Both the position numbers and the translations under genes were made by a program. From contig CACZYB010000005.1 of the NCBI GenBank assembly GCA_902785275.1, positions 2,213 to 66,212 on the forward strand: a DNA stretch of 64,000 bases, in the 5' to 3' direction. The notes beneath the pieces were generated by a model. That model ran no database searches. It saw only the letters and a list, made by a program, of their open reading frames with translations, and was not told where the DNA came from. Source of the DNA: an uncultured Pseudomonadota bacterium (GTDB taxonomy: Bacteria; Pseudomonadota; Alphaproteobacteria; Rs-D84; CACZYB01). This document shows, piece by piece, positions 1 to 64,000 of the stretch. Positions within the stretch are counted from its first letter, which is position 1; each line of letters starts with the position of its first letter.

Positions 1-592
1 GTTTCATTTCAGGATACAATGTATTAACTGTTTTAATTAATATATCAAAATCCTTTACATTTACTCCATCAATATTTTTTTCATAGTCTTCTCTAGCACT
101 TTTTATATTCATATATTTAAATTTTGCAGGTAATGTTAAGACCCCTTTATATTTTAATAAAATTTTTCTTATATTTTCTAAAGTTAACCCACAAAATTCT
201 AAATAATTTTTATCTGGATAAACAATACCTTTTGAAGAATAAGTTTTTTCACCTATACTCAATAAATTGAAATTTTTTCTTTTTAAAATAAAATGTCTTC
301 TATATTGCATTAATCCTATATAATCAGGATTTCCTAACTTATCGTAATTTTTCCAAGCCCAATATAAAGCTGTTAACTCTGAATAATATCTATTTTTACA
401 AGAAATATTATCCCCTGTATTATCTTTTAACATATTATCAAAAAAAGAATCATTTTTATTTATTATGCCATCTTTTGATATATTTTTAGCATCAACCCCA
501 ACTTCTATTGGATAAATAAAATCAGAATCTAATAAAAATGCAGGTTTATGATATGCTACTAAAATTTTTACACTAGGTTGTTTTTTATTCAT
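1..592 (-). CDS. DUF4422-family glycosyltransferase (putative galactofuranosyltransferase), C-terminus cut by the window edge
   Basis: Minus-strand ORF starts at ATG 592-590 (MNKKQPSVKILVAYHKP...). It is a paralog of the 1712-2590 protein (shared GDNIS..NxxYxELTALYW motif). It lies 14 bp downstream of glf in the same operon. Confidence 0.5.
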   Translation of the reverse strand, partial: MNKKQPSVKILVAYHKPAFLLDSDFIYPIEVGVDAKNISKDGIINKNDSFFDNMLKDNTGDNISCKNRYYSELTALYWAWKNYDKLGNPDYIGLMQYRRHFILKRKNFNLLSIGEKTYSSKGIVYPDKNYLEFCGLTLENIRKILLKYKGVLTLPAKFKYMNIKSAREDYEKNIDGVNVKDFDILIKTVNTLYPEMK

Positions 593-606
593 TTTATTTA
601 TCCTCT

Positions 607-1710
607 TTATATTTCCATATTTAATACACGTTCGATTGCTTTATCCATATCGTAATATTTGTAATCCCCAAGACGGCCAAGGAACATTAATTTAGGATCT
701 TTCTTTGCTTCATCCAAATATTTTTGGTATAGAGCTAAATTTTCTTCATTTATTATTGGATAATAACGTTCATTTTTTCCACGAACAAATGCTTCTGGAT
801 ACTCAAATGAAACAATTGTTTTATCCGATTTATCATCCAAGAAATATTTATACTCTCCAATTCTTGTGAATGTATAATTTTCTGGATAATTGATTACAGA
901 ATTTGATTGATAATATTCTTTATCATATTTTTGAAAATCAAGATTGATACTTCTGTATGGAAGTTCACCAAACTTGTAATCAAAATACTCATCTATCGCA
1001 CCAGTATAATAAAGTTTTTCGTATTCAATACTGTTTTTTATATCATTAAATGATGTATTTAGTTTTACTTTTATTAATGGATGATCAAGCATTTTTTCCA
1101 TCATTTTTGTATATCCATTTAAAGGAATACCCTGATATTTGTTTTGGAAATATCTATCGTCACGACTTACATATACAGGAACACGACCTGTAACCAATGG
1201 ATCCAAATCTTCAGGTTTTACGCCCCATTGTTTTAATGTGTAATCAAGGAAAATTCTTTTATAAATATAATCAGCAAGGAAATTTAAATCCTTATCATCA
1301 CACTTTCTTAATTCAAGAATAGGAACCTTTTTACCAAAACCAAATTTTTCAACCAATTTTTGTTGTAATTTTTCAGAAAGACAACTTGGGAAAACCATTT
1401 CCATAGAATTAATATTAAATGGAACCGGAATTTCAATTCCTTCGATAACAGCCTTAACCTTGTGCATATATGGGTGCCACTTTGTAAATTTTGAAAGGAA
1501 ATTCCAAACATCTTTGTTATCAGTATGAAAAATATGTGTACCATACTTATGAACACAAATATTTTCATCATAATAATCATAACAATTTCCACCAATATGA
1601 TCTTTATTATCAATAATTAAAACTTCTTCATTTTTTTCCTCTGCAATACGACGAGCAAGAGTTATACCTGTTATACCACAACCGACAATAATGTTTTTTA
1701 CTTTATCCAT
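607..1710 (-). CDS. glf: UDP-galactopyranose mutase
   Basis: N-terminal FAD Rossmann motif IIVGCGITGITLARR, and full-length similarity to Glf flavoenzymes (367 aa). Confidence 0.85.
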   Translation of the reverse strand: MDKVKNIIVGCGITGITLARRIAEEKNEEVLIIDNKDHIGGNCYDYYDENICVHKYGTHIFHTDNKDVWNFLSKFTKWHPYMHKVKAVIEGIEIPVPFNINSMEMVFPSCLSEKLQQKLVEKFGFGKKVPILELRKCDDKDLNFLADYIYKRIFLDYTLKQWGVKPEDLDPLVTGRVPVYVSRDDRYFQNKYQGIPLNGYTKMMEKMLDHPLIKVKLNTSFNDIKNSIEYEKLYYTGAIDEYFDYKFGELPYRSINLDFQKYDKEYYQSNSVINYPENYTFTRIGEYKYFLDDKSDKTIVSFEYPEAFVRGKNERYYPIINEENLALYQKYLDEAKKDPKLMFLGRLGDYKYYDMDKAIERVLNMEI

Positions 1711-1711
1711 T

Positions 1712-2590
1712 TTATGACCAATACTCCTTTCTATAGCCTAAAAACGTTAATATTTTTCTTTTTATATTTTTTAATTTAAACTTTAAATATTGTTTTAAAT
1801 TTGAATTAATCCAAATAACTGGACAATATTTAATTTTTATATCCGTTGTTTGTAAAAGATATTCCGTATATATGTTGAATAATCTTTCACCAAGATATCC
1901 ATATACTCTTTTTTGAATTACATCTCGTTTTTTAACATCAGACTGAATCTTTTTTTCTACTTCAAACAATATACTAAAAAGCCAATTACAATACCCATCT
2001 ATTATTTGTTTCTTACCAATGAACATATTATACGAATGCATATAGTTTCCATTTAAAACAGCATCAACAGTACTTGACATTTCCGGATATTTATTTTTGA
2101 TAATTGATACAGCTAAATCTAAATCAGAAATTATATGACTTCGTTTATAATGATTATAAAGAGACAATTTTAACCCTGTTTTTTTAGGTAGAATTAAATC
2201 ATAATTTTTCATCAATTTATTAATATTATCTTTATCTATACAATATTTTCTAAGAAAATTTTTTGAAAATTTATGCAACAAAATTTCTTTTGAAGCTACT
2301 TTTTCTCTTAAATCAAAAAATCTTCTATAATGAAACAACCCAACTATATTTGACTTTACATTTTTATACATCCAATACAATGCTGTTAGTTCGTTATAGT
2401 TTTGATTTTTACTTGAAATATTATCACCTATGTCATCACCAATAATATTTAAATCCAAAGAAGAAAGAGCTTTTCCAACTTGAATAGGAAAAAGGATGTC
2501 ATTTTTAAAAAAATCAGAATTTTTGTGATAACAAATAAAAATATTTGTACCTTTAAAATTATTTACTAATTTTTTAAAAATTTTCCCCAT
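1712..2590 (-). CDS. DUF4422-family glycosyltransferase, usually partnered with glf (putative Galf transferase)
   Basis: 292 aa, motif IGDDIGDNISSKNQNYNELTALYWMYKN. Gaps to neighbours are 1-2 bp (operon). Confidence 0.55.
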   Translation of the reverse strand: MGKIFKKLVNNFKGTNIFICYHKNSDFFKNDILFPIQVGKALSSLDLNIIGDDIGDNISSKNQNYNELTALYWMYKNVKSNIVGLFHYRRFFDLREKVASKEILLHKFSKNFLRKYCIDKDNINKLMKNYDLILPKKTGLKLSLYNHYKRSHIISDLDLAVSIIKNKYPEMSSTVDAVLNGNYMHSYNMFIGKKQIIDGYCNWLFSILFEVEKKIQSDVKKRDVIQKRVYGYLGERLFNIYTEYLLQTTDIKIKYCPVIWINSNLKQYLKFKLKNIKRKILTFLGYRKEYWS

Positions 2591-2592
2591 AT

Positions 2593-3159
2593 TTATTTTA
2601 CTTTCAACTTTCTTCTTTTTATAAACATGTGCAAAGTGCCACTATTGACACCAAGCATTTTTGCAATCTCTGTAACTTTTACTCCACAAGAAAGTAATTG
2701 TTTTATTTCTGATTTTTTCTCATCAAGACCAGACTTCCCTGTACCAACAGGTCTTCCCCTAGATTTACCTTGTTTTAACAAATTCTTTTGTATCTGAGCA
2801 TTTTTAAGAGAAAAAATACCCTTATAAACTTTTAAACAAATATCGATATTTCCCATAAAGGAGGATTGTGAAACAGTATCAATTTCTAACTTTTCCTTTA
2901 CAGAATAAATTTTTAATTTACGTTCAGAAAATATCTTTAAAGCCAACATAATATCTTCAAATCTTGAACCGAGTATAGAAACATCGGAAATCATAATGTC
3001 ATTCTTTTTTACGGGACAAGATAAAATATTTTTATCAGTTGGAATTTTTTCAAATTTTATATCAGAAATCCCTAATTTTGTAGCATATCTCAAAATCATC
3101 TCTTTTTGCTCAGCAAGAGATGTGTATATGTTCGATTCTGTAATATACCCAGTAATCAT
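2593..3159 (-). CDS. Small serine-recombinase-family protein (resolvase/invertase fold) with degenerate catalytic motifs plus a C-terminal HTH
   Basis: N-terminus MITGYITESN aligns to GYxRVST but has T at the R8 position. The SRLGR box is replaced by SILGSR. The C-terminal HTH (TEIAKMLGVNSGTLHMFIKRR) is retained. Confidence 0.6.
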   Translation of the reverse strand: MITGYITESNIYTSLAEQKEMILRYATKLGISDIKFEKIPTDKNILSCPVKKNDIMISDVSILGSRFEDIMLALKIFSERKLKIYSVKEKLEIDTVSQSSFMGNIDICLKVYKGIFSLKNAQIQKNLLKQGKSRGRPVGTGKSGLDEKKSEIKQLLSCGVKVTEIAKMLGVNSGTLHMFIKRRKLKVK

Positions 3160-3213
3160 ACTCTTCTAAAACCTTTGTTTTCTGTAACTTTATAGAGATT
3201 TTCTCTCTACATA

Positions 3214-3346
3214 AACCAACGTCTATTTGATACATTTGTTTCAATATAATCCTAATAGGCAGAAAAGTCAATAAAATTCTAGGAATATAATCAAAAAATC
3301 AAGTACTTTCAATACACTCATAACACTATATCAAATAGACGTTGGT
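3214..3346. promoter_or_regulatory. Candidate invertible DNA switch: inverted repeats 3214-3232 and 3329-3346 (18/19 match) flank a roughly 96-bp segment. A third partial copy of the site lies at 3368-3382
   Basis: AACCAACGTCTATTTGATA is seen directly, and TATCAAATAGACGTTGGTC is its reverse complement. The core TAGACGTTGGTCTA is itself palindromic (TAGAC-4-GTCTA). The segment sits between two divergent serine recombinase genes. Confidence 0.5.
3243..3270 (-). promoter_or_regulatory. Sigma70-like promoter inside the invertible segment, currently pointing leftward into the invertase-GT-glf-GT operon
   Basis: Minus-strand reading gives TTGACT (3270-3265), a 17-nt spacer, then TATATT (3248-3243). 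Confidence 0.4.
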
Positions 3347-3466
3347 CTAGATGATATAGTATAACATCTAGACGTTGGTCTAGTTGATATAGTCGATTTT
3401 CATAGCAAAACACTGGCAAATTCTGCTAAATCTTATATCCGTAAAACACAAAAATAGGAGTAAAAA

Positions 3467-4054
3467 ATGATTTATGGATATACCAGAGTTTCAACTGAAC
3501 TACAAAACATCGAAAACCAACATCACGAAATTTTAACATTTGCAAATATGTATAAAATTAAAATAAATCAATGGGTTGATGAAGTAATTTCTTCAAGAAA
3601 ATCATTAAAGGAAAGACGACTTGGTAAACTCTTAAAACATCTCAAAAAAGGAGATATTTTGATTGCTTCGGAACTTTCAAGGCTTGGTAGAAATTTACTT
3701 GAAGTTATGGGAATTTTACAAAGCTGTTTAGAAAAAGGTTGCCAAATTTGGACCTTAAAAGAAAACTATAAACTTGGTGCGGACATTCAATCAAAAGTCC
3801 TTGCATTTGCTTTTTCATTGGCTGCAGAAATCGAACGACAACTTATTTCTCAACGCACAAAAGAGTCACTAAAAAGGGTAAAAGATGAAGGCAAACACCT
3901 TGGCAGACCATTTGGTCATTCATACAAAAAGCTTGCATCTAAACATGATAAAATCAAAGAATTATTGGAAAAAGATGTTTCCAAGACAGAGATTGCAAAA
4001 CTATTAAACTGCTCTTGGATAACTCTTCATCGGTATATACAAAAAGCGTTGTAA
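3467..4054 (+). CDS. Serine recombinase, Hin/Gin/resolvase family (canonical active-site motifs)
   Basis: MIYGYTRVSTELQ, DEVISSRK, GDILIASELSRLGRN, and a C-terminal HTH. There is an RBS, AGGAG, 8 nt upstream. Confidence 0.8.
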   Translation: MIYGYTRVSTELQNIENQHHEILTFANMYKIKINQWVDEVISSRKSLKERRLGKLLKHLKKGDILIASELSRLGRNLLEVMGILQSCLEKGCQIWTLKENYKLGADIQSKVLAFAFSLAAEIERQLISQRTKESLKRVKDEGKHLGRPFGHSYKKLASKHDKIKELLEKDVSKTEIAKLLNCSWITLHRYIQKAL

Positions 4055-4204
4055 AATAACCTTGTCCCCACATGGATACAAGATTGCGACATCATAAAAA
4101 AAGCAAACTCCTAAAACAGTTTTTGCAATATTTTTAAATTGTTATGAGAAGTTTTCACAAAATCCGAATTCTACATTTATATAAATGAAAATGTAGGAGA
4201 AAAA

Positions 4205-4363
4205 ATGACAAGTAGTTTTAATCAATTAAAAGAAATAATTAAATCTCAATATCCCGAGAATTCTTTTTCTGATTTTGAATTAGAAGAAGCAACAAAAAGG
4301 ATTATTCAATTTTTTACCATTGGAGCAAAAATGGTAGAATCTTGCGAAAAAAAATTAAAATAA
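4205..4363 (+). CDS. Hypothetical 52-aa protein (island cargo)
   Basis: AGGAGA RBS sits 6 nt upstream of the ATG. It is not in the ORF track (below 60 aa). No recognisable domain. Confidence 0.25.
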   Translation: MTSSFNQLKEIIKSQYPENSFSDFELEEATKRIIQFFTIGAKMVESCEKKLK

Positions 4364-4421
4364 TCGCTTACAAATCATTTTATTCCCGACATAATATTAA
4401 TTAAAAAAAGGGAGTTTAAAA

Positions 4422-5963
4422 ATGTCATATTCTTATTTAAAGAAAAATATAAAAACACAACCTATGCAAGCTGTATTATTTACAAGAGTTTCATCTAGAG
4501 AACAAGAAAGAGGAGACTCTATTGATGCTCAAATGAAGACGGTTAAAGATTATTGTATTCAACACAATATACCTATAATAAAGGAATATAAAATAACTGA
4601 ATCATCATCACATGGTGAAAGAAAAAAGTTTTATGAAATGATTAAATTCATAAAACAACAAAGTGGTAAAATATTAATTGTTGCAAACACTATTGACCGA
4701 ATTCAAAGAAGATTTAAGGAATATATATATTTAGACGAATTACGTCTTGAAAACAAAATTGAAATGTATTTTGTAAGAGAACATTTAACTATAAATTCAA
4801 AATCAAATAGTTATGAAATAGGAACTTGGACACAGGGTGTAATGTGGGCTCAACAATATGTTTTACAATCAAGTGATAATATTAAACGAGCAAATGAAGA
4901 AAGTCGTAATAAAGGAAGATGGTTACACATGGCTCCAATGGGTTATATGAATTATAGAGATGAAACAGGTTTAGCTATGGTTAAAATAGACCCAATAAAA
5001 GGACCACTTGTTAAAAGAGTTTTGGAAGAATATTCTACTGGAAACTATACATTATCAAGGCTTTTAGTATTTGCAAATAATATAGGATTAACTACAAGAC
5101 AAGGTAAAAAACTCAATTTAAAGACATTAGATAATATGATAAGAAATCCTTTTTATTACGGTATTATGAGAACTATTGATGTATTACGACCTCATACATG
5201 TGGAAATTTAATAAGTAAAGACTTATACGATAAAAACCAAGAAATATTGTCTGGTAAATCTAGGCAATTTTTAACTAAACAAGCAGATACATTCTTATTT
5301 AATGGATTATGCTTTTGTGCAACATGTGGTTGTATGATAAGTCAGGAAAGACATACAAAGAAAAATGGTAAGGCTTATACATATTTAAGATGTTGCCATC
5401 ATAAAGGTAATTGTAATCAACCAATAGTTAATGAAGAAGTAATACTTGACCAGATAAAAACAGAAGTTTTTGATAAATTTAAAGTAAATAACAAAATGCT
5501 TGAATTATTAAAGGCAGAAGTTAAGAAAAACATTGAAAAGGAATATTCTGAAACATTACTTATGAAAACACAGATACAAAAGAAGTTAGACGAAGTAGTA
5601 TATCAAAAGAGTAGGTGTGTTGATTTACTTATAAATAATACGATAGATAAGAAAGTTTATGATATGAAAATGAATGAACTAAACGATAGGGAAGTAAGTA
5701 TGAACTACAAACTAGCTTCTTTTGATACAGTAAATAGTGAGATAAATCAAATAGTTAATGGGGTTATAGATTTCGCAAACAATATGGGTAAATACTTTGA
5801 AAGTTCGGATTTTTCTTTAAAAAAGGAAATTTTACAAATTTTAATTCCGAACTCTTTATTGGATTCAAAAAAGTTAGTATTATCAATAACTAAACCATTC
5901 GATGCTATGCTGAAAAGTAAGGATTATGTAAAGTGGTGCGCCATAGGGGAGTCGAACCTCTAA
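4422..5963 (+). CDS. Large serine recombinase (integrase/transposase type)
   Basis: 513 aa. N-terminal resolvase catalytic domain (AVLFTRVSSREQ), a recombinase domain, then a Cys-rich zinc-ribbon region (CFCATCGC...CCHHKGNC) and a coiled-coil tail. Its 3' end overlaps the tRNA-Arg 3' end. Confidence 0.85.
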   Translation: MSYSYLKKNIKTQPMQAVLFTRVSSREQERGDSIDAQMKTVKDYCIQHNIPIIKEYKITESSSHGERKKFYEMIKFIKQQSGKILIVANTIDRIQRRFKEYIYLDELRLENKIEMYFVREHLTINSKSNSYEIGTWTQGVMWAQQYVLQSSDNIKRANEESRNKGRWLHMAPMGYMNYRDETGLAMVKIDPIKGPLVKRVLEEYSTGNYTLSRLLVFANNIGLTTRQGKKLNLKTLDNMIRNPFYYGIMRTIDVLRPHTCGNLISKDLYDKNQEILSGKSRQFLTKQADTFLFNGLCFCATCGCMISQERHTKKNGKAYTYLRCCHHKGNCNQPIVNEEVILDQIKTEVFDKFKVNNKMLELLKAEVKKNIEKEYSETLLMKTQIQKKLDEVVYQKSRCVDLLINNTIDKKVYDMKMNELNDREVSMNYKLASFDTVNSEINQIVNGVIDFANNMGKYFESSDFSLKKEILQILIPNSLLDSKKLVLSITKPFDAMLKSKDYVKWCAIGESNL

Positions 5964-6012
5964 CCTTCTGATCCGTAGTCAGATACTCTATCCAATTGAG
6001 CTAATGGCGCAA
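5936..6012 (-). tRNA. tRNA-Arg (anticodon ACG)
   Basis: The reverse complement reads GCGCCATTAGCTCAATTGGATAGAGTATCTGACTACGGATCAGAAGGTTAGAGGTTCGACTCCCCTATGGCGCACCA. It has a 7-bp acceptor stem, a GTTCGACTCC T-arm and an anticodon loop CTACGGA. Confidence 0.8.
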
Positions 6013-6136
6013 TTAAGAAAACAGTGCTATTATACACCCAAAAATCTAAATTTCAACAAAAATAATATTTTTCTTGTACGGCTTCAATAAATATGCTAAA
6101 ATTCCCACAGTAATCACATATGGAGAGGAGTTGAAA

Positions 6137-7162
6137 GTGTATAGACAAAATAGACGAATTGGAGGAGGTAAATCCCTTGGAAATTTAGGTAAATTCTTGC
6201 TTTCAGTGGCTTTGATGTCTTCTATTATAATAGGTGAGGGTGCCATAGCAGGAAGAAAAAAATCTTCAAATACTTCTCAATCAAGTAAAAGGTCAGGGTC
6301 CAGTCAAAAATCAAACTCTGTATCAAATAAATCCAGCAAAAGATCCGGTTCAAGTCAAAAGGCAACTTCTGTAAGTTCAACAAAAAGAGCAAATGTAACC
6401 CAAAGGGTTTCTGCTAGAATAAAGAAAATCAGTACCCCGGAAAATAACACAGAAAATTCATCGGAAAATACTTCTAAAACTGCATGCACATATGCTTGTC
6501 CTGTTTGTAAATCTAGTGCATCTGGTGCTAAAAATAGTTTTTCCAAAAAAGATGTGGAGAGTCTTCCTCTTTGTACTAATGGTTTTGAATCAGAATCTTA
6601 TGGTGTGAGTTTCGGAAGTGTTTTCAAAAATAAAACTTTTACATTTAATGAAGATAATTCTTATAAGCTTTCCGATTTAATAAATCTTAATAAAATACCA
6701 GATAATGCATCTTTGAATATTAGATATTCTGTTTGTGGAATGAAATTACTTACAGAAACTGAATTAAATGAACAAAAAAAACATCTTGCTCAAGGAGGTA
6801 GCTTTATGGTTGGCAGGTCTGATTTTATTACCTATGCCTTTGAACAAAATGATAGTAATTTTACCTCATATCATGTTTGTAGAGATATAAAAAGAAGTTC
6901 TGATATTACGATAAAAAAATCAGATTTAGATAAATATTATTTCTATGTTGATGGGGGTGATCCAAGAATGAGTGCGACAGCTTGTCCTAAAGGAAATAAT
7001 GGTATTAGAGGATACTTTTTTTACAATGGAGATGATGATAAACTTATTGATGAATTTGATAATTGGGTAGAGAAAAATACAAAGATTGTAAAAGATGAAG
7101 ATGGAGAAGATGTTGAATTAAGCCCAAATATTGATTTTTCATACGTAAAGTTTGTTAAATAA
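6137..7162 (+). CDS. Hypothetical secreted or membrane-anchored Cys- and Ser-rich protein with tandem SSKRSGSSQK repeats
   Basis: GGAGAGGAG RBS lies 6 nt before GTG 6137 (the longest ORF starts at 6074). There is an N-terminal hydrophobic anchor (LGKFLLSVALMSSIIIG), a low-complexity S/K repeat block and multiple Cys pairs (CTYACPVC, CPKG). Confidence 0.5.
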   Translation: MYRQNRRIGGGKSLGNLGKFLLSVALMSSIIIGEGAIAGRKKSSNTSQSSKRSGSSQKSNSVSNKSSKRSGSSQKATSVSSTKRANVTQRVSARIKKISTPENNTENSSENTSKTACTYACPVCKSSASGAKNSFSKKDVESLPLCTNGFESESYGVSFGSVFKNKTFTFNEDNSYKLSDLINLNKIPDNASLNIRYSVCGMKLLTETELNEQKKHLAQGGSFMVGRSDFITYAFEQNDSNFTSYHVCRDIKRSSDITIKKSDLDKYYFYVDGGDPRMSATACPKGNNGIRGYFFYNGDDDKLIDEFDNWVEKNTKIVKDEDGEDVELSPNIDFSYVKFVK

Positions 7163-7183
7163 ATTTAAAATCATAATGATGTA

Positions 7184-7215
7184 AAAAAATCCTCCATAAA
7201 ACAGGAGGATTTTTG
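7184..7215. terminator. Bidirectional intrinsic terminator (A6-TCCTCC-ATAAAAC-AGGAGGA-T5)
   Basis: GC-rich hairpin flanked by an A-run and a T-run between convergent genes. Confidence 0.6.
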
Positions 7216-7236
7216 ATTTAAAGAGTAGGGGAAAAA

Positions 7237-8166
7237 CTATAATCTTGTCATCTTTGTGAATTTTTCAATACGTTTTTCCTTTGCCTGTTTAGGTGTTTTT
7301 AAAAGCTTTTTAAGCTCAGCAGAAATCGCTTCTTTTACATTTGCAATAGTCTGTTCCTTATCACGTTGAGCACCACCCACAGGTTCTTCGATAATATTAT
7401 CAATGATTCCAAGTTCAAGCAAGTCATGTGATGTCATCTTTAATGCCTTTGTCGCATCTTCTTTATGATCCTGACTTCTCCAAAGAATAGAAGCACATCC
7501 TTCCGGTGAAATAACCGAGTAAACTGAATTTTCAAGCATCATAACAGAGTTTGCCACAGCAACAGCTATCGCCCCACCAGAACCACCTTCACCAATCACA
7601 ACACAAATACTTGGAACATCCAAATCAAAACATTTCTGTATTGATGAAGCAATTGCCTGTGCCTGACCTCGTGCTTCGGCATCTGCACCAGGGAAAGCAC
7701 CAGCAGTATCAACCAAGAAAATAACAGGAAGCTTGAATCTGTTTGCAAGATCCATCAAACGAATTGCCTTTCTGTAACCTTCTGGTTTTGACATACCAAA
7801 GTTGTGTTTAAGACGTGTTTCTGTATCGTGACCTTTTTCTTGTCCAATAACCATAACAGGAGTATTGTTAAGATATCCCATGCCGCCGATAATCGCATTA
7901 TCATCAGCAAACATTCTGTCGCCAGAAAGTTCAATAAAGCCATCAATCATATTGTTGATATAGTCAATGGCATGTGGACGATCAGGGTGTCTTGCAACCT
8001 GTACACGATTCCATGACGAAAGATTAGAGTAAATTTTTTCTAACTCTTCATCTCTTTTTTCAGAAAGTTTTTTTATTTTTTTTGTATCGGGCTTCTTTTC
8101 GTCTTGAAGCTCTTTAATTTTTGCATCCAATTCTTTTATATCTTTTTCAAAATCTAAATAAATCAT
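7237..8166 (-). CDS. accA: Acetyl-CoA carboxylase carboxyltransferase subunit alpha
   Basis: 309 aa, conserved with AccA across the full length (LDFEKDIKELDAKI..., GGAGFPGADAEARGQA). Confidence 0.9.
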   Translation of the reverse strand: MIYLDFEKDIKELDAKIKELQDEKKPDTKKIKKLSEKRDEELEKIYSNLSSWNRVQVARHPDRPHAIDYINNMIDGFIELSGDRMFADDNAIIGGMGYLNNTPVMVIGQEKGHDTETRLKHNFGMSKPEGYRKAIRLMDLANRFKLPVIFLVDTAGAFPGADAEARGQAQAIASSIQKCFDLDVPSICVVIGEGGSGGAIAVAVANSVMMLENSVYSVISPEGCASILWRSQDHKEDATKALKMTSHDLLELGIIDNIIEEPVGGAQRDKEQTIANVKEAISAELKKLLKTPKQAKEKRIEKFTKMTRL

Positions 8167-8175
8167 TTTCGATTC

Positions 8176-9117
8176 CTATTTGTTGTGCATAAGCATTGTA
8201 AGTACGTTTGCCAAAGTTTCTTTTAAATCTTTTCTGTGAACAACGATATCAACCATTCCTTGATCCTTTAAATATTCCGCAGTCTGGAATTCAGGAGGAA
8301 GTTTTTGTTTAATTGTTTGTTCAATAACACGTTTTCCAGCAAAACCAATAAGTGCTCCTTTTTCTGCAATATGAATATCTCCAAGCATTGCAAATGATGC
8401 GGAAACACCACCCATTGTTGGGTTTGCAAATATTACGATATAAGGAAGCCCTGCATCGCGAACTTTGTTTATTGCCATAGTTGTTCTTGCCATTTGCATA
8501 AGTGATAACATACTTTCTTGCATTCTTGCACCACCAGAAGCAGGAATTGCAACCAAAGCAGCATTCTTTTTTACAGCCAATTCAGAAGCTTTGATAATTG
8601 CTTCACCAACGTATGTTCCCATACTTCCACCCATAAATTCAAAATTAAAGGCAAAAATAACAGTATCTTGACCACCAACTTTACCATATGCAACAGCAAT
8701 AGCATCATCAGCCTTAGTTGCACTTCTATATTGAGAAAGTCTGTCTTTATACTTTTTTAAATCCTTAAAATTCAATGGATCTTCTTTTACTTTGTTAAGT
8801 TCAACTTTTGTATATTTGCCATCATCAAAAAGACTTTCAAATCTGTCATCAATTTGTAAAAAAAGATGATAGTCACATTTTGTGCAAACATTAAGATGAT
8901 TATGCAAATCTTTTCTATACATCAATGTCCCGCATTTAGGGCATGGAAGCCACATATTTTCAGGAACATCCTTTATTTTTGAAAACATTGTTTTTATTTT
9001 TGGTCGTAAGACACTATTAAGCCAATTCAATTTAAAGCTCCTTTTTCTTTTTAAATGATCTTGTTTTGTTATAAACTTTGTTTGCCAATACCCCAGCAAT
9101 AAATGAAATAAATGCAA
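8176..9117 (-). CDS. accD: Acetyl-CoA carboxylase carboxyltransferase subunit beta. The start is uncertain, probably internal near 9030-8988
   Basis: N-terminal zinc ribbon CPKCGTLMY...CTKCDYH plus a carboxyltransferase domain. The longest ORF overlaps the upstream small membrane gene. Confidence 0.85.
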   Translation of the reverse strand: MHLFHLLLGYWQTKFITKQDHLKRKRSFKLNWLNSVLRPKIKTMFSKIKDVPENMWLPCPKCGTLMYRKDLHNHLNVCTKCDYHLFLQIDDRFESLFDDGKYTKVELNKVKEDPLNFKDLKKYKDRLSQYRSATKADDAIAVAYGKVGGQDTVIFAFNFEFMGGSMGTYVGEAIIKASELAVKKNAALVAIPASGGARMQESMLSLMQMARTTMAINKVRDAGLPYIVIFANPTMGGVSASFAMLGDIHIAEKGALIGFAGKRVIEQTIKQKLPPEFQTAEYLKDQGMVDIVVHRKDLKETLANVLTMLMHNK

Positions 9118-9268
9118 GTATTATTGTATAAAGGTATACAGGCATTTCAATTCCCATTTTTATAGGAAAAACATTAAGTACTACAGGATTCTTATTTTCT
9201 GTTGAAAACAAGAATATTAAGAAAAATAGACCCCCGAGGAAAATCCAGTTTATTAAATATTTTATCAT
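9032..9268 (-). CDS. Small two-TM inner membrane protein (LapA/DUF1049-like)
   Basis: 78 aa with two hydrophobic helices and a basic C-terminus. It sits immediately upstream of accD. Confidence 0.35.
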   Translation of the reverse strand: MIKYLINWIFLGGLFFLIFLFSTENKNPVVLNVFPIKMGIEMPVYLYTIILAFISFIAGVLANKVYNKTRSFKKKKEL

Positions 9269-9278
9269 TTTTTTCTTT

Positions 9279-9563
9279 TTATATCTTGTTATTTATCTTT
9301 TCTGCAAGAAGTTTACCAGCTTTAAACTTTACAGAAACTCTTTCTGGAAGGTTGATTTTTGCGCCACCTTTAGGGTTGCTTGCCATTTTAGGAGCAAGTT
9401 TTTTAGGAGAGAATACCCCAAAACCCCTAAGTTCAATTCTGTGGCCATCAGCCAAAGATGATGAAATTTTATCAGTTAATATATCAACAATCTTTTCAAT
9501 ATCACGAATTAAAAGATTACCTTTTTTTTGATATATAAGTTTTATAATATCACTTCTAGTCAT
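9279..9563 (-). CDS. Nucleoid-associated protein of the HU/IHF family (IHF-like)
   Basis: 94 aa, RIELRGFGVF and the beta-arm motif SVKFKAGK. Confidence 0.85.
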   Translation of the reverse strand: MTRSDIIKLIYQKKGNLLIRDIEKIVDILTDKISSSLADGHRIELRGFGVFSPKKLAPKMASNPKGGAKINLPERVSVKFKAGKLLAEKINNKI

Positions 9564-9633
9564 TTTTTTTCCTAATCTAAGGTTTGTTCATGCAATATTA
9601 AAGCAATTATTTTTAGTTTTTTCAAGTACTTTA

Positions 9634-10722
9634 TTAACCCATCGCACTTTGAACCTGATTTTGCATATCAAATACGCCTAAAAGAACCCATGCAATAACA
9701 CCAGAAACAAGCAAAAGAGCAAAGGAATTCAAAATACCGGCTTCCTTTTTTATATTTGCAATACTTGATTCAAGATATTCTGTTGCAACACCGTTCAAAG
9801 CTTCTTCAAAATTATCAAGTTCTGAATAAATTTCCAAATCACCAATAAGTTCATCTTCTGGGAAATGCATATTACTCTTTTTCAATGCAGTTCCAAGGTT
9901 ATCACCGTTTTTAATAAACATTAATGCTTTATCAATTCTTTCTTTCAAGTAAGGGTTTGCATTCTGACGAAGAGATTGCATAGATCTTGCAATAGGTGTT
10001 CCAGATTCGACCAATGCAGCCAAACTCATAAGCCAAGACACGCCACTGAACATTCTGTAAAGAGACCAAGGTGGCATTTTATCAAATGTTACACGTAGTG
10101 GACCTGTGAAGTTTGAAAATGAAAAATAAATTGCACCTATAACTCCCGCCAAAGCAAGAGGAAATGTCCACCAATAAACTCTAACAAATCCTGATAATGC
10201 CACCAAACTTTTTGCACTTCCTGTCCATTGGGCATTTTTTGCAAATTCCAAAAGAGGAGGAACCATATATATACCAACACCAACAACGATAACCATACTA
10301 AGTATCATCATCATAACAGGGTAAGTAACCGCACTAACCAATGGTTGTATAATTCTGTTTGAACCTTCGGAAACCTTAATAACGTTAATCAACGCTTTTT
10401 CCAACTTTGACACATCACCAACAGAAAGCATCAATTTTTCACGCATAGGAGCCCAACCTTCAATAGCTGATGAGAAAGGAAGACCTTTTTCCAATTCTTT
10501 TGACCAAGCAGCAACAGCAATAGCCATAGGTTCATCAACATTCTGGCCATCTTTTGACTCAATCATCCATATACGATCAAGTGCATCCATCAATGTAAAT
10601 CTGTTTCTTAAAAGCGCAGCCAATTTATAATAAATTTGAAGACGTTTTTCATTGTTCATCAACACCATAATTTGTGAAGCTTTTAATAACAATTCATTCT
10701 TTGGAATCCTTTTTTCAGCCAT
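9634..10722 (-). CDS. Type II secretion / type IV pilus inner-membrane platform protein (GspF/PilC family; TcpE/PilR-like)
   Basis: 362 aa, polytopic, GspF-type fold. It is adjacent to the ATPase. Confidence 0.75.
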   Translation of the reverse strand: MAEKRIPKNELLLKASQIMVLMNNEKRLQIYYKLAALLRNRFTLMDALDRIWMIESKDGQNVDEPMAIAVAAWSKELEKGLPFSSAIEGWAPMREKLMLSVGDVSKLEKALINVIKVSEGSNRIIQPLVSAVTYPVMMMILSMVIVVGVGIYMVPPLLEFAKNAQWTGSAKSLVALSGFVRVYWWTFPLALAGVIGAIYFSFSNFTGPLRVTFDKMPPWSLYRMFSGVSWLMSLAALVESGTPIARSMQSLRQNANPYLKERIDKALMFIKNGDNLGTALKKSNMHFPEDELIGDLEIYSELDNFEEALNGVATEYLESSIANIKKEAGILNSFALLLVSGVIAWVLLGVFDMQNQVQSAMG

Positions 10723-10733
10723 AAATCAACCTC

Positions 10734-12347
10734 CTAGTAAACAGCATCGGTATCAAGCATACCGCACCATCTTTCTACTTCATCAACCGCAATTATACCT
10801 CTAAGCATTTTTCCAATAGCATCTTCCTTAAGAGTTCTTCCACTAAGTTCATTAGTCCAATAATGAACTGCCTCACCTTTACTTCCAGAAACAAGTTTTT
10901 CCAAAAACTTTGCATCAGGAATAATAATTTCTGCAGCAACAATACGACCAACAATACCTTTTTTATTACAAAATGGACAACCAGGTCCCTTTATATAGGA
11001 TTGCTCTATACCATATTTACCCAAAGCTCTTTCCAATCTTGCATATGCAGGATGTTCAGGATGATCCTTGATTGGTTGACGACATTTAGGGCAAAGCTTT
11101 TTGAAAAGTCGTTGAGATAACAATCCACGGATAAGTTCAGGATCCTTTAATTTAAATGCATCAATTCCCATATCCAAAAGTCTGTTAACAATAGCAGGTG
11201 CAGAGTTAGCGTGAAGTGTTGACCAAACATTGTGTCCAGAAAGAGCTGCCTTAAAGGTCAACTCTGCAGAAGAAAGGGTTCTGATTTCTCCGACCATAAT
11301 TGCATCAGGGTCAGAACGAAGAGATGCAGCCAAAGCAAGGTTAAACGCATTTTCCTTTTCTTCTTCTGTTGTCGCATTGGTAACAGGCATTTGTCTTGCA
11401 CCTGGAATAGGGTATTCAGGAGGATCTTCCACTGTTATAAGATTAAGTTCATAATTCTTTTCCTTAAGCATCTTAATCATAACACGCTGTAATGTTGTTG
11501 ATTTACCAGAACCGGTAGGACCAGCGATTATACAAAGTCCTGTTGGAAAAGAACGCATTCTTAAAAGCTTATCATCTTCGTAATCCGAAAATCCTAATTC
11601 TTTTAGGTTATCTGCAGAAGATGTTGAAGAATTTGCATACAAAAGTCGCATAACAAGGTATCTTGTACCGAATGCAATAGGGTTAAACTGAAGTCGAATA
11701 GAAAGCACGTTTTCAGGCAAATATAAATCCTTTTCACCACGAAGAGGTGTACTACCTAATTTCTGTCCGGCCTGGAATTCATTCTGTGCATAGTTTGAAT
11801 CTGAAATATCGGCAGATGCGAAAACAGAACGAACGAAAGCTTCTCCCCAATTTTTATCATATTCAAGAATTGTTTGCATACTACCTGCAATTCTGAACAT
11901 AACAGTAGTATGGTCCGCAACAACAACGTGAATATCGGAAACCCTTTGTTCAGAAGCGCGATAAATAATATCAACGAAATCCTTCTGCATTTGGTTGTTC
12001 GACATTGCGTCTTCTTTTGATACAGTTGAAGTATCTGTTTTTATCGCAGTCGAATAAATGGTATTTAACAAACTCATCGCAACATAAGTTGGTCTGTTAA
12101 TAACACCACCTTTCTTTCTAACCAAAGACTGGAAGCTTAAAACTCTACCATCAAATTTATGAGTGTTAGATACAAGAAATGTTCCATCAGAAAACAATGC
12201 AAGCAAACTTTGTGTATCTGTACCAACAGGAAATTTTCCGTTTGGACCAGATTCTAACTTATTATTATTCGCAAAAAGTTTTGCAGCAGCATCCTTAGGA
12301 TTCATACCTTCATAAGGATTTTCTTGCTCTAATACTTCATCACTCAT
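10734..12347 (-). CDS. Type II/IV secretion assembly ATPase (GspE/PilB family; TcpT/PilQ-like)
   Basis: Walker A GPTGSGKSTT, Asp/His boxes and a C-terminal tetracysteine CPKC...CPFC. Confidence 0.85.
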   Translation of the reverse strand: MSDEVLEQENPYEGMNPKDAAAKLFANNNKLESGPNGKFPVGTDTQSLLALFSDGTFLVSNTHKFDGRVLSFQSLVRKKGGVINRPTYVAMSLLNTIYSTAIKTDTSTVSKEDAMSNNQMQKDFVDIIYRASEQRVSDIHVVVADHTTVMFRIAGSMQTILEYDKNWGEAFVRSVFASADISDSNYAQNEFQAGQKLGSTPLRGEKDLYLPENVLSIRLQFNPIAFGTRYLVMRLLYANSSTSSADNLKELGFSDYEDDKLLRMRSFPTGLCIIAGPTGSGKSTTLQRVMIKMLKEKNYELNLITVEDPPEYPIPGARQMPVTNATTEEEKENAFNLALAASLRSDPDAIMVGEIRTLSSAELTFKAALSGHNVWSTLHANSAPAIVNRLLDMGIDAFKLKDPELIRGLLSQRLFKKLCPKCRQPIKDHPEHPAYARLERALGKYGIEQSYIKGPGCPFCNKKGIVGRIVAAEIIIPDAKFLEKLVSGSKGEAVHYWTNELSGRTLKEDAIGKMLRGIIAVDEVERWCGMLDTDAVY

Positions 12348-12357
12348 TTTTCATACC

Positions 12358-13278
12358 TTAGTTAAGATTCATAACTTTTATCTTACTACCATTCTTCAAA
12401 AGAACACTTGTTCCTCTGATATCTTCAACAACCCATTGATCAATAACAGAACCTTTCTTAACTTTGAAAGTAGTTTTCTTTTCTGTGTTTTCAACGTTTG
12501 CAACCAAGTTACCACCAGCACCAATAATAGATTTAACAGTATACTTTTCTTCAAAAGGAGTTTCTTCCTTTTCTTTTTGAGCAATACCAGCACCCAAACC
12601 ATTACTTTGGATAGATTTACCTGTTGATAAGCTCATAAGAGTAGTTAAAGCCTTAACATCTTCTGGATTTGTTAAATCAGCATTATTTATCTTTTCAAGG
12701 AGCTTTTTGTTTATTTCTTCTTCTTGATTCTTTTTCTTCTTTTCTTCAGCATCCTTTTCATCTTGTTGCTTTTGCTTCTTTATTTCTTCAGCCAACTTTC
12801 TTTCTTGTTCTTGTTGTTTAATCTTTCTCTGTCTTGCATCTTCTTCAGCACCAGCAGCAATTTTTTTCTTTTCAGCCTTTTGTTTTTCCAAATCAAGCTT
12901 AAGTTTTCCTTGCTCAATTTTAAGTTTCATAAGAGCATTTTCTCTTTCAATATTTGAAATCTGTTGGAAAGTATTTGCAGTAATATCATCTAACTTATAC
13001 ATTCCATCAGGATCATCCAAACCTTTTTCATTTTCATAAAGTTCATCTGAACCATATCCTTCTTCAAATTCTTCATCTGAAATTTCTGGCTCTTCTGAAG
13101 TTTCTTCACTAGCTTCATCATTTTCTTCTGCGCCTGCATCATCGCTATTATCTTCTTCTTCGATATATTCTTCTTCATCAGATTCGCTTTGAGCAAAAAC
13201 CTTTGTTGAATTATTAAAAGTAAATGCAAAAGAAAGCATAATAAGCAATAATAATAATTTATTTGAATTTTGTTTCAT
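12358..13278 (-). CDS. Periplasmic secretin-interacting protein (PilP/GspC-like C-terminal beta domain). Signal peptide, acidic low-complexity region and a coiled coil
   Basis: The signal peptide, D/E-rich stretch, KQK coiled coil and C-terminal IIGAGGNLVANVEN...GSVIDQWVVEDIRGTSVLL resemble a PilP/GspC HR domain. Confidence 0.4.
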   Translation of the reverse strand: MKQNSNKLLLLLIMLSFAFTFNNSTKVFAQSESDEEEYIEEEDNSDDAGAEENDEASEETSEEPEISDEEFEEGYGSDELYENEKGLDDPDGMYKLDDITANTFQQISNIERENALMKLKIEQGKLKLDLEKQKAEKKKIAAGAEEDARQRKIKQQEQERKLAEEIKKQKQQDEKDAEEKKKKNQEEEINKKLLEKINNADLTNPEDVKALTTLMSLSTGKSIQSNGLGAGIAQKEKEETPFEEKYTVKSIIGAGGNLVANVENTEKKTTFKVKKGSVIDQWVVEDIRGTSVLLKNGSKIKVMNLN

Positions 13279-13319
13279 TTTTCCCTCTCCTTACAAAATT
13301 TTACTTTGTTATACTAACA

Positions 13320-14804
13320 CTATTTTTTTTCATTCGTAGTTCCAACAGGTGCCGGAGCAACATTTGTACCATTTGCACCGCCAGTAGGTGTTTGTGCCGC
13401 AACTGGCGTATTTGTTACTGGAACGTTTATCCCAGTTCCAGCAGTATTTCCTGCATTCTGCTGTTCAGTAGTTGCAGGTTTATTTTTTTCTTCTTCAGCT
13501 TTTTTCTTTGCTTCTTCATCTTTTTTAATTTGTTCAGGTGTAAGTTCATAAACTTTACCAGCATATTCCCAATAATGCTTTTTTTCATTCCAAACGATAG
13601 AGTCTATTTCAACACCGTTCACATCTTTCAAAAGCTTTACCCAGCTTAAAGGAAGTCTGTAAGCAACATCTGTGAATTTAAAACTTGTGTATGGATAATT
13701 TCCTGAATATGAAGGATTTTTTGGATCCTTTACCACAGTAGTCTTATTTTCAAGCTTTAATCCAGAAATCTTCAAAGAATGAAATATACCGTTCAATTTC
13801 TTTTGAATTTCCATCTTTTGTAAATTTGGCTTTGAAGATATATGCTTCATAGAAGGTATAGGTAATATACCAAGTATAGTATTATAAGCACTATCACTTG
13901 CCGAAAGTTTCATATTTTTAGATAGAGCGCCAAATTTTTGTGCTTCAAAAATCCAACCGGCACTACCATAAGTTCTCTTCCAAACAGAAGATAATTGCTT
14001 TTCCTTACATGTCGAATCTTGCAAATTCCAACCAGGAACAGTTGCAGTAGAATTAACAATAAGAACAGTACACTTTTTGGCAAAATCCTCTGGATCAACC
14101 AACATCTCCCATGGAGCAGGAGGTGGAGGAGGTGGAGGTGGAGGAGGCATAGATTTTCTTATCTGTTCCAATCTCTTCTGTTCTAAAAGCTTTCTTCTAA
14201 GTTCAGCCTTTTCCTTTTGTTTTGATTGATATTGCCATGCAACAAAACCAACCAAAGCAAGTATTAAAATGTTTTTTGTAAGATTACTATCAAGCTTTCT
14301 CAAATCTATGGCTTGACCACGAGCAAGCAAGTCTTCTGCAGACATTTCTGTGGTTTCATCAATTCCCCAGCTTGCAGGAGCAATCTTATATCCCCAATCT
14401 GGGATAGAAAGCATAGATTCGAATGCTTCTTTTGCATCATTTTCATCAGTGTAAATAGTATCTTCTTCGGAAAGAATAAGGTTATTTCTGATAGTTATAA
14501 ACCACCAACCTTCTTTAACCTTAAATACACATATTGCAGATGATTTGTCTCTAAGTGCATTAGCTATACCAGAAGCACCTGATGGCATACCAGCCTTTTG
14601 ACCATAGGATGTGTAACCCAAACCGTATTGAGTAGCAGCACCCTTTTTCAAACAGTAAAGATTTGCATTAGTAACAACAGTCTGAATAGTTGCCTTAATT
14701 TCTTTAAGGTAATTTTTTTCATCCTGCACAGGCTGCCAGAACAAACCTACCGCATAGGTTTTACCAGCAACTTCAATGGTTTTTATTTCTTTACTTTTAG
14801 CCAA
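13320..14804 (-). CDS. Bitopic inner-membrane assembly protein (PilO of the R64 thin pilus / GspL-like architecture) with a Pro11 tract
   Basis: A cytoplasmic domain of about 170 aa, a single TM (ILILALVGFVAWQY), a coiled coil, PPPPPPPPPPP, and a periplasmic domain with a T/N/G-rich tail. Confidence 0.35.
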   Translation of the reverse strand: MAKSKEIKTIEVAGKTYAVGLFWQPVQDEKNYLKEIKATIQTVVTNANLYCLKKGAATQYGLGYTSYGQKAGMPSGASGIANALRDKSSAICVFKVKEGWWFITIRNNLILSEEDTIYTDENDAKEAFESMLSIPDWGYKIAPASWGIDETTEMSAEDLLARGQAIDLRKLDSNLTKNILILALVGFVAWQYQSKQKEKAELRRKLLEQKRLEQIRKSMPPPPPPPPPPAPWEMLVDPEDFAKKCTVLIVNSTATVPGWNLQDSTCKEKQLSSVWKRTYGSAGWIFEAQKFGALSKNMKLSASDSAYNTILGILPIPSMKHISSKPNLQKMEIQKKLNGIFHSLKISGLKLENKTTVVKDPKNPSYSGNYPYTSFKFTDVAYRLPLSWVKLLKDVNGVEIDSIVWNEKKHYWEYAGKVYELTPEQIKKDEEAKKKAEEEKNKPATTEQQNAGNTAGTGINVPVTNTPVAAQTPTGGANGTNVAPAPVGTTNEKK

Positions 14805-14827
14805 TTTTACCCCTCAATAAAATTTTT

Positions 14828-16387
14828 TTAGTAGCTTGGCATACCCCACTCGCTATTAGAATTTTCTTCTGTATCAAGTGGTGATGTTATCACTTGAGGT
14901 GTTAACATAACAACCAAGATTTCACGTTGTGTTTCTGTCTTTTGAGAACCACCAACATAAGTAAATGTATTTGAACCCAAACCATTACTTGAATTAGAGT
15001 TAGAAATCTTTTCAAATCCAGTAAGCACAGCTGTTTGACCAGATTCCATAACAATTTCTTGCATAAAGTTTCTTTGGGCAATCTTTGGAAGTTGAACCGC
15101 TGTACTTCCGATAACCTTGTTTTCAACTTCAATAAGTTCCTTCAAAGACATATTGAACATAAGCATCAACTTACCATTTTCAAGAATATTTGGCATAAGT
15201 TGCATACTAAATCCAACAGATTCTTCTTGTGGAGTAACTTCTGTTGTTGAATTTGTGTTTTCAGTCAAAGTAGAAATACTACTGATGTACTTGAATGTCT
15301 GGATGTTGTTAATTGGAACAACACGATTGTTTCTAGCAGTAACAACAGCAGATGTAACAAGTGAAGTTTTACCTTGACTTGACAAAGCTTTAATTGCAGC
15401 AGATGTTGGATTATCTTCTGTTCCAGCCCACTTTGACTTTGCTCCTTCAAGTATAGCAAATGACAAACCATCAGCAGCAGTATTAGATGTCGATGTTTTC
15501 AATACATAGCTTGAGTCGAACAAAGCACTTAAATTCAAACCAAAATTATTATCCTTTGAAACAGAAACTTGAAGAACTTTAACTGTAATAGCAACTTGCT
15601 TTACAAATCTTCTGTTTTGTTCTTTTATATATGATTCTACTTTCTGTAATGTCTTAGGAGAAGCAGTTACAGTAACCGAACTTGTAGAAGGGGACATCTT
15701 AACTTCACCTTCTTTTACTATTGTCTTAAGAACATCAGCCATTTCAGCCCATTCTTTTATAGCAGCAGTAGTAGATAAAGTAGCCGAACCTTCACTTCCA
15801 GATGAAATACTTGAAGTATATGATGCTTCAGTAGCCAATGTATAAACTACAAAAGTTCTTGTCTTGAATTTATAGAACACAATCTTTCCACCTTCGTATG
15901 CCCAACTTAAGTTAGCCTTTAATGCCAACATATTCAAAAGGCCAGAAAGTGAACCTGTATATGAAACACTCATATCTTTTAAGTCATCTTTTTTGATTGA
16001 GTCTTCTATTTGTACAGAAATACCAGTTAAATAGAATATCTGGTTTGTAATTTCATTGAAAGAAACTTCTGATTCGGTCATCAATGTGATACCTTCATCA
16101 GATTCGAATTGTTTTGGAAGAGGATCATTATGTTCTGCAACGAAACTTGAATCACCAAGCCAAATATCATCACTTACAGAAATAATATCCTTATTTATTG
16201 GTTTTCCAGGAACTTTTGCTCTGTCCAAAGCATCTTGAGTAGTATCAAAATCATTAGAAACGGAACTTGACACATCCTGAGCCATTTCTTTGTTATATAA
16301 ACATCCAGTTAAAGCACCGCTCAAAGCAAGAACTGTTAAAAGAACTTTTTTACTAATTTGCATCATTTTCCTCCAATGTTTTAACAA
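14828..16387 (-). CDS. Secretin (GspD/PilQ/TcpC-PilN family) outer-membrane channel
   Basis: 519 aa with a signal peptide. The C-terminal secretin domain ends in ...REILVVMLTPQVI. The S/T-rich N-domains are typical of type IVb secretins. Confidence 0.8.
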   Translation of the reverse strand: MLKHWRKMMQISKKVLLTVLALSGALTGCLYNKEMAQDVSSSVSNDFDTTQDALDRAKVPGKPINKDIISVSDDIWLGDSSFVAEHNDPLPKQFESDEGITLMTESEVSFNEITNQIFYLTGISVQIEDSIKKDDLKDMSVSYTGSLSGLLNMLALKANLSWAYEGGKIVFYKFKTRTFVVYTLATEASYTSSISSGSEGSATLSTTAAIKEWAEMADVLKTIVKEGEVKMSPSTSSVTVTASPKTLQKVESYIKEQNRRFVKQVAITVKVLQVSVSKDNNFGLNLSALFDSSYVLKTSTSNTAADGLSFAILEGAKSKWAGTEDNPTSAAIKALSSQGKTSLVTSAVVTARNNRVVPINNIQTFKYISSISTLTENTNSTTEVTPQEESVGFSMQLMPNILENGKLMLMFNMSLKELIEVENKVIGSTAVQLPKIAQRNFMQEIVMESGQTAVLTGFEKISNSNSSNGLGSNTFTYVGGSQKTETQREILVVMLTPQVITSPLDTEENSNSEWGMPSY

Positions 16388-17078
16388 CTAATACTCTGTT
16401 TCCTAAGAAGAACTTAGCCAAAGGCTGAGGAGTAGCTCTTGAGAAATTTCTTATAATAGCAACAGAAACATCTTTAAATCTTCCTCTGAATATAGCAGAA
16501 GCCTTCAAAGGATACTCTCGTTTTGTATTCCAAACAAGTTCCCAACCTTCAATATCAGCCCATTGTTGCAATACTTCACGAAGTGTCATACCTTCTTTAG
16601 CAACCCAATCACGAACAGCATCTTGAGCAACTTTGTTTTCTTCTGTTTCTTGAACAATTTCTTTTGTTTCAACATATTCAACCAATGTTGGATATCCAGG
16701 AGGCATAGAAGCAGACAAAACTCTTACACCATCATCAACAACCAATTCTTTGTTTGCAAGAGGCATATTTGAATCATCTGGTGGAATGATCCCTTCAACA
16801 ACAGGAGGATTTCCAGCAGGAGGAGTATAGTTTGGACCACCAGTCCAACCAGTTTCAGCTTCTACAGTAGAAGTTTTTACTTCTTCACTTTCTGGGTAAA
16901 CATTAGCCAATGTTTCAATGTTTGAACTTGCATCTGTATAAGGCATAGGCCAAACGCGTTCCTTTTCTTCGGCATAATCTTCCTCAGGTTCAACACCCCA
17001 ATCTGCAAAAGAAGATTCAGGCAAAACGAACATTGCTAGCATTAAAGCAACAAGGGATAATCTTGATATTTTTCTCAT
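16353..17078 (-). CDS. TcpQ/PilL-family periplasmic protein (secretin partner)
   Basis: Signal peptide. The C-terminal GMTLREVLQQWADIEGWELVWN...YPL...FRGRF...AIIRNFSRATPQPLAKFFLGNRVLVV matches the TcpQ_C/PilL consensus as I recall it. Confidence 0.4.
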   Translation of the reverse strand: MRKISRLSLVALMLAMFVLPESSFADWGVEPEEDYAEEKERVWPMPYTDASSNIETLANVYPESEEVKTSTVEAETGWTGGPNYTPPAGNPPVVEGIIPPDDSNMPLANKELVVDDGVRVLSASMPPGYPTLVEYVETKEIVQETEENKVAQDAVRDWVAKEGMTLREVLQQWADIEGWELVWNTKREYPLKASAIFRGRFKDVSVAIIRNFSRATPQPLAKFFLGNRVLVVKTLEENDAN

Positions 17079-17177
17079 AACTCTCCACCTTTTCTATAAA
17101 TTTTTTTTCTTTCCTAGCTATAAGACTATATTTAAAATTTTGTTTTTGCAACAAAAATAATAAAAAGTTAAATATTT

Positions 17178-18260
17178 TTAAAAATTTACTATAAAGCCCG
17201 TAGCTGCCAATACCCCAATCGAAGCAGGTTCATTTTCTGCATCATAGGCAATTCTTCCAGCAGATACTGAAAAATCAACACCATCGGTTAAGGAATATTT
17301 TGTTGAAAGTAGGGATAAAGACAATCTATCCTTTCCATCAATCGCCAACAATCCATCAACACAAGATTGATGATTTGAAAGACTTATTGCAAATGGGCCA
17401 ATTTCATATGCGATTCCATAATTAACGGCATATCCATCTTGTGAAACCAATCCAAGTACATCATTTTCTACTATATTCTTATAAGATGCAGTAAATTGAA
17501 GTCCACGAACATAATATTTTGCACCAATGGAATATTCTTCTCTTCTTTTAGCATTAGACAAAGGAAGATTTGTTTCATCAAACCTACCATACCCCAAAGT
17601 CATTGCAAAATTAACATTGTCTACATATGAATATTTAAGAGAAGCGGTATATCCTCTTTTATATTTCGAATATTCTATGGTATTATCCCCATTTGTATCA
17701 TTTGCCCCTGGAATATAACTTCCGGCAATCTGTAAACCATGAAATGCAGGGGATACATAGTTAATTTTATTAGATTCTTCATCTGTATTTATAGCAGTAG
17801 AGTTTATAAATACAAAATTATCAGGTGTAAGTATATAATCTAATCCTTCAGAGTCATCAATATCCAATATACCAACATCAGGAGTAGTAATATGCATCTT
17901 TCTTGAAATATTTTTTGCACGACCTATTTCAAATCTACCATAATTACCTTCGGAATAGACATATGTTTCTTTATAAACATTATCTTTCTTTCCATTTTTA
18001 TTATCAGGATGTGTTTTAAGTTCTATATATGCACCGACCTTATTATTTCTATTAATCTGGAATTCTGGATTGATATGAATTTCACCATATCCTGTAACAT
18101 CAAACTTATTTGCATTTCCTTTTGCAATACTGTTATATATAGTATAACCAGCCAATTCTCCATCAAGAGATATTGAAAGGTTATCCTTGTCATATATAGT
18201 AGCCGAGTAAGCAGAGGACGAAATTAAACACCCTAAAAATAACAAAAAACTTTTTTTCAT
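17178..18260 (-). CDS. Outer-membrane beta-barrel porin
   Basis: Signal peptide, alternating amphipathic beta strands and a C-terminal aromatic residue (..FIVNF). Confidence 0.5.
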   Translation of the reverse strand: MKKSFLLFLGCLISSSAYSATIYDKDNLSISLDGELAGYTIYNSIAKGNANKFDVTGYGEIHINPEFQINRNNKVGAYIELKTHPDNKNGKKDNVYKETYVYSEGNYGRFEIGRAKNISRKMHITTPDVGILDIDDSEGLDYILTPDNFVFINSTAINTDEESNKINYVSPAFHGLQIAGSYIPGANDTNGDNTIEYSKYKRGYTASLKYSYVDNVNFAMTLGYGRFDETNLPLSNAKRREEYSIGAKYYVRGLQFTASYKNIVENDVLGLVSQDGYAVNYGIAYEIGPFAISLSNHQSCVDGLLAIDGKDRLSLSLLSTKYSLTDGVDFSVSAGRIAYDAENEPASIGVLAATGFIVNF

Positions 18261-18319
18261 AGAAATTATTTCCTTTCCGTAATATAGTTATAGCATAAAT
18301 CATAAAAGGGAAAAGTCAA

Positions 18320-18889
18320 ATGTTAAGTAATGATTTAATTACAATAAAGGGAAAAATATTACTTCTCGTATGTTGTGCCCCATGTTGTGCTGGCGCTGTG
18401 GATTTTATTGCAAAGCATAAATTGGATATTACTTTATTCTTCTATAATCCAAATATTTATCCCGAAGAAGAGTATATAAAAAGAAAAAACGAAGTAATTC
18501 GTCTTGCTAAACTTTACAATATTTCTTTTATTGATACGGACTATACTCCAACCGATTATCAAAAGGTAACAACAGGGCTTGGTTCTTGTCCTGAACGTGG
18601 AGAACGTTGTTTTATTTGCTTTTCGCTAAGACTTTTAAAAACTGCAATATATGCACGTGATAATGGATTTGACTATTTTACTTCGACACTTGGTTTTTCC
18701 CGCTGGAAAGATTTAAATCAGGTTGATACCGCTGGGTTTAATGTTGAAAAGAAAACAAATGTTCCGTACCTTGATGTAAATTGGCGAAAAGGTGGTATAC
18801 AGGATAGGGCTCGTCAGGTTATAAAAGAAAATTCTATATACGAACAAAATTATTGTGGTTGTATCTACAGTTTTAAAAACAAGAAATAG
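18320..18889 (+). CDS. queH: Epoxyqueuosine reductase QueH (DUF208)
   Basis: CCAPCCAG motif and C-terminal CGCIYS cysteines. Confidence 0.7.
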   Translation: MLSNDLITIKGKILLLVCCAPCCAGAVDFIAKHKLDITLFFYNPNIYPEEEYIKRKNEVIRLAKLYNISFIDTDYTPTDYQKVTTGLGSCPERGERCFICFSLRLLKTAIYARDNGFDYFTSTLGFSRWKDLNQVDTAGFNVEKKTNVPYLDVNWRKGGIQDRARQVIKENSIYEQNYCGCIYSFKNKK

Positions 18890-19039
18890 ATTTTTTATCT
18901 TCGATTCGCTATCTATTTATCTTTTTGTTTTTTCTTTATTTTAAAAATATAACAAAAACTATATATTTTATTAATTTTTACTTGATTTTAATCCTAATAA
19001 ATCTATAATCAAAAAGATTTAACATAATTAAAGGTTTTT

Positions 19040-19903
19040 GTGATGAAAGACTATAGATTAGCTGTTCATATCCATATCTTTTACAAACATATGTGGAAGG
19101 AGATAAAGTCATATCTTAACAATATTACGATTCCTTATGATTTATATGTTACATTGGTTGATGATGATAAAAATTTAATTTCCGATATAAAGATTTTTCA
19201 TAAAGAGGCAAAGGTTTGGATTGTTGAAAATCGTGGTTATGATGTTGGACCATTTATTGATTTTCTTAATAAGATAAACCTTAATGATTACGACTATATC
19301 TTAAAGTTGCATACAAAGGGGCATTCTGGAAAGAATAAATTTACTGATTTATTTAAAGAAAGATATGTTTATTTTGAGCATAAGGATTTATGGAATGATT
19401 TATTGATAAAATCTTTGGTTGGAACAAAAAATATCTTTGAAAAAAATCTAAGCCATTTTTCAAAAGATGAAAAACTTGGTATGATTGGTTCGAAGTATTT
19501 AATTTGTAATTTATCAAAATCATATAAAAAATCTTTACCTCAAATACCCGGATTAAAATATCCAAAGGCATCAGATATTAAGTTTATTGCTGGAACAATG
19601 TTTATGGTAAAAAGCCCACTTCTTCAACCAATAAAGGATAATTTTAAAATCTCAAATTTTGAGCCTACTGATGGTAAAGTAAAGGATAAAGCTTTGGCTC
19701 ATTATATCGAAAGATTGTTTGGTTGTGTTGTTTTATCTCAAGGCTGTAAAATTAAGGGGTTTGATAAATCATGGATTATGCGAATAATTCAACCTCTTAA
19801 TTTCGCAAAAAAATTCATCTTTGACTTCACAAAAACATGTCAAGGATACTATAAAATAAAAATTTTTAGAATACAAATATTGAAGTTTAAGGAGTTGTGG
19901 TAA
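19040..19903 (+). CDS. Rhamnan-synthesis protein F (RgpF)-like rhamnosyltransferase
   Basis: N-terminal AVHIHIFYKHMWKEI...PYDLYVT, typical of RgpF. It sits upstream of rmlACDB. Confidence 0.6.
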   Translation: MMKDYRLAVHIHIFYKHMWKEIKSYLNNITIPYDLYVTLVDDDKNLISDIKIFHKEAKVWIVENRGYDVGPFIDFLNKINLNDYDYILKLHTKGHSGKNKFTDLFKERYVYFEHKDLWNDLLIKSLVGTKNIFEKNLSHFSKDEKLGMIGSKYLICNLSKSYKKSLPQIPGLKYPKASDIKFIAGTMFMVKSPLLQPIKDNFKISNFEPTDGKVKDKALAHYIERLFGCVVLSQGCKIKGFDKSWIMRIIQPLNFAKKFIFDFTKTCQGYYKIKIFRIQILKFKELW

Positions 19904-20898
19904 TGAAATGTTATTTTTGTCTCACAGAACCTGATGATGCAAATTCAATATATCTTGATATGTTGTATGTTTCTCTGAAATCAGCAAGAAAAAATACATC
20001 TTTGGATTTATATGTTCTATACGATGGATCAGAAGATGGTAGGTGTTATTCCATACTAAAAGAATTTAATGTAAAAATAATAAAACATAAATTTTCTCAC
20101 AAAGATTACTTAAAAAAGACTTTCCCTGAGAATTATATTATGAAACTTTGTGGACATAAAGTTTCATATGAAAAAATTGCAGGAACTTTTATGCGTTTTG
20201 ATATACCTTTTGTAGAAAAGGAAGATGATTTTGTTTTTTATTCTGATATTGATGTTATTTTTTTAAAAGATTTTTCTCATGAAAATTTTGATAAACCTAA
20301 ATATTTAGCAGCAAGTTCGGAATGTGATAAAAATTTGAATAATATTTCTTACTTTAATGCTGGTATTATGTATTTAAATGTTAAAAATATGAGAAAAATA
20401 TCAAGCAAAGTTTTTAATATGTTAAAAAATGGGGTTAGAAATAAAAGTGGAGTTTTTGATCAGGGATATCTAAATCAACTTTGTTTTGATAAAATGACAA
20501 TTATGCCAATTGAATATAATTGGAAACCTTATTGGGGAATTGGTAAAAATGTCCATATTGTACATTTACATGCTATGAAACCAGGTGGAACATCTAAAAA
20601 TTCTGGTTTTACCATGAATGACACTATTCTCTATGAAATGTTGAAAGGTCATTTTGAAGATATTGAAGGGTATGTGTATTATTTGATTTTATATTATAAA
20701 TTACTTGGAAAAGATGGAAGTAAATGGTTATCTTCATTTATTTCTTTAATATATACGACTACAGTAAATGTACTATCCGGAAATGTAGAATCAGTTATTT
20801 ATTATAGAAAATATAGAAAATATAGAAAAATATACAAAGTTAGTTTATTGATTATAATTTTTCTACTTTTGTTTATTTGTTATAATTTAGGAGTTTAA
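19897..20898 (+). CDS. Family 8 glycosyltransferase (LPS/glycan alpha-glycosyltransferase) with a C-terminal TM anchor
   Basis: DIDVIF DxD motif and YFNAGIMYLNV. There is a C-terminal YRKYRKIYK repeat followed by a hydrophobic tail. Confidence 0.65.
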   Translation: MVMKCYFCLTEPDDANSIYLDMLYVSLKSARKNTSLDLYVLYDGSEDGRCYSILKEFNVKIIKHKFSHKDYLKKTFPENYIMKLCGHKVSYEKIAGTFMRFDIPFVEKEDDFVFYSDIDVIFLKDFSHENFDKPKYLAASSECDKNLNNISYFNAGIMYLNVKNMRKISSKVFNMLKNGVRNKSGVFDQGYLNQLCFDKMTIMPIEYNWKPYWGIGKNVHIVHLHAMKPGGTSKNSGFTMNDTILYEMLKGHFEDIEGYVYYLILYYKLLGKDGSKWLSSFISLIYTTTVNVLSGNVESVIYYRKYRKYRKIYKVSLLIIIFLLLFICYNLGV

Positions 20899-20899
20899 A

Positions 20900-21739
20900 A
20901 TGCAAAAAAAAATATTAACAGTTATTGTAACATCATATAACTATGAAAAATATATAAAAGAAAATTTGGATGCTTTAACTAATCAAACCTGCAAAGATTT
21001 TGATATTATTGTAATAGATGATGGTTCTTCTGATAATAGTGTTAATATTATAAAAAAATATTTAAAGAGACATAAAAACATAAAATTTTTACAACATGAA
21101 AATGGTGTAAATAAAGGGTTGTGTAAAACAACATTGGTTGCTTTGGAACATGTCGATACAGAATACGTCGCTTTTTGTGAATCTGATGATTATTGGGATA
21201 TCGATCATGTTAAAAATTTATTATCTTTTATAAAAAAACATCCAGAGGCAAATATGATTTTTAATAAATTAGAAGTTAAAAATTATTCAAGTAATCCAGA
21301 ATATGATAGTTATACAAATTCGACAAATATATCTTTAGCAAAATTAAGTGGAACAAATATTTTTAAACTTATGACATCTAATTATATGCCAACGTTTAGT
21401 TCTGCTTGTATAAAAACATCAGAGTTAAAGAAGTGTGATTTTAATTCATTTTATCCTCAGTATCTAGATTTTTGGTTATGGAGGCAATTATGTTTAAAAA
21501 ACAAAATCTTTTTTGTAGATAATTCTATATCATATTGGCGCAAACATAATGAAAGTTATGATATGAAGGATAATATAAAGGATACAAAAAGTTTTTTAAT
21601 TGCATCTAATAATATTATATTAAAAAATTTAAACGTTAGCTTTATAACTAATTTAAAGTTAAACTTGTTTCGTTTTATTCTTTGTAAAAAATTATTTATA
21701 AAAAGACAAATAAAATTTATTATAAAGTATTACAGCTAG
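20900..21739 (+). CDS. Family 2 glycosyltransferase
   Basis: LTVIVTSYNYEKYI...IIVIDDGSSDNS motif. An A9 tract lies at codons 2-5. Confidence 0.7.
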   Translation: MQKKILTVIVTSYNYEKYIKENLDALTNQTCKDFDIIVIDDGSSDNSVNIIKKYLKRHKNIKFLQHENGVNKGLCKTTLVALEHVDTEYVAFCESDDYWDIDHVKNLLSFIKKHPEANMIFNKLEVKNYSSNPEYDSYTNSTNISLAKLSGTNIFKLMTSNYMPTFSSACIKTSELKKCDFNSFYPQYLDFWLWRQLCLKNKIFFVDNSISYWRKHNESYDMKDNIKDTKSFLIASNNIILKNLNVSFITNLKLNLFRFILCKKLFIKRQIKFIIKYYS

Positions 21740-21848
21740 TTCAACATAATCGTTTATTTATGTTGATTTTATTCCTATTGAGTTTTATAATTACTCAACA
21801 GTAATTGGTGGTTTAAATAATTCAACACAAATGAAAGGATTTATACAA

Positions 21849-22736
21849 ATGAAAGGTATTTTGCTTGCAGGGGGAAGTGGTACAAGATTGTATCCTTTAA
21901 CAAAAACTATGTCAAAACAATTACTTCCTGTTTATGATAAACCTATGGTTTACTATCCTCTATCAACATTGATGTTGTTTGGAATAAAAGATATTTTGAT
22001 AATCTCTACACCAAAGGATACTCCTAATATTGAAAATTTGTTTGGTGATGGTTCAAAGCTTGGTTTGAATATACAATATAAGGTTCAAGAAAAGCCAAAT
22101 GGTATTGCCGAAGCTTTTGTTTTAGGTGCTGACTTTGTTGGTGATGATGATGTATGCTTAATCCTTGGTGATAATATTTTTTATATGGGTGACCAATTCC
22201 ATACCTTCCGTGATGAAGTTGAAGAAAATAAAGGTAAGAAAGCAACAGTATTTGCATATCATGTTTCTGATCCTGAACGTTTTGGTGTTGTTGAATTTGA
22301 TAAAGATTTTAATGTTATTTCCATTGAAGAAAAACCTGCAAAACCAAAATCAAATTATGCATCTGTTGGACTTTATTTTTATCCAGGCGATGTTGTAAAA
22401 AAGGCAAAAAGTTTGAAACCATCTGCACGTGGCGAACTTGAAATTACAGACTTAAACAATCTTTACCTTGATGAAAAAAGATTGTCCGTCGTTCCAATGC
22501 GTCGTGGTAATGCTTGGCTTGATGCAGGAACTCCTGATAGTCTTATGGATGCGGGTCAGTTTGTTCAGATTATTGAAAAACGTCAAGCTTTGAAAATCGC
22601 ATGTATTGAGGAGATTGCATATCGTCGTGGTTTTATTAATGATGAACAATTACTTGCTTTAATTGATGAATTAAAGGCTGGTACATATAAAAGTTATTTA
22701 ATGAAAGTATATAGGGAAAAACATGAACTTTATTAA
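21849..22736 (+). CDS. rmlA: Glucose-1-phosphate thymidylyltransferase
   Basis: MKGILLAGGSGTRLYPLT. The second ATG has an AAAGGA RBS (the track ORF starts at 21831). Confidence 0.9.
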   Translation: MKGILLAGGSGTRLYPLTKTMSKQLLPVYDKPMVYYPLSTLMLFGIKDILIISTPKDTPNIENLFGDGSKLGLNIQYKVQEKPNGIAEAFVLGADFVGDDDVCLILGDNIFYMGDQFHTFRDEVEENKGKKATVFAYHVSDPERFGVVEFDKDFNVISIEEKPAKPKSNYASVGLYFYPGDVVKKAKSLKPSARGELEITDLNNLYLDEKRLSVVPMRRGNAWLDAGTPDSLMDAGQFVQIIEKRQALKIACIEEIAYRRGFINDEQLLALIDELKAGTYKSYLMKVYREKHELY

Positions 22737-23280
22737 AACTGATATTGATGGTGTTATAATTGTTGAACCTCGTTTATTTGAGGATGAAAGAGGTTATTTC
22801 TTTGAAAGTTATAACGAAGAAGAATTTGTAAAAAATGGTATTACAAACAAGTTTGTTCAAGATAATCAATCAAAATCTTCTTATGGTGTAATTCGTGGAC
22901 TTCATTGTCAACTTGGCGAACATGCACAGGCAAAGTTAGTTCGTGTTTTACAAGGAAAGGTTCTTGATGTTGCTGTTGATATAAGAAAGGGGTCTCCAAC
23001 ATTTGGTAAACATGTCGCTGTTGAACTTTCTGCTGAAAATAACAGACAGCTTTTTATGCCACGTGGATTTTTGCACGGTTTTGCAGTGTTAAGCGATACT
23101 GCAATTTTTGCATATAAATGTGATAACCTTTATTGTAAAGCTTCAGAATTTGGCATTCGTTATGATGATCCTGAAATTGGTATTAAGTGGCCTATTGAAA
23201 AGGATAAAATTGTTACATCAGAAAAAGATAGATTGGCAAATAAATTACAAGATATTTTGGATATGTATGAAAAGGAGTAA
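22723..23280 (+). CDS. rmlC: dTDP-4-dehydrorhamnose 3,5-epimerase
   Basis: Cupin motifs RGLHCQ, PRGFLHGF. Confidence 0.9.
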   Translation: MNFIKTDIDGVIIVEPRLFEDERGYFFESYNEEEFVKNGITNKFVQDNQSKSSYGVIRGLHCQLGEHAQAKLVRVLQGKVLDVAVDIRKGSPTFGKHVAVELSAENNRQLFMPRGFLHGFAVLSDTAIFAYKCDNLYCKASEFGIRYDDPEIGIKWPIEKDKIVTSEKDRLANKLQDILDMYEKE

Positions 23281-23282
23281 AA

Positions 23283-24104
23283 ATGATTTTAGTAACTGGA
23301 GGTAATGGACAGCTTGGAACTGAACTTTCAAAACTTTTGCCTGATGCAATTTTCACAGATGTTGCTGCTTTGGATATTACTGATGAACAGGCTGTACTTG
23401 ATTTTGTTAAATCTCATAATGTCGATACTATTGTAAACTGTGCTGCATATACTGCAGTTGATAATGCAGAGGATAATGTTGAACTCGCAACGAAAATAAA
23501 TGTTGATGGGCCAAGAAATCTTGCAAAAACAGGTGCAAAAGTTATCCATATTTCAACAGATTATGTTTTTGATGGTATGGGACATAAACCATATACCCCA
23601 GCTGATAAAACAAATCCTATTTCTGTTTATGGAAAAACAAAGCTTGCTGGGGAACAGACTGTTTCTGAAAATGCAGATGTTTATGCAATCATAAGAACTG
23701 CTTGGCTTTATTCTCCTTATGGTAAAAACTTTGTAAAAACTATGCGTATGCTTGGTGAAACAAAAGAAAGTATAAATGTTGTTTGTGATCAGATTGGCAC
23801 ACCAACCTATGCTGGTGATTTGGCAGAAGCTATTGTAAAAATCATTCCTCAATTATCAAAGGAAAATAGTGGACTTTACCATTTTACAAATGAAGGTGTT
23901 TGTTCATGGTATGATTTTTCAAGCGAAATTATGGAACAATCTGGATTAAAATGTAAGGTTAATCCTGTTCCATCATCAGCTTATCCTACAAAGGCAACAC
24001 GCCCATTTTACAGTGTACTTGATAAGTCAAAAATAAAAGAAACTTTTGGTATAGAAATAACTCATTGGAAGAAAGGATTGGAAAAATGTCTAAAACAATT
24101 TTAG
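23283..24104 (+). CDS. rmlD: dTDP-4-dehydrorhamnose reductase
   Basis: MILVTGGNGQLG Rossmann motif and an STDYVFDG motif. Confidence 0.85.
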   Translation: MILVTGGNGQLGTELSKLLPDAIFTDVAALDITDEQAVLDFVKSHNVDTIVNCAAYTAVDNAEDNVELATKINVDGPRNLAKTGAKVIHISTDYVFDGMGHKPYTPADKTNPISVYGKTKLAGEQTVSENADVYAIIRTAWLYSPYGKNFVKTMRMLGETKESINVVCDQIGTPTYAGDLAEAIVKIIPQLSKENSGLYHFTNEGVCSWYDFSSEIMEQSGLKCKVNPVPSSAYPTKATRPFYSVLDKSKIKETFGIEITHWKKGLEKCLKQF

Positions 24105-25096
24105 TAACTGGCGGTGCTGGATTTATTGGTTCAAATTTTGTACCATATTTCACACAAAAATATCCTGAATATCATATCATAAATCTTGATAAACTTACAT
24201 ATGCAGGAAATCTTGATAATGTACGTGAATGTGAAGGTATGGTAAATTATACCTTTGTAAAAGGCGATATTTGTGATAGAAAACTTATCGAAGAACTATT
24301 CGATAAATATGATATTCGTGGTGTAATTCACTTTGCCGCTGAATCTCATGTTGATAACTCAATTAAAAATCCATTTGCTTTTATCCAAACAAATATTGAA
24401 GGAACATTTACATTGATTGATGTTGCATATCATCATTGGATGGATGCTCCTAATAAAGTAAAAGCAGGATACGAAGATTGTCGTTTCCATCACATTTCAA
24501 CTGATGAAGTTTATGGTACATTAGAGTTTGGTAAAGGTATGTTTACAGAAGATACTCACTATGCTCCAAACAGTCCATATTCTGCATCAAAGGCAAGTTC
24601 AGACTTCGTTGTTCGTGCATATCATCATACATTTGGTATGAATACAACAACATCAAATTGCTCAAACAACTATGGTCCAAAACAACACAGTGAAAAACTT
24701 ATCCCAACAATTATCCGCAAGTGTTTAGCTGGGGAAAGCATTCCTGTTTATGGTAATGGAAAGAATATTCGTGATTGGTTGTATGTACTTGATCACTGCA
24801 AGGCAATTGATTTAATCTTCCATAAGGGAGTTTCTGGTGAAACATATAATGTCGGTGGAAGAAATGAACGAAATAACATTACTATTGTTGAAACAATTTG
24901 TAAGATTTTGGATGAAAAACGTCCTCGTAAAGAAGGTAAATATTCAGACTTGATTACATTTGTTCAGGATCGTGCCGGTCATGACCTTCGTTATGCAATC
25001 GATGCAACAAAGTTGGAAACACAACTCGGTTGGCGTGCCGATGAAACTTTTGATACAGGTATCATCAAAACAGTAGAATGGTACTTAAATAAATAA
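24086..25096 (+). CDS. rmlB: dTDP-glucose 4,6-dehydratase
   Basis: ILVTGGAGFIGS, YSASKASSD catalytic motif. The start is at the internal ATG with an RBS (the track ORF starts at 24065). Confidence 0.9.
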   Translation: MSKTILVTGGAGFIGSNFVPYFTQKYPEYHIINLDKLTYAGNLDNVRECEGMVNYTFVKGDICDRKLIEELFDKYDIRGVIHFAAESHVDNSIKNPFAFIQTNIEGTFTLIDVAYHHWMDAPNKVKAGYEDCRFHHISTDEVYGTLEFGKGMFTEDTHYAPNSPYSASKASSDFVVRAYHHTFGMNTTTSNCSNNYGPKQHSEKLIPTIIRKCLAGESIPVYGNGKNIRDWLYVLDHCKAIDLIFHKGVSGETYNVGGRNERNNITIVETICKILDEKRPRKEGKYSDLITFVQDRAGHDLRYAIDATKLETQLGWRADETFDTGIIKTVEWYLNK

Positions 25097-25108
25097 GAAA
25101 TAAAATAA

Positions 25109-25138
25109 AACCTCCATAAAACGAGGGTTATTTTTTTT
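25109..25138 (+). terminator. Intrinsic terminator after rmlB (CCTC-CATAAAAC-GAGG + T8)
   Basis: Hairpin plus T-run. Confidence 0.55.
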
Positions 25139-25215
25139 GCTATAATTAAAGTTTAAATTCATATTGCAAATGACGTTTTTATTGATATAATGGCTCGAAA
25201 TAAAAGGGAGTAATT

Positions 25216-26352
25216 ATGGAAATTTTACGTCATATTTGTTTATTATTTTTAAGTTCTTATATCATTTGGAAGGTTTGTGATTCTTTTCAACAGGCCTCTC
25301 GTTTCTTAGGTCGACATATGCCAAACGGAACTCGTGGTGCAACTATTAATGCGATAGGAAGTTCTTTCCCTGAATTTATAACATCATTTATTGCTATATT
25401 CGAGTATTCAAAAAATGATGGCGCAATGTTCGGTATAAGTAATACTACGGGGAGTGTTGTTTATAACATAACAATAATTCCATTTTTTGTGATATTTGCA
25501 TGTCTTATTTTTAAAAATTTACACAAGATAAAATTTGATAAAATAATTCTTATTCGTGATGGAGTATTTTTGATAACTACTCAAGTTTATCTTATGATGG
25601 TGCTTTCATCCGGAACAATAAGTATCTCATCTTCGCTTATCTTAATAGCTTTTTATGTTTTGTATTTGATTATTATTTTTAATTATCCAAAGCGTGCGAA
25701 GAATAAAGAGAAAACTGTGGATGATTTTTCACTTAAAAATTCAAAGCACATAGTTGTTGCTGTAAAAGACATGGATCTATTCAGAATATTTTTCGGCAAG
25801 TCGGAAAAGCAAAATTTTCTTAATTCCATGATAGTTCTTTTTTTAAGTATAGTGATTTTTTACTTTATGTGTGATATTCTTGTTTCAAGCAGTTATGCAT
25901 TAAGTTCTATTTTGAATGTTCCAAGTTATCTTGTCGCAATGACTGTAACAGCCCTTGCAACATCAGTTCCTGATACAATACTTTCAGTAAAGGATGCAAG
26001 AGCAGGGGAGTTTGATGATGCAATAACAAATGCCTTTGGTTCAAATATTTTTAATATAAGTTTTTGTATTGGCTTTCCTATATTTATCTATAACTTGCTT
26101 TATAACTCAAATTTGAATTTAAGCCTTACTTCAATAGATAGTATCAATCATCTTAAAAATATAAGTATTTTTTTGGTAATATTGGTTGTTGGAACTTTTA
26201 TTATAAAAAAGATAAGTTGGATTACAAAAGGTTTAATAATGCTCCTTGCCTATATAGCATTCTTAACATACGTCGGTTTGGAAATTGATAATTTTCATTC
26301 AAAAGATGAGACTATGCAACATCATCGTTATTTGGCGAATTTTTCTTCATAA
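25216..26352 (+). CDS. Ca2+/cation antiporter family membrane protein (CaCA / YrbG-like)
   Basis: Alpha-repeat motif GSSFPEF and about 10 TM segments. A TTGCAA-16-TATAAT promoter lies upstream. Confidence 0.55.
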   Translation: MEILRHICLLFLSSYIIWKVCDSFQQASRFLGRHMPNGTRGATINAIGSSFPEFITSFIAIFEYSKNDGAMFGISNTTGSVVYNITIIPFFVIFACLIFKNLHKIKFDKIILIRDGVFLITTQVYLMMVLSSGTISISSSLILIAFYVLYLIIIFNYPKRAKNKEKTVDDFSLKNSKHIVVAVKDMDLFRIFFGKSEKQNFLNSMIVLFLSIVIFYFMCDILVSSSYALSSILNVPSYLVAMTVTALATSVPDTILSVKDARAGEFDDAITNAFGSNIFNISFCIGFPIFIYNLLYNSNLNLSLTSIDSINHLKNISIFLVILVVGTFIIKKISWITKGLIMLLAYIAFLTYVGLEIDNFHSKDETMQHHRYLANFSS

Positions 26353-26791
26353 AATCGGACATAGAAATAACATTGCTGTCTTCATCAGAATATGAAAGCT
26401 CAGGTTCAACTTCTTCTATATGAATTTCCTCATCTGTAGGATTAAATGAAAGAGAGAAATTAGCCTCCGGATCAGAGAAAGCAACCAAAGAAGAAAATGG
26501 TACAATTATGTGATAGTTGTGATTACTAAACGATAATGTTACACCAAATTCTTTTTCTGATACGGAAAGATTCGAATATTCATGTTGAATAATAATAGTT
26601 AATGTTTCAGGATATTGCTTTTTCAAAAATTCAGGAACCACAACACCCCAAGCATTAGTTTTAAATGTAAGGTAAAAGTAATGACCATCCAAAAGTCCAT
26701 TCACAGCCGCCTGTTCCAAAGCGTTTTTCACAACAGAAAGAAGAGCTTTATCAAGCATATTGTTATAATTAAGATAACCATTATTTTTCAT
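26312..26791 (-). CDS. SspB-like ClpXP adaptor (stringent starvation protein B family)
   Basis: N-terminal ALEQAA..NGLLDGHYFYLTFKT...VVVP...IIIQHEY.NL follows the SspB pattern, and there is an acidic C-terminal tail. Confidence 0.4.
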   Translation of the reverse strand: MKNNGYLNYNNMLDKALLSVVKNALEQAAVNGLLDGHYFYLTFKTNAWGVVVPEFLKKQYPETLTIIIQHEYSNLSVSEKEFGVTLSFSNHNYHIIVPFSSLVAFSDPEANFSLSFNPTDEEIHIEEVEPELSYSDEDSNVISMSDFMKKNSPNNDDVA

Positions 26792-26918
26792 TTTTACATC
26801 TCCTTTTACCTGTAATCAAATATAAAACAAAGAAAAAATATTTGCAATAAAACTTTATACTTTCCTTTTTCGAAAAAATATTATATATTATACGGCATAT
26901 TAAATAAAGGACTTTATT

Positions 26919-27380
26919 ATGAAAGATTTAAAAATAGAAGAAATTACGCTTAATACCAGAGTTGCTGCGGTTCAATGCTCTTATTCCGTATTATTTATGG
27001 GTGAAAAACTGACAGCAAAAACAATGAAATATTTTAGAACAAAATCATTTTTATCGGAACAGGATACTGTTGATAACAAACAGATTGAAGTAAATGCAAA
27101 ACTTTTTGCCTATTTGGTAAAGGGGGTTATTAAAAATCAAGAAACATTGGATAAGGAAATTTCAAAGTATCTAAAGGTTGAACTTTCCAAAAATGATAGT
27201 TTGATTGTTTCAATCATTCGTGCCGGAACATTCGAGCTTTTGTTTAGGGATAATACTCCTGCACCAATCGTTATTTCCGAATATACAAAGATAGCAAACA
27301 AATTCTATTCTGAAAAAAAGACTGCACTTGTTAATGCAGTACTTGATAAAATTGCAAAGTCAAAATCAAAACCAGAGTAA
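26919..27380 (+). CDS. nusB: Transcription antitermination factor NusB
   Basis: 153 aa, all-helical, and the residue pattern is consistent with NusB. Confidence 0.6.
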   Translation: MKDLKIEEITLNTRVAAVQCSYSVLFMGEKLTAKTMKYFRTKSFLSEQDTVDNKQIEVNAKLFAYLVKGVIKNQETLDKEISKYLKVELSKNDSLIVSIIRAGTFELLFRDNTPAPIVISEYTKIANKFYSEKKTALVNAVLDKIAKSKSKPE

Positions 27381-27429
27381 ATATCATTACTTTAAAAAAT
27401 TACCCCCTTTTTTTTACAGGGGGTGTTTT

Positions 27430-28809
27430 TTACAAAGCTTTTTCACATTTTCCCGCCATCTCACTATCCTTCTTTGCCTTTGATGCTTGAAGAACAGAAA
27501 GTGCAGTCGAAGTACCACTTGTTCCTATTGTCACACCAGCTAAGATGTTGGATGCAAGATTTAAATTCTTTTCCTTTTTCTTTCCTTCATCACTGTTATC
27601 ATGACGAACATTATCACTATTTGCCATAAATGATGTTACGGTGCCGGCACCCGCAGTTGCTGTACCAATACCTGATACAATAGTGTTTGCAGTTGCAAGT
27701 TTTTTAAGGGATTGAATGTTGCTTTCATCATAACCGGTACATACGGAAAGTATCTCACCAGCCTTAACAACTGAAGCCTTTGTTGGTTCAAACTCATCTG
27801 CCTCCGCCATTGACTTTGCCAATTTCAAATCTTTCAAAGCATTGTTACAGTCAGACATTTTTTCCGCCAACTTTGACGCATTTAAAACTGAACCAATAGA
27901 TGTTCCAGTTGATACCGCAGATGTCACAGTAGCACCAGCCATAAGTCCAGTTCTTACATTACCAAAGGTTTTGGATTTTTTTTCATATAGACCTTGCAAT
28001 GTTTTGCTTTTGAAATTTTCTAATGTTATAGTTTCAAGGTCAGCAATAGTTGCTCTTGTAATGCTATTTAATTTTGTTGCTATTAAAGAATTTCTTCCTG
28101 TATCAAATGAATCTTTATAGTCTTGTAAAACATATTTTAATTCATCGTATTTATCTGAATATCTAACATCGATAAGATAATCAAGTTGTAATATCTCTTC
28201 TGCCTTTTGTGCTAAAACGCTAGTTGAAGTATTATCTTTTTGATTATAATCATCCAAATCTTGTTTTATACTTTCTAATTTCTTTTTCCATTCATCATAT
28301 TTGTTTGCATAATATTCATCAGACAATTCTATTTCTTCTGTTTTTTTATCGTTATTCTCTTTTATTGTACCAGATACCAAAGCATCAGCAGCAACCGCAG
28401 TACCCAAAGCTGATGATACAGTTGTTGCAACTGTCAAACCAAAGATAGTATCAATATTTGATTTAATACCAGAACAATAGTTTTGAACTGTACTTATTTT
28501 TGCATCTAAATCATTTTTTAATGTTTTACTAACACTTCTATATTCAGAAATTACTGAAGGTGTATCATTAATTGTTGGTCTAGTAGCATCATCAACAGTA
28601 ATATTAACAGTAGTTACTTCTGTATTATTATTTGCTTCTTTTATTTCAGTAGCAATATTGTTGTTAATATTATTAGCTTCAGTTTTTTTTACCGGTTTTG
28701 CAGACACCGCATATCTTTTGGTTTTATTTCTGTGATTACCTGCATTTACAACACAAATATTGCTTAATGTTAAAATTAAACTTAGTGTTAAAATAGAAAC
28801 ATTTCTCAT
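27430..28809 (-). CDS. Secreted or surface protein, A/T/G-rich with internal repeats (putative surface antigen)
   Basis: Signal peptide (ILTLSLILTLSNICVVNA) and repeated GTAVAADALVSGT / GTATAGAGTVTS / GVTIGTSGTSTA-like blocks. Confidence 0.5.
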   Translation of the reverse strand: MRNVSILTLSLILTLSNICVVNAGNHRNKTKRYAVSAKPVKKTEANNINNNIATEIKEANNNTEVTTVNITVDDATRPTINDTPSVISEYRSVSKTLKNDLDAKISTVQNYCSGIKSNIDTIFGLTVATTVSSALGTAVAADALVSGTIKENNDKKTEEIELSDEYYANKYDEWKKKLESIKQDLDDYNQKDNTSTSVLAQKAEEILQLDYLIDVRYSDKYDELKYVLQDYKDSFDTGRNSLIATKLNSITRATIADLETITLENFKSKTLQGLYEKKSKTFGNVRTGLMAGATVTSAVSTGTSIGSVLNASKLAEKMSDCNNALKDLKLAKSMAEADEFEPTKASVVKAGEILSVCTGYDESNIQSLKKLATANTIVSGIGTATAGAGTVTSFMANSDNVRHDNSDEGKKKEKNLNLASNILAGVTIGTSGTSTALSVLQASKAKKDSEMAGKCEKAL

Positions 28810-28835
28810 AAATTTACCTTCCCTTTTTATATATT

Positions 28836-28985
28836 AAAAAACGCCTTCGTAAACGAAAGCGGTTGGGGGCTAGAAAACGTCATAAAGTAATACGCAAGAA
28901 TGACCGTTTGTATATTGCTACACAAACACACCCCAACCTTACAGTTGGGATACGTATTACTTTTCAAAACGAGTTTTCTAGGCTC
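28836..28985 (-). ncRNA. Candidate structured cis-regulatory leader (attenuator/riboswitch-like) upstream of the surface-protein gene
   Basis: It is GC-rich relative to its surroundings. Nested helices: 28870-78 pairs with 28973-81, 28884-94 with 28953-63, and there are hairpins at 28906-11/28923-28 and 28932-37/28944-49. An alternative pairing 28861-68/28931-38 is mutually exclusive with the 28932-49 hairpin. The terminator hairpin at 28842-61 is followed by U6 (minus strand), then the RBS GGGAAGG, and ATG at 28809. Confidence 0.35.
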
Positions 28986-29074
28986 GCATACCCTTTCGGA
29001 TACTAAATTTTGCTAAAAAAATCTAACAAAACCTACGAATATAGTACTATAAAAAAATGATAAAGTCAAATATA

Positions 29075-29102
29075 TAAAAAAACTCCCCATAAAACGGGGA
29101 GT
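29075..29102 (-). terminator. Intrinsic terminator of ppaC (ACTCCCC-ATAAAAC-GGGGAGT, with U-run on the minus strand)
   Basis: Hairpin at 29082-29102 with an A7 run on the plus strand at 29075-81. Confidence 0.6.
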
Positions 29103-29124
29103 AATTTCTTCAAACTTTTTTTTA

Positions 29125-30045
29125 TTAAAGTTTTGTTTCAAGTGGTGGAACAACTTGTTTCTTACGGCTCATCATTCCATCAACCCAAGCACAGTGTTTT
29201 TCATCACACTTAATGCCAAATACATTTTCAATCGCAGGAATATCATCTGATACAACAAGCATTTCAGATCCTTCTTTCATAATATCTGTAATCAAAAGAA
29301 GAAGCGTGTTGTATCCGCCATCTTTGTGAAGTTTTTTCATTTCTTCTAAGATAGCAGGTTTCTTGCTTTCAGCCATTGAACCATCGATAAGTTCTATTTG
29401 ACCTATACCAAATTTTTTACCGTGGATATTGAAATCTTTGAAATCACGGTTGATAAGGTCAAGAGCAGAGTCATTTTCAATTGAAGACTTAACCTTTAAC
29501 ATTTCAAGGCCAAGATCAAGAGGTTTTTCAATACCTGCAATTTTTGCAAGTTCTTCTACTGCTTTTTTATCCCATTCTGTTGTTGTAGGAGATTTGAAAA
29601 GTACAGTATCAGAAAGTACAGCACAAAGCATAGCACCAGCAACTTTTGCAGGGATATTTTTACCTTCTGTTTTGAAAATGTTTGTTATAACAGTTGAACT
29701 TGAACCAACTGGTTGACCATAAAATTCAAGTGGTGTCGCATTTTTAAGACCGCCAAGTTTATGATGATCAGCAACAAAAACAATAGATGCTTTTTCAATA
29801 TCTTCAGGAAGTTGTGTTGGTTCTGTTGTATCAACCAAAGCAACAGTTTTACCTTCAACAGAAGTTATTGTTTCAGGAATATCTAATCCAAATTTTTCAA
29901 TAATGAATTTTGTTTCTGGGTTGATATCTCCTTGTTTGCATGCAATTGCATCAACTCCACGAGCTTTAAAAAGTTCAGCAACAGCAATTGTAGAAATAAT
30001 TGCATCGCTATCAGGGTTTGTATGTCCAAATACATATACAGTCAT
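29125..30045 (-). CDS. ppaC: Manganese-dependent inorganic pyrophosphatase (family II, DHH)
   Basis: VFGHTNPDSDAI, a DHH motif and the DHHA2 C-terminus. Confidence 0.85.
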   Translation of the reverse strand: MTVYVFGHTNPDSDAIISTIAVAELFKARGVDAIACKQGDINPETKFIIEKFGLDIPETITSVEGKTVALVDTTEPTQLPEDIEKASIVFVADHHKLGGLKNATPLEFYGQPVGSSSTVITNIFKTEGKNIPAKVAGAMLCAVLSDTVLFKSPTTTEWDKKAVEELAKIAGIEKPLDLGLEMLKVKSSIENDSALDLINRDFKDFNIHGKKFGIGQIELIDGSMAESKKPAILEEMKKLHKDGGYNTLLLLITDIMKEGSEMLVVSDDIPAIENVFGIKCDEKHCAWVDGMMSRKKQVVPPLETKL

Positions 30046-30084
30046 TTAATTTATCCTTTCGTTTAGTTATTAAATTTTTTATTT

Positions 30085-30870
30085 TTATTTCTTTTTATTG
30101 TATGGAGGTTTTGTATATCCCATTGATGACTTTGTGAAAATTTCAACACCATTTTTTGTAATACCCAAAGTATGTTCAAATTGTGCGGAAAGTCCACCAT
30201 CAATTGTTCTTGCAGTCCAATCATTATCTTCGATATACATTTCCCAAGAACCAGTATTTATCATTGGCTCTATTGTGAATACCATACCTTCTTTTAAGAT
30301 AACCTTATCATCCTTTGGTTCATAATAGTGAAGCACATTTGGTGCATCATGGAAAACTTTACCTGTTCCGTGACCGCAAAAATCACGAACAATAGAAAAG
30401 CCATGAGCTTCACCCATCTCTTGAATAACCTTTCCAATTTCAGAAAGTTTTTGACCTGGACGACAAATTGAAATTGCCTTCATCATAGATTCATATGTAA
30501 CATCGACAAGTTCTTTTGCTCTATCAGAAACATTACCAACAAGGAACATTCTGCTTGTATCACCATAGTATCCATCAATAATTGTTGTAACATCAATATT
30601 TACAATATCGCCGTCATTAAGAAATTCATTTTTGTTTGGAATACCGTGACAAATAACATCGTTAATAGAAATACAACAATGCTTTGGGTATCCGCAATAG
30701 TTAAGTGGTGCGCAAATACCACCTTGTTTTTTTGTGTGTTCTGCAATCAATTTATCCAAATCATAAGTTGATATTCCCGCACAAACATAATCTGTTATAA
30801 AATCCAAAGTTTCAGCAGCAGCACGACCTGCAACACGTAATCCTTCAAAATCTTTTTTATCGTAAATCAT
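30085..30870 (-). CDS. map: Methionine aminopeptidase type I
   Basis: Metal ligands in DGD..D...H..E..E context (FCGHGTGKVFHD...). Confidence 0.9.
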   Translation of the reverse strand: MIYDKKDFEGLRVAGRAAAETLDFITDYVCAGISTYDLDKLIAEHTKKQGGICAPLNYCGYPKHCCISINDVICHGIPNKNEFLNDGDIVNIDVTTIIDGYYGDTSRMFLVGNVSDRAKELVDVTYESMMKAISICRPGQKLSEIGKVIQEMGEAHGFSIVRDFCGHGTGKVFHDAPNVLHYYEPKDDKVILKEGMVFTIEPMINTGSWEMYIEDNDWTARTIDGGLSAQFEHTLGITKNGVEIFTKSSMGYTKPPYNKKK

Positions 30871-31011
30871 AATATACCTTTTTCTTTTTTATTTTTTCAA
30901 TATTAAATGATTATAAACATTTTCAAAAAAAAATAAAGAGTAAAAATACTTTACTTGCATCTTTAAAAATGATATACTTTAATTTGGTTTTAATAAAGAG
31001 GGAAAAATAAA

Positions 31012-32136
31012 ATGCTTGGTAAAAAAAATAATAAGAAAAAACGCATTGCAATTTTAACAGGTGGTGGAGATTGTCCTGGGCTTAATGTTGCAATAAAGGC
31101 AGTATCTCAATATGCAATGAATAAATATGGTTGGGAAGTTTTTGGTATCAAAAATGCTTTAAATGGCCTTCTTGATGAAATAAAATTTGATGGCGATGAT
31201 GCTGATGTTATTCAATTCCGTCCTTCATTTTCATTTGGTGAATATGTTCGTCAGGGTGGAACATTTTTGGGCTCATTCAAAAAGATAAAAGGTAAAAAAT
31301 TTAAGGATGTTAAAACAGATGAAGAATTGGTTGAAGTTATATTGCCATTTTTCAAAAAACATATAAAAGAACTTAACATTGACGGTATGATTGCAACAGG
31401 TGGTGATGGTACAATGTTTATGTTAAACTTCTTGTGTGAAAAGGTAAAAATCCCGTTCGTTGGTATTCCAAAAACTATTGATAATGATACACCAGGGACA
31501 GAAATTTCAATCGGATTTTCAAGTGCTGTTGATGCTTGCGTAAATGCATTGGATAGTATTTTCTGGACTGCAAAAGGTCACAGACGTGTTATTGTTACTC
31601 AAGTTATGGGAAGAAACACAGGTCATTTGGCGATGCATTCAGGTGTGGCTTCATGTGCAGATGTGATTTTGACACCAGAAATTCCTTATACTTTAAGTGG
31701 GGTTATAAAAAAAGTTAAATCATTAAAAACTTTGGAAAAACGTGATTACGCAGTTATAGTTGTTGCCGAAGGTGCAGGTGCAGAAAAGGGTAAACCTCTT
31801 CCTAAAAATGCAAATTACACAGTTGCAGAATATATTGCAAATGCTTTAGCAAAAGAAGGTATCGAAGCGCGTGCAGATAATCTTGGATATATCCAACGTG
31901 GTGGTCTTCCAAATGGATACGACAGAATGTTAGCATCAGAACTTGGTGTTATGGCTGTTGATTTGATGGCGGATGGTTATACTGCAGTTATGGCGGGAAT
32001 GAAAGATGGTAAACCAGCAAAAGTTTTACTTAAAAACGTATGTAAAAAAGAAACTCGTGGTTTGAACCTTTCTTCTCCAATTGTTAAGACAGCAAAAAAT
32101 CTTGGCATATACATTGGTGAACGTATAAAAAAATAA
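31012..32136 (+). CDS. pfkA: 6-phosphofructokinase (PfkA family; PPi- vs ATP-dependence not resolved)
   Basis: ILTGGGDCPGLN, GGDGT, MGRNTGHLA motifs. Confidence 0.85.
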   Translation: MLGKKNNKKKRIAILTGGGDCPGLNVAIKAVSQYAMNKYGWEVFGIKNALNGLLDEIKFDGDDADVIQFRPSFSFGEYVRQGGTFLGSFKKIKGKKFKDVKTDEELVEVILPFFKKHIKELNIDGMIATGGDGTMFMLNFLCEKVKIPFVGIPKTIDNDTPGTEISIGFSSAVDACVNALDSIFWTAKGHRRVIVTQVMGRNTGHLAMHSGVASCADVILTPEIPYTLSGVIKKVKSLKTLEKRDYAVIVVAEGAGAEKGKPLPKNANYTVAEYIANALAKEGIEARADNLGYIQRGGLPNGYDRMLASELGVMAVDLMADGYTAVMAGMKDGKPAKVLLKNVCKKETRGLNLSSPIVKTAKNLGIYIGERIKK

Positions 32137-32162
32137 TCGTTAAAAGTATAAATCTAAAATAA

Positions 32163-32192
32163 AACCTCCCAAAATGGGAGGTTGATTTTTTT
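32163..32192. terminator. Intrinsic terminator (ACCTCCC-AAAAT-GGGAGGT + T7) between convergent genes
   Basis: Hairpin plus T-run. Confidence 0.6.
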
Positions 32193-32403
32193 AAGATTTT
32201 ACTCTTTTGCTTCTTAGTATTTCTTTTAGTATCTTTATTCTTCTTGCATAAGAGAAATTTTCATCAAATTCAATCGATATTATACCAAGGCTATCAGCCT
32301 CTGCAAGAAGGGAATTATATTTCATCATATAAACTCTTTGTGATCTTTTCTTTTTCCCATTTTTATTTCTGTATGGAGCAGCATCCTTTTCTATAATATT
32401 CAT
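32191..32403 (-). CDS. Hypothetical small basic protein (70 aa)
   Basis: AAAGGA RBS plus ATG (MNIIEKDAAPYRNKNGKKKRSQ...). No recognised domain. Confidence 0.3.
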   Translation of the reverse strand: MNIIEKDAAPYRNKNGKKKRSQRVYMMKYNSLLAEADSLGIISIEFDENFSYARRIKILKEILRSKRVKS

Positions 32404-32552
32404 TTTAAATCCTTTTTCTTTGTGTGGTAACAAAGAAAAGTTATATCCAAAAAATTAATTTGTCAATGATAAAAATATTTAATTTTTAAAATATTTGATT
32501 TTTCCTAATTTATGTAATAAAATCCTTAGGTATTGGGATGAAAGGCTTTGTT

Positions 32553-32888
32553 ATGAGAAAAAAGGGTTGTGTACAAAAAAATAAAGAGAATATTAGAAAG
32601 AAACCTACAAAATCACAAAAAAAAATAGATTGGTTCGATTCTTTGTTAAAGGAATGTGTAACTATTGAAGATCGTTTGAAAAATGCTTCTCTTTTTGAGT
32701 TGGAACATTTGCTAAAAGAAGCAGAAACAAAACTTTTATTTATAAAAAACAAGATAAATCCTTATCCAGAGGACGGTTTATCAGGAAGTCTAGCCACAAA
32801 ATGGGAAGGTAAAATTTTTTTGGAAAAAATGGCTTGCGAGTCAGAAATATCATTTATAAAATCTAAAATAGAAGAAAAACAAAGGTAG
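32553..32888 (+). CDS. Hypothetical coiled-coil protein
   Basis: K/E-rich. The track ORF starts at 32538. The C-terminus ends ...EEKQR, like the next ORF. Confidence 0.3.
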   Translation: MRKKGCVQKNKENIRKKPTKSQKKIDWFDSLLKECVTIEDRLKNASLFELEHLLKEAETKLLFIKNKINPYPEDGLSGSLATKWEGKIFLEKMACESEISFIKSKIEEKQR

Positions 32889-32894
32889 GTTAAA

Positions 32895-33188
32895 ATGAAA
32901 ATAAATATACAAGAAGAAGCATATAATTTTTATGAAAAAGAATTTAATACAAAAAATAAGAAAAAAAGACACGATTCGGATCTTCTTTCTCAAAAAAGAC
33001 AACTTGGCTTGGCTCGTGAAGAATTGAGAAGAGTTCAAAATGAAAGATGTCCATATTCTTCATCAAATGTTTTGGGTGGTCCTGCATTTCAATGGTGTTT
33101 GGAACATGATGAAAGAATTGAGATCTGTGAACGAAATATTGCTGATATAAAAGCAAAAATGAAAGAACTTACTCAAAAACAAAGATAA
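32895..33188 (+). CDS. Hypothetical protein (97 aa, basic, Cys pair)
   Basis: An RBS is present. The C-terminus ends ...TQKQR. Confidence 0.3.
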   Translation: MKINIQEEAYNFYEKEFNTKNKKKRHDSDLLSQKRQLGLAREELRRVQNERCPYSSSNVLGGPAFQWCLEHDERIEICERNIADIKAKMKELTQKQR

Positions 33189-33224
33189 TCTTTTTATTTT
33201 TGTATTATAGATAAAGGATTTGCT

Positions 33225-34235
33225 ATGGAAGAAAGACTTTTAGATAGAAAAGAAATTGTGGAAGATGTTACTCGTGATGAAAATATCCGTCCACTTTCTA
33301 TTGATGATTTTATCGGCCAAAAAGGGATAAAAGAAAATTTAAAAGTTTTTATCCAGTCTGCAAAAAGTCGTAAAATTGCATTGGATCATTGTTTGCTTTA
33401 TGGTCCTCCTGGTCTTGGAAAAACAACATTGGCAAATATTATTGCAATAGAGCTTGGCGTTGGATTTCGTGCAACATCTGCACCTATGATTACAAAAACG
33501 GGTGATTTGGCTGCATTGCTTACAAATCTTCAACCAAACGATGTTTTGTTTATTGATGAAATACACCGTCTTTCACCATCTGTTGAAGAAGTCCTTTATT
33601 CTGCGATGGAAGATTTTAAACTTGATTTGATTATTGGTGAAGGTCCTGCGGCGCGTTCTGTTCGTATTGATATTCCACCATTTACATTGATTGGTGCAAC
33701 AACAAGAACAGGTCTTTTATCAACCCCGCTTCGTGAACGATTCGGTATTCCATTGGCTTTTGAATTTTATACCGATAATGATTTAGCAAATATTGTTAAA
33801 CGTGCGGGAAAAATATTAAACATTTCTCTTTCTGATAGTGGTGCAAATGAAATTGCAAAACGTTCACGTGGAACACCTCGTGTTGCAAATAGACTTTTAA
33901 AAAGAGTGCGTGACTTTGCTGTTGTCGATGGTAAATCGGAAATTGATGAAGCTGAAGCAAAAATCTCATTACAAAAGCTTTCTGTTGATGAATACGGTCT
34001 TGATAATTTAGATAGACGTTATCTAAATTTAGTTATCGAAAACTATGCTGGTGGTCCTGTTGGTATTGAAACACTTTCTGCGTTATTAAGTGAAGAAACT
34101 GATACAATAGAAGATGTTATAGAACCATATCTTTTACAGATTGGATTTTTGCAACGTACACCAAGGGGTAGGGTGATTACAGAAAAGGCTTATAAACACC
34201 TTGGACTCGAAAATCTTTTGACTAATAAGGATTAA
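33225..34235 (+). CDS. ruvB: Holliday junction branch-migration ATPase RuvB
   Basis: Walker [15 protein letters not shown], and sensor motifs. Confidence 0.9.
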
Positions 34236-34238
34236 AAA

Positions 34239-34694
34239 ATGGAAAATATAAAGGCATCAAGTGGTATTATAAAAGATAAAAAACATTATTATCCGGTACA
34301 TGTATTTTATAATCATACCGATGCTGGGCAAATTGTGTATTTTGCAAATTATCTAAGGATGACTGAGGAAGCTCGCGTGGCACTTTTCAATATGCTTGGT
34401 AACAAAGATATTGAAGGCTATAATCAGCTTAGAACTGTTGGAGATTTTGTTGTTCGTTCATGTAATGCTGAATATTTGAAATCCGCAGTCTTAAACGACG
34501 ATTTAGTTGTTGTTTCAAGCCTAAAGGAGGTAGGTAAAGTTCACATAACACTTACACAAGATATTTATCGTGATGATGAAAAATTGGTAACTGTTGAATT
34601 TAAACTTGTATTCGTAAAAATTATGCCCGACGGTTCTCACAAACCAAGTCGTGTTCCAGAATTTTGGTCAGATAAAATTTCTGAAATATACTAA
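34239..34694 (+). CDS. ybgC: Acyl-CoA thioesterase, YbgC/4HBT hotdog family
   Basis: 151 aa hotdog fold. It is in the ruvB-ybgC linkage typical of the tol-pal region. Confidence 0.7.
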   Translation: MENIKASSGIIKDKKHYYPVHVFYNHTDAGQIVYFANYLRMTEEARVALFNMLGNKDIEGYNQLRTVGDFVVRSCNAEYLKSAVLNDDLVVVSSLKEVGKVHITLTQDIYRDDEKLVTVEFKLVFVKIMPDGSHKPSRVPEFWSDKISEIY

Positions 34695-34703
34695 CTAAAT
34701 TTT

Positions 34704-35051
34704 TTATTTAGATTTCATATACTCAACTTTTCCAGCTATCTTTAAAAAACGATGAGCGTATTTTTCGTTTTTTTCACGTATGTTATAGTACTGTTTGAAA
34801 AGTTTTTCGTTTTTATCAATATTTGCACGATAAAAATCAAGAGAGTAGTTTGCAATTATATTGAACAAAGTGAAATCTTTTAAATATTTAATCGAAAGTT
34901 GAGTTAAAACAAAACTTGCCAAATTTAAAGATACTAAATCTCTTTCAATTCCATCTAAAATGCTATCATTGATATCCATTTTATTACGTAAAATATGTAA
35001 TTTTTTAACTATTATATCTAATTCATTAGTATCTTGAGCATTTAAATTCAT
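34704..35051 (-). CDS. Hypothetical protein
   Basis: 115 aa with no recognised motif. Confidence 0.3.
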   Translation of the reverse strand: MNLNAQDTNELDIIVKKLHILRNKMDINDSILDGIERDLVSLNLASFVLTQLSIKYLKDFTLFNIIANYSLDFYRANIDKNEKLFKQYYNIREKNEKYAHRFLKIAGKVEYMKSK

Positions 35052-35132
35052 GTTCCTATCCTTACATTGAAGTTAATCAATTTTTATAATATACAATAAA
35101 AGACTTTTGTCAATAAAAATTTATTCTTCTGA

Positions 35133-35729
35133 TTATATTACCTTTTTAATATTATTTAAAAGGTTTTCCCATGCATTATTTATACATTCTTTTCTGTGGG
35201 CTTCGTTACAGTCTTTTAAACAAAGGTTATCGGATACTATTTTTATCATATGAACATTTTCAATCATGCATGCAATATAATAGCCTTCCATATCTACAAC
35301 GCAGTCTTTTTCGGTCAATTCTCTGTTCTCAACAAAATCATCTGCCGTATATAATGTACTGTTTTTACAGATATTTTCATCTGCAAATACGGATTTTAGG
35401 GTAAAAGTTTTATTTAAATTCTTAACCTTCTGTGGTTCGAAAAGTCTTTTTGCGCAACTTATATCAATAATATCACCAACATTATATGATGGTGAACCAA
35501 CATATCCAATATTGATAAATTTATCATTTTTATCAAATAATTTCTCGTTAAAACAATTGGTTATGGTTTTTAAAACATTTCCAACTCCAACACCGGTTAC
35601 CAAAATAAATAAGTTATCAAATTTTTCTGATTTATAAAAATTTTTCTCTATTTTAAGATTGATATTGAATGATTTTTTTATGTATTCAGCCTCTTCTTCC
35701 ATTGCGACAAGAAATATAACTTTATTCAT
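35133..35729 (-). CDS. Nucleoside phosphorylase-family protein (MTA/SAH nucleosidase-like)
   Basis: VAMEEEAEYI, VTGVGVGNV, VVDMEGYYIA motifs of the PNP_UDP_1 family. Confidence 0.5.
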   Translation of the reverse strand: MNKVIFLVAMEEEAEYIKKSFNINLKIEKNFYKSEKFDNLFILVTGVGVGNVLKTITNCFNEKLFDKNDKFINIGYVGSPSYNVGDIIDISCAKRLFEPQKVKNLNKTFTLKSVFADENICKNSTLYTADDFVENRELTEKDCVVDMEGYYIACMIENVHMIKIVSDNLCLKDCNEAHRKECINNAWENLLNNIKKVI

Positions 35730-35969
35730 TTTTTTTACCTATTTTTATTTTTTTTTATAATTTTATAGGCTAATATGTGTTAAGAAAATATTCAATAATT
35801 TTGTTAAAAAATTATTTACAAAATATAATTTCCAAAAAGTTTTTTTATAAAAAGTCTAAAATTTGATTGACTCTTTCGTTTTTTAAGTTTAAGATAATTC
35901 CACTTTAATTTAATAGATTCTAAAATCTATTGTTTAACATATTGTAAAAACTAAAAAAAGGAAAAAAAT

Positions 35970-36341
35970 ATGCCAACTATAAATCAGTTGATAAAACATC
36001 CAAGAACTGATAAGGTTAAAAAATCTAAGGTTCCTGCAATGCAACAAAATCCACAAAAACGTGGTGTTTGCACAAGGGTTTACACAACAACCCCTAAAAA
36101 ACCTAACTCTGCTTTGCGTAAGGTTGCTAGGGTTAAATTAGTTAACGGTTACGAAGTTACTGCATACATTCCAGGTGTTGGTCATAACTTACAGGAACAC
36201 TCTGTCGTTATGATTCGTGGTGGAAGAGTAAAGGACTTACCTGGTGTTAGATATCACATTATTCGTGGTGTTCTTGATACTCAAGGTGTTGCAAACAGAA
36301 AACAAGCACGTTCTCTATATGGTGCTAAAAGACCTAAATAA
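35970..36341 (+). CDS. rpsL: 30S ribosomal protein S12
   Basis: MPTINQLI..., conserved. Confidence 0.95.
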
Positions 36342-36355
36342 TATAAGGAGCTAAT

Positions 36356-36826
36356 ATGTCAAGAAGAAAGAAAGCTGATAAACGTATCATCAATCCAGAT
36401 CCAAAATATGCAAATCTTTTGGTTTCAAAATTTATGAACTATTTAATGGTTGATGGAAAAAGAACTGTTGCAAGTGGTATTATGTATGCTGCTTTGGATA
36501 CAGTAAAAGCAAAAACTAAAAAAGATGAATTGGAACAATTTTTGGAATTGGTTGATAAAGTAAAACCTTCATTGGAAGTTCGTTCACGCCGTGTTGGTGG
36601 TGCAACTTACCAGGTTCCAACAGAAGTTCGTCCAGCAAGACGTGAAGCATTGGCTATTCGTTGGATTATCGAAGCTGCAAGAAAACGTGGAGAAAAAACT
36701 ATGGCAGAAAGACTTTCTGGCGAATTTATGGATATTCTCGCTGGAAACGGTGCTTCATTGAAAAAGAAGGCTGATGTTCATAAAATGGCTGAAGCAAATA
36801 AAGCTTTCTCTCATTTCAGATGGTAA
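36356..36826 (+). CDS. rpsG: 30S ribosomal protein S7
   Basis: Conserved sequence and position. Confidence 0.95.
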
Positions 36827-36856
36827 TTTATTAAAAAGGAAAATAAGGATTTTATT

Positions 36857-38938
36857 ATGGCAAGAACAACTGCTCTCGAAAATTATAGAAATATTGGTAT
36901 TATGGCTCACATTGATGCTGGTAAAACTACTACATCAGAGCGTATTTTATTTTATACTGGTAAAACCCACAAAATAGGTGAAGTTCACGAAGGTGCTGCA
37001 ACTATGGACTGGATGGAACAAGAACAAGAACGTGGTATTACTATTACATCCGCAGCTACAACTTGCTATTGGAAAAATCATAGAATTAACCTTATCGACA
37101 CACCGGGGCACGTTGATTTCACAGTTGAAGTTGAAAGATCATTACGTGTTCTTGATGGTGCTGTTGCTGTTTTTGAAGGTGTTGCTGGTGTTCAACCACA
37201 GTCTGAAACAGTTTGGAGACAAGCTGATAAATATGGGGTTCCTCGTATTTGTTTTATTAACAAAATGGATCGTATTGGTGCTAACTATGAATATTGTGTA
37301 GGTACAATTCGTGATAGACTTGGTGCAAACGCTGTATCTCTTTGTTTGGCAATCGGTGCAGAAGCGGACTTTAAAGGTATCGTTGATTTGGTAACAATGA
37401 AGGCTTTGGTATGGCATTCAGAAGATATGGGTGCATCTTACGATATTATGGATATTCCTGCTGAATTAGAAGAAAAAGCAAAAAAAGCTCGTACAGAACT
37501 TCTTGATGCTGTTGTTGAATTTGATGATAAAGCTATGGAAGATTACCTTGAAGGTAAAGAACCAGATGTTGAAACATTGAAAAAATGTATCAGAAAAGGT
37601 ACATTAGCAATGAAGATTTTCCCTGTATTCTGTGGTTCTTCTTTCAAAAACAAAGGTGTTCAGTATTTGTTGGATTGTGTTGTTGATTATCTTCCATCAC
37701 CTGCTGATATTCCAGCTATTAAAGGTGTAAATCCTAAAACAGATGCTGATGATGAAAGACATCCTGATGATAATGCTCCATTCTCAGCATTGGCATTTAA
37801 AATTATGAACGATCCATTTGTTGGTTCTCTTACATTTACTCGTGTTTATTCTGGTAAATTGGAAGCTGGTTCATACGTTTATAACTCAGTAAAAGATAAA
37901 AAGGAACGTATTGGTCGTATGATTTTGATGCATTCAAATAACAGAACTGAAATTAAAGAAGCATATGCTGGTGATATTATTGCTCTTGTTGGTTTAAAAG
38001 ATACAACAACTGGTGATACACTTTGTGAAGAAGCAAAACCAATAATTCTTGAAAAAATGGATTTCCCAGATCCTGTTATTGAAGTTGCTGTTGAACCAAA
38101 GACAAAAGCTGATATTGAAAAAATGGGTATTGCTTTACAGAAATTGGCTGTTGAAGATCCTTCATTTAAAGTTTCAACTGATCAAGAAACAGGTCAAACT
38201 ATTATTAAAGGTATGGGTGAACTTCATCTTGATATTATTGTTGATAGAATGAAAAGAGAGTTCAAAGTTGAAGCAAATATTGGTGCTCCACAAGTTGCAT
38301 ACCGTGAAACAATTTCAAAACCATATACAGTTGAATATACTCATAAGAAACAAACTGGTGGTTCTGGTCAGTTCGCTAAAATTAAAGTTTTACTTGAACC
38401 ATTACAACCAGGCGAAGGTTTCAAGTTTGAGAGTAAAATTGTTGGTGGTAATGTTCCTAAAGAATACGTTCCAGGTGTGGAAAAGGGTTTCGAACTTGCA
38501 AAAGAAACTGGTGTTTTGGCAGGATATCCATGTACAGACTTCAAAGCTACTTTGATTGATGGTGCATATCATGATGTCGATTCTTCTGTTCTTGCTTTCG
38601 AAATTGCTGCTCGTGCTGCATTCCGTGAAGGTATTCCACAGGCTGGTCCAAAGATTATGGAGCCAATCATGAAGGTTGAAATTGTTACACCAGAAGATTA
38701 TATGGGTGATATTATCGGCGATGTTAACTCACGTCGAGGACAAGTTGGAAATATGGATTCTCAAGGTAATGCTCGTATCATTACTGCTATGGTTCCACTT
38801 GCAAATATGTTTGGTTATGTTAATACATTAAGATCTATGTCACAAGGTCGTGCTCAATATACTATGGTATTTGATCACTATGCTGATGTTCCATCTAATG
38901 TTGCTGAAGAGATTCGTGCTAAAGCAGGAACCAAATAA
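36857..38938 (+). CDS. fusA: Elongation factor G
   Basis: [10 protein letters not shown]-domain motifs, 693 aa. Confidence 0.95.
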
Positions 38939-39091
38939 TTAACGGGGAATAGGGTCTTGTGTTTGCTCTATTTCCTTTAAATTGATATAAAATTGAATAA
39001 AAGAGAAAAAAATACTTGATTTTTTCTTTTATTTCAATTAGTATCATAAAACACTTTTGTGCTGTTTATAAAGTTAATAAGGAATTAAAAG

Positions 39092-39400
39092 ATGATAAAT
39101 TCTAATATAAGAATTAGGTTAAAAGCCTTTGATAATCAGGTTCTTGATGAATCTGTGCATGAAATTGTAAGTACCGCAAAAAGAACCGGCGCTGAAGTAG
39201 TTGGTCCGATTCCTTTGCCTACAAAAATTGAAAGATTTACTGTAAACCGCTCAACACACGTTAATAAAAAATCACGTGAGCAGTTTGAAATCAGAACTCA
39301 TAAAAGAGTTTTGGATATTATAAATCCAACTCCACAGACTGTTGATGCTTTAATGAACTTAAACTTGTCTGTTGGTGTTGATGTAAAGGTTGAATTGTAA
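39092..39400 (+). CDS. rpsJ: 30S ribosomal protein S10
   Basis: IRIRLKAFD... Confidence 0.95.
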
Positions 39401-39411
39401 GGGTGAATATT

Positions 39412-40152
39412 ATGAGAACTGGTTTAATAGCTTATAAAATGGGTATGACCCGTGTATTTGATGAAAATAATAAACATGTTCCTGTTACTGTTCTTAAAAT
39501 CGATAACTGTAAAGTTATTGATGTAAAGACTATGGCTAGAGATGGTTACACTTCTGTTCAACTTGGTGCTGGCGTTAAAAAGGAAAATAAAATTTCTAAA
39601 TCTTTAAAAGGACATCTTGCAAAGTCAGGTGCTCTTTCAAGAGAAATTCGTGAATTCCGTGTATCTGAAGATTGTTTGTTAAATATTGGTGATGAAATTT
39701 TACCTTCACATTTTGTAAAAGGTCAATTTGTTGATGTTGCTGGAAGAACAATCGGTAAAGGATATGCTGGTGGTATGAAAAGATGGAACTTCCGTGGTCT
39801 TGAAGATAGTCATGGTGTTTCTGTTTCACATCGTTCTCTTGGTTCAACAGGTCAGTGTCAAGATCCAGGTCGTGTATTTAAAGGTAAAAAGATGCCTGGA
39901 CATCTTGGTGATGTAAATGTAACAGTTCAAAATCTTGTTGTTGTTGATACAGACGATGAAAACGGATATATTTTAGTTCGTGGTGCTGTTCCGGGTGCAA
40001 CAGGTTCAGTTGTATGTGTTTACGATGCTGTAAAACGTGCTCTTCCTGCAGAAGCTCCTGTTCCTGCAAGCATTAAAAAATCGGCTAAAGTAGAAGCTCC
40101 AGCTGAAGAAAAAGTTGAAACAACTGCTGAAACAGTAGAAGCAAAGGAGTAA
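39412..40152 (+). CDS. rplC: 50S ribosomal protein L3 (with an Ala/Glu-rich C-terminal extension)
   Basis: MRTGLIAYKMGMTRVF. The ATG start has an RBS (the track ORF begins at GTG 39403). Confidence 0.9.
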   Translation: MRTGLIAYKMGMTRVFDENNKHVPVTVLKIDNCKVIDVKTMARDGYTSVQLGAGVKKENKISKSLKGHLAKSGALSREIREFRVSEDCLLNIGDEILPSHFVKGQFVDVAGRTIGKGYAGGMKRWNFRGLEDSHGVSVSHRSLGSTGQCQDPGRVFKGKKMPGHLGDVNVTVQNLVVVDTDDENGYILVRGAVPGATGSVVCVYDAVKRALPAEAPVPASIKKSAKVEAPAEEKVETTAETVEAKE

Positions 40153-40155
40153 GAA

Positions 40156-40779
40156 ATGAAAGTTGATGTTATTACATTAGATAATAAAGTAAAAGAACAA
40201 ATTGAATTATCTCAAGATATTTTTGGTATTGCTCCAAGAAAAGATATATTGTTCCGTGTTGTTAATTGGCAACTTGCAAAAAGACGTGCTGGTACACACT
40301 CTACAAAGGTTATTTCTGAAGTAAGTGGTACAACAAAGAAACCTTTTGCTCAAAAAGGTACAGGTCGTGCAAGACAAGGTTCTTTGCGTTCTCCACAAAT
40401 GCGTGGTGGTGCTACAATTTTTGGACCAGTTGTACGTGATCATGGTTTTTCTTTGCTTAAGAAAGTACGTGCTTTGGGCTTGAAAATGGCTTTGTCTTCA
40501 AAATTAGAAGATAAAAAACTTTTTGTTATTGATACAGAAGCAACTGCTACTTCAAAAACAAAAGATTTAAAAGCTAAACTTGATGCTTTTGGTTGGAAAA
40601 AAGTGTTGTTTGTTGGTGGTGAAACACTTGACAATAACTTTATGCTTGCTTTGAAAAATATCATCAATTCAGATGCTTTGCCTTCACAAGGTGCAAATGT
40701 TTATGATATTTTGAAACATGATACACTTGTTTTAACTAAAGACGCTGTTGAAAACTTAACTAAAAGATTGTCAAAGTAA
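40156..40779 (+). CDS. rplD: 50S ribosomal protein L4
   Basis: Conserved sequence and position. Confidence 0.9.
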   Translation: MKVDVITLDNKVKEQIELSQDIFGIAPRKDILFRVVNWQLAKRRAGTHSTKVISEVSGTTKKPFAQKGTGRARQGSLRSPQMRGGATIFGPVVRDHGFSLLKKVRALGLKMALSSKLEDKKLFVIDTEATATSKTKDLKAKLDAFGWKKVLFVGGETLDNNFMLALKNIINSDALPSQGANVYDILKHDTLVLTKDAVENLTKRLSK

Positions 40780-40790
40780 AGGATTAGAAA

Positions 40791-41111
40791 ATGGTAGATC
40801 AAAAAAAAGATGTAAAATTAACAGAAAAGATGTATGATATACTATTGAAGCCTATCATTACAGAAAAAACAACTTTAGTTGCAGAACAAGGTAAAATTGT
40901 TTTTGGTGTAAGAGATGATGCAACAAAAACTGATATTAAACAAGCAATTGAAAAACTTTACAATGTGAAGGTAAAATCTGTAAATATTACAGTTAAACCT
41001 GGAAAAACAAAAAGATTTAGAGGTGTTCTAGGTTCTACTTCATCTGTAAAAAAGGCTTATGTAACATTAGAAGAAGGTCATAATATTGATATTATGGCTG
41101 GTTTGAAATAA
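40791..41111 (+). CDS. rplW: 50S ribosomal protein L23
   Basis: Conserved sequence and position. Confidence 0.9.
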
Positions 41112-41124
41112 AGGATAAACGAAA

Positions 41125-41958
41125 ATGGCTTTGAAATTATTTAATCCAACTACACCTTCCCAAAGATCTTTGACTTTGGTTGATAAGAGTGAACTTTATA
41201 AAGGTAAACCTGTTAAACACCTTACAGAAGGTAAAAGAAAAACAGGTGGAAGAAACAATTTTGGACACGAAACCAATAGAAATATGGGTGGTGGTCACAA
41301 ACAAAGATATAGATTTATCGATTTCAAACGTGCAAAACGTGATGTTGTTGCAACAGTAGAAAGACTTGAATATGATCCAAATAGAACTGCGTTTATTGCT
41401 TTAGTAAAGTATGAAGATGGTGAATTGGCTTATATTCTTGCTCCACAAAGACTTGCTGTTGGCTCAAAAGTTGTTGCTGGTGAAAATGTTGATATTCAAG
41501 TTGGTAATGCTCTTCCATTAAAGAATATTCCAATGGGTACAATTATCCATAATATTGAAACAAAACCTGGTCATGGTGGTCAACTTGCTCGTTCGGCTGG
41601 TTGTTATGGTCAACTTGCTGGTAAAGATGCTGGTTTTGCTCAAATAAAGTTGAATTCTGGTGAATTGAGACTTGTAAGCTGTGAATGTTATGCAAGTATT
41701 GGTGCTGTATCAAATCCAGATCAACGAAATGTAAACCTTGGTAAAGCTGGAAGAAATAGCTGGCTTGGTCGTCGTCCACATGTTCGTGGTACAGCTATGA
41801 ACCCAGTAGATCACCCACATGGTGGTGGTGAAGGTAGAAACTTTGGTAAACATCCGGTTTCACCAACTGGTCAGCCAACTAAGGGTTATAAAACAAGAAC
41901 AAATAAGTTTACTGATAAGTTTATCTTGAAAAGTAGACATTTAAATAAGAAAAAATAA
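41125..41958 (+). CDS. rplB: 50S ribosomal protein L2
   Basis: Conserved sequence and position. Confidence 0.95.
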
Positions 41959-41971
41959 GGAGTAAGTTAAA

Positions 41972-42253
41972 TTGACAAGATCTGTTTGGAAAGGTCCATA
42001 TATACATCCATCTCTTCTTAAAAAAGTAGAGTTGGCTAACCAAAATAACGATAGAAAGCCAATTAAAACTTGGTCAAGATCTTCAACAATTTTACCAACT
42101 ATGGTAGGTTTGACTTTTGCAGTTCATAATGGAAGTAAATTTATTCCAGTTTTGGTTGCAGAAGAAATGATTGGTCATAAACTTGGTGAATTTGCATTGA
42201 CAAGAACTTTTAAAGGTCATAAAAAAGAAGCTGATAAGAAAGCTGCAAAGTAA
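41972..42253 (+). CDS. rpsS: 30S ribosomal protein S19
   Basis: Conserved sequence and position. Confidence 0.95.
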
Positions 42254-42264
42254 AGGATTAGAAA

Positions 42265-42690
42265 ATGGTTGAAAAAAGATATGGTATAAAAGATAATGAA
42301 GCTAGAGCTTTTTTAAGAATGGTAAAAGGCTCACCTCAGAAGTTAAATCTTGTTGCTCAATCTATCCGTGGACTTTCTGCTGATAAAGCTATTGAACAAT
42401 TGACTTTCTCTAAAAAGAGAGTTGCTTTAGATGTTAAAAAATTGGTTCTTTCTGCTGTAAGTAATGCTGAACATAACTATAAGCTTGATGTTGATAAACT
42501 TTATGTTAAAGAAGCTTATGTTGGTAAAGCTCTTGTAATGAAAAGATTCCATGCTCGTGCTCGTGGTCGTGGTGCTGCTATTTTGAAACCATTTTCAAAT
42601 ATGACAGTTATCGTTGCTGAATGTATCGCACCAGCAAAAAAAGATGTTAAGAACTCTAAACCTAAAACAGAAAAGAAAGAGGCAAAATAA
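42265..42690 (+). CDS. rplV: 50S ribosomal protein L22
   Basis: Conserved sequence and position. Confidence 0.9.
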
Positions 42691-43377
42691 ATGGGACAAA
42701 AGGTAAATCCAGTAGGTTTAAGATTAAATGTAAACAAGACTTGGGATTCAAGATGGTTTGCAGATAAAAATTATGCATCTCAACTTCTTGAAGATTTAAA
42801 AATCCGTGCTTTTCTTGATAAAGAATTAAAGAAAGCTAGCGTAAGTCGTGTTGTTATTGAAAGAGTTGCTAATAAAGTTAATGTTGTTATCTTCTCTTCT
42901 CAACCTGGTTTAATTATCGGTAAAAAAGGTGCTGATATCGATAATTTGAAAAAGAAAATCAGTAATATGATAAAAGCTGATGTTAATGTTAATATCGTTG
43001 AAGTAAGAAGAGCTGATATTGATGCTGTTATCACAGCAAAATCTATTGCTTCTCAAATCGAAAGACGTATTTCTTTCAAGAAAGCAATGAAAAAAGCTGT
43101 TCAAAATGCTTTACGTAGTGGTGCAAAAGGTATCAGAGTTAGTTGTGCTGGTCGTTTGAATGGTGCTGAAATTGCTCGTGAAGAATGGTATCGTGAAGGT
43201 CGTGTTCCATTGCATACACTTCGTGCTGATATTGATTATGGTTATGCACGTGCAGAAACAACTTATGGTGTTATCGGTGTTCGTGTATGGATTTACCGTG
43301 GTGATGTTGTTGGTAAAGAAGCTCTTGCAACATCAAGAAAAGCAAGTTCAACTGCAAGTGATAAAGCAGCAAACTAA
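42691..43377 (+). CDS. rpsC: 30S ribosomal protein S3
   Basis: KH domain motifs. Confidence 0.95.
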
Positions 43378-43403
43378 TATAAAATAAAAAAGGAAAATTA
43401 AAA

Positions 43404-43820
43404 ATGTTAATGCCTAAGAAAACAAAATTTAAGAAAGCTCATAAAGGAAGAATTCATGGCGAATCAAAAGGAGCAACTGAACTCGATTTTGGTTCATACG
43501 GTTTAAAAGCTTTAACACCAGAACGTGTTACAGCAAGACAAATCGAAGCTGCTCGTCGTGCAATGACAAGAGCTATGAAAAGACAAGGTCGTGTTTGGAT
43601 TAGAATTTTCCCAGATGTTCCTGTTTCTTCAAAGCCTGCTGAAGTTCGTATGGGTAAAGGTAAAGGTGCTATCGATCATTGGATAGTTCGTGTAAAACCA
43701 GGCCGTGTTATGTTTGAAGTTGATGGTATCTCCGAGGAATTAGCTAGAGAAGCTCTTTCATTGGCTGCATTCAAACTTCCTGTTAAAACAAAATTTGTAA
43801 CAAGAAAAGAAGTAGAATAG
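43404..43820 (+). CDS. rplP: 50S ribosomal protein L16
   Basis: Conserved sequence and position. Confidence 0.95.
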
Positions 43821-43829
43821 GGTGAAATT

Positions 43830-44045
43830 ATGAAAAGCAAACAAGATATTTTAAAATTTAAAACTGCAAGTAAAGAAGAAGTTTCATCTAAAATTTTGGA
43901 TTTGAAAAAGGAGTTAATGAATCTTCGTTTTCAACACACAACAGGTAGCTTGAAAGATTCATCTTTATTAAGAAAAACTAAAAAAGCAATCGCAACATTA
44001 AAAGGTTTTTTAACTAATAATGTTGATGTAAAAACAAAGAAATAA
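43830..44045 (+). CDS. rpmC: 50S ribosomal protein L29
   Basis: Size and position. Confidence 0.85.
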
Positions 44046-44056
44046 GAGGGTTAGAT

Positions 44057-44299
44057 ATGCCAAAAAGAATATTAGAAGGTACTGTTGTAAGCACTAAAAT
44101 GGATAAAACCATTGTAGTAGAGGTTGAAAGAAAATTTATGCACCCTTTATACAAGAAGTTTTTAAGAACAACAAAAAAGTATCATGCTCATAATGAAGAT
44201 GCTTCAATTAAAGTAGGTGATACTGTAAAAATCCGTGAAACAAAACCTATGTCAAAAACTGTTACATGGGAAGTTTACACTGAAACAAACAAAGATTAA
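44057..44299 (+). CDS. rpsQ: 30S ribosomal protein S17
   Basis: Conserved sequence and position. Confidence 0.9.
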
Positions 44300-44321
44300 T
44301 AAGGTATAAGGATTAAATAAA

Positions 44322-44690
44322 ATGATACAAATGCAATCTATTCTTGATGCTGCGGATAATAGTGGAGCTAAAAAAATCCAGTGCATAAAAGTGCTTGGTG
44401 GTTCACACATTCGTACTGCAAGTGTTGGTGATATTATTGTTGTTTCTGTAAAAGAAGCAATGCCAAAAGGTAAAGTTCAAAAAGGTAAAGTTTACAAAGC
44501 TGTTATCGTAAGAACTAAAAAAGATATTAAAAGACCTGATGGAAGTGTTATTCGTTTTGATTCTAATGCTGCTGTTCTTATTGGTGCAAACAAAGAACCT
44601 ATCGGAACTCGTATCTTTGGCCCAGTAGCTCGCGAACTTCGCGCAAAAGATTTTATGAAAATTGTATCACTTGCACCAGAAGTGCTATAA
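44322..44690 (+). CDS. rplN: 50S ribosomal protein L14
   Basis: [18 protein letters not shown]... Confidence 0.95.
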
Positions 44691-44705
44691 ATAAGGAGTT
44701 ATATT

Positions 44706-45023
44706 ATGCCTAAAATGAAAATAAAGAAAAATGATGAAGTTATAGTTCTTACAGGTAAAGATAAAGGTAAAACTGGTAAAGTTATTACTGCCATGCCAAA
44801 AGAACGTAAGGTTATTGTTGCTGGTGTAAACCAAGTTCAAAGACACAGAAAAGCTGATGCTCAAGGAAACAAAGCTGGCATCGTAACAAAAAATTTGCCT
44901 ATCGATGTATCAAATGTTGCAATTGTTGATCCAAAGACTGGAAAAGCAACAAAAGTTGGTGTAAAATTAACATCTGATGGTAAAAAAGTAAGATTCGCTA
45001 AAAAAAGCGGTGAAACATTATAA
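44706..45023 (+). CDS. rplX: 50S ribosomal protein L24
   Basis: KOW motif. Confidence 0.9.
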   Translation: MPKMKIKKNDEVIVLTGKDKGKTGKVITAMPKERKVIVAGVNQVQRHRKADAQGNKAGIVTKNLPIDVSNVAIVDPKTGKATKVGVKLTSDGKKVRFAKKSGETL

Positions 45024-45040
45024 ATTAAAAAGGTTAGAAA

Positions 45041-45583
45041 ATGGCAAGTAGATTAAAAGAATTATATGATACTAAAATCCGTGCTGAACTTAAAAAACAG
45101 CTTGGTTATAAAAATGATATGCAACTTCCAAAGCTCGAAAAAATCGTGCTTAATATGGGTGTTGGTGAAGCTGCTACTGATAAAAAGAAATTGGAGGCTG
45201 CTGTAAAAGATATGACAGCTATTGCTGGTCAAAAGGTTGTTATTACAAAAGCTAAAAAATCTCTTGCAAACTTTAAACTTAAAGAAGGTATGCAAATCGG
45301 TTGTAAAGTAACTTTAAGAAGAGATAGAATGTATGATTTCTTGGATAGACTTATAAATGTTGCTATGCCAAGAATCAGAGATTTCCGTGGTTTGAATGGT
45401 AAATCTTTTGATGGAAAAGGAAACTATGCTTTTGGTATCAAAGAACAAATCATTTTCCCTGAAATCGACTTTGATAAAATCGATAATATTCGTGGTATGG
45501 ATATTATAATTTGTACAACAGCAAACAATGATAAGGATGCAAAAGCATTACTTGCTGCTTTTAACTTCCCATTTTATAACTAG
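45041..45583 (+). CDS. rplE: 50S ribosomal protein L5
   Basis: Conserved sequence and position. Confidence 0.95.
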
Positions 45584-45598
45584 AAAGGATTTTATATA

Positions 45599-45904
45599 AT
45601 GTCAAAAGTTAGTTTAATCGAAAGAAACAAAAAAAGAATAAGAATGTCAAAGAGTTTAAATAACAAGAGACAAAAACTCCTTGACGTTGCAAGAGATAGA
45701 AATGCTAATCCAGAAGATATTTTTGAAGCAAATCTTAAACTTGCAAAACTTCCAAGAAATTCTGCGGTTGTTCGTGTTAGAAATAGATGCGCTCTAAGTG
45801 GACGTCCTCGTGGATACTATAGAAAATTCGATATTAGCCGTATCGCGCTAAGAGAATTGGCAAGTGAAGGAAAACTTCCTGGCGTAAGAAAATCAAGTTG
45901 GTAA
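45599..45904 (+). CDS. rpsN: 30S ribosomal protein S14
   Basis: 101 aa long form. Confidence 0.9.
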
Positions 45905-45930
45905 CAAAAAAACTAAAGAAGGATAATAAA

Positions 45931-46329
45931 ATGAGTTTTTCAGATACAATCGGAGATATGATAACAAGAATCAGAAACGGTCAAAAGGCTGGTCTTGCTT
46001 CTGTTAAATGTCCTGCTTCTATTCTTCGTGAAGGGGTATTAGAAGTTCTTAAAAATGAAGGTTATATCAAAGGATATGAAACTTCTGAAATAAGAAAAGG
46101 TGTAAAAGAATTGAGAATTGATCTTAAATATTTCGAAGGTCAAGGTGCAATTAAAGAAATTAAAAGAGTGTCAACACCAGGAAGAAGACATTATTCTAAA
46201 ACTGTTGATATTCCAAAAGTAAAAAATGGACTTGGTATTGCAATACTTTCAACATCTGTAGGTGTTCTTGCTGATTATGAAGCAAGAAAGAGAAATGTTG
46301 GTGGTGAAATATTGTGCTACGTATTCTAA
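45931..46329 (+). CDS. rpsH: 30S ribosomal protein S8
   Basis: MSFSDTIGDMITRIRNG. An AGAAGGA RBS precedes the internal ATG (the track ORF begins at 45898). Confidence 0.9.
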   Translation: MSFSDTIGDMITRIRNGQKAGLASVKCPASILREGVLEVLKNEGYIKGYETSEIRKGVKELRIDLKYFEGQGAIKEIKRVSTPGRRHYSKTVDIPKVKNGLGIAILSTSVGVLADYEARKRNVGGEILCYVF

Positions 46330-46358
46330 TAAAATAAGTAATTAAGAAGGAAATAAAA

Positions 46359-46895
46359 ATGTCAAGAGTTGGAAAACATCCAGTTGAAATAGTTGACGGT
46401 GTATCTGTAGAGATTAAAGAAGGTCAACTTATTGCAAAAGGTAAAGTTGGTGAAGCACGTGTAAAACTTTCTGATCTTGTTGATGTAAAGATCGAAGATA
46501 AAGAAATAAAAGTTTCTCCAAAGAATATTGAAAATGATCAATCTCGCATTATGTGGGGTACAATGCGTGCTCTTATAAACAATGCTGTTGTTGGTGCATC
46601 TGTTGGTTTTTCTAAAACATTGGAATTTAAAGGTGTTGGTTATAAAATCGCATTAAAAGGAACTAAACTTGATATGGTTATTGGTTTCTCTCATAATGTT
46701 GAATATGATTTACCAGCAGAAATCAAAGCGGAAGTTGTTTCTCCTACAGAATTGAAGCTTACATCTGCAAACAAGGAATTACTTGGTTTGGTTGCTTCTG
46801 AAATCCGTTCTTTCCGTGTTCCAGAACCATACAAAGGTAAAGGTATAAGATATTCTGATGAATACGTACGTAGAAAAGAAGGTAAGAAAAAATAA
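46359..46895 (+). CDS. rplF: 50S ribosomal protein L6
   Basis: Conserved sequence and position. Confidence 0.95.
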   Translation: MSRVGKHPVEIVDGVSVEIKEGQLIAKGKVGEARVKLSDLVDVKIEDKEIKVSPKNIENDQSRIMWGTMRALINNAVVGASVGFSKTLEFKGVGYKIALKGTKLDMVIGFSHNVEYDLPAEIKAEVVSPTELKLTSANKELLGLVASEIRSFRVPEPYKGKGIRYSDEYVRRKEGKKK

Positions 46896-46916
46896 TAAAT
46901 AGAAGGGACTCTTAAA

Positions 46917-47276
46917 ATGGATAGATTAAAAAAATTGTCTTTACAAAGAAAAGAAAGAAATAGATGGAATCTAAAGGAAGTTAATAAGTCTGATAGACCA
47001 AGACTTTCTGTTCATCGTACAAATATGCATATTTCAGCTCAAATTATTGATGATTTGAAGGGTGTAACAATTTGTGCATTTTCTACACAAAGTAAAGATT
47101 TTAAAAATGCTAAAACTTCAACTATAGAAGCAGCAGAAATTGTTGGTACAGAAATTGCAAAACTTGCTCTTGCTAAAAATGTAAAAGATGTTGTTTTTGA
47201 TCGTGGTGCTTATTATTATCATGGTCGTGTAAAAGCATTGGCTGATGGCGCAAGAAAAGCTGGACTTAATTTTTAA
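46917..47276 (+). CDS. rplR: 50S ribosomal protein L18
   Basis: Conserved sequence and position. Confidence 0.9.
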
Positions 47277-47299
47277 TTAGAAAAATAGGGAAAATGAAA

Positions 47300-47869
47300 A
47301 TGGTAAATCCTAAAGTTAAAACAAAAGAAAAAGATGAAGGTTTAGTAGATAGACTTATTCATGTAAACCGCGTAACAAAAGTTGTTAAGGGTGGTAAAAA
47401 TTTCTCTCTCGCAGCTATTGTTGTAGTTGGTGATGGTAAAGGTCGTATCGGATACGGTACAGGTAAAGCAAAGGAAGTTCCTGATGCTGTAAGAAAAGCA
47501 ACAGAACAAGCAAAACGTAATATGATTCGTGTTCCTTTAAAAGAAGGAAGAACTATCCATCACGATGTTATTACAAGATATGGTTCTGGTAAGGTTGTTC
47601 TTCGTTCTGCTCCTGCTGGTACTGGTATCATCGCTGGTGGTCCTATGCGTGCAATTTTTGAAGTATTGGGAATTCAAGATATCGTTTCTAAATCTCAAGG
47701 TTCTTCAAATCCACACAATATGTTAAAAGCAACATTCAAAGCTTTCGAAGAACTTTCTTCACCAAAGCTTGTTGCAAATCGTCGTGGTTTAAAAATTGGT
47801 GAAATTGTAGGCCGTCGTGACTTGAAAATCGGTGGTTCTATTGATACTGAAACAACTGAAGCTGAATAG
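47300..47869 (+). CDS. rpsE: 30S ribosomal protein S5
   Basis: Conserved sequence. The start is at the second ATG with proper RBS spacing. Confidence 0.9.
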
Positions 47870-47878
47870 GTGGTTTAA

Positions 47879-48067
47879 ATGACAACAAATAAAACTATAA
47901 AAGTAAAACAAATTGCAAGTGGTTGTGGTCATCTTAAAACTCAAATTGCAACTTTAAAGGGTCTTGGCCTTGGTAAAGTTAATAAGGAAAGAGTTTTGGT
48001 TGATACTCCTGAAATCAGAGGTATGATTAATAAAGTATCTCACTTGGTAAAAATAATTGAAGACTAA
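47879..48067 (+). CDS. rpmD: 50S ribosomal protein L30
   Basis: Size and position. Confidence 0.85.
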   Translation: MTTNKTIKVKQIASGCGHLKTQIATLKGLGLGKVNKERVLVDTPEIRGMINKVSHLVKIIED

Positions 48068-48082
48068 TAAGGTAGGGTTAAA

Positions 48083-48637
48083 ATGGAACTAAATACAATT
48101 AGAGATAATAAAGGTGCTAGAAAATCTCTTTTAAGAGTTGGTCGTGGTATTGGCTCTGGTAAGGGTAAAACTTCTGGTCGTGGAAACAAAGGTCAAAAGT
48201 CTCGTTCTGGTGTTGCTATTAAAGGTAAAGGCTTCGAAGGAGGTCAAACACCTATTTACAGAAGACTTCCAAAAAGAGGTTTTAATAATTCAAACTTTAC
48301 AAAAACTTTTGCTATTATCAATCTTGGTGATATCCAAACTTTGATTGATGAAAAGTTGGTTAAAGATACTGTAAATGCTGAAATTTTAAAAGATTTACAC
48401 GTTATTAATGGTGTAAAAGATGGTTTAAAAGTTTTGGCAAAAGGTGAACTTAAATCTGCTATTACAGTAGAAGCTGTTGCTTTCTCAGAAACTGCAAAAT
48501 CTGCAATTGAAAAAGTTGGCGGTAAAGCTGTTTGTGTTGCAAAACCAGAAGCTCCTAAAGCTAAAAAAGTAAAAGCTGAAAAAGCTCCTAAAACAACAAG
48601 AATAGCAAAAAAATTAGCTGCTAAAAAGGCAAAATAA
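48083..48637 (+). CDS. rplO: 50S ribosomal protein L15
   Basis: Conserved sequence and position. Confidence 0.9.
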   Translation: MELNTIRDNKGARKSLLRVGRGIGSGKGKTSGRGNKGQKSRSGVAIKGKGFEGGQTPIYRRLPKRGFNNSNFTKTFAIINLGDIQTLIDEKLVKDTVNAEILKDLHVINGVKDGLKVLAKGELKSAITVEAVAFSETAKSAIEKVGGKAVCVAKPEAPKAKKVKAEKAPKTTRIAKKLAAKKAK

Positions 48638-48668
48638 ATAATAATAAGTGAATAGGTAAGGGGTTACT

Positions 48669-50021
48669 ATGGTATCTTTGGCAGAAAAGCTTGCATCAAA
48701 TATTACTTTTGATGATTTTAAAAAAGCAACAGATTTAAAACGTAGGTTATTTTTCACCTTACTTATTCTTGTTATTTATAGATTAGGTTCGTTCATTCCA
48801 CTTCCTGGAATTGATGCATCTGTTGTAAAATCTTTTTTCAACAGTCAATCTAATGGTGGTATTTTAAGTATGTTCGATGTATTTACTGGTGGTTCTCTTT
48901 CAAGAATGACTATTTTTGCCTTGAATATTATGCCATACATTTCTGCATCTATTATCATTTCTCTTCTTGCAAGTATTACACCATCTATGATGGAGCTTAA
49001 AAAAGAAGGTGAAAGTGGTTATGAAAAAATGAATCAATATACACGTTACCTAACTGTATTTATTTGTATGGTACAGGCTTATGGTATTGCTGTTGGTTTG
49101 GAACATTTAGCTGGAAGTGATGGTGTTTCTGCTGTTATTAATCCGGGAATGTTTTTCAGATTCTCTACAATGGTAAGTCTTCTTGGTGGAACAATGCTTG
49201 TTATGTGGCTTGGTGAACAAATTACTGCACGTGGTATTGGTCAGGGAACATCTCTTATCATTTTCGTTGGTATTATCGCAAATTTGCCATCTGCAATAGT
49301 AAAAACTATTGAACTTGGTAAAGTTGGTCAAATTGAACCATTGGTTATGGTAGTTTTGATGATTTTGTTGGTTGCTGTTATTTTGTTTGTTGTATTTATG
49401 GAACAAGCTCAAAGAAGAATAATGATTCATTATCCAAAACAATCAGCAATGATGGGTGCATCTTCTTCATCACACCTTCCATTAAAACTTAACACTGCTG
49501 GTGTTATTCCTCCTATTTTCGCAGGTTCTATTTTAGCGATTCCTGCTATGTTGACATCATTTATTTCTGATAAATCACCAGAATGGTTGCAATTTGTTGC
49601 TGCACAACTTAACAGACAAAGTCCAGTTTACTTTGTTATATATGCTGCATTGATAATATTTTTCTCATTTTTCTATACAGCGGTACAGTTTAATCCTGAA
49701 GAAACAGCTGAAAACTTGAAAAATTACGGTGGTTTCATCCCTGGTATAAGACCTGGAAAAACAACTGCTGAATATTTAGATTATGTATTAACAAGAATTA
49801 CTGTTATCGGATCACTTTATTTGGTCGCTTTGTGCTTGCTTCCTGATTTCTTGATTGATAAGTTCAGTGTGCCATTCTATCTTGGTGGAACAACATTGTT
49901 GATTGTATGTAATGTTATAACAGAAACTGTTGCTCAAATACAATCATACTTGATTTCAAATCAATATCAGGGTATTCTTAAAAGTACATCTGGTAAAGTA
50001 AAAAATAGATTTGTGAGGTAA
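48669..50021 (+). CDS. secY: Protein translocase subunit SecY
   Basis: 10 TM segments, conserved SecY motifs. Confidence 0.95.
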   Translation: MVSLAEKLASNITFDDFKKATDLKRRLFFTLLILVIYRLGSFIPLPGIDASVVKSFFNSQSNGGILSMFDVFTGGSLSRMTIFALNIMPYISASIIISLLASITPSMMELKKEGESGYEKMNQYTRYLTVFICMVQAYGIAVGLEHLAGSDGVSAVINPGMFFRFSTMVSLLGGTMLVMWLGEQITARGIGQGTSLIIFVGIIANLPSAIVKTIELGKVGQIEPLVMVVLMILLVAVILFVVFMEQAQRRIMIHYPKQSAMMGASSSSHLPLKLNTAGVIPPIFAGSILAIPAMLTSFISDKSPEWLQFVAAQLNRQSPVYFVIYAALIIFFSFFYTAVQFNPEETAENLKNYGGFIPGIRPGKTTAEYLDYVLTRITVIGSLYLVALCLLPDFLIDKFSVPFYLGGTTLLIVCNVITETVAQIQSYLISNQYQGILKSTSGKVKNRFVR

Positions 50022-50025
50022 TTTT

Positions 50026-50679
50026 ATGAAAAAATATTTCACATTTATTGGCCCAATTGCTGCGGGAAAAGGTACTCAAGCCGAAATAATTTCTAAAAAA
50101 TATGGTTTGTTACATCTTTCAACAGGTCAAATCTTTCGTGATGCGATAAGTTCTGGAAGTGAGCTTGGCTTGAAGGTAAAAAATATTATTGATAGTGGAT
50201 TTTTGGTTCCAGATACTCTTACAAACGAAATTGTAAAGGATATGCTTGGAAAAATCGACTTATCAAAAGGTTTTATTTTGGATGGTTATCCAAGAACAAT
50301 CAATCAGGTTTATGCTTTAAATGATATTTTATCAGAAATTGGTATTGAACTTGATGATGCTGTTATGATAGAAATTCCAGAAGAAGATATTATTCGTCGT
50401 ATTTCTGGTCGTTTTGCTTGTGCAAAGTGTGGTCAAAACTATCATGATGAATTTAATAAAACAAAGACAGAGGGTGTTTGTGATAATTGTGGTTCTCATG
50501 ATTTTGTAAGAAGAAATGATGATAAACCAGAAATCATAAAAACAAGACTTCAACACTATTATTCTGAGGTTGAACCTATTGTTGAGTTTTATAAAAAAGA
50601 AAATAAGTTTTTAGAAATAAATGCAACCGGCCTTTCAATAGAAGAGGTTACTAAGAAATTAGAGGAGGCTTTATTTTAA
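50026..50679 (+). CDS. adk: Adenylate kinase (zinc-finger lid, C-x2-C...C-x2-C)
   Basis: GPIAAGKGTQ P-loop. Lid cysteines CAKCG...CDNCG. Confidence 0.95.
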   Translation: MKKYFTFIGPIAAGKGTQAEIISKKYGLLHLSTGQIFRDAISSGSELGLKVKNIIDSGFLVPDTLTNEIVKDMLGKIDLSKGFILDGYPRTINQVYALNDILSEIGIELDDAVMIEIPEEDIIRRISGRFACAKCGQNYHDEFNKTKTEGVCDNCGSHDFVRRNDDKPEIIKTRLQHYYSEVEPIVEFYKKENKFLEINATGLSIEEVTKKLEEALF

Positions 50680-50772
50680 AAAAATATTGACATATTGAAA
50701 AATATGCTTAATATATATACATCTTTTGATGTAAAAATGAACAATAACAATGTATAAACAAGGAGAATTAAT

Positions 50773-51150
50773 TTGGCTCGTATAGCAGGTGTTAATATAC
50801 CCACCGAAAAATGTGTTAATATTGCTTTGACTTATATCTACGGAATAGGTCCAGCAACTGCAGAAAAAATCTGTGCAGCATTAAAAATAAAACCAAGTGT
50901 TCGTGTTCATCAACTTACAGACGATGAAATCTTTAAAATTAGAGAGTATATCGATAAAAATTTCTCTGTAGAAGGTGATAAACGTCGTGAAGTTTCAATG
51001 AATATTAAGAGACTTCAAGATATGAGATGTTATAGAGGTATTCGTCATACTAAAAAACTTCCTGTTCATGGACAAAGAACAAAAACTAATGCCAGAACAA
51101 GAAAAGGTAAGGCGATTCCTGTTGCTGGAAAGAAGAAAGTTACAAAATAA
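50773..51150 (+). CDS. rpsM: 30S ribosomal protein S13
   Basis: [10 protein letters not shown]... Confidence 0.95.
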
Positions 51151-51166
51151 TTAAAGGGAATTAAAA

Positions 51167-51553
51167 ATGGCTGATATTATTTCAACAAAGAAAAAAGAAA
51201 AAAAGAATATCTCTAATGGTATTGCTTATATTCTTGCTACTTTCAATAACACAAGAATCACTATTACAGATATGCAAGGTAATGTTATTTCTTGGTCTAC
51301 TGCTGGTGCAAACAACTTTAATGGTGCAAAAAAATCAACACCTTATGCTGCACAAGTAACAGCTGAAAACGCAGGAAGAAAAGCTATGGAAAATGGTATT
51401 CGTTATTTGGATGTAAAGCTAGAAGGTCCTGGTTCAGGTCGTGAATCTGCTGTAAGAACATTACAATCATTGGGTATTACAATCAATGGTATTACAGATA
51501 TTACAAAGATTCCACATAATGGATGTCGTGCAAAGAAACCAAGACGTGTATAG
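51167..51553 (+). CDS. rpsK: 30S ribosomal protein S11
   Basis: Conserved sequence and position. Confidence 0.95.
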
Positions 51554-51578
51554 TCTTAATTAAAATTTAAACCATAAA

Positions 51579-52610
51579 GTGGGGGCAAAATTGATACAAA
51601 ATAATTGGCTAGAGCTTATAAAACCAGAAAAAGTTGTAATAGAAAAAGAAGATGCGAATAAAAATGTTGCAACTCTTGTTGCTGAACCTTTGGAAAAAGG
51701 TTTTGGTTTGACACTTGGAACTGCACTTCGTCGTATTCTTTTGTCTTCTCTTCAAGGTACAGCTGTTGTTGGAATTAAAATTGATGGTGTTTTACATGAA
51801 TTTGGTTCTATTCCAGGTGTAAAAGAAGATGTTGTTGATTTGGTTTTGAACGTAAAACAAATCGTTTTGAAATCAGATGTTGAACATCCAAAAAAAATGA
51901 CATTAAAAGTATCTGGTGCTCAAATCGTAACAGCAGGTATGATTGAAACATCAGGTGATGTTGAAGTTATCAACAAAGATTTAGTTCTTTGCCATCTTGA
52001 TAGCACAGCAAACTTGGATATGGAATTTTTTGTTGAAAATGGTAAAGGTTATAGAACAGCTGAAGAAAATAAAAAACCTGATATGCCAATCGGTTATATC
52101 GCTGTTGATTCTATCTTCTCACCAGTTCTTAACGTTGCTTCAAATGTTGAACAAGCTCGTGTTGGTCAGAAAACAGATTATGATAAACTTTTGATGACAA
52201 TCAAAACTGATGGTTCTGTAAAACCAGAAGATGCTCTTGCATTGTCTGCAAGAATCTTGGTTGATCAACTTGGTTTATTCATTAACTTTGAAGATCCAGA
52301 AGTTGTTAAGAAAGAAGAAGTTGAAGAAGAACTTCCATTCAATAAAGTATTGCTTAAGAAAGTTGATGAACTTGAACTTTCTGTTCGTGCAAATAACTGC
52401 TTGAAGAATGATAATATAACATACATTGGTGAACTTGTTCAAAAGACAGAAAACGATATGTTAAAGACTCCAAACTTTGGTAGAAAGTCTTTGAATGAAA
52501 TAAAGGAACAACTTGGACTTATGGGTCTTTACCTTGGTATGGACGTTCAAGGTTGGCCACCAGAAAATATAGAGGAACTTTCAAAGAAATTTGAAAATCC
52601 ATATAAATAG
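51579..52610 (+). CDS. rpoA: DNA-directed RNA polymerase subunit alpha
   Basis: The N-terminus [11 protein letters not shown]...[17 protein letters not shown] is the alphaproteobacterial pattern. There is a C-terminal CTD. Confidence 0.95.
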
Positions 52611-52620
52611 GTAACAATTT

Positions 52621-52812
52621 ATGGCAGACAAAAAAGAAGCAAGCATTTGGTGGACTATATTAAAGGTTATATTTGCCTGTTTGCTTCTTTGTGCTGTTAT
52701 GAACGGTTATTTTATGGCAGGAGCAAAATCTTTGGCTGATAAGGCTATCGGTGGAACTCATGCTCTCCTTAGTGCCGATATGTTAAAAGAAGGTGCAAAG
52801 GGAGGTAAATAG
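52621..52812 (+). CDS. Hypothetical small membrane protein (63 aa) inserted between rpoA and rplQ
   Basis: One TM helix (WWTILKVIFACLLLCAVMNGYF). The ORF has noticeably higher GC than its flanks, and its RBS is weak. Confidence 0.3.
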   Translation: MADKKEASIWWTILKVIFACLLLCAVMNGYFMAGAKSLADKAIGGTHALLSADMLKEGAKGGK

Positions 52813-52893
52813 AAAGTATTATTTGAAGAAATTCGGTAATGCAAAATTTAATCCGTGTTGCCAGTCAACACTACAAGCTAAAGAGGTCTAGAA

Positions 52894-53445
52894 ATGAGAC
52901 ATAATATGAGTGGTAGAAAACTCAACAGAACAAAGTCACACAGAAAAGCTTTGTTTTCAAACTTGGTATGTTCACTTGTTGAACATGAACAAATATCAAC
53001 AACACTTCCAAAGGCAAAAGATCTTCGTTCATTTGCAGATAAAATGGTTACAATTGCAAAGAAGAACACTTTAGCTGCAAGAAGACAAGCATTATCATTC
53101 CTTCGTTCAGAAGAAGTTGTTACAAAACTTTTTGATGTTTTAGCAAAAAGATATGAAAAAAGAAACGGTGGTTATACACGTGTTCTTAAAAGTGGTTTCC
53201 GTCATGGTGACTGTGCTCCTATGGCTGTAATCGAACTTGTTGACAGAGATGTTAAAGCAAAAGGTCTTCGTCAAAAACAAGATGTAGCTTCTAAAAAACA
53301 GGTTGAAAAAGAACCAGTTGAAAAGAAAGAAGCTGTAAAAGCTGAAACAAAGAAAGCAAAGGATGTTAAAGCGACCGATGTAAAAGCTAAAAAAACAAGC
53401 GCAACCCCAAAGGCTGCAGCTCACAGAAAAGTCATCGGAAAATAA
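52894..53445 (+). CDS. rplQ: 50S ribosomal protein L17 (with a lysine-rich C-terminal extension)
   Basis: [20 protein letters not shown]... Confidence 0.95.
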
Positions 53446-53455
53446 AGAATGAAAC

Positions 53456-53481
53456 GCCCCCAAATTTTTGGGGGCTTTTTT
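53456..53481 (+). terminator. Intrinsic terminator of the ribosomal superoperon (GCCCCC-AAATTTTT-GGGGGC + T6)
   Basis: Perfect 6-bp GC stem plus T-run. Confidence 0.65.
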
Positions 53482-53496
53482 GTAAGGAGAATTAAA

Positions 53497-53955
53497 ATGG
53501 TTTCTTATGTAAATGGTGGTAAAGTGCAAGAGTCTATATGCTATATTTTTTCTGATGATGTTAATCAAATAGATTATTTTGATAATCCTTCAAAAAATAA
53601 ATTAGTTTGTAAAATTGCTAAAATTAATACTGAACTTCGTAATATAAGGCAATATTTATTATCAAAGTATAATGTCGAAGTTTCCAGAATGGATTTGCTT
53701 GATCATAATAAGATTTTAATTCTTTCACAAAATTTTGAAAAAATAACAATCCCTACTGTTGAATTAGTGGAAGATGTAGAAGTTGTTGAAAATTTAAAAA
53801 AAGATTTATTGGTTATTGGAATGGGTGTTCTTGCAAATTTATCTTATGAGATTCCAAAAATAAAAGAAAAGGGACATGCTAAGTTTAGAAAAAAAACAAG
53901 ACAATTAGATAAGTTGAAAAATTTTCTATCAAAGAATTTTGGTAAGATTCTTTAA
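53497..53955 (+). CDS. Hypothetical protein (152 aa)
   Basis: AAGGAGA RBS 7 nt upstream of ATG 53497 (the track ORF begins at 53449 but would span the terminator). No recognised domain. Confidence 0.35.
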   Translation: MVSYVNGGKVQESICYIFSDDVNQIDYFDNPSKNKLVCKIAKINTELRNIRQYLLSKYNVEVSRMDLLDHNKILILSQNFEKITIPTVELVEDVEVVENLKKDLLVIGMGVLANLSYEIPKIKEKGHAKFRKKTRQLDKLKNFLSKNFGKIL

Positions 53956-54022
53956 AAAGTTTTCTTGCATATAAAAATTTATATAAGTAATATAGTCATA
54001 TAAAGGAAGAAGGAGAAGAATA

Positions 54023-55651
54023 ATGACAAAGTATATTTTTATAACAGGAGGAGTCGTTTCATCATTAGGAAAGGGTATTGCGTCTGCTGCGATTGGTTCC
54101 CTTTTACAGGCTCGTGGTTTTACGATTCGCCAAAGAAAAATGGATCCATATTTGAATGTTGATCCTGGTACAATGTCTCCTTTCCAACATGGCGAAGTTT
54201 TTGTAACAGATGATGGTGCAGAGACAGATTTGGATTTGGGACATTATGAACGTTTTACCGATTCGTCTTGTCATAAAAGTGATAGTATTTCTGGTGGTCG
54301 TATTTATTGGAATGTCCTAACTAAAGAAAGACAAGGTGAATACCTTGGTGCAACAGTTCAGGCGATTCCACACATCACAAACGAAGTTCAAAGTTTCATA
54401 AAATCTGATTTACATGGTGAAGATTTTGTAATCTATGAAATCGGAGGAACAGTTGGCGATATGGAAGGTGTTTTGTTCCTTGAAGGTATTCGTCAGTTTA
54501 TGAACGAAGTTGGTCGTGAAAATGTTTTACTTATTCATCTAACTCTTGTTCCTTATATTAAAACTGCGTCCGAAGTTAAAACAAAACCAACACAACAATC
54601 AGTTCGTAAACTTTTGGAAATGGGACTTTCTCCAAACATAATTATGTGTCGAAGCGATGTTCTTATTCCAGAAAATGAAAAAAGAAAAATAGCAATGTTC
54701 TGTAACGTTCGTCCAGAAGATGTGATTTCTGCACCTGATACAGATAATATTTATAAAATTCCAGGTGTTTATCATAATGAAGGTTTGGATGACAGAATTT
54801 TGAATTATTTCGGAATGCTTTCAACTGCAAATAAGCCTGACTTTACAAAGTGGGATAAGATAAAAGCAGTTCTTGGTAATTGGAAACATGATATAACAAT
54901 TGGTATTGTTGCAAAATATTGCGGATTCCCAGATGCATATAAATCTTTGAATGAAGCTGTTCAACATGCTGGAATTGTTAATGAAACAAAGGTTAACATA
55001 AAGTGGATAAATGCAGAAGAATTGGAAACAATGAACGATTCTCAAATTGCAGAAGTCTTCTCTGATGTTAATGGTGTTATTGTTCCTGGTGGATTCGGTC
55101 ATCGTGGTGTAGAAGGTAAAATAAAGGCTGCTGAATATGCACGTACCCACAATCTTCCATACCTTGGAATTTGCTTGGGTATGCAGGTTGCTGTGATTGA
55201 AATGGCTCGTCACTTGCTTGGTATAAAGGATGCTAATTCAACCGAATTTACAAAAGATTGTACACCAATCATTTCTCTTATTACAGAATGGGAAAAGGAT
55301 GGTAAAAAAGAAGTTCGTGATGAAAATACCGGAAAGGGTGGTACACTTCGTTTGGGTGCATATACATCAAAACTTTTACCAGATTCTCTTGCAAGCAAAA
55401 TTTATGGTGGTGCAACTGAAATTTCTGAACGTCACAGACATCGTTATGAAATGGATATAAAGTACGAAGAAGCATTAAAGGAAAAAGGTGTAATTATCAG
55501 TGGTAAATCACCAGATGGAACTTTGCCTGAAATTATCGAAATTCCATCACACAAATTCTTTATTGCAGGACAATTCCATCCAGAATTCAAATCTCGTCCA
55601 TTCGCTGCTGCACCATTATTTGATGCATTGGTAAAGATTTGTTTGAAATAA
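54023..55651 (+). CDS. pyrG: CTP synthase
   Basis: N-terminal synthase domain plus a C-terminal glutamine amidotransferase domain (GICLGMQ). Confidence 0.95.
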   Translation: MTKYIFITGGVVSSLGKGIASAAIGSLLQARGFTIRQRKMDPYLNVDPGTMSPFQHGEVFVTDDGAETDLDLGHYERFTDSSCHKSDSISGGRIYWNVLTKERQGEYLGATVQAIPHITNEVQSFIKSDLHGEDFVIYEIGGTVGDMEGVLFLEGIRQFMNEVGRENVLLIHLTLVPYIKTASEVKTKPTQQSVRKLLEMGLSPNIIMCRSDVLIPENEKRKIAMFCNVRPEDVISAPDTDNIYKIPGVYHNEGLDDRILNYFGMLSTANKPDFTKWDKIKAVLGNWKHDITIGIVAKYCGFPDAYKSLNEAVQHAGIVNETKVNIKWINAEELETMNDSQIAEVFSDVNGVIVPGGFGHRGVEGKIKAAEYARTHNLPYLGICLGMQVAVIEMARHLLGIKDANSTEFTKDCTPIISLITEWEKDGKKEVRDENTGKGGTLRLGAYTSKLLPDSLASKIYGGATEISERHRHRYEMDIKYEEALKEKGVIISGKSPDGTLPEIIEIPSHKFFIAGQFHPEFKSRPFAAAPLFDALVKICLK

Positions 55652-55680
55652 GAATAGTGATTCGAAAAAATCCTCCATCT

Positions 55681-55712
55681 GAAACGGGTGGAGTTTTTTT
55701 TTATCTTTGCAA
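55681..55712. terminator. Bidirectional terminator between pyrG and clpP
   Basis: A6, a hairpin CTCCATC-TGAAAC-GGGTGGAG (one GU pair), then T9. Confidence 0.55.
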
Positions 55713-55762
55713 ATAAAAAATCCACAATTTTACTTGTGGACTTTTACTTAAAATTTCTATTT

Positions 55763-56368
55763 CTACTTTATATCATTTCGATTCGTAATAACTTTATCAA
55801 TAAGACCAAAGTTCAAAGCTTCCTCGGCACTCATGAAGTTATCACGTTCCACAGCTCTTTCAACTTCCTCAATAGGTCTGTTACAGTGTTCACTGTAAAG
55901 TTTATTCATACGCTTGCGGATATTTAAAATTTCACGAGCATGAATTTCTATATCTGTAGCTTGTCCCTGGAAACCGCCAAGAGGTTGGTGAATCATAATT
56001 CTTGAGTTTGGAAGAGAAAATCTTTTTCCCTTTGCACCACCGGCAAGAAGGAATGATCCCATAGAGCAAGCCTGTCCGATACAAAGTGTTGCAACATCTG
56101 GTTTAATATATTGCATTGTATCATAGATTGCCATACCTGATGTAATTACTCCACCTGGGGAATTTATGTACATATAAATATCTTTATCAGGATTTTCGGA
56201 TTCTAGGAATAAAAGTTCAGCAACAATTAAGCTTGCTGATACATCATTAACTTCGCCATTTAAAAAGACAATTCTTTCCTTTAAAAGTCGGGAAAATATA
56301 TCATAACTTCTTTCTCCGCGTCCAGTTTGTTCCACAACCATAGGAACTAAATCCATTTTTTCATTCAT
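55763..56368 (-). CDS. clpP: ATP-dependent Clp protease proteolytic subunit
   Basis: [23 protein letters not shown]..., catalytic Ser in GQACSMGS. The start is at the internal ATG with an AAGGAGA RBS. Confidence 0.9.
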
Positions 56369-56518
56369 AGCATTCTCCTTAGTTAATTTACATAGGAACA
56401 TTATACATTTTTTTCTTGCAATTTAAAAGAAAAATATATAAAATAAAGATACATTCTTGAAATCGGAAAGAGTGGGAGCCTTAAAAGCCCCGCTTTTTTT
56501 AATAACTAAGGATATGAA

Positions 56519-57034
56519 ATGTTAATAAATGAAAAAATTGAAAGTATTTTAAGTTCTACAGCATCTGAATATGGGCTTTATATTGTTCAGGTTTCTTATG
56601 CGAGACAAACTTTGCAAATACTTGTTGAAAAAACTGATCTTTCTCCTGTTGGGGTTGATGAAATTGAAAAGGCAAGCAAGGCTTTTTCTGCTATTCTTGA
56701 TGTCGAAGATATTATAAAGGATAAGTATATGTTAGAGGTAAGCTCTGCTGGTATGGACAGACCTCTTGTAAAACTTGCTGATTATACCCGTTTCTGTGGT
56801 CGTGATGTAAAACTTGAGCTTAAAATGCCAAGAAATTCCGAAGATAATAGAAAACGTTTAAAGGGAAAAATTACAAAAGTAGAAGGTTCAAAAATATTTT
56901 TGGAAACTACTTTGGATGAAAAATTGCAAACTGTTGATTTTGAGTTTGATAACGTTTTGAAATGCAAACTTTTAATCTCGGATGATTTTATTAAACAACT
57001 TTTAAAAGAAGATAAAAACGAAAGGAAAAAATAA
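56519..57034 (+). CDS. rimP: Ribosome maturation factor RimP
   Basis: Size, and the typical rimP-nusA-infB linkage. Confidence 0.8.
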   Translation: MLINEKIESILSSTASEYGLYIVQVSYARQTLQILVEKTDLSPVGVDEIEKASKAFSAILDVEDIIKDKYMLEVSSAGMDRPLVKLADYTRFCGRDVKLELKMPRNSEDNRKRLKGKITKVEGSKIFLETTLDEKLQTVDFEFDNVLKCKLLISDDFIKQLLKEDKNERKK

Positions 57035-57035
57035 A

Positions 57036-58571
57036 ATGTATAAATCTTTATCTTTGCCAAGACCTGAGCTTGTTGCTATTGCTAATAGTGTAAGTTTAGA
57101 AAAAAATATAGATACAGAAATCGTATTTAAGGCTTTGGAAGCTGCTGTTGAAAAAGTTGCAAAAAATAAATACGGTTATGATTATAACATTATCGCTTCT
57201 ATCGACAGAAAAGATGGTAAAATAACAATTATAAAAAGATTAACTGTTGTTGGTGATAAGATTACTGATGAAAATGGAGAAGAAATTCCATTTGATGCAA
57301 ATACAATGATTTCTGTAAAAGATGCAAAGAAAAAAGACGCAACTTTGGAAGAAGGTTCTTTCGTTGATGAAGAATTACTTCCTGTTGATTTTGGTCGTTC
57401 AAATTTTCAGGCTGTACGTCAAATAGTTCTTCAAAAAATCAAATCAGCAGAAAAAGAAAAAGAATTTGCTGAATTTTCAGATAAAGGTTTGACTATTATC
57501 AATGGTATTGTAAAACGTAACGAATATGGTGTTGTTTACGTTGATATCAATGGTAAGGCAGAAGGTATTATCAAAAGAAATGAAGGTATTCCTCGTGAAA
57601 ATCTTCATGTTGGTGATAGAATTCGTGCTTTGATTTTGGAAGTTAAAAGAGATAACAGTGGTCCACAAATCTTTTTAACACGTTCACATCCAATGTTCTT
57701 GGCTAAACTTTTCGAAGCTGAAATTCCAGAAGTTTACGAAGGTGCAATTGAAATCAAATCTGTTGCTCGTGATCCTGGTTCAAGAGCAAAAGTTGCAGTT
57801 ATTGCAAAGGAAAGCTCTCTTGATCCAGTTGGTGCATGTGTTGGTATGAAAGGAAGTCGTATTCAAAATATCGTAAATGAACTTGCTGGTGAAAAAATCG
57901 ATGTTATTGAATGGACTGAAAATGTTGCATCATTGGCTGTAGAAGCTCTTTCTCCTGCAAAAATCGTTAAGGTTATTGTTGATGAAGAAGCAAAGAAAAT
58001 TGAAGCAGTTGTTGAAGATGATCAACTTTCACTTGCAATTGGTCGTCATGGTCAAAACGTTCGTTTGGCATCACAACTTATCGGTTGGGGTATCGATGTT
58101 ATGAGTGAAGATCAATCATCTGAAAAACGTCAAAAAGATGTTAAGGAAAGAACTGAAAAGTTCATCGCTGCTTTGGATATTGATGATGTTATCGCTCACT
58201 TATTAGTAGTAGAAGGCTTCTCTTCTGTTGAAGAAATTGCAATTGTTCCTATTGATGAACTTAAATCAATTGAAGGTTTCGATGAAGATGTTGCAACAGA
58301 ACTTCAATCTCGTGCAAAAGCTTATGTTGAAAAGCAACAAAAAGAATTTGAAGCTGAATCTCAAAAGATAGGTATTGATAATACTCTTGCTTCATTCGAA
58401 GGGTTAACATCAGAAATGATTTTAAAACTTGGTCAAAGCGGTGTTAAAACTTTGGATGATTTAGCAGATCTTGCTTCTGACGAACTTGTTGATATCTTGG
58501 GTGATATGACAGAAAAAGAAGCAGAAGAAATCATTATGAAGGCAAGAGCTCATTGGTTTGATGAAAAATAA
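57036..58571 (+). CDS. nusA: Transcription termination/antitermination factor NusA
   Basis: S1 and KH domains plus C-terminal acidic repeats. Confidence 0.95.
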   Translation: MYKSLSLPRPELVAIANSVSLEKNIDTEIVFKALEAAVEKVAKNKYGYDYNIIASIDRKDGKITIIKRLTVVGDKITDENGEEIPFDANTMISVKDAKKKDATLEEGSFVDEELLPVDFGRSNFQAVRQIVLQKIKSAEKEKEFAEFSDKGLTIINGIVKRNEYGVVYVDINGKAEGIIKRNEGIPRENLHVGDRIRALILEVKRDNSGPQIFLTRSHPMFLAKLFEAEIPEVYEGAIEIKSVARDPGSRAKVAVIAKESSLDPVGACVGMKGSRIQNIVNELAGEKIDVIEWTENVASLAVEALSPAKIVKVIVDEEAKKIEAVVEDDQLSLAIGRHGQNVRLASQLIGWGIDVMSEDQSSEKRQKDVKERTEKFIAALDIDDVIAHLLVVEGFSSVEEIAIVPIDELKSIEGFDEDVATELQSRAKAYVEKQQKEFEAESQKIGIDNTLASFEGLTSEMILKLGQSGVKTLDDLADLASDELVDILGDMTEKEAEEIIMKARAHWFDEK

Positions 58572-58604
58572 ATTATAAAAAAATAAAAGTAAAAGAGGTA
58601 TTTT

Positions 58605-61115
58605 ATGGCTGAAAAATTAACATTAAAACTTGGAACTAAACTAAGTTCTTCCGCATCACGTGGTGGTATCGAAGTTGAAGTTATTAAGAAAAGACGTGTA
58701 TTTTCAAGTACAGGAAATACCTCTGAAACTTCAACTCCAAAAACCATTTCTGCACAAGAAAAGGAACAAGCAGATAAACTTAAATCAATTCTTGAAAATG
58801 CAAGAAAGCTTGAAGAACAATCAAAAGTAGAGGCTGAAAAAGAAGCCGAAGTTGAACGTGAACGTCAACTTTTGATTGAAAAAGAAAGAAAAGAACAAGA
58901 AGAACTTCAAAAACAAGCACAAGCTCAGGTTCAAGCTCAAGCTCAAGTTCAAGAAGAATCAAACAAAGCTACTTCTGCTTCTTCAACTCCTAAAGAAGAA
59001 GAAAAAACAGAAGCTACTGAAAAAGTTAAATACAAAAAGAATAAAGATGCTTATGAAGATGACGATGATGAAATTGAAAATTCTAACAGTAAGAAAAAAT
59101 CATCTGATAAAAATAAATCTTCTAAAAAGTTTTCTGATAAGTCAGATAGAAAAATGAATTTCTCAAACGTTGTTGTTTCAAGTAGTGATCTTGATTTCGA
59201 TGACGACGATGATGAACAAGAAGAACATTCTGCATCTCTTGCATCTGCAATGGAATTTGTTGGTACACACCAACACAGACGTTCTTTTGCATCTATAAAA
59301 AGACAGAAAGAAAAAAATTATCGTAAGTTTATGGAACATCAAGAACCAAAAGAAGTTCAAAAAACTTATCATGAAGTGATTCTTCCTGAAACAATTACTG
59401 TTAAGGATTTGGCTATCCGTATGGCTGAAAAAAGCAGTGATGTTATCAAAACTATGATGAAACTTGGTATTATGGCAACAATCAACCAAGTTATTGATGC
59501 TGATACTGCAGAACTTATCGTTATGGAATTTGGTCATACTGTAAAGCGTGTGTCCGATGCTGATGCTGTAACATCAATTCTTTCTGATGCATCAGAAGAG
59601 GCAGTATGGCAACCAAGACCACCTGTTGTTACAGTTATGGGACACGTTGATCATGGTAAAACATCGCTTCTTGATGCGTTCAGACAAACTGATGTTGTAA
59701 GTGGTGAAGCTGGTGGTATTACACAACATATTGGTGCATACCAAATCACAAATAAAACAGGTAGAAAAATTACATTTATTGATACACCAGGGCACGAAGC
59801 TTTCTCTGCAATGCGTGCACGTGGTGTTAACGTAACTGATATTGTTATTTTGGTTGTTGCTGCAAACGATGGTATTATGCCTCAGACCGTGGAAGCTATT
59901 AACCATGCAAAGGCTGCAAAAGTTCCTATGATTGTTGCAATCAATAAAATCGATTTACCAGAAGCAAATCCAGAAAAGGTTCGTATGGAACTTTTACAAC
60001 ACGGTTTGGTTGTTGAAAAACTTGGTGGTGATGTTTTGGATGTTGAAATCTCGGCAAAGAAAAAACTTAACCTTGATAAATTGGAAGAATTGCTTCTTCT
60101 CCAAGCTGATGTTTTGGAATTAAAGGGTAATATTGCTGGTCACGCAACTGGTGCTGTTATCGAAGCAAAGATGGAGCAGGGACGTGGTTCAACTGCAACT
60201 GTTTTGGTTCAAAAAGGTATTCTTAAAAAAGGAGATATCTTTGTTTCCGGTTCATCCGTTGGTCGTGTTCGTGAACTTCTTGATGAATTTGGTAAAAAAG
60301 TTCAAAAAGCAGAACCATCACAACCTGTTGTTGTTCTTGGATTCGAAGGTACACCTGTTGCAGGTGACGACTTTGTTGTTGTTGAAACTGATGCAAAGGC
60401 TCGTGAAGTTGCAGAATACAGAAAACGTAAAGAAAAAGAAAAGCAAATGGTTGCTAAAAAATCTAACTGGCAAGAACTTTTCCAAAATATTAAAGAAGGA
60501 AAGGCTGAAACACTTCCAGTTATCATTAAGGCTGATACTCAAGGTTCAGCAGAAGCAATTGCCGATTCGCTTTTGAAAATTAAATCTGATAAAGTAAAAG
60601 TTCAGGTTATGCATTCTGGTGTTGGTGCGATTAATGAATCTGATATTACTTTGGCAAAAACTACTGGTGCTGTTGTTCTTGGCTTCAATGTTCGTGCAAA
60701 CACAAATGCAAAGGAACAAGCAAAACACGATGATGTTGATATTCGTTACTACTCTGTCATTTATAATATGATTGATGATGTAAAGGTATTGATGTCTGGA
60801 CTTCTTGCTCCTGTTATCAAAGAAAACTTTATCGGATATGCAGATGTGCTTCAGGTATTCAATGCTGGTAAGGCAAAGGCTGCCGGTTGTAAAGTTACCG
60901 AAGGTATTGTTAAGAAAGGTTGTGGTGTTCGTATGCTTCGTGATAACGTTGTTATATTCGAAGGTAAACTTGCTCAACTTAAACGTATGAAGGAAGATGT
61001 AAAAGAAGTTCGTTCCGGTATGGAATGTGGTATTTCTTTTGAAAACTTTAACGATATACTTCCTGGTGATAGATTAGAGTGTTTTGAAACCGAAGAGGTT
61101 AAGGCAACACTTTAA
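58605..61115 (+). CDS. infB: Translation initiation factor IF-2
   Basis: G domain [24 protein letters not shown]. Low-complexity N-terminal linker with a QAQAQV repeat. Confidence 0.95.
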
Positions 61116-61138
61116 TCAAAAAATAAAGAAAAGTTTTA

Positions 61139-61164
61139 AAGGAGGGTTAATCCCTCCTTTTTTG
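61139..61164 (+). terminator. Intrinsic terminator after infB (GGAGGG-TTAA-TCCCTCC + T6)
   Basis: Hairpin plus T-run. Confidence 0.6.
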
Positions 61165-61227
61165 TGATTTTATATTGAATAAATTCTTATTTTGTATTAA
61201 AATGAAAAAGTAAACAAAGGAGAAAAA

Positions 61228-61740
61228 ATGGATTTTTTTAATAAAAATTACAAAAAATATCTTGATAAAAAAGAAAAGATTTTACTTCACATACAACAGG
61301 CAAAAAGTTTTACTTTTTTACATGTGTTTGGTGTTTTTTTATTGACATTTTTTATGGCTACATTTTTTGCAATATTTGTAATAGCTAAGTTAAAAATAAG
61401 AGGATTTTTCCCTTTTAAATTTGGTCTTTGCATAAGTTTATTTGCTTCTATAATTTCTTATTTGAGATACAAAGGCGTACAATATCTAATAACAGAAAAT
61501 GGTATCTATAAAATTTCAGGTGTATTAAATAAAAAAATAAAATTTGTTCCATATAAAAAGATAACAGACAATGCTTTATCGATAAATATGTTTGAAGCAA
61601 TGTTTGGTGTTGGAACAATAAATATTTCCACAGCTGGCGGTACCAGAAGTTATAGAGGAAATTCTCAACCATACGAATTGATTATTCGACACGTGAAAGA
61701 CTATAATAAAACAAATCAATTGATAACAAAACATATATAA
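61228..61740 (+). CDS. Membrane protein with a bacterial PH (bPH_2/YdbS-like) domain
   Basis: Two N-terminal TM helices followed by ITENGIYKISGVLNKKIKFVPYKKITD... typical of DUF304/bPH_2. Confidence 0.45.
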   Translation: MDFFNKNYKKYLDKKEKILLHIQQAKSFTFLHVFGVFLLTFFMATFFAIFVIAKLKIRGFFPFKFGLCISLFASIISYLRYKGVQYLITENGIYKISGVLNKKIKFVPYKKITDNALSINMFEAMFGVGTINISTAGGTRSYRGNSQPYELIIRHVKDYNKTNQLITKHI

Positions 61741-61744
61741 ATTT

Positions 61745-61770
61745 TTCCCCATAATAGGGGAATTTTTTTT
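61745..61770 (+). terminator. Intrinsic terminator (TTCCCC-ATAATA-GGGGAA + T8)
   Basis: Hairpin plus T-run. Confidence 0.6.
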
Positions 61771-61833
61771 AAGATTTTATACTCCTATGATTTTTATATT
61801 TTCTTTCTATACTTTTATTTAAGGAGAAAGAGA

Positions 61834-62649
61834 ATGCAAAAATTTTACTTAAGAGTTTTGCCGTATGTGATAAGTCTTTTTGTCGGGGCTTTGATTTTTG
61901 GAGTTGTTGATTATATATCAAATCCAGATTGGCAAAATTTAATTTTAAATATTTCTGCGGGCCTTATCAGTGTGCCATTTATTTTTATTTGCTACGAATT
62001 GGTAAAAAATATTTCCGAACGAAAAATTAAAACAAAAGTTCGAACCTATGTGACATATCATTCCCAAAAAGTATTTCTTTCATTTATAAAATATTTTTAC
62101 ACTTGGTTTTTTCCAACTAAAAAGGAAACTATTTCTTTGGATGAAGATGATGTCGAACGTATATTAACATTGTCTCTTGTTGATATTGAGAAAATGCTTT
62201 CTGAAAAAATGTTGCTTGGATTCTTTATCTACAAAGATATAAACGAAGATATTCGTTCCCTAAGTGCTATTGTAAAAAATAATAACCTTACAGAATACGT
62301 TACTGATACCGAAATGATTCATATAATAAATATTTTAAGGAATATCACTCTTATCCGTCGAGAGATTCTTGATTTTATCGTTGTGGGAAAGGATAGGTCA
62401 TTAAAACTAAAGAAAGATTCTAATCCACACAATTTTGAACTTAAACTTTATTATAAAAGATTAAAAATTGATAACGGGCTTTTTGATAATGTTTCAACGG
62501 ACAGACTCCTTGAATACTTCAAAGTTCCAACCGAAACAATAGAGATTCTATCAAACCAAATTTTTGATCTTATTTCAGATATAAAAAATTTAATTACACT
62601 TATGGAAATAAATTTTTGGGATGACAGTAATTTATTTGAAAATAAATAA
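61834..62649 (+). CDS. Hypothetical membrane protein
   Basis: Two N-terminal TM helices, then a soluble domain with no recognised motif. Confidence 0.35.
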   Translation: MQKFYLRVLPYVISLFVGALIFGVVDYISNPDWQNLILNISAGLISVPFIFICYELVKNISERKIKTKVRTYVTYHSQKVFLSFIKYFYTWFFPTKKETISLDEDDVERILTLSLVDIEKMLSEKMLLGFFIYKDINEDIRSLSAIVKNNNLTEYVTDTEMIHIINILRNITLIRREILDFIVVGKDRSLKLKKDSNPHNFELKLYYKRLKIDNGLFDNVSTDRLLEYFKVPTETIEILSNQIFDLISDIKNLITLMEINFWDDSNLFENK

Positions 62650-62699
62650 TCCTTGCAAATTTTTAACACTTAGGATATCTTAGAAAAGTCTTAAACGAT

Positions 62700-62775
62700 G
62701 TCCCTATCGTCTAGAGGCCTAGGACACAAGATTCTCATTCTTGCAACATGGGTTCGACTCCCATTAGGGATACCA
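62700..62775 (+). tRNA. tRNA-Glu (anticodon read as CTC)
   Basis: GTCCCTATCGTCTAGAGGCCTAGGACACAAGATTCTCATTCTTGCAACATGGGTTCGACTCCCATTAGGGATACCA. The D-arm GTCTAGAGGCCTAGGAC is characteristic of tRNA-Glu. Anticodon loop TTCTCAT. Confidence 0.7.
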
Positions 62776-63034
62776 ACTTTAGCTTTTACTTATCTTGTAA
62801 AATCATCGAAAAATCAATGGATAAAAAGATTCTAGTTAAATTATTTCTATAGTTTGTTAAGTTTCTTTATTCTAAGCTTTAATTTGTAAAAATTAATTAT
62901 CTGATTTTACAAAATTTATTATGCGTAGTTAGTTAAATTTTCCTACAAAATTTCTTGCTTTTCAAGATAATAAAGAATATAGTAAAAGTGTAAAATTTTA
63001 AGGGAATTTTCAAGTTTGGTTTATGGGGGAGAAA

Positions 63035-64000
63035 ATGAAAAAAGTTTCAGTGTCAGTTTTAAGTTCTGTATTAGCTTTGCTTACAGCATGTGGTGGTAGT
63101 GGTAGTAATTTACCTGCATCTTCATTACCAACATCGACAAAGCCTACTTCTGATAATAGTAAAAAAACTGCAAAGTCAGATAGTAAGAAAACTGATAAAA
63201 CCGATGCTAAATTAGAAGAAATTCAAGTGGTAAAACCAGAAGATCCTCAAAAAACAGAAAATATTATTTCTGAAAATGAGAGTACAGAAAATACTTACCA
63301 GGATATTCTTTCAATAAAATCAAATAATCTCATTTCTATAATATCAACTGTGGAAAAAAGAATAAAACATGAAATTGATACTTCTGATTATGATGTTATT
63401 AAAAGTGCATACAATTCTGCAATTTCCGATTCTTTTACTGTATCCATACTTGAACCAAGTGAAAATATTTCTGATAACGAAAAGAAATATAATATTTTAA
63501 GTATGACATCAGATATGTTTTTAAAAGGGGAAACTATCTTAAAAAATTTTGAAAAGATATTAAAAGAGCAGGGGAAATCTTACCTTGCAAAGGAAGTTTT
63601 AATTCAATTTGTAAAAGCATTTAATTTGACAGATATAATTGATGTAAAAAGTGGTGTTACAGTTGCGGATATTGCTTCTGCTGTAACTAAGAATTATACA
63701 CAAATAAAAAATACAATTAACTCGGTAATAAATACTGATTTCAAAAGACAGACTGTAGATTTTTCAAAATATGATTTTAACGGTTCTGATTTGAGTTTCA
63801 TTTTTGATGATAATAATAATATTTCAAAAATAAGGTTTACACGAAACTTGGATGAAAATTTTGCAAAGAATTATGATGCATCGAATTCTGATAGAACCTC
63901 TTATAAATCTCTTATTACTCAAGATATTAGTCTTTCTGATTTTTATTCCTCTAATAAAGGGCTTATGATTGCAAAAAATAGTCAAAAATATAAAGTTCCA
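63035..64000 (+). CDS. Putative lipoprotein, 3' end truncated by the window edge
   Basis: GGGGGAGAAA RBS. Signal peptide with lipobox LLTAC-GGSGS, then an S/T/K-rich linker. Confidence 0.5.
   Translation, partial: MKKVSVSVLSSVLALLTACGGSGSNLPASSLPTSTKPTSDNSKKTAKSDSKKTDKTDAKLEEIQVVKPEDPQKTENIISENESTENTYQDILSIKSNNLISIISTVEKRIKHEIDTSDYDVIKSAYNSAISDSFTVSILEPSENISDNEKKYNILSMTSDMFLKGETILKNFEKILKEQGKSYLAKEVLIQFVKAFNLTDIIDVKSGVTVADIASAVTKNYTQIKNTINSVINTDFKRQTVDFSKYDFNGSDLSFIFDDNNNISKIRFTRNLDENFAKNYDASNSDRTSYKSLITQDISLSDFYSSNKGLMIAKNSQKYKVP

What the first reader, a model, noticed from the sequence alone, without database searches (positions are those of the whole stretch)
28836..28985. GC-rich structured leader with mutually exclusive helices, then a terminator hairpin and U-tract just upstream of the surface-protein start codon
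The 315-bp spacer between ppaC and the surface-protein gene holds the ppaC terminator and then a second, separate element. Helix 28870-78 pairs with 28973-81. It encloses helix 28884-94 pairing with 28953-63, which encloses two hairpins (28906-11/28923-28 and 28932-37/28944-49). Segment 28861-68 (GGTTGGGG) can instead pair with 28931-38 (CCCCAACC), which destroys the second hairpin and gives a pseudoknot or alternative fold. On the minus-strand RNA this domain is followed directly by an 8-bp hairpin (28842-61, with a G-U pair that only forms on the minus strand). Then come U6, the RBS GGGAAGG and the AUG. That is the textbook layout of a transcription attenuator or riboswitch expression platform. 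I cannot match it to a known riboswitch class by eye. It could also be an RPE-like palindromic insertion, which Rickettsia-type genomes harbour, exapted as a leader.
Basis: seen in the sequence. Interest (0 to 1): 0.7.

Follow-up and report, generated by a model that had tools for sequence, protein, structure and literature searches.

The report
Conserved bistable attenuator leader RNA
A folded RNA leader of about 200 nt, with its own promoter and a built-in terminator, sits in front of a secreted-protein gene; it is kept with compensating base changes in related uncultured rumen and gut Alphaproteobacteria, matches no known RNA family, and most likely works as an on/off switch whose signal is unknown.

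Summary
The minus-strand RNA folds far better than shuffled sequence (z = -6.25). The element is larger than reported. It runs from a sigma-70-like promoter (29041-29069) through two more 5' hairpins (P0, P1) to the terminator, U-tract and RBS.

I found 9 distinct homologues in 4 clades (49-90% identity), all in uncultured Alphaproteobacteria from rumen or gut. Each lies directly upstream of a start codon and in the same orientation. The upstream neighbours differ, and so do the downstream genes, which mostly encode secreted or envelope proteins.

The core helices covary: 91.6% of cells paired against 35-47% with slid partners, and 11-18 pairs with compensatory changes. No Rfam family matches.

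The P1 hairpin region can pair with the terminator's 5' arm and loop (helix B). The state "core + B" and the state "core + P1 + terminator" differ by no more than 5.5 kcal/mol. In one clade that has no terminator, the same 3' strand instead hides the Shine-Dalgarno sequence.

Verdict: a new family of cis-regulatory, riboswitch-like attenuator leaders. The effector is unknown. Termination and switching are inferred, not shown.

The parts
29041..29069 (-). Sigma-70-like promoter: -35 TTGACT (29064-29069), 17-nt spacer, -10 TACTAT (29041-29046). The transcription start is inferred at about 29034-29036.
   Evidence: Equivalent promoters lie 6-10 nt before P0 in L009, L035 and L050.
29004..29035 (-). 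P0: 14-bp hairpin at the 5' end of the transcript, with 4 G-U pairs. It ends 1 nt before P1.
   Evidence: A hairpin is present at this position, with a different sequence, in all 9 members.
28988..29003 (-). P1: GUAUCC-GAAA-GGGUAU hairpin with a GNRA loop. Its sequence is also the 5' strand of helix B.
   Evidence: 100% of cells paired in 8 sequences, with one-sided changes only. L050 has GUAUCA/UGAUAC, a double change.
28969..28987 (-). P2: short hairpin GCGAG...CUCGU (5 bp). Its loop holds the 5' strand of PKb. It is either a transient placeholder or part of a pseudoknot.
   Evidence: 96% paired, with 3 of 4 pairs changed on both sides. It forms first and is then replaced by PKb in growing-chain folds. 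My window-shuffle test was not significant (p = 0.12).
28973..28981 (-). PKb 5' strand, CUAGAAAAC.
   Evidence: Pairs with 28870-28878. 5-7 of 9 pairs show compensatory changes.
28870..28878 (-). PKb 3' strand, GUUUUCUAG.
28952..28963 (-). P3 5' strand, AAAGUAAUACGU.
   Evidence: Pairs with 28884-28895. 3-6 pairs show compensatory changes.
28884..28895 (-). P3 3' strand, GCGUAUUACUUU.
28932..28949 (-). P4 hairpin, CCCAAC / GUUGGG. Its 3' arm, extended to GGUUGGGG (28931-28938), can instead pair with 28861-28868.
   Evidence: Invariant in the 7 core members. It is CCCCAU/AUGGGG in L011 and L050.
28906..28927 (-). P5 hairpin, 9 bp with a GCAA loop.
   Evidence: The sequence varies but stays paired; 3-5 pairs show compensatory changes.
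28900..28904 (-). P6 5' strand, GUCAU. It pairs with 28879-28883 (AUGAC) and encloses the 3' strand of P3, so P6 and P3 exclude each other.
   Evidence: 83% paired, with 3 of 5 pairs changed on both sides. It is AAGUC/GACUU in L011 and L050. Never seen in MFE folds. Shuffle test p = 0.02.
28879..28883 (-). P6 3' strand, AUGAC.
28861..28868 (-). C-rich segment CCCCAACC. It pairs alternatively with the P4 3' arm (P4alt). Its last three bases, ACC, also belong to helix B.
   Evidence: 95% paired: 8 pairs invariant, 1 changed on one side, 1 changed on both sides.
28849..28863 (-). 3' strand of helix B (ACC-G-CUUUCG-UU-UAC). It pairs with 28990-29003 and overlaps the terminator 5' arm and loop, so it acts as the antiterminator.
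   Evidence: RNAalifold. 13 pairs, 97.8% paired; the window's GAGA->GAAA change is matched by C->U. 11 contiguous pairs of different sequence in L011. Energies.
28842..28861 (-). Intrinsic-terminator hairpin, CGCUUUCG-UUUA-CGAAGGCG (-9.7 kcal/mol).
   Evidence: Equivalent terminators occur in the 6 other core members.
28836..28841 (-). U6 tract of the terminator.
28807..28823 (-). RBS GGGAAGG (28817-28823) and ATG (28807-28809) of the 459-aa secreted protein. The ATG lies 32 nt after the terminator stem.

Best explanation
This is a member of a previously undescribed family of cis-acting 5' leader RNAs found in uncultured, low-GC rumen and gut Alphaproteobacteria.

**Folding path.** Transcription starts at the leader's own promoter. 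The RNA first forms the hairpins P0, P1 and P2. It then forms a stable core: P3 closes a three-way junction with P4 and P5, and the long-range helix PKb displaces P2.

**The decision.** This is taken when the next segment emerges. That segment can follow one of two routes:
- ON: it pairs backwards with the P1 region to form the 12-13-bp helix B. This opens P1, and the leader becomes one long rod. The terminator cannot form, and RNA polymerase reads into the gene.
- OFF: it pairs forwards with the terminator's 3' arm. P1 re-forms, and transcription stops at the U-tract 32 nt before the ATG. The product is a leader RNA of about 200 nt.

**A second platform.** In one clade (L011, L050, L008) the terminator is replaced by a helix that hides the Shine-Dalgarno sequence. 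That helix uses the same 3' strand, so the same B-versus-P1 choice controls translation there.

**The effector.** I think the balance is most likely tipped by an effector that binds the folded core or helix B, making this an ON-type, riboswitch-like switch. My subjective weights are about 0.3 for a small molecule or second messenger, about 0.25 for an RNA-binding protein acting on the invariant P0-P1 GNRA hairpin, and the remainder for a purely kinetic or thermal switch.

**Shown:** sequence and structure conservation, the mutually exclusive complementarities, and the near-equal predicted energies.
**Inferred:** termination, switching and ON/OFF polarity.
**Unknown:** the signal.
For: **Family and context**
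- Nine distinct members in 4 clades share 49-90% identity. A tenth copy, L008, is identical to L050.
- All are in the sense orientation. In the 7 core members the terminator stem ends 24-32 nt before the start codon.
- Upstream neighbours differ: ppaC, tRNA genes, pyrG.
- Downstream genes differ: the surface-protein family, a 51-aa lipoprotein, small signal-peptide or TM proteins, and one 221-aa protein.
- Promoter-like sites lie at the equivalent place.

**Core structure**
- On a structure-blind MAFFT alignment, 91.6% of cells pair against 35-47% with slid partners. Eleven pairs change on both sides. The covariation score is 0.295 against 0.149 (0 of 500 shuffles reach it).
- On the covariance-model alignment with L011 added, 94.6% pair and 18 pairs change on both sides.
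- All listed helices are 100% canonical in every member.

**Strand**
- Each member has 5-12 G-U pairs.
- The model scores 145-169 bits on the sense strand and 12-29 bits on the antisense strand.
- MFE is -77 on the minus strand against -58 on the plus strand.

**Switch**
- Helix B is 97.8% paired over 13 pairs, with one G-C to A-U double change located in the window itself.
- L011 rebuilds helix B with a different sequence (11 bp).
- The states "core + B" and "core + P1 + terminator or SD helix" differ by 0-5.7 kcal/mol across the nine members; the core-member gap is at most 5.5.
- In growing-chain folds, B forms as soon as its 3' strand appears. It is then kept or lost once the terminator's 3' arm is added.
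- Terminators are -7 to -11 kcal/mol, with 6-7 U in the next 9 nt.
- The L011/L050 clade has no terminator and has an SD-sequestering helix instead.
Against: - No experiment or transcript data exist, so termination and read-through are purely predicted.
- There are only 9 distinct sequences in 4 clades, so statistical power is limited.
- P1, P4, P4alt and most of helix B are nearly invariant. Their support comes from very few changes.
- Unpaired junction nucleotides are poorly conserved, and one clade inserts an extra hairpin in the junction. This is unlike most metabolite-binding pockets and weakens the small-molecule reading.
- The short alternative helices are weakly supported by my own window-shuffle test: P2 p = 0.12, P6 p = 0.02, helix B p = 0.047. 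P6 and P4alt never appear in MFE paths.
- The regulated genes have no known function, so no ligand can be guessed from context.
- Most homologues of the surface-protein gene lack the leader.
Confidence: 0.7

Rival explanations
1. A constitutive structured 5' UTR with no switch. The 5'-terminal hairpin P0 and the long rod protect a highly expressed surface-protein mRNA from RNases or guide its processing. The 'terminator' only damps expression or insulates the gene from ppaC.
For: - P0 sits at the very 5' end in all members.
- The rod fold is the MFE in 4 of the members tested.
- There is no conserved ligand-pocket-like junction.
- The target genes encode secreted or surface proteins.
Against: - A stabiliser does not need a conserved intrinsic terminator 24-32 nt before the ATG.
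- It does not need a 5' hairpin whose sequence is complementary to that terminator's 5' arm and loop.
- It does not explain the replacement of the terminator by an SD-sequestering helix that uses the same strand in another clade.
- The near-equal energies of the two states look selected.
Confidence: 0.12
2. An independent small RNA gene of about 200 nt, with its own promoter and terminator, that acts in trans. Its C-rich single strand could act on G-rich ribosome-binding sites. Under this reading it only happens to lie upstream of genes.
For: - It has its own promoter and terminator.
- A C-rich segment, CCCCAACC or CUCUCC, lies between the core and the terminator. It is complementary to SD-like sequences in 4 of 9 members.
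Against: - All 9 members, plus L008, are in the same orientation.
- In the 7 core members the terminator stem lies 24-32 nt from the start codon, and I saw no separate promoter for the downstream gene in between.
- The L011/L050 clade has no terminator at all and runs straight into the RBS.
- A dual role, with the terminated leader acting in trans, is not excluded.
Confidence: 0.08
3. A mobile or dispersed palindromic repeat (RPE- or MITE-like) that was inserted upstream of genes. Its hairpins would be a by-product of inverted repeats in DNA.
For: - The fold is largely one long imperfect palindrome.
- Copies that are 82-90% identical, from about the -10 box to the ATG, precede unrelated genes. 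The promoter-leader-RBS cassette has therefore been duplicated or moved.
- Several copies lie next to tRNA genes.
Against: - There is one copy in the 64-kb window, and none in plasmid or phage collections.
- I noticed no terminal inverted repeats or target-site duplications, though I ran no dedicated search for them.
- The element is never inside an ORF and is always in the sense orientation relative to a start codon.
- Compensatory changes keep RNA pairs, and the 5-12 G-U pairs per member would be A-C mismatches on the other strand or in DNA cruciforms.
- Promoter, terminator and RBS are integral, conserved parts.
Confidence: 0.05
4. A DNA-level invertible promoter (inverton) giving phase variation of a surface protein, with the inverted repeats as recombinase sites.
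For: - The target is a surface-protein gene.
- Serine-recombinase genes lie beside leader-less paralogous operons in L039 and L049.
Against: - No recombinase gene lies near the window element.
- The promoter lies outside the repeats, not between them.
- The repeats are nested and multiple, with G-U-type asymmetry.
- All copies were found in a single orientation.
Confidence: 0.02

Closest known systems
Transcriptional ON-riboswitch expression platforms, such as the adenine (pbuE/ydhL) riboswitch (general knowledge)
   Same: - A folded multi-helix domain is closed by a helix whose 3' strand doubles as the 5' arm of an intrinsic terminator.
- Forming the closing helix prevents termination.
- Both transcriptional and SD-sequestering platforms are attached to one sensor.
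- The decision is co-transcriptional and kinetic.
   Different: - No Rfam aptamer matches at E <= 10 in the region or E <= 0.1 in 8 other members.
- The closing helix competes with a conserved local GNRA hairpin (P1) on its 5' side.
- Junction nucleotides are poorly conserved.
- The ligand is unknown and may not exist.
c-di-GMP-I/II riboswitches that control adhesins, pili and flagella in Clostridioides difficile (general knowledge)
   Same: - Leaders with terminators in front of several unrelated surface or secreted-protein genes in one organism.
- A GNRA tetraloop hairpin is present.
   Different: No hit to either Rfam model. The architecture is different, and no tetraloop-receptor or c-di-GMP pocket motif was identified.
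Protein-dependent attenuators (PyrR binding site RF00515, T-box, trp/TRAP, Bgl/Sac RAT elements)
   Same: - Terminator and antiterminator alternatives decided by a trans factor.
- An invariant hairpin that could be a protein site.
- PyrR was the best, though sub-threshold, Rfam alignment over the region.
   Different: - The PyrR hit scores 23.2 bits against a gathering score of 54, E = 0.59.
- No T-box hit.
- The downstream genes are not pyrimidine, amino-acid or sugar genes.
Rickettsia palindromic elements (RPE) and bacterial MITEs
   Same: - A palindromic element of 100-200 bp in an AT-rich alphaproteobacterial genome.
- Similar copies at several loci.
   Different: - Single copy in 64 kb.
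- Fixed sense orientation just before start codons.
- Carries a promoter, terminator and RBS.
- RNA-type covariation and G-U pairs.

Membership tests
Any Rfam 15 family (all known riboswitch, leader and sRNA classes) | Covariance-model score at or above the family's gathering threshold. | tested here: not met
   - Whole window at gathering thresholds: only two tRNAs.
- Region 28700-29200 at E <= 10: nothing near threshold. The best hit over the element is PyrR at 23.2 bits against 54.
- Eight homologous loci at E <= 0.1: only tRNAs and tRNA-overlapping noise.
Intrinsic-terminator attenuator / riboswitch-type expression platform (mechanistic class) | A promoter-proximal leader ending in a G+C-rich hairpin plus U-tract, upstream of the RBS and ORF. 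| tested here: met
   - Window: 8-bp hairpin 28842-61 plus U6, 32 nt before the ATG.
- The same arrangement occurs in 6 other members.
Intrinsic-terminator attenuator / riboswitch-type expression platform (mechanistic class) | A conserved alternative pairing that sequesters one arm of the terminator (antiterminator). | tested here: met
   - Helix B: 13 pairs, 97.8% paired in 7 sequences, one double change.
- Rebuilt with a different sequence in L011.
- Energies within 5.7 kcal/mol of the terminator or SD-helix state.
Intrinsic-terminator attenuator / riboswitch-type expression platform (mechanistic class) | Actual premature termination, and read-through that depends on a signal. | not testable with these tools
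   Needs RNA-seq or Term-seq, or in vitro transcription.
Metabolite-binding riboswitch (any new class) | A conserved aptamer with invariant unpaired nucleotides forming a pocket, and a gene context that points to a ligand. | tested here: inconclusive
   - The helices covary.
- The junctions vary, and an extra hairpin is inserted in one clade.
- The downstream genes have no Pfam or NCBIfam assignment.
T-box leader | Stem I with a specifier loop, and the conserved T-box antiterminator sequence. | tested here: not met
   - No RF00230 hit at E <= 10.
- The downstream genes are not aminoacyl-tRNA or amino-acid genes.
Rickettsia palindromic element / MITE | Many dispersed copies per genome in either orientation, often inside ORFs, with no dependence on neighbouring genes. 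| tested here: not met
   - One copy in the 64-kb window.
- All 9 members plus L008 are in the sense orientation, directly before a start codon.
- Whole-genome copy number could not be counted.
Invertible promoter (inverton) | Inverted repeats flanking a promoter, with a site-specific recombinase nearby and both orientations present in populations. | tested here: not met
   - The promoter lies outside the repeats.
- The neighbours are ppaC, map, nusB, sspB and a Na/Ca exchanger.
- Read-level orientation could not be tested.

The most novel reading that the evidence does not exclude
This is a new riboswitch class. A folded core (a three-way junction plus a long-range or pseudoknot helix) would bind an as-yet-unknown small molecule or second messenger and stabilise closing helix B. 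That would switch on a regulon of secreted and surface proteins in uncultured rumen and gut Alphaproteobacteria, through either a transcriptional or a translational platform.
Probability: 0.3. Interest if true: 0.8.

Novelty: new variant of a known kind. Interest (0 to 1): 0.62.

Why it matters
The hosts are uncultured, small-genome Alphaproteobacteria that are common in rumen and gut metagenomes. Almost nothing is known about how they regulate genes.

This leader appears to define a regulon of lineage-specific secreted and envelope proteins, including a large Pfam-less family of all-alpha surface proteins. These are the molecules most likely to meet the host or phages.

A new bistable attenuator with interchangeable transcriptional and translational platforms is a tractable in vitro system of about 200 nt. 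It could be used to look for a new ligand or RNA-binding regulator. It could also serve as a marker for finding co-regulated genes in MAGs.

If it turns out to be signal-less, it is still a clear natural example of a balanced two-state co-transcriptional fold.

Tried and rejected
1. **Rfam:** scanned the window, the region and 8 homologous loci. Nothing found.
2. **Second copy in the window:** blastn and the covariance model found none. The 18.8-bit hit at 27314-27465 is only a terminator-like match.
3. **Viral contigs:** scanned with the P1 18-mer. All 28 hits are unrelated: a phage coding region and the variable arms of class-II tRNAs.
4. **Plasmid and phage collections (blastn):** no match.
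5. **Metagenome pattern scan:** 5 hits. L037 was rejected as a chance match in GC-rich coding DNA.
6. **Twelve look-ups of surface-protein homologues:** most loci have no leader (L039-L049, L079, L080). The leader is therefore not tied to this gene family.
7. **Covariance-model search with filters off:** lost L011 and picked up antisense hits. That alignment (A5) was discarded.
8. **Window-shuffle test for the short alternative helices:** weak, so I do not claim P2 or P6 as proven.
9. **Anti-SD pairing of the C-rich segment:** significant in only 4 of 9 members and not in the window, so it is not a general feature.
10. **Leader peptide:** only a 3-codon AUG-CGA-GCC-UAG with no SD, and not conserved. 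Rejected by eye.
11. **Other resemblances rejected.** These were checked by eye against recalled consensus sequences, not by a tool:
   - boxA-like GCUCUUU in the terminator arm: not conserved (CACUCUU, GCUUUCG).
   - Sarcin-ricin-loop-like CGAGAGG in P1: broken in L050 and in the window.
12. **Identity of the surface protein:** no Pfam or NCBIfam match. A weak YaxA profile hit (E = 0.0036) was not supported by Foldseek on an AF2 model with pLDDT 67.
13. **Literature searches** for a described motif in these organisms: nothing relevant.
Full report
**1. The observation**

The spacer between ppaC (29125-30045, minus strand) and a 459-aa secreted protein (27430-28809, minus strand) is 315 bp.

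| Coordinates | Pairs | My name |
|---|---|---|
| 28870-78 / 28973-81 | 9 | PKb |
| 28884-95 / 28952-63 | 12 | P3 |
| 28932-37 / 28944-49 | 6 | P4 |
| 28906-14 / 28919-27 | 9, GCAA loop | P5 |
| 28861-68 / 28931-38 | 8 (alternative pairing) | P4alt |
| 28842-61 | 8, then U6 | terminator |

The RBS GGGAAGG and the ATG follow the terminator.

The minus-strand RNA folds at -77.2 kcal/mol against -50.8 +/- 4.2 for shuffles (z = -6.25, 0 of 200). The plus strand reaches only -57.6. The ppaC terminator at 29082-29102 is a separate element.

A promoter-like site (TTGACT-17-TACTAT, 29069-29041) is followed by two further hairpins:
- P0, a 14-bp hairpin at the 5' end (29004-29035);
- P1, a GNRA hairpin GUAUCC-GAAA-GGGUAU (28988-29003).

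**2. What organism, and is the element repeated?**

The window matches a metagenome scaffold of 84 kb. Homologues of the downstream protein that carry a name are labelled "Alphaproteobacteria bacterium" or simply "bacterium". Several come from water deer, water buffalo and human-gut samples. GC content is about 32%, against 41% in the element.

There is no second copy in the 64-kb window. A weak model hit at 27314-27465 is only a terminator-like match. No Rfam 15 family matches the window, the region at E <= 10, or eight homologous loci at E <= 0.1. The best alignment over the element is PyrR at 23 bits, against a threshold of 54.

**3. Homologues**

I fetched 32 genome loci that encode relatives of the surface protein. 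I then ran one metagenome pattern scan and twelve contig look-ups. Together these gave:
- window, L034, L038 (82-85% identical to one another);
- L035, L036 (90%);
- L009, L005 (87%);
- L011, L050 (82%), with L008 identical to L050;
- a dead 5' fragment in L033.

Identity between clades is 49-74%.

A covariance model built from seven members scores them at 145-169 bits. It scores L011 at 30.7 bits and the antisense strands at only 12-29 bits.

In every case the element lies on the sense strand directly before a start codon. In the seven core members the terminator stem ends 24-32 nt upstream of the ATG. A sigma-70-like promoter ends 6-10 nt before P0.

The upstream neighbours differ: ppaC, tRNA genes, pyrG. 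The downstream genes also differ:
- the surface-protein family (window, L011, L050);
- a 364-406-aa secreted protein followed by a surface-protein paralogue (L005, L009);
- a 51-aa lipoprotein (L035);
- a 142-aa TM protein (L036);
- a 126-aa signal-peptide protein (L038);
- a 221-aa protein with no signal peptide evident by eye (L034).

None of these has a Pfam or NCBIfam assignment.

Most loci of the surface-protein family have no leader. The element therefore travels with whatever gene it precedes, which is how a cis-regulatory leader behaves.

**4. Structure support**

All listed helices are fully canonical in all nine members.

- *Structure-blind MAFFT alignment, 7 sequences.* The core (P1, PKb, P3, P4, P5) is 91.6% paired, against 35-47% when partners are slid by 1-3 columns. 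Eleven pairs change on both sides (8 of 500 shuffles reach this). The covariation score is 0.295 against 0.149 (0 of 500).
- *Model-guided alignment with L011 added.* 94.6% paired, and 18 pairs change on both sides: PKb 7 of 9, P3 6 of 10, P5 5 of 9.

P1 and P4 are nearly invariant within the seven core members. They are rebuilt in the divergent clade as GUAUUC/GGAUAC, GUAUCA/UGAUAC and CCCCAU/AUGGGG. Each member has 5-12 G-U pairs, which would be mismatches on the other strand or in DNA.

**5. The switch**

RNAalifold first showed that the P1 region can pair with the terminator's 5' arm and loop. In most members the pairing is GUAUC-C-GAGAG-GGU with ACC-N-CUCUU-N-GAUAC. I call this helix B.

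- It has 13 pairs and is 97.8% paired in seven sequences.
- The window's loop change GAGA->GAAA is matched by C->U in the partner strand.
- L011 has 11 contiguous pairs of different sequence, UAUUCGAGAGG/CUUUUUGAAUA.
- This explains why the terminator loop (UGAUAC) is conserved even where the terminator's 3' arm differs.

Constrained folding gives "core + B" and "core + P1 + terminator" within 0-5.5 kcal/mol in all seven core members. The MFE is the B state in L034, L038 and L036. It is the terminator state in the window, L035, L009 and L005.

Folding of growing chains gave the same order in five representatives:
1. P0, P1 and P2 form.
2. P4, P5 and P3 form.
3. PKb replaces P2.
4. B replaces P1 as soon as its 3' strand exists.
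5. B is kept or lost once the terminator's 3' arm is added.

Terminators are -7 to -11 kcal/mol, with 6-7 U in the next 9 nt.

In L011, L050 and L008 there is no terminator. There, the helix-B 3' strand (CCUUUUU...) pairs with the Shine-Dalgarno region when P1 is formed and releases it when B is formed. The two states differ by about 5 kcal/mol in either direction. One sensor domain attached to two kinds of expression platform, with the same polarity (B = ON), is the strongest argument that this is a regulatory switch.

**6. Less certain parts**

- **P2** (GCGAG/CUCGU; AGGAG/CUCCU in L036; GGGCU/AGCUC in L011) holds the PKb 5' strand in its loop.
- **P6** (GUCAU/AUGAC; GCUAU/AUAGC; GCCG/CGGU; AAGUC/GACUU) encloses the 3' strand of P3.
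- Both show double changes. Both are short, and my window-shuffle test gives only p = 0.12 and p = 0.02.
- P6 cannot coexist with P3, because no linker lies between the P3 3' strand and the P6 3' strand.
- P2 could be a transient placeholder, or form a tight H-type pseudoknot with part of PKb.
It is mostly invariant, with one double change (p = 0.0015). It never appears in nested MFE paths.
- The C-rich strand is complementary to the SD region in only four members, and not in the window.
- Junction nucleotides are poorly conserved, and the divergent clade inserts an extra hairpin between P3 and P4. This argues against a classical metabolite pocket but does not exclude one.

**7. Interpretation**

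The best explanation is a new family of cis-acting attenuator leaders. Their output is set by competition between helix B (read-through, or free SD) and P1 plus the terminator (or the SD-sequestering helix). The trigger is unknown.

I rank the triggers as follows: an effector that stabilises the folded core or helix B (small molecule about 0.3, protein about 0.25) ahead of a purely kinetic or thermal switch.

The rivals are each less consistent with the fixed position and orientation, the RNA-specific covariation and the dual platforms:
- a constitutive stabilising UTR;
- an independent sRNA;
- an RPE- or MITE-like repeat;
- an inverton.

One point remains in favour of mobility. Copies are 82-90% identical from about the -10 box to the ATG in front of unrelated genes. 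The promoter-leader-RBS cassette has therefore been copied between loci.

**8. Comparison with known systems, and novelty**

Functionally the leader resembles ON-type transcriptional riboswitch platforms, and multi-gene second-messenger riboswitch regulons for surface proteins. By membership it belongs to no Rfam family.

Searches of plasmid, phage and viral collections gave nothing related. Three literature searches also gave nothing.

I class it as a new variant of a known kind. Termination, switching and the signal all need experiments.

Noticed in passing
L009 1158-1400; L005 1391-1463; L034 7894-7966 (-); L046 ~1960-2035: tRNA genes lie directly upstream of the leader or the surface-protein operon, on the same strand, at four loci. 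In L009 the tRNA 3' end plus about 40 nt is repeated about 120 bp downstream. This att-like direct repeat suggests island integration next to the tRNA.
   Followed up: partly
L039 39-638; L049 852-1472: Serine-recombinase (PF00239 Resolvase) genes sit immediately upstream of surface-protein operons that have no leader. This suggests a different control of these paralogues, by DNA inversion or phase variation.
   Followed up: no
window 27430-28809 (-), and homologues P0001-P0120: The 'surface protein' belongs to a large family with no Pfam match, apparently restricted to these MAGs. It has a signal peptide, conserved Cys residues and Gly/Thr/Ser-rich segments. The AF2 model is all long alpha-helices (pLDDT 67). 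A weak PDB profile hit to the pore-forming toxin YaxA (E = 0.0036) is not supported by Foldseek. The gene is often the second in a two-gene operon.
   Followed up: partly
L060, L072, L073, L074 (IMG/VR contigs): The P1 18-mer AGUAUCCGAAAGGGUGUG is identical to the variable arm of class-II tRNA genes on phage contigs. Other hits lie in a conserved phage coding region. I judged these coincidental.
   Followed up: yes
L033 2450-2540: A dead 5' fragment of the leader (P0, P1, P2 and the PKb 5' strand only), with no terminator and no downstream gene on that strand. It is in the same MAG (RGIG8969) that carries an intact divergent leader in L008 2263-2537.
   Followed up: partly
L035 634-2871: Here the leader precedes a 51-aa lipoprotein ORF, which is followed by genes that look like a DNA methyltransferase or restriction-modification system.
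   Followed up: no
window 29082-29102: The ppaC terminator hairpin scores as terminator-like on both strands (bidirectional). It separates ppaC from the leader promoter, which starts only 13 bp downstream.
   Followed up: yes
window 27314-27465 (-): A weak covariance-model hit (18.8 bits) between the surface-protein gene and the convergent nusB gene. The alignment shows only a CCCCC...GGGGG terminator-like hairpin and a T-run. It is not a family member.
   Followed up: yes
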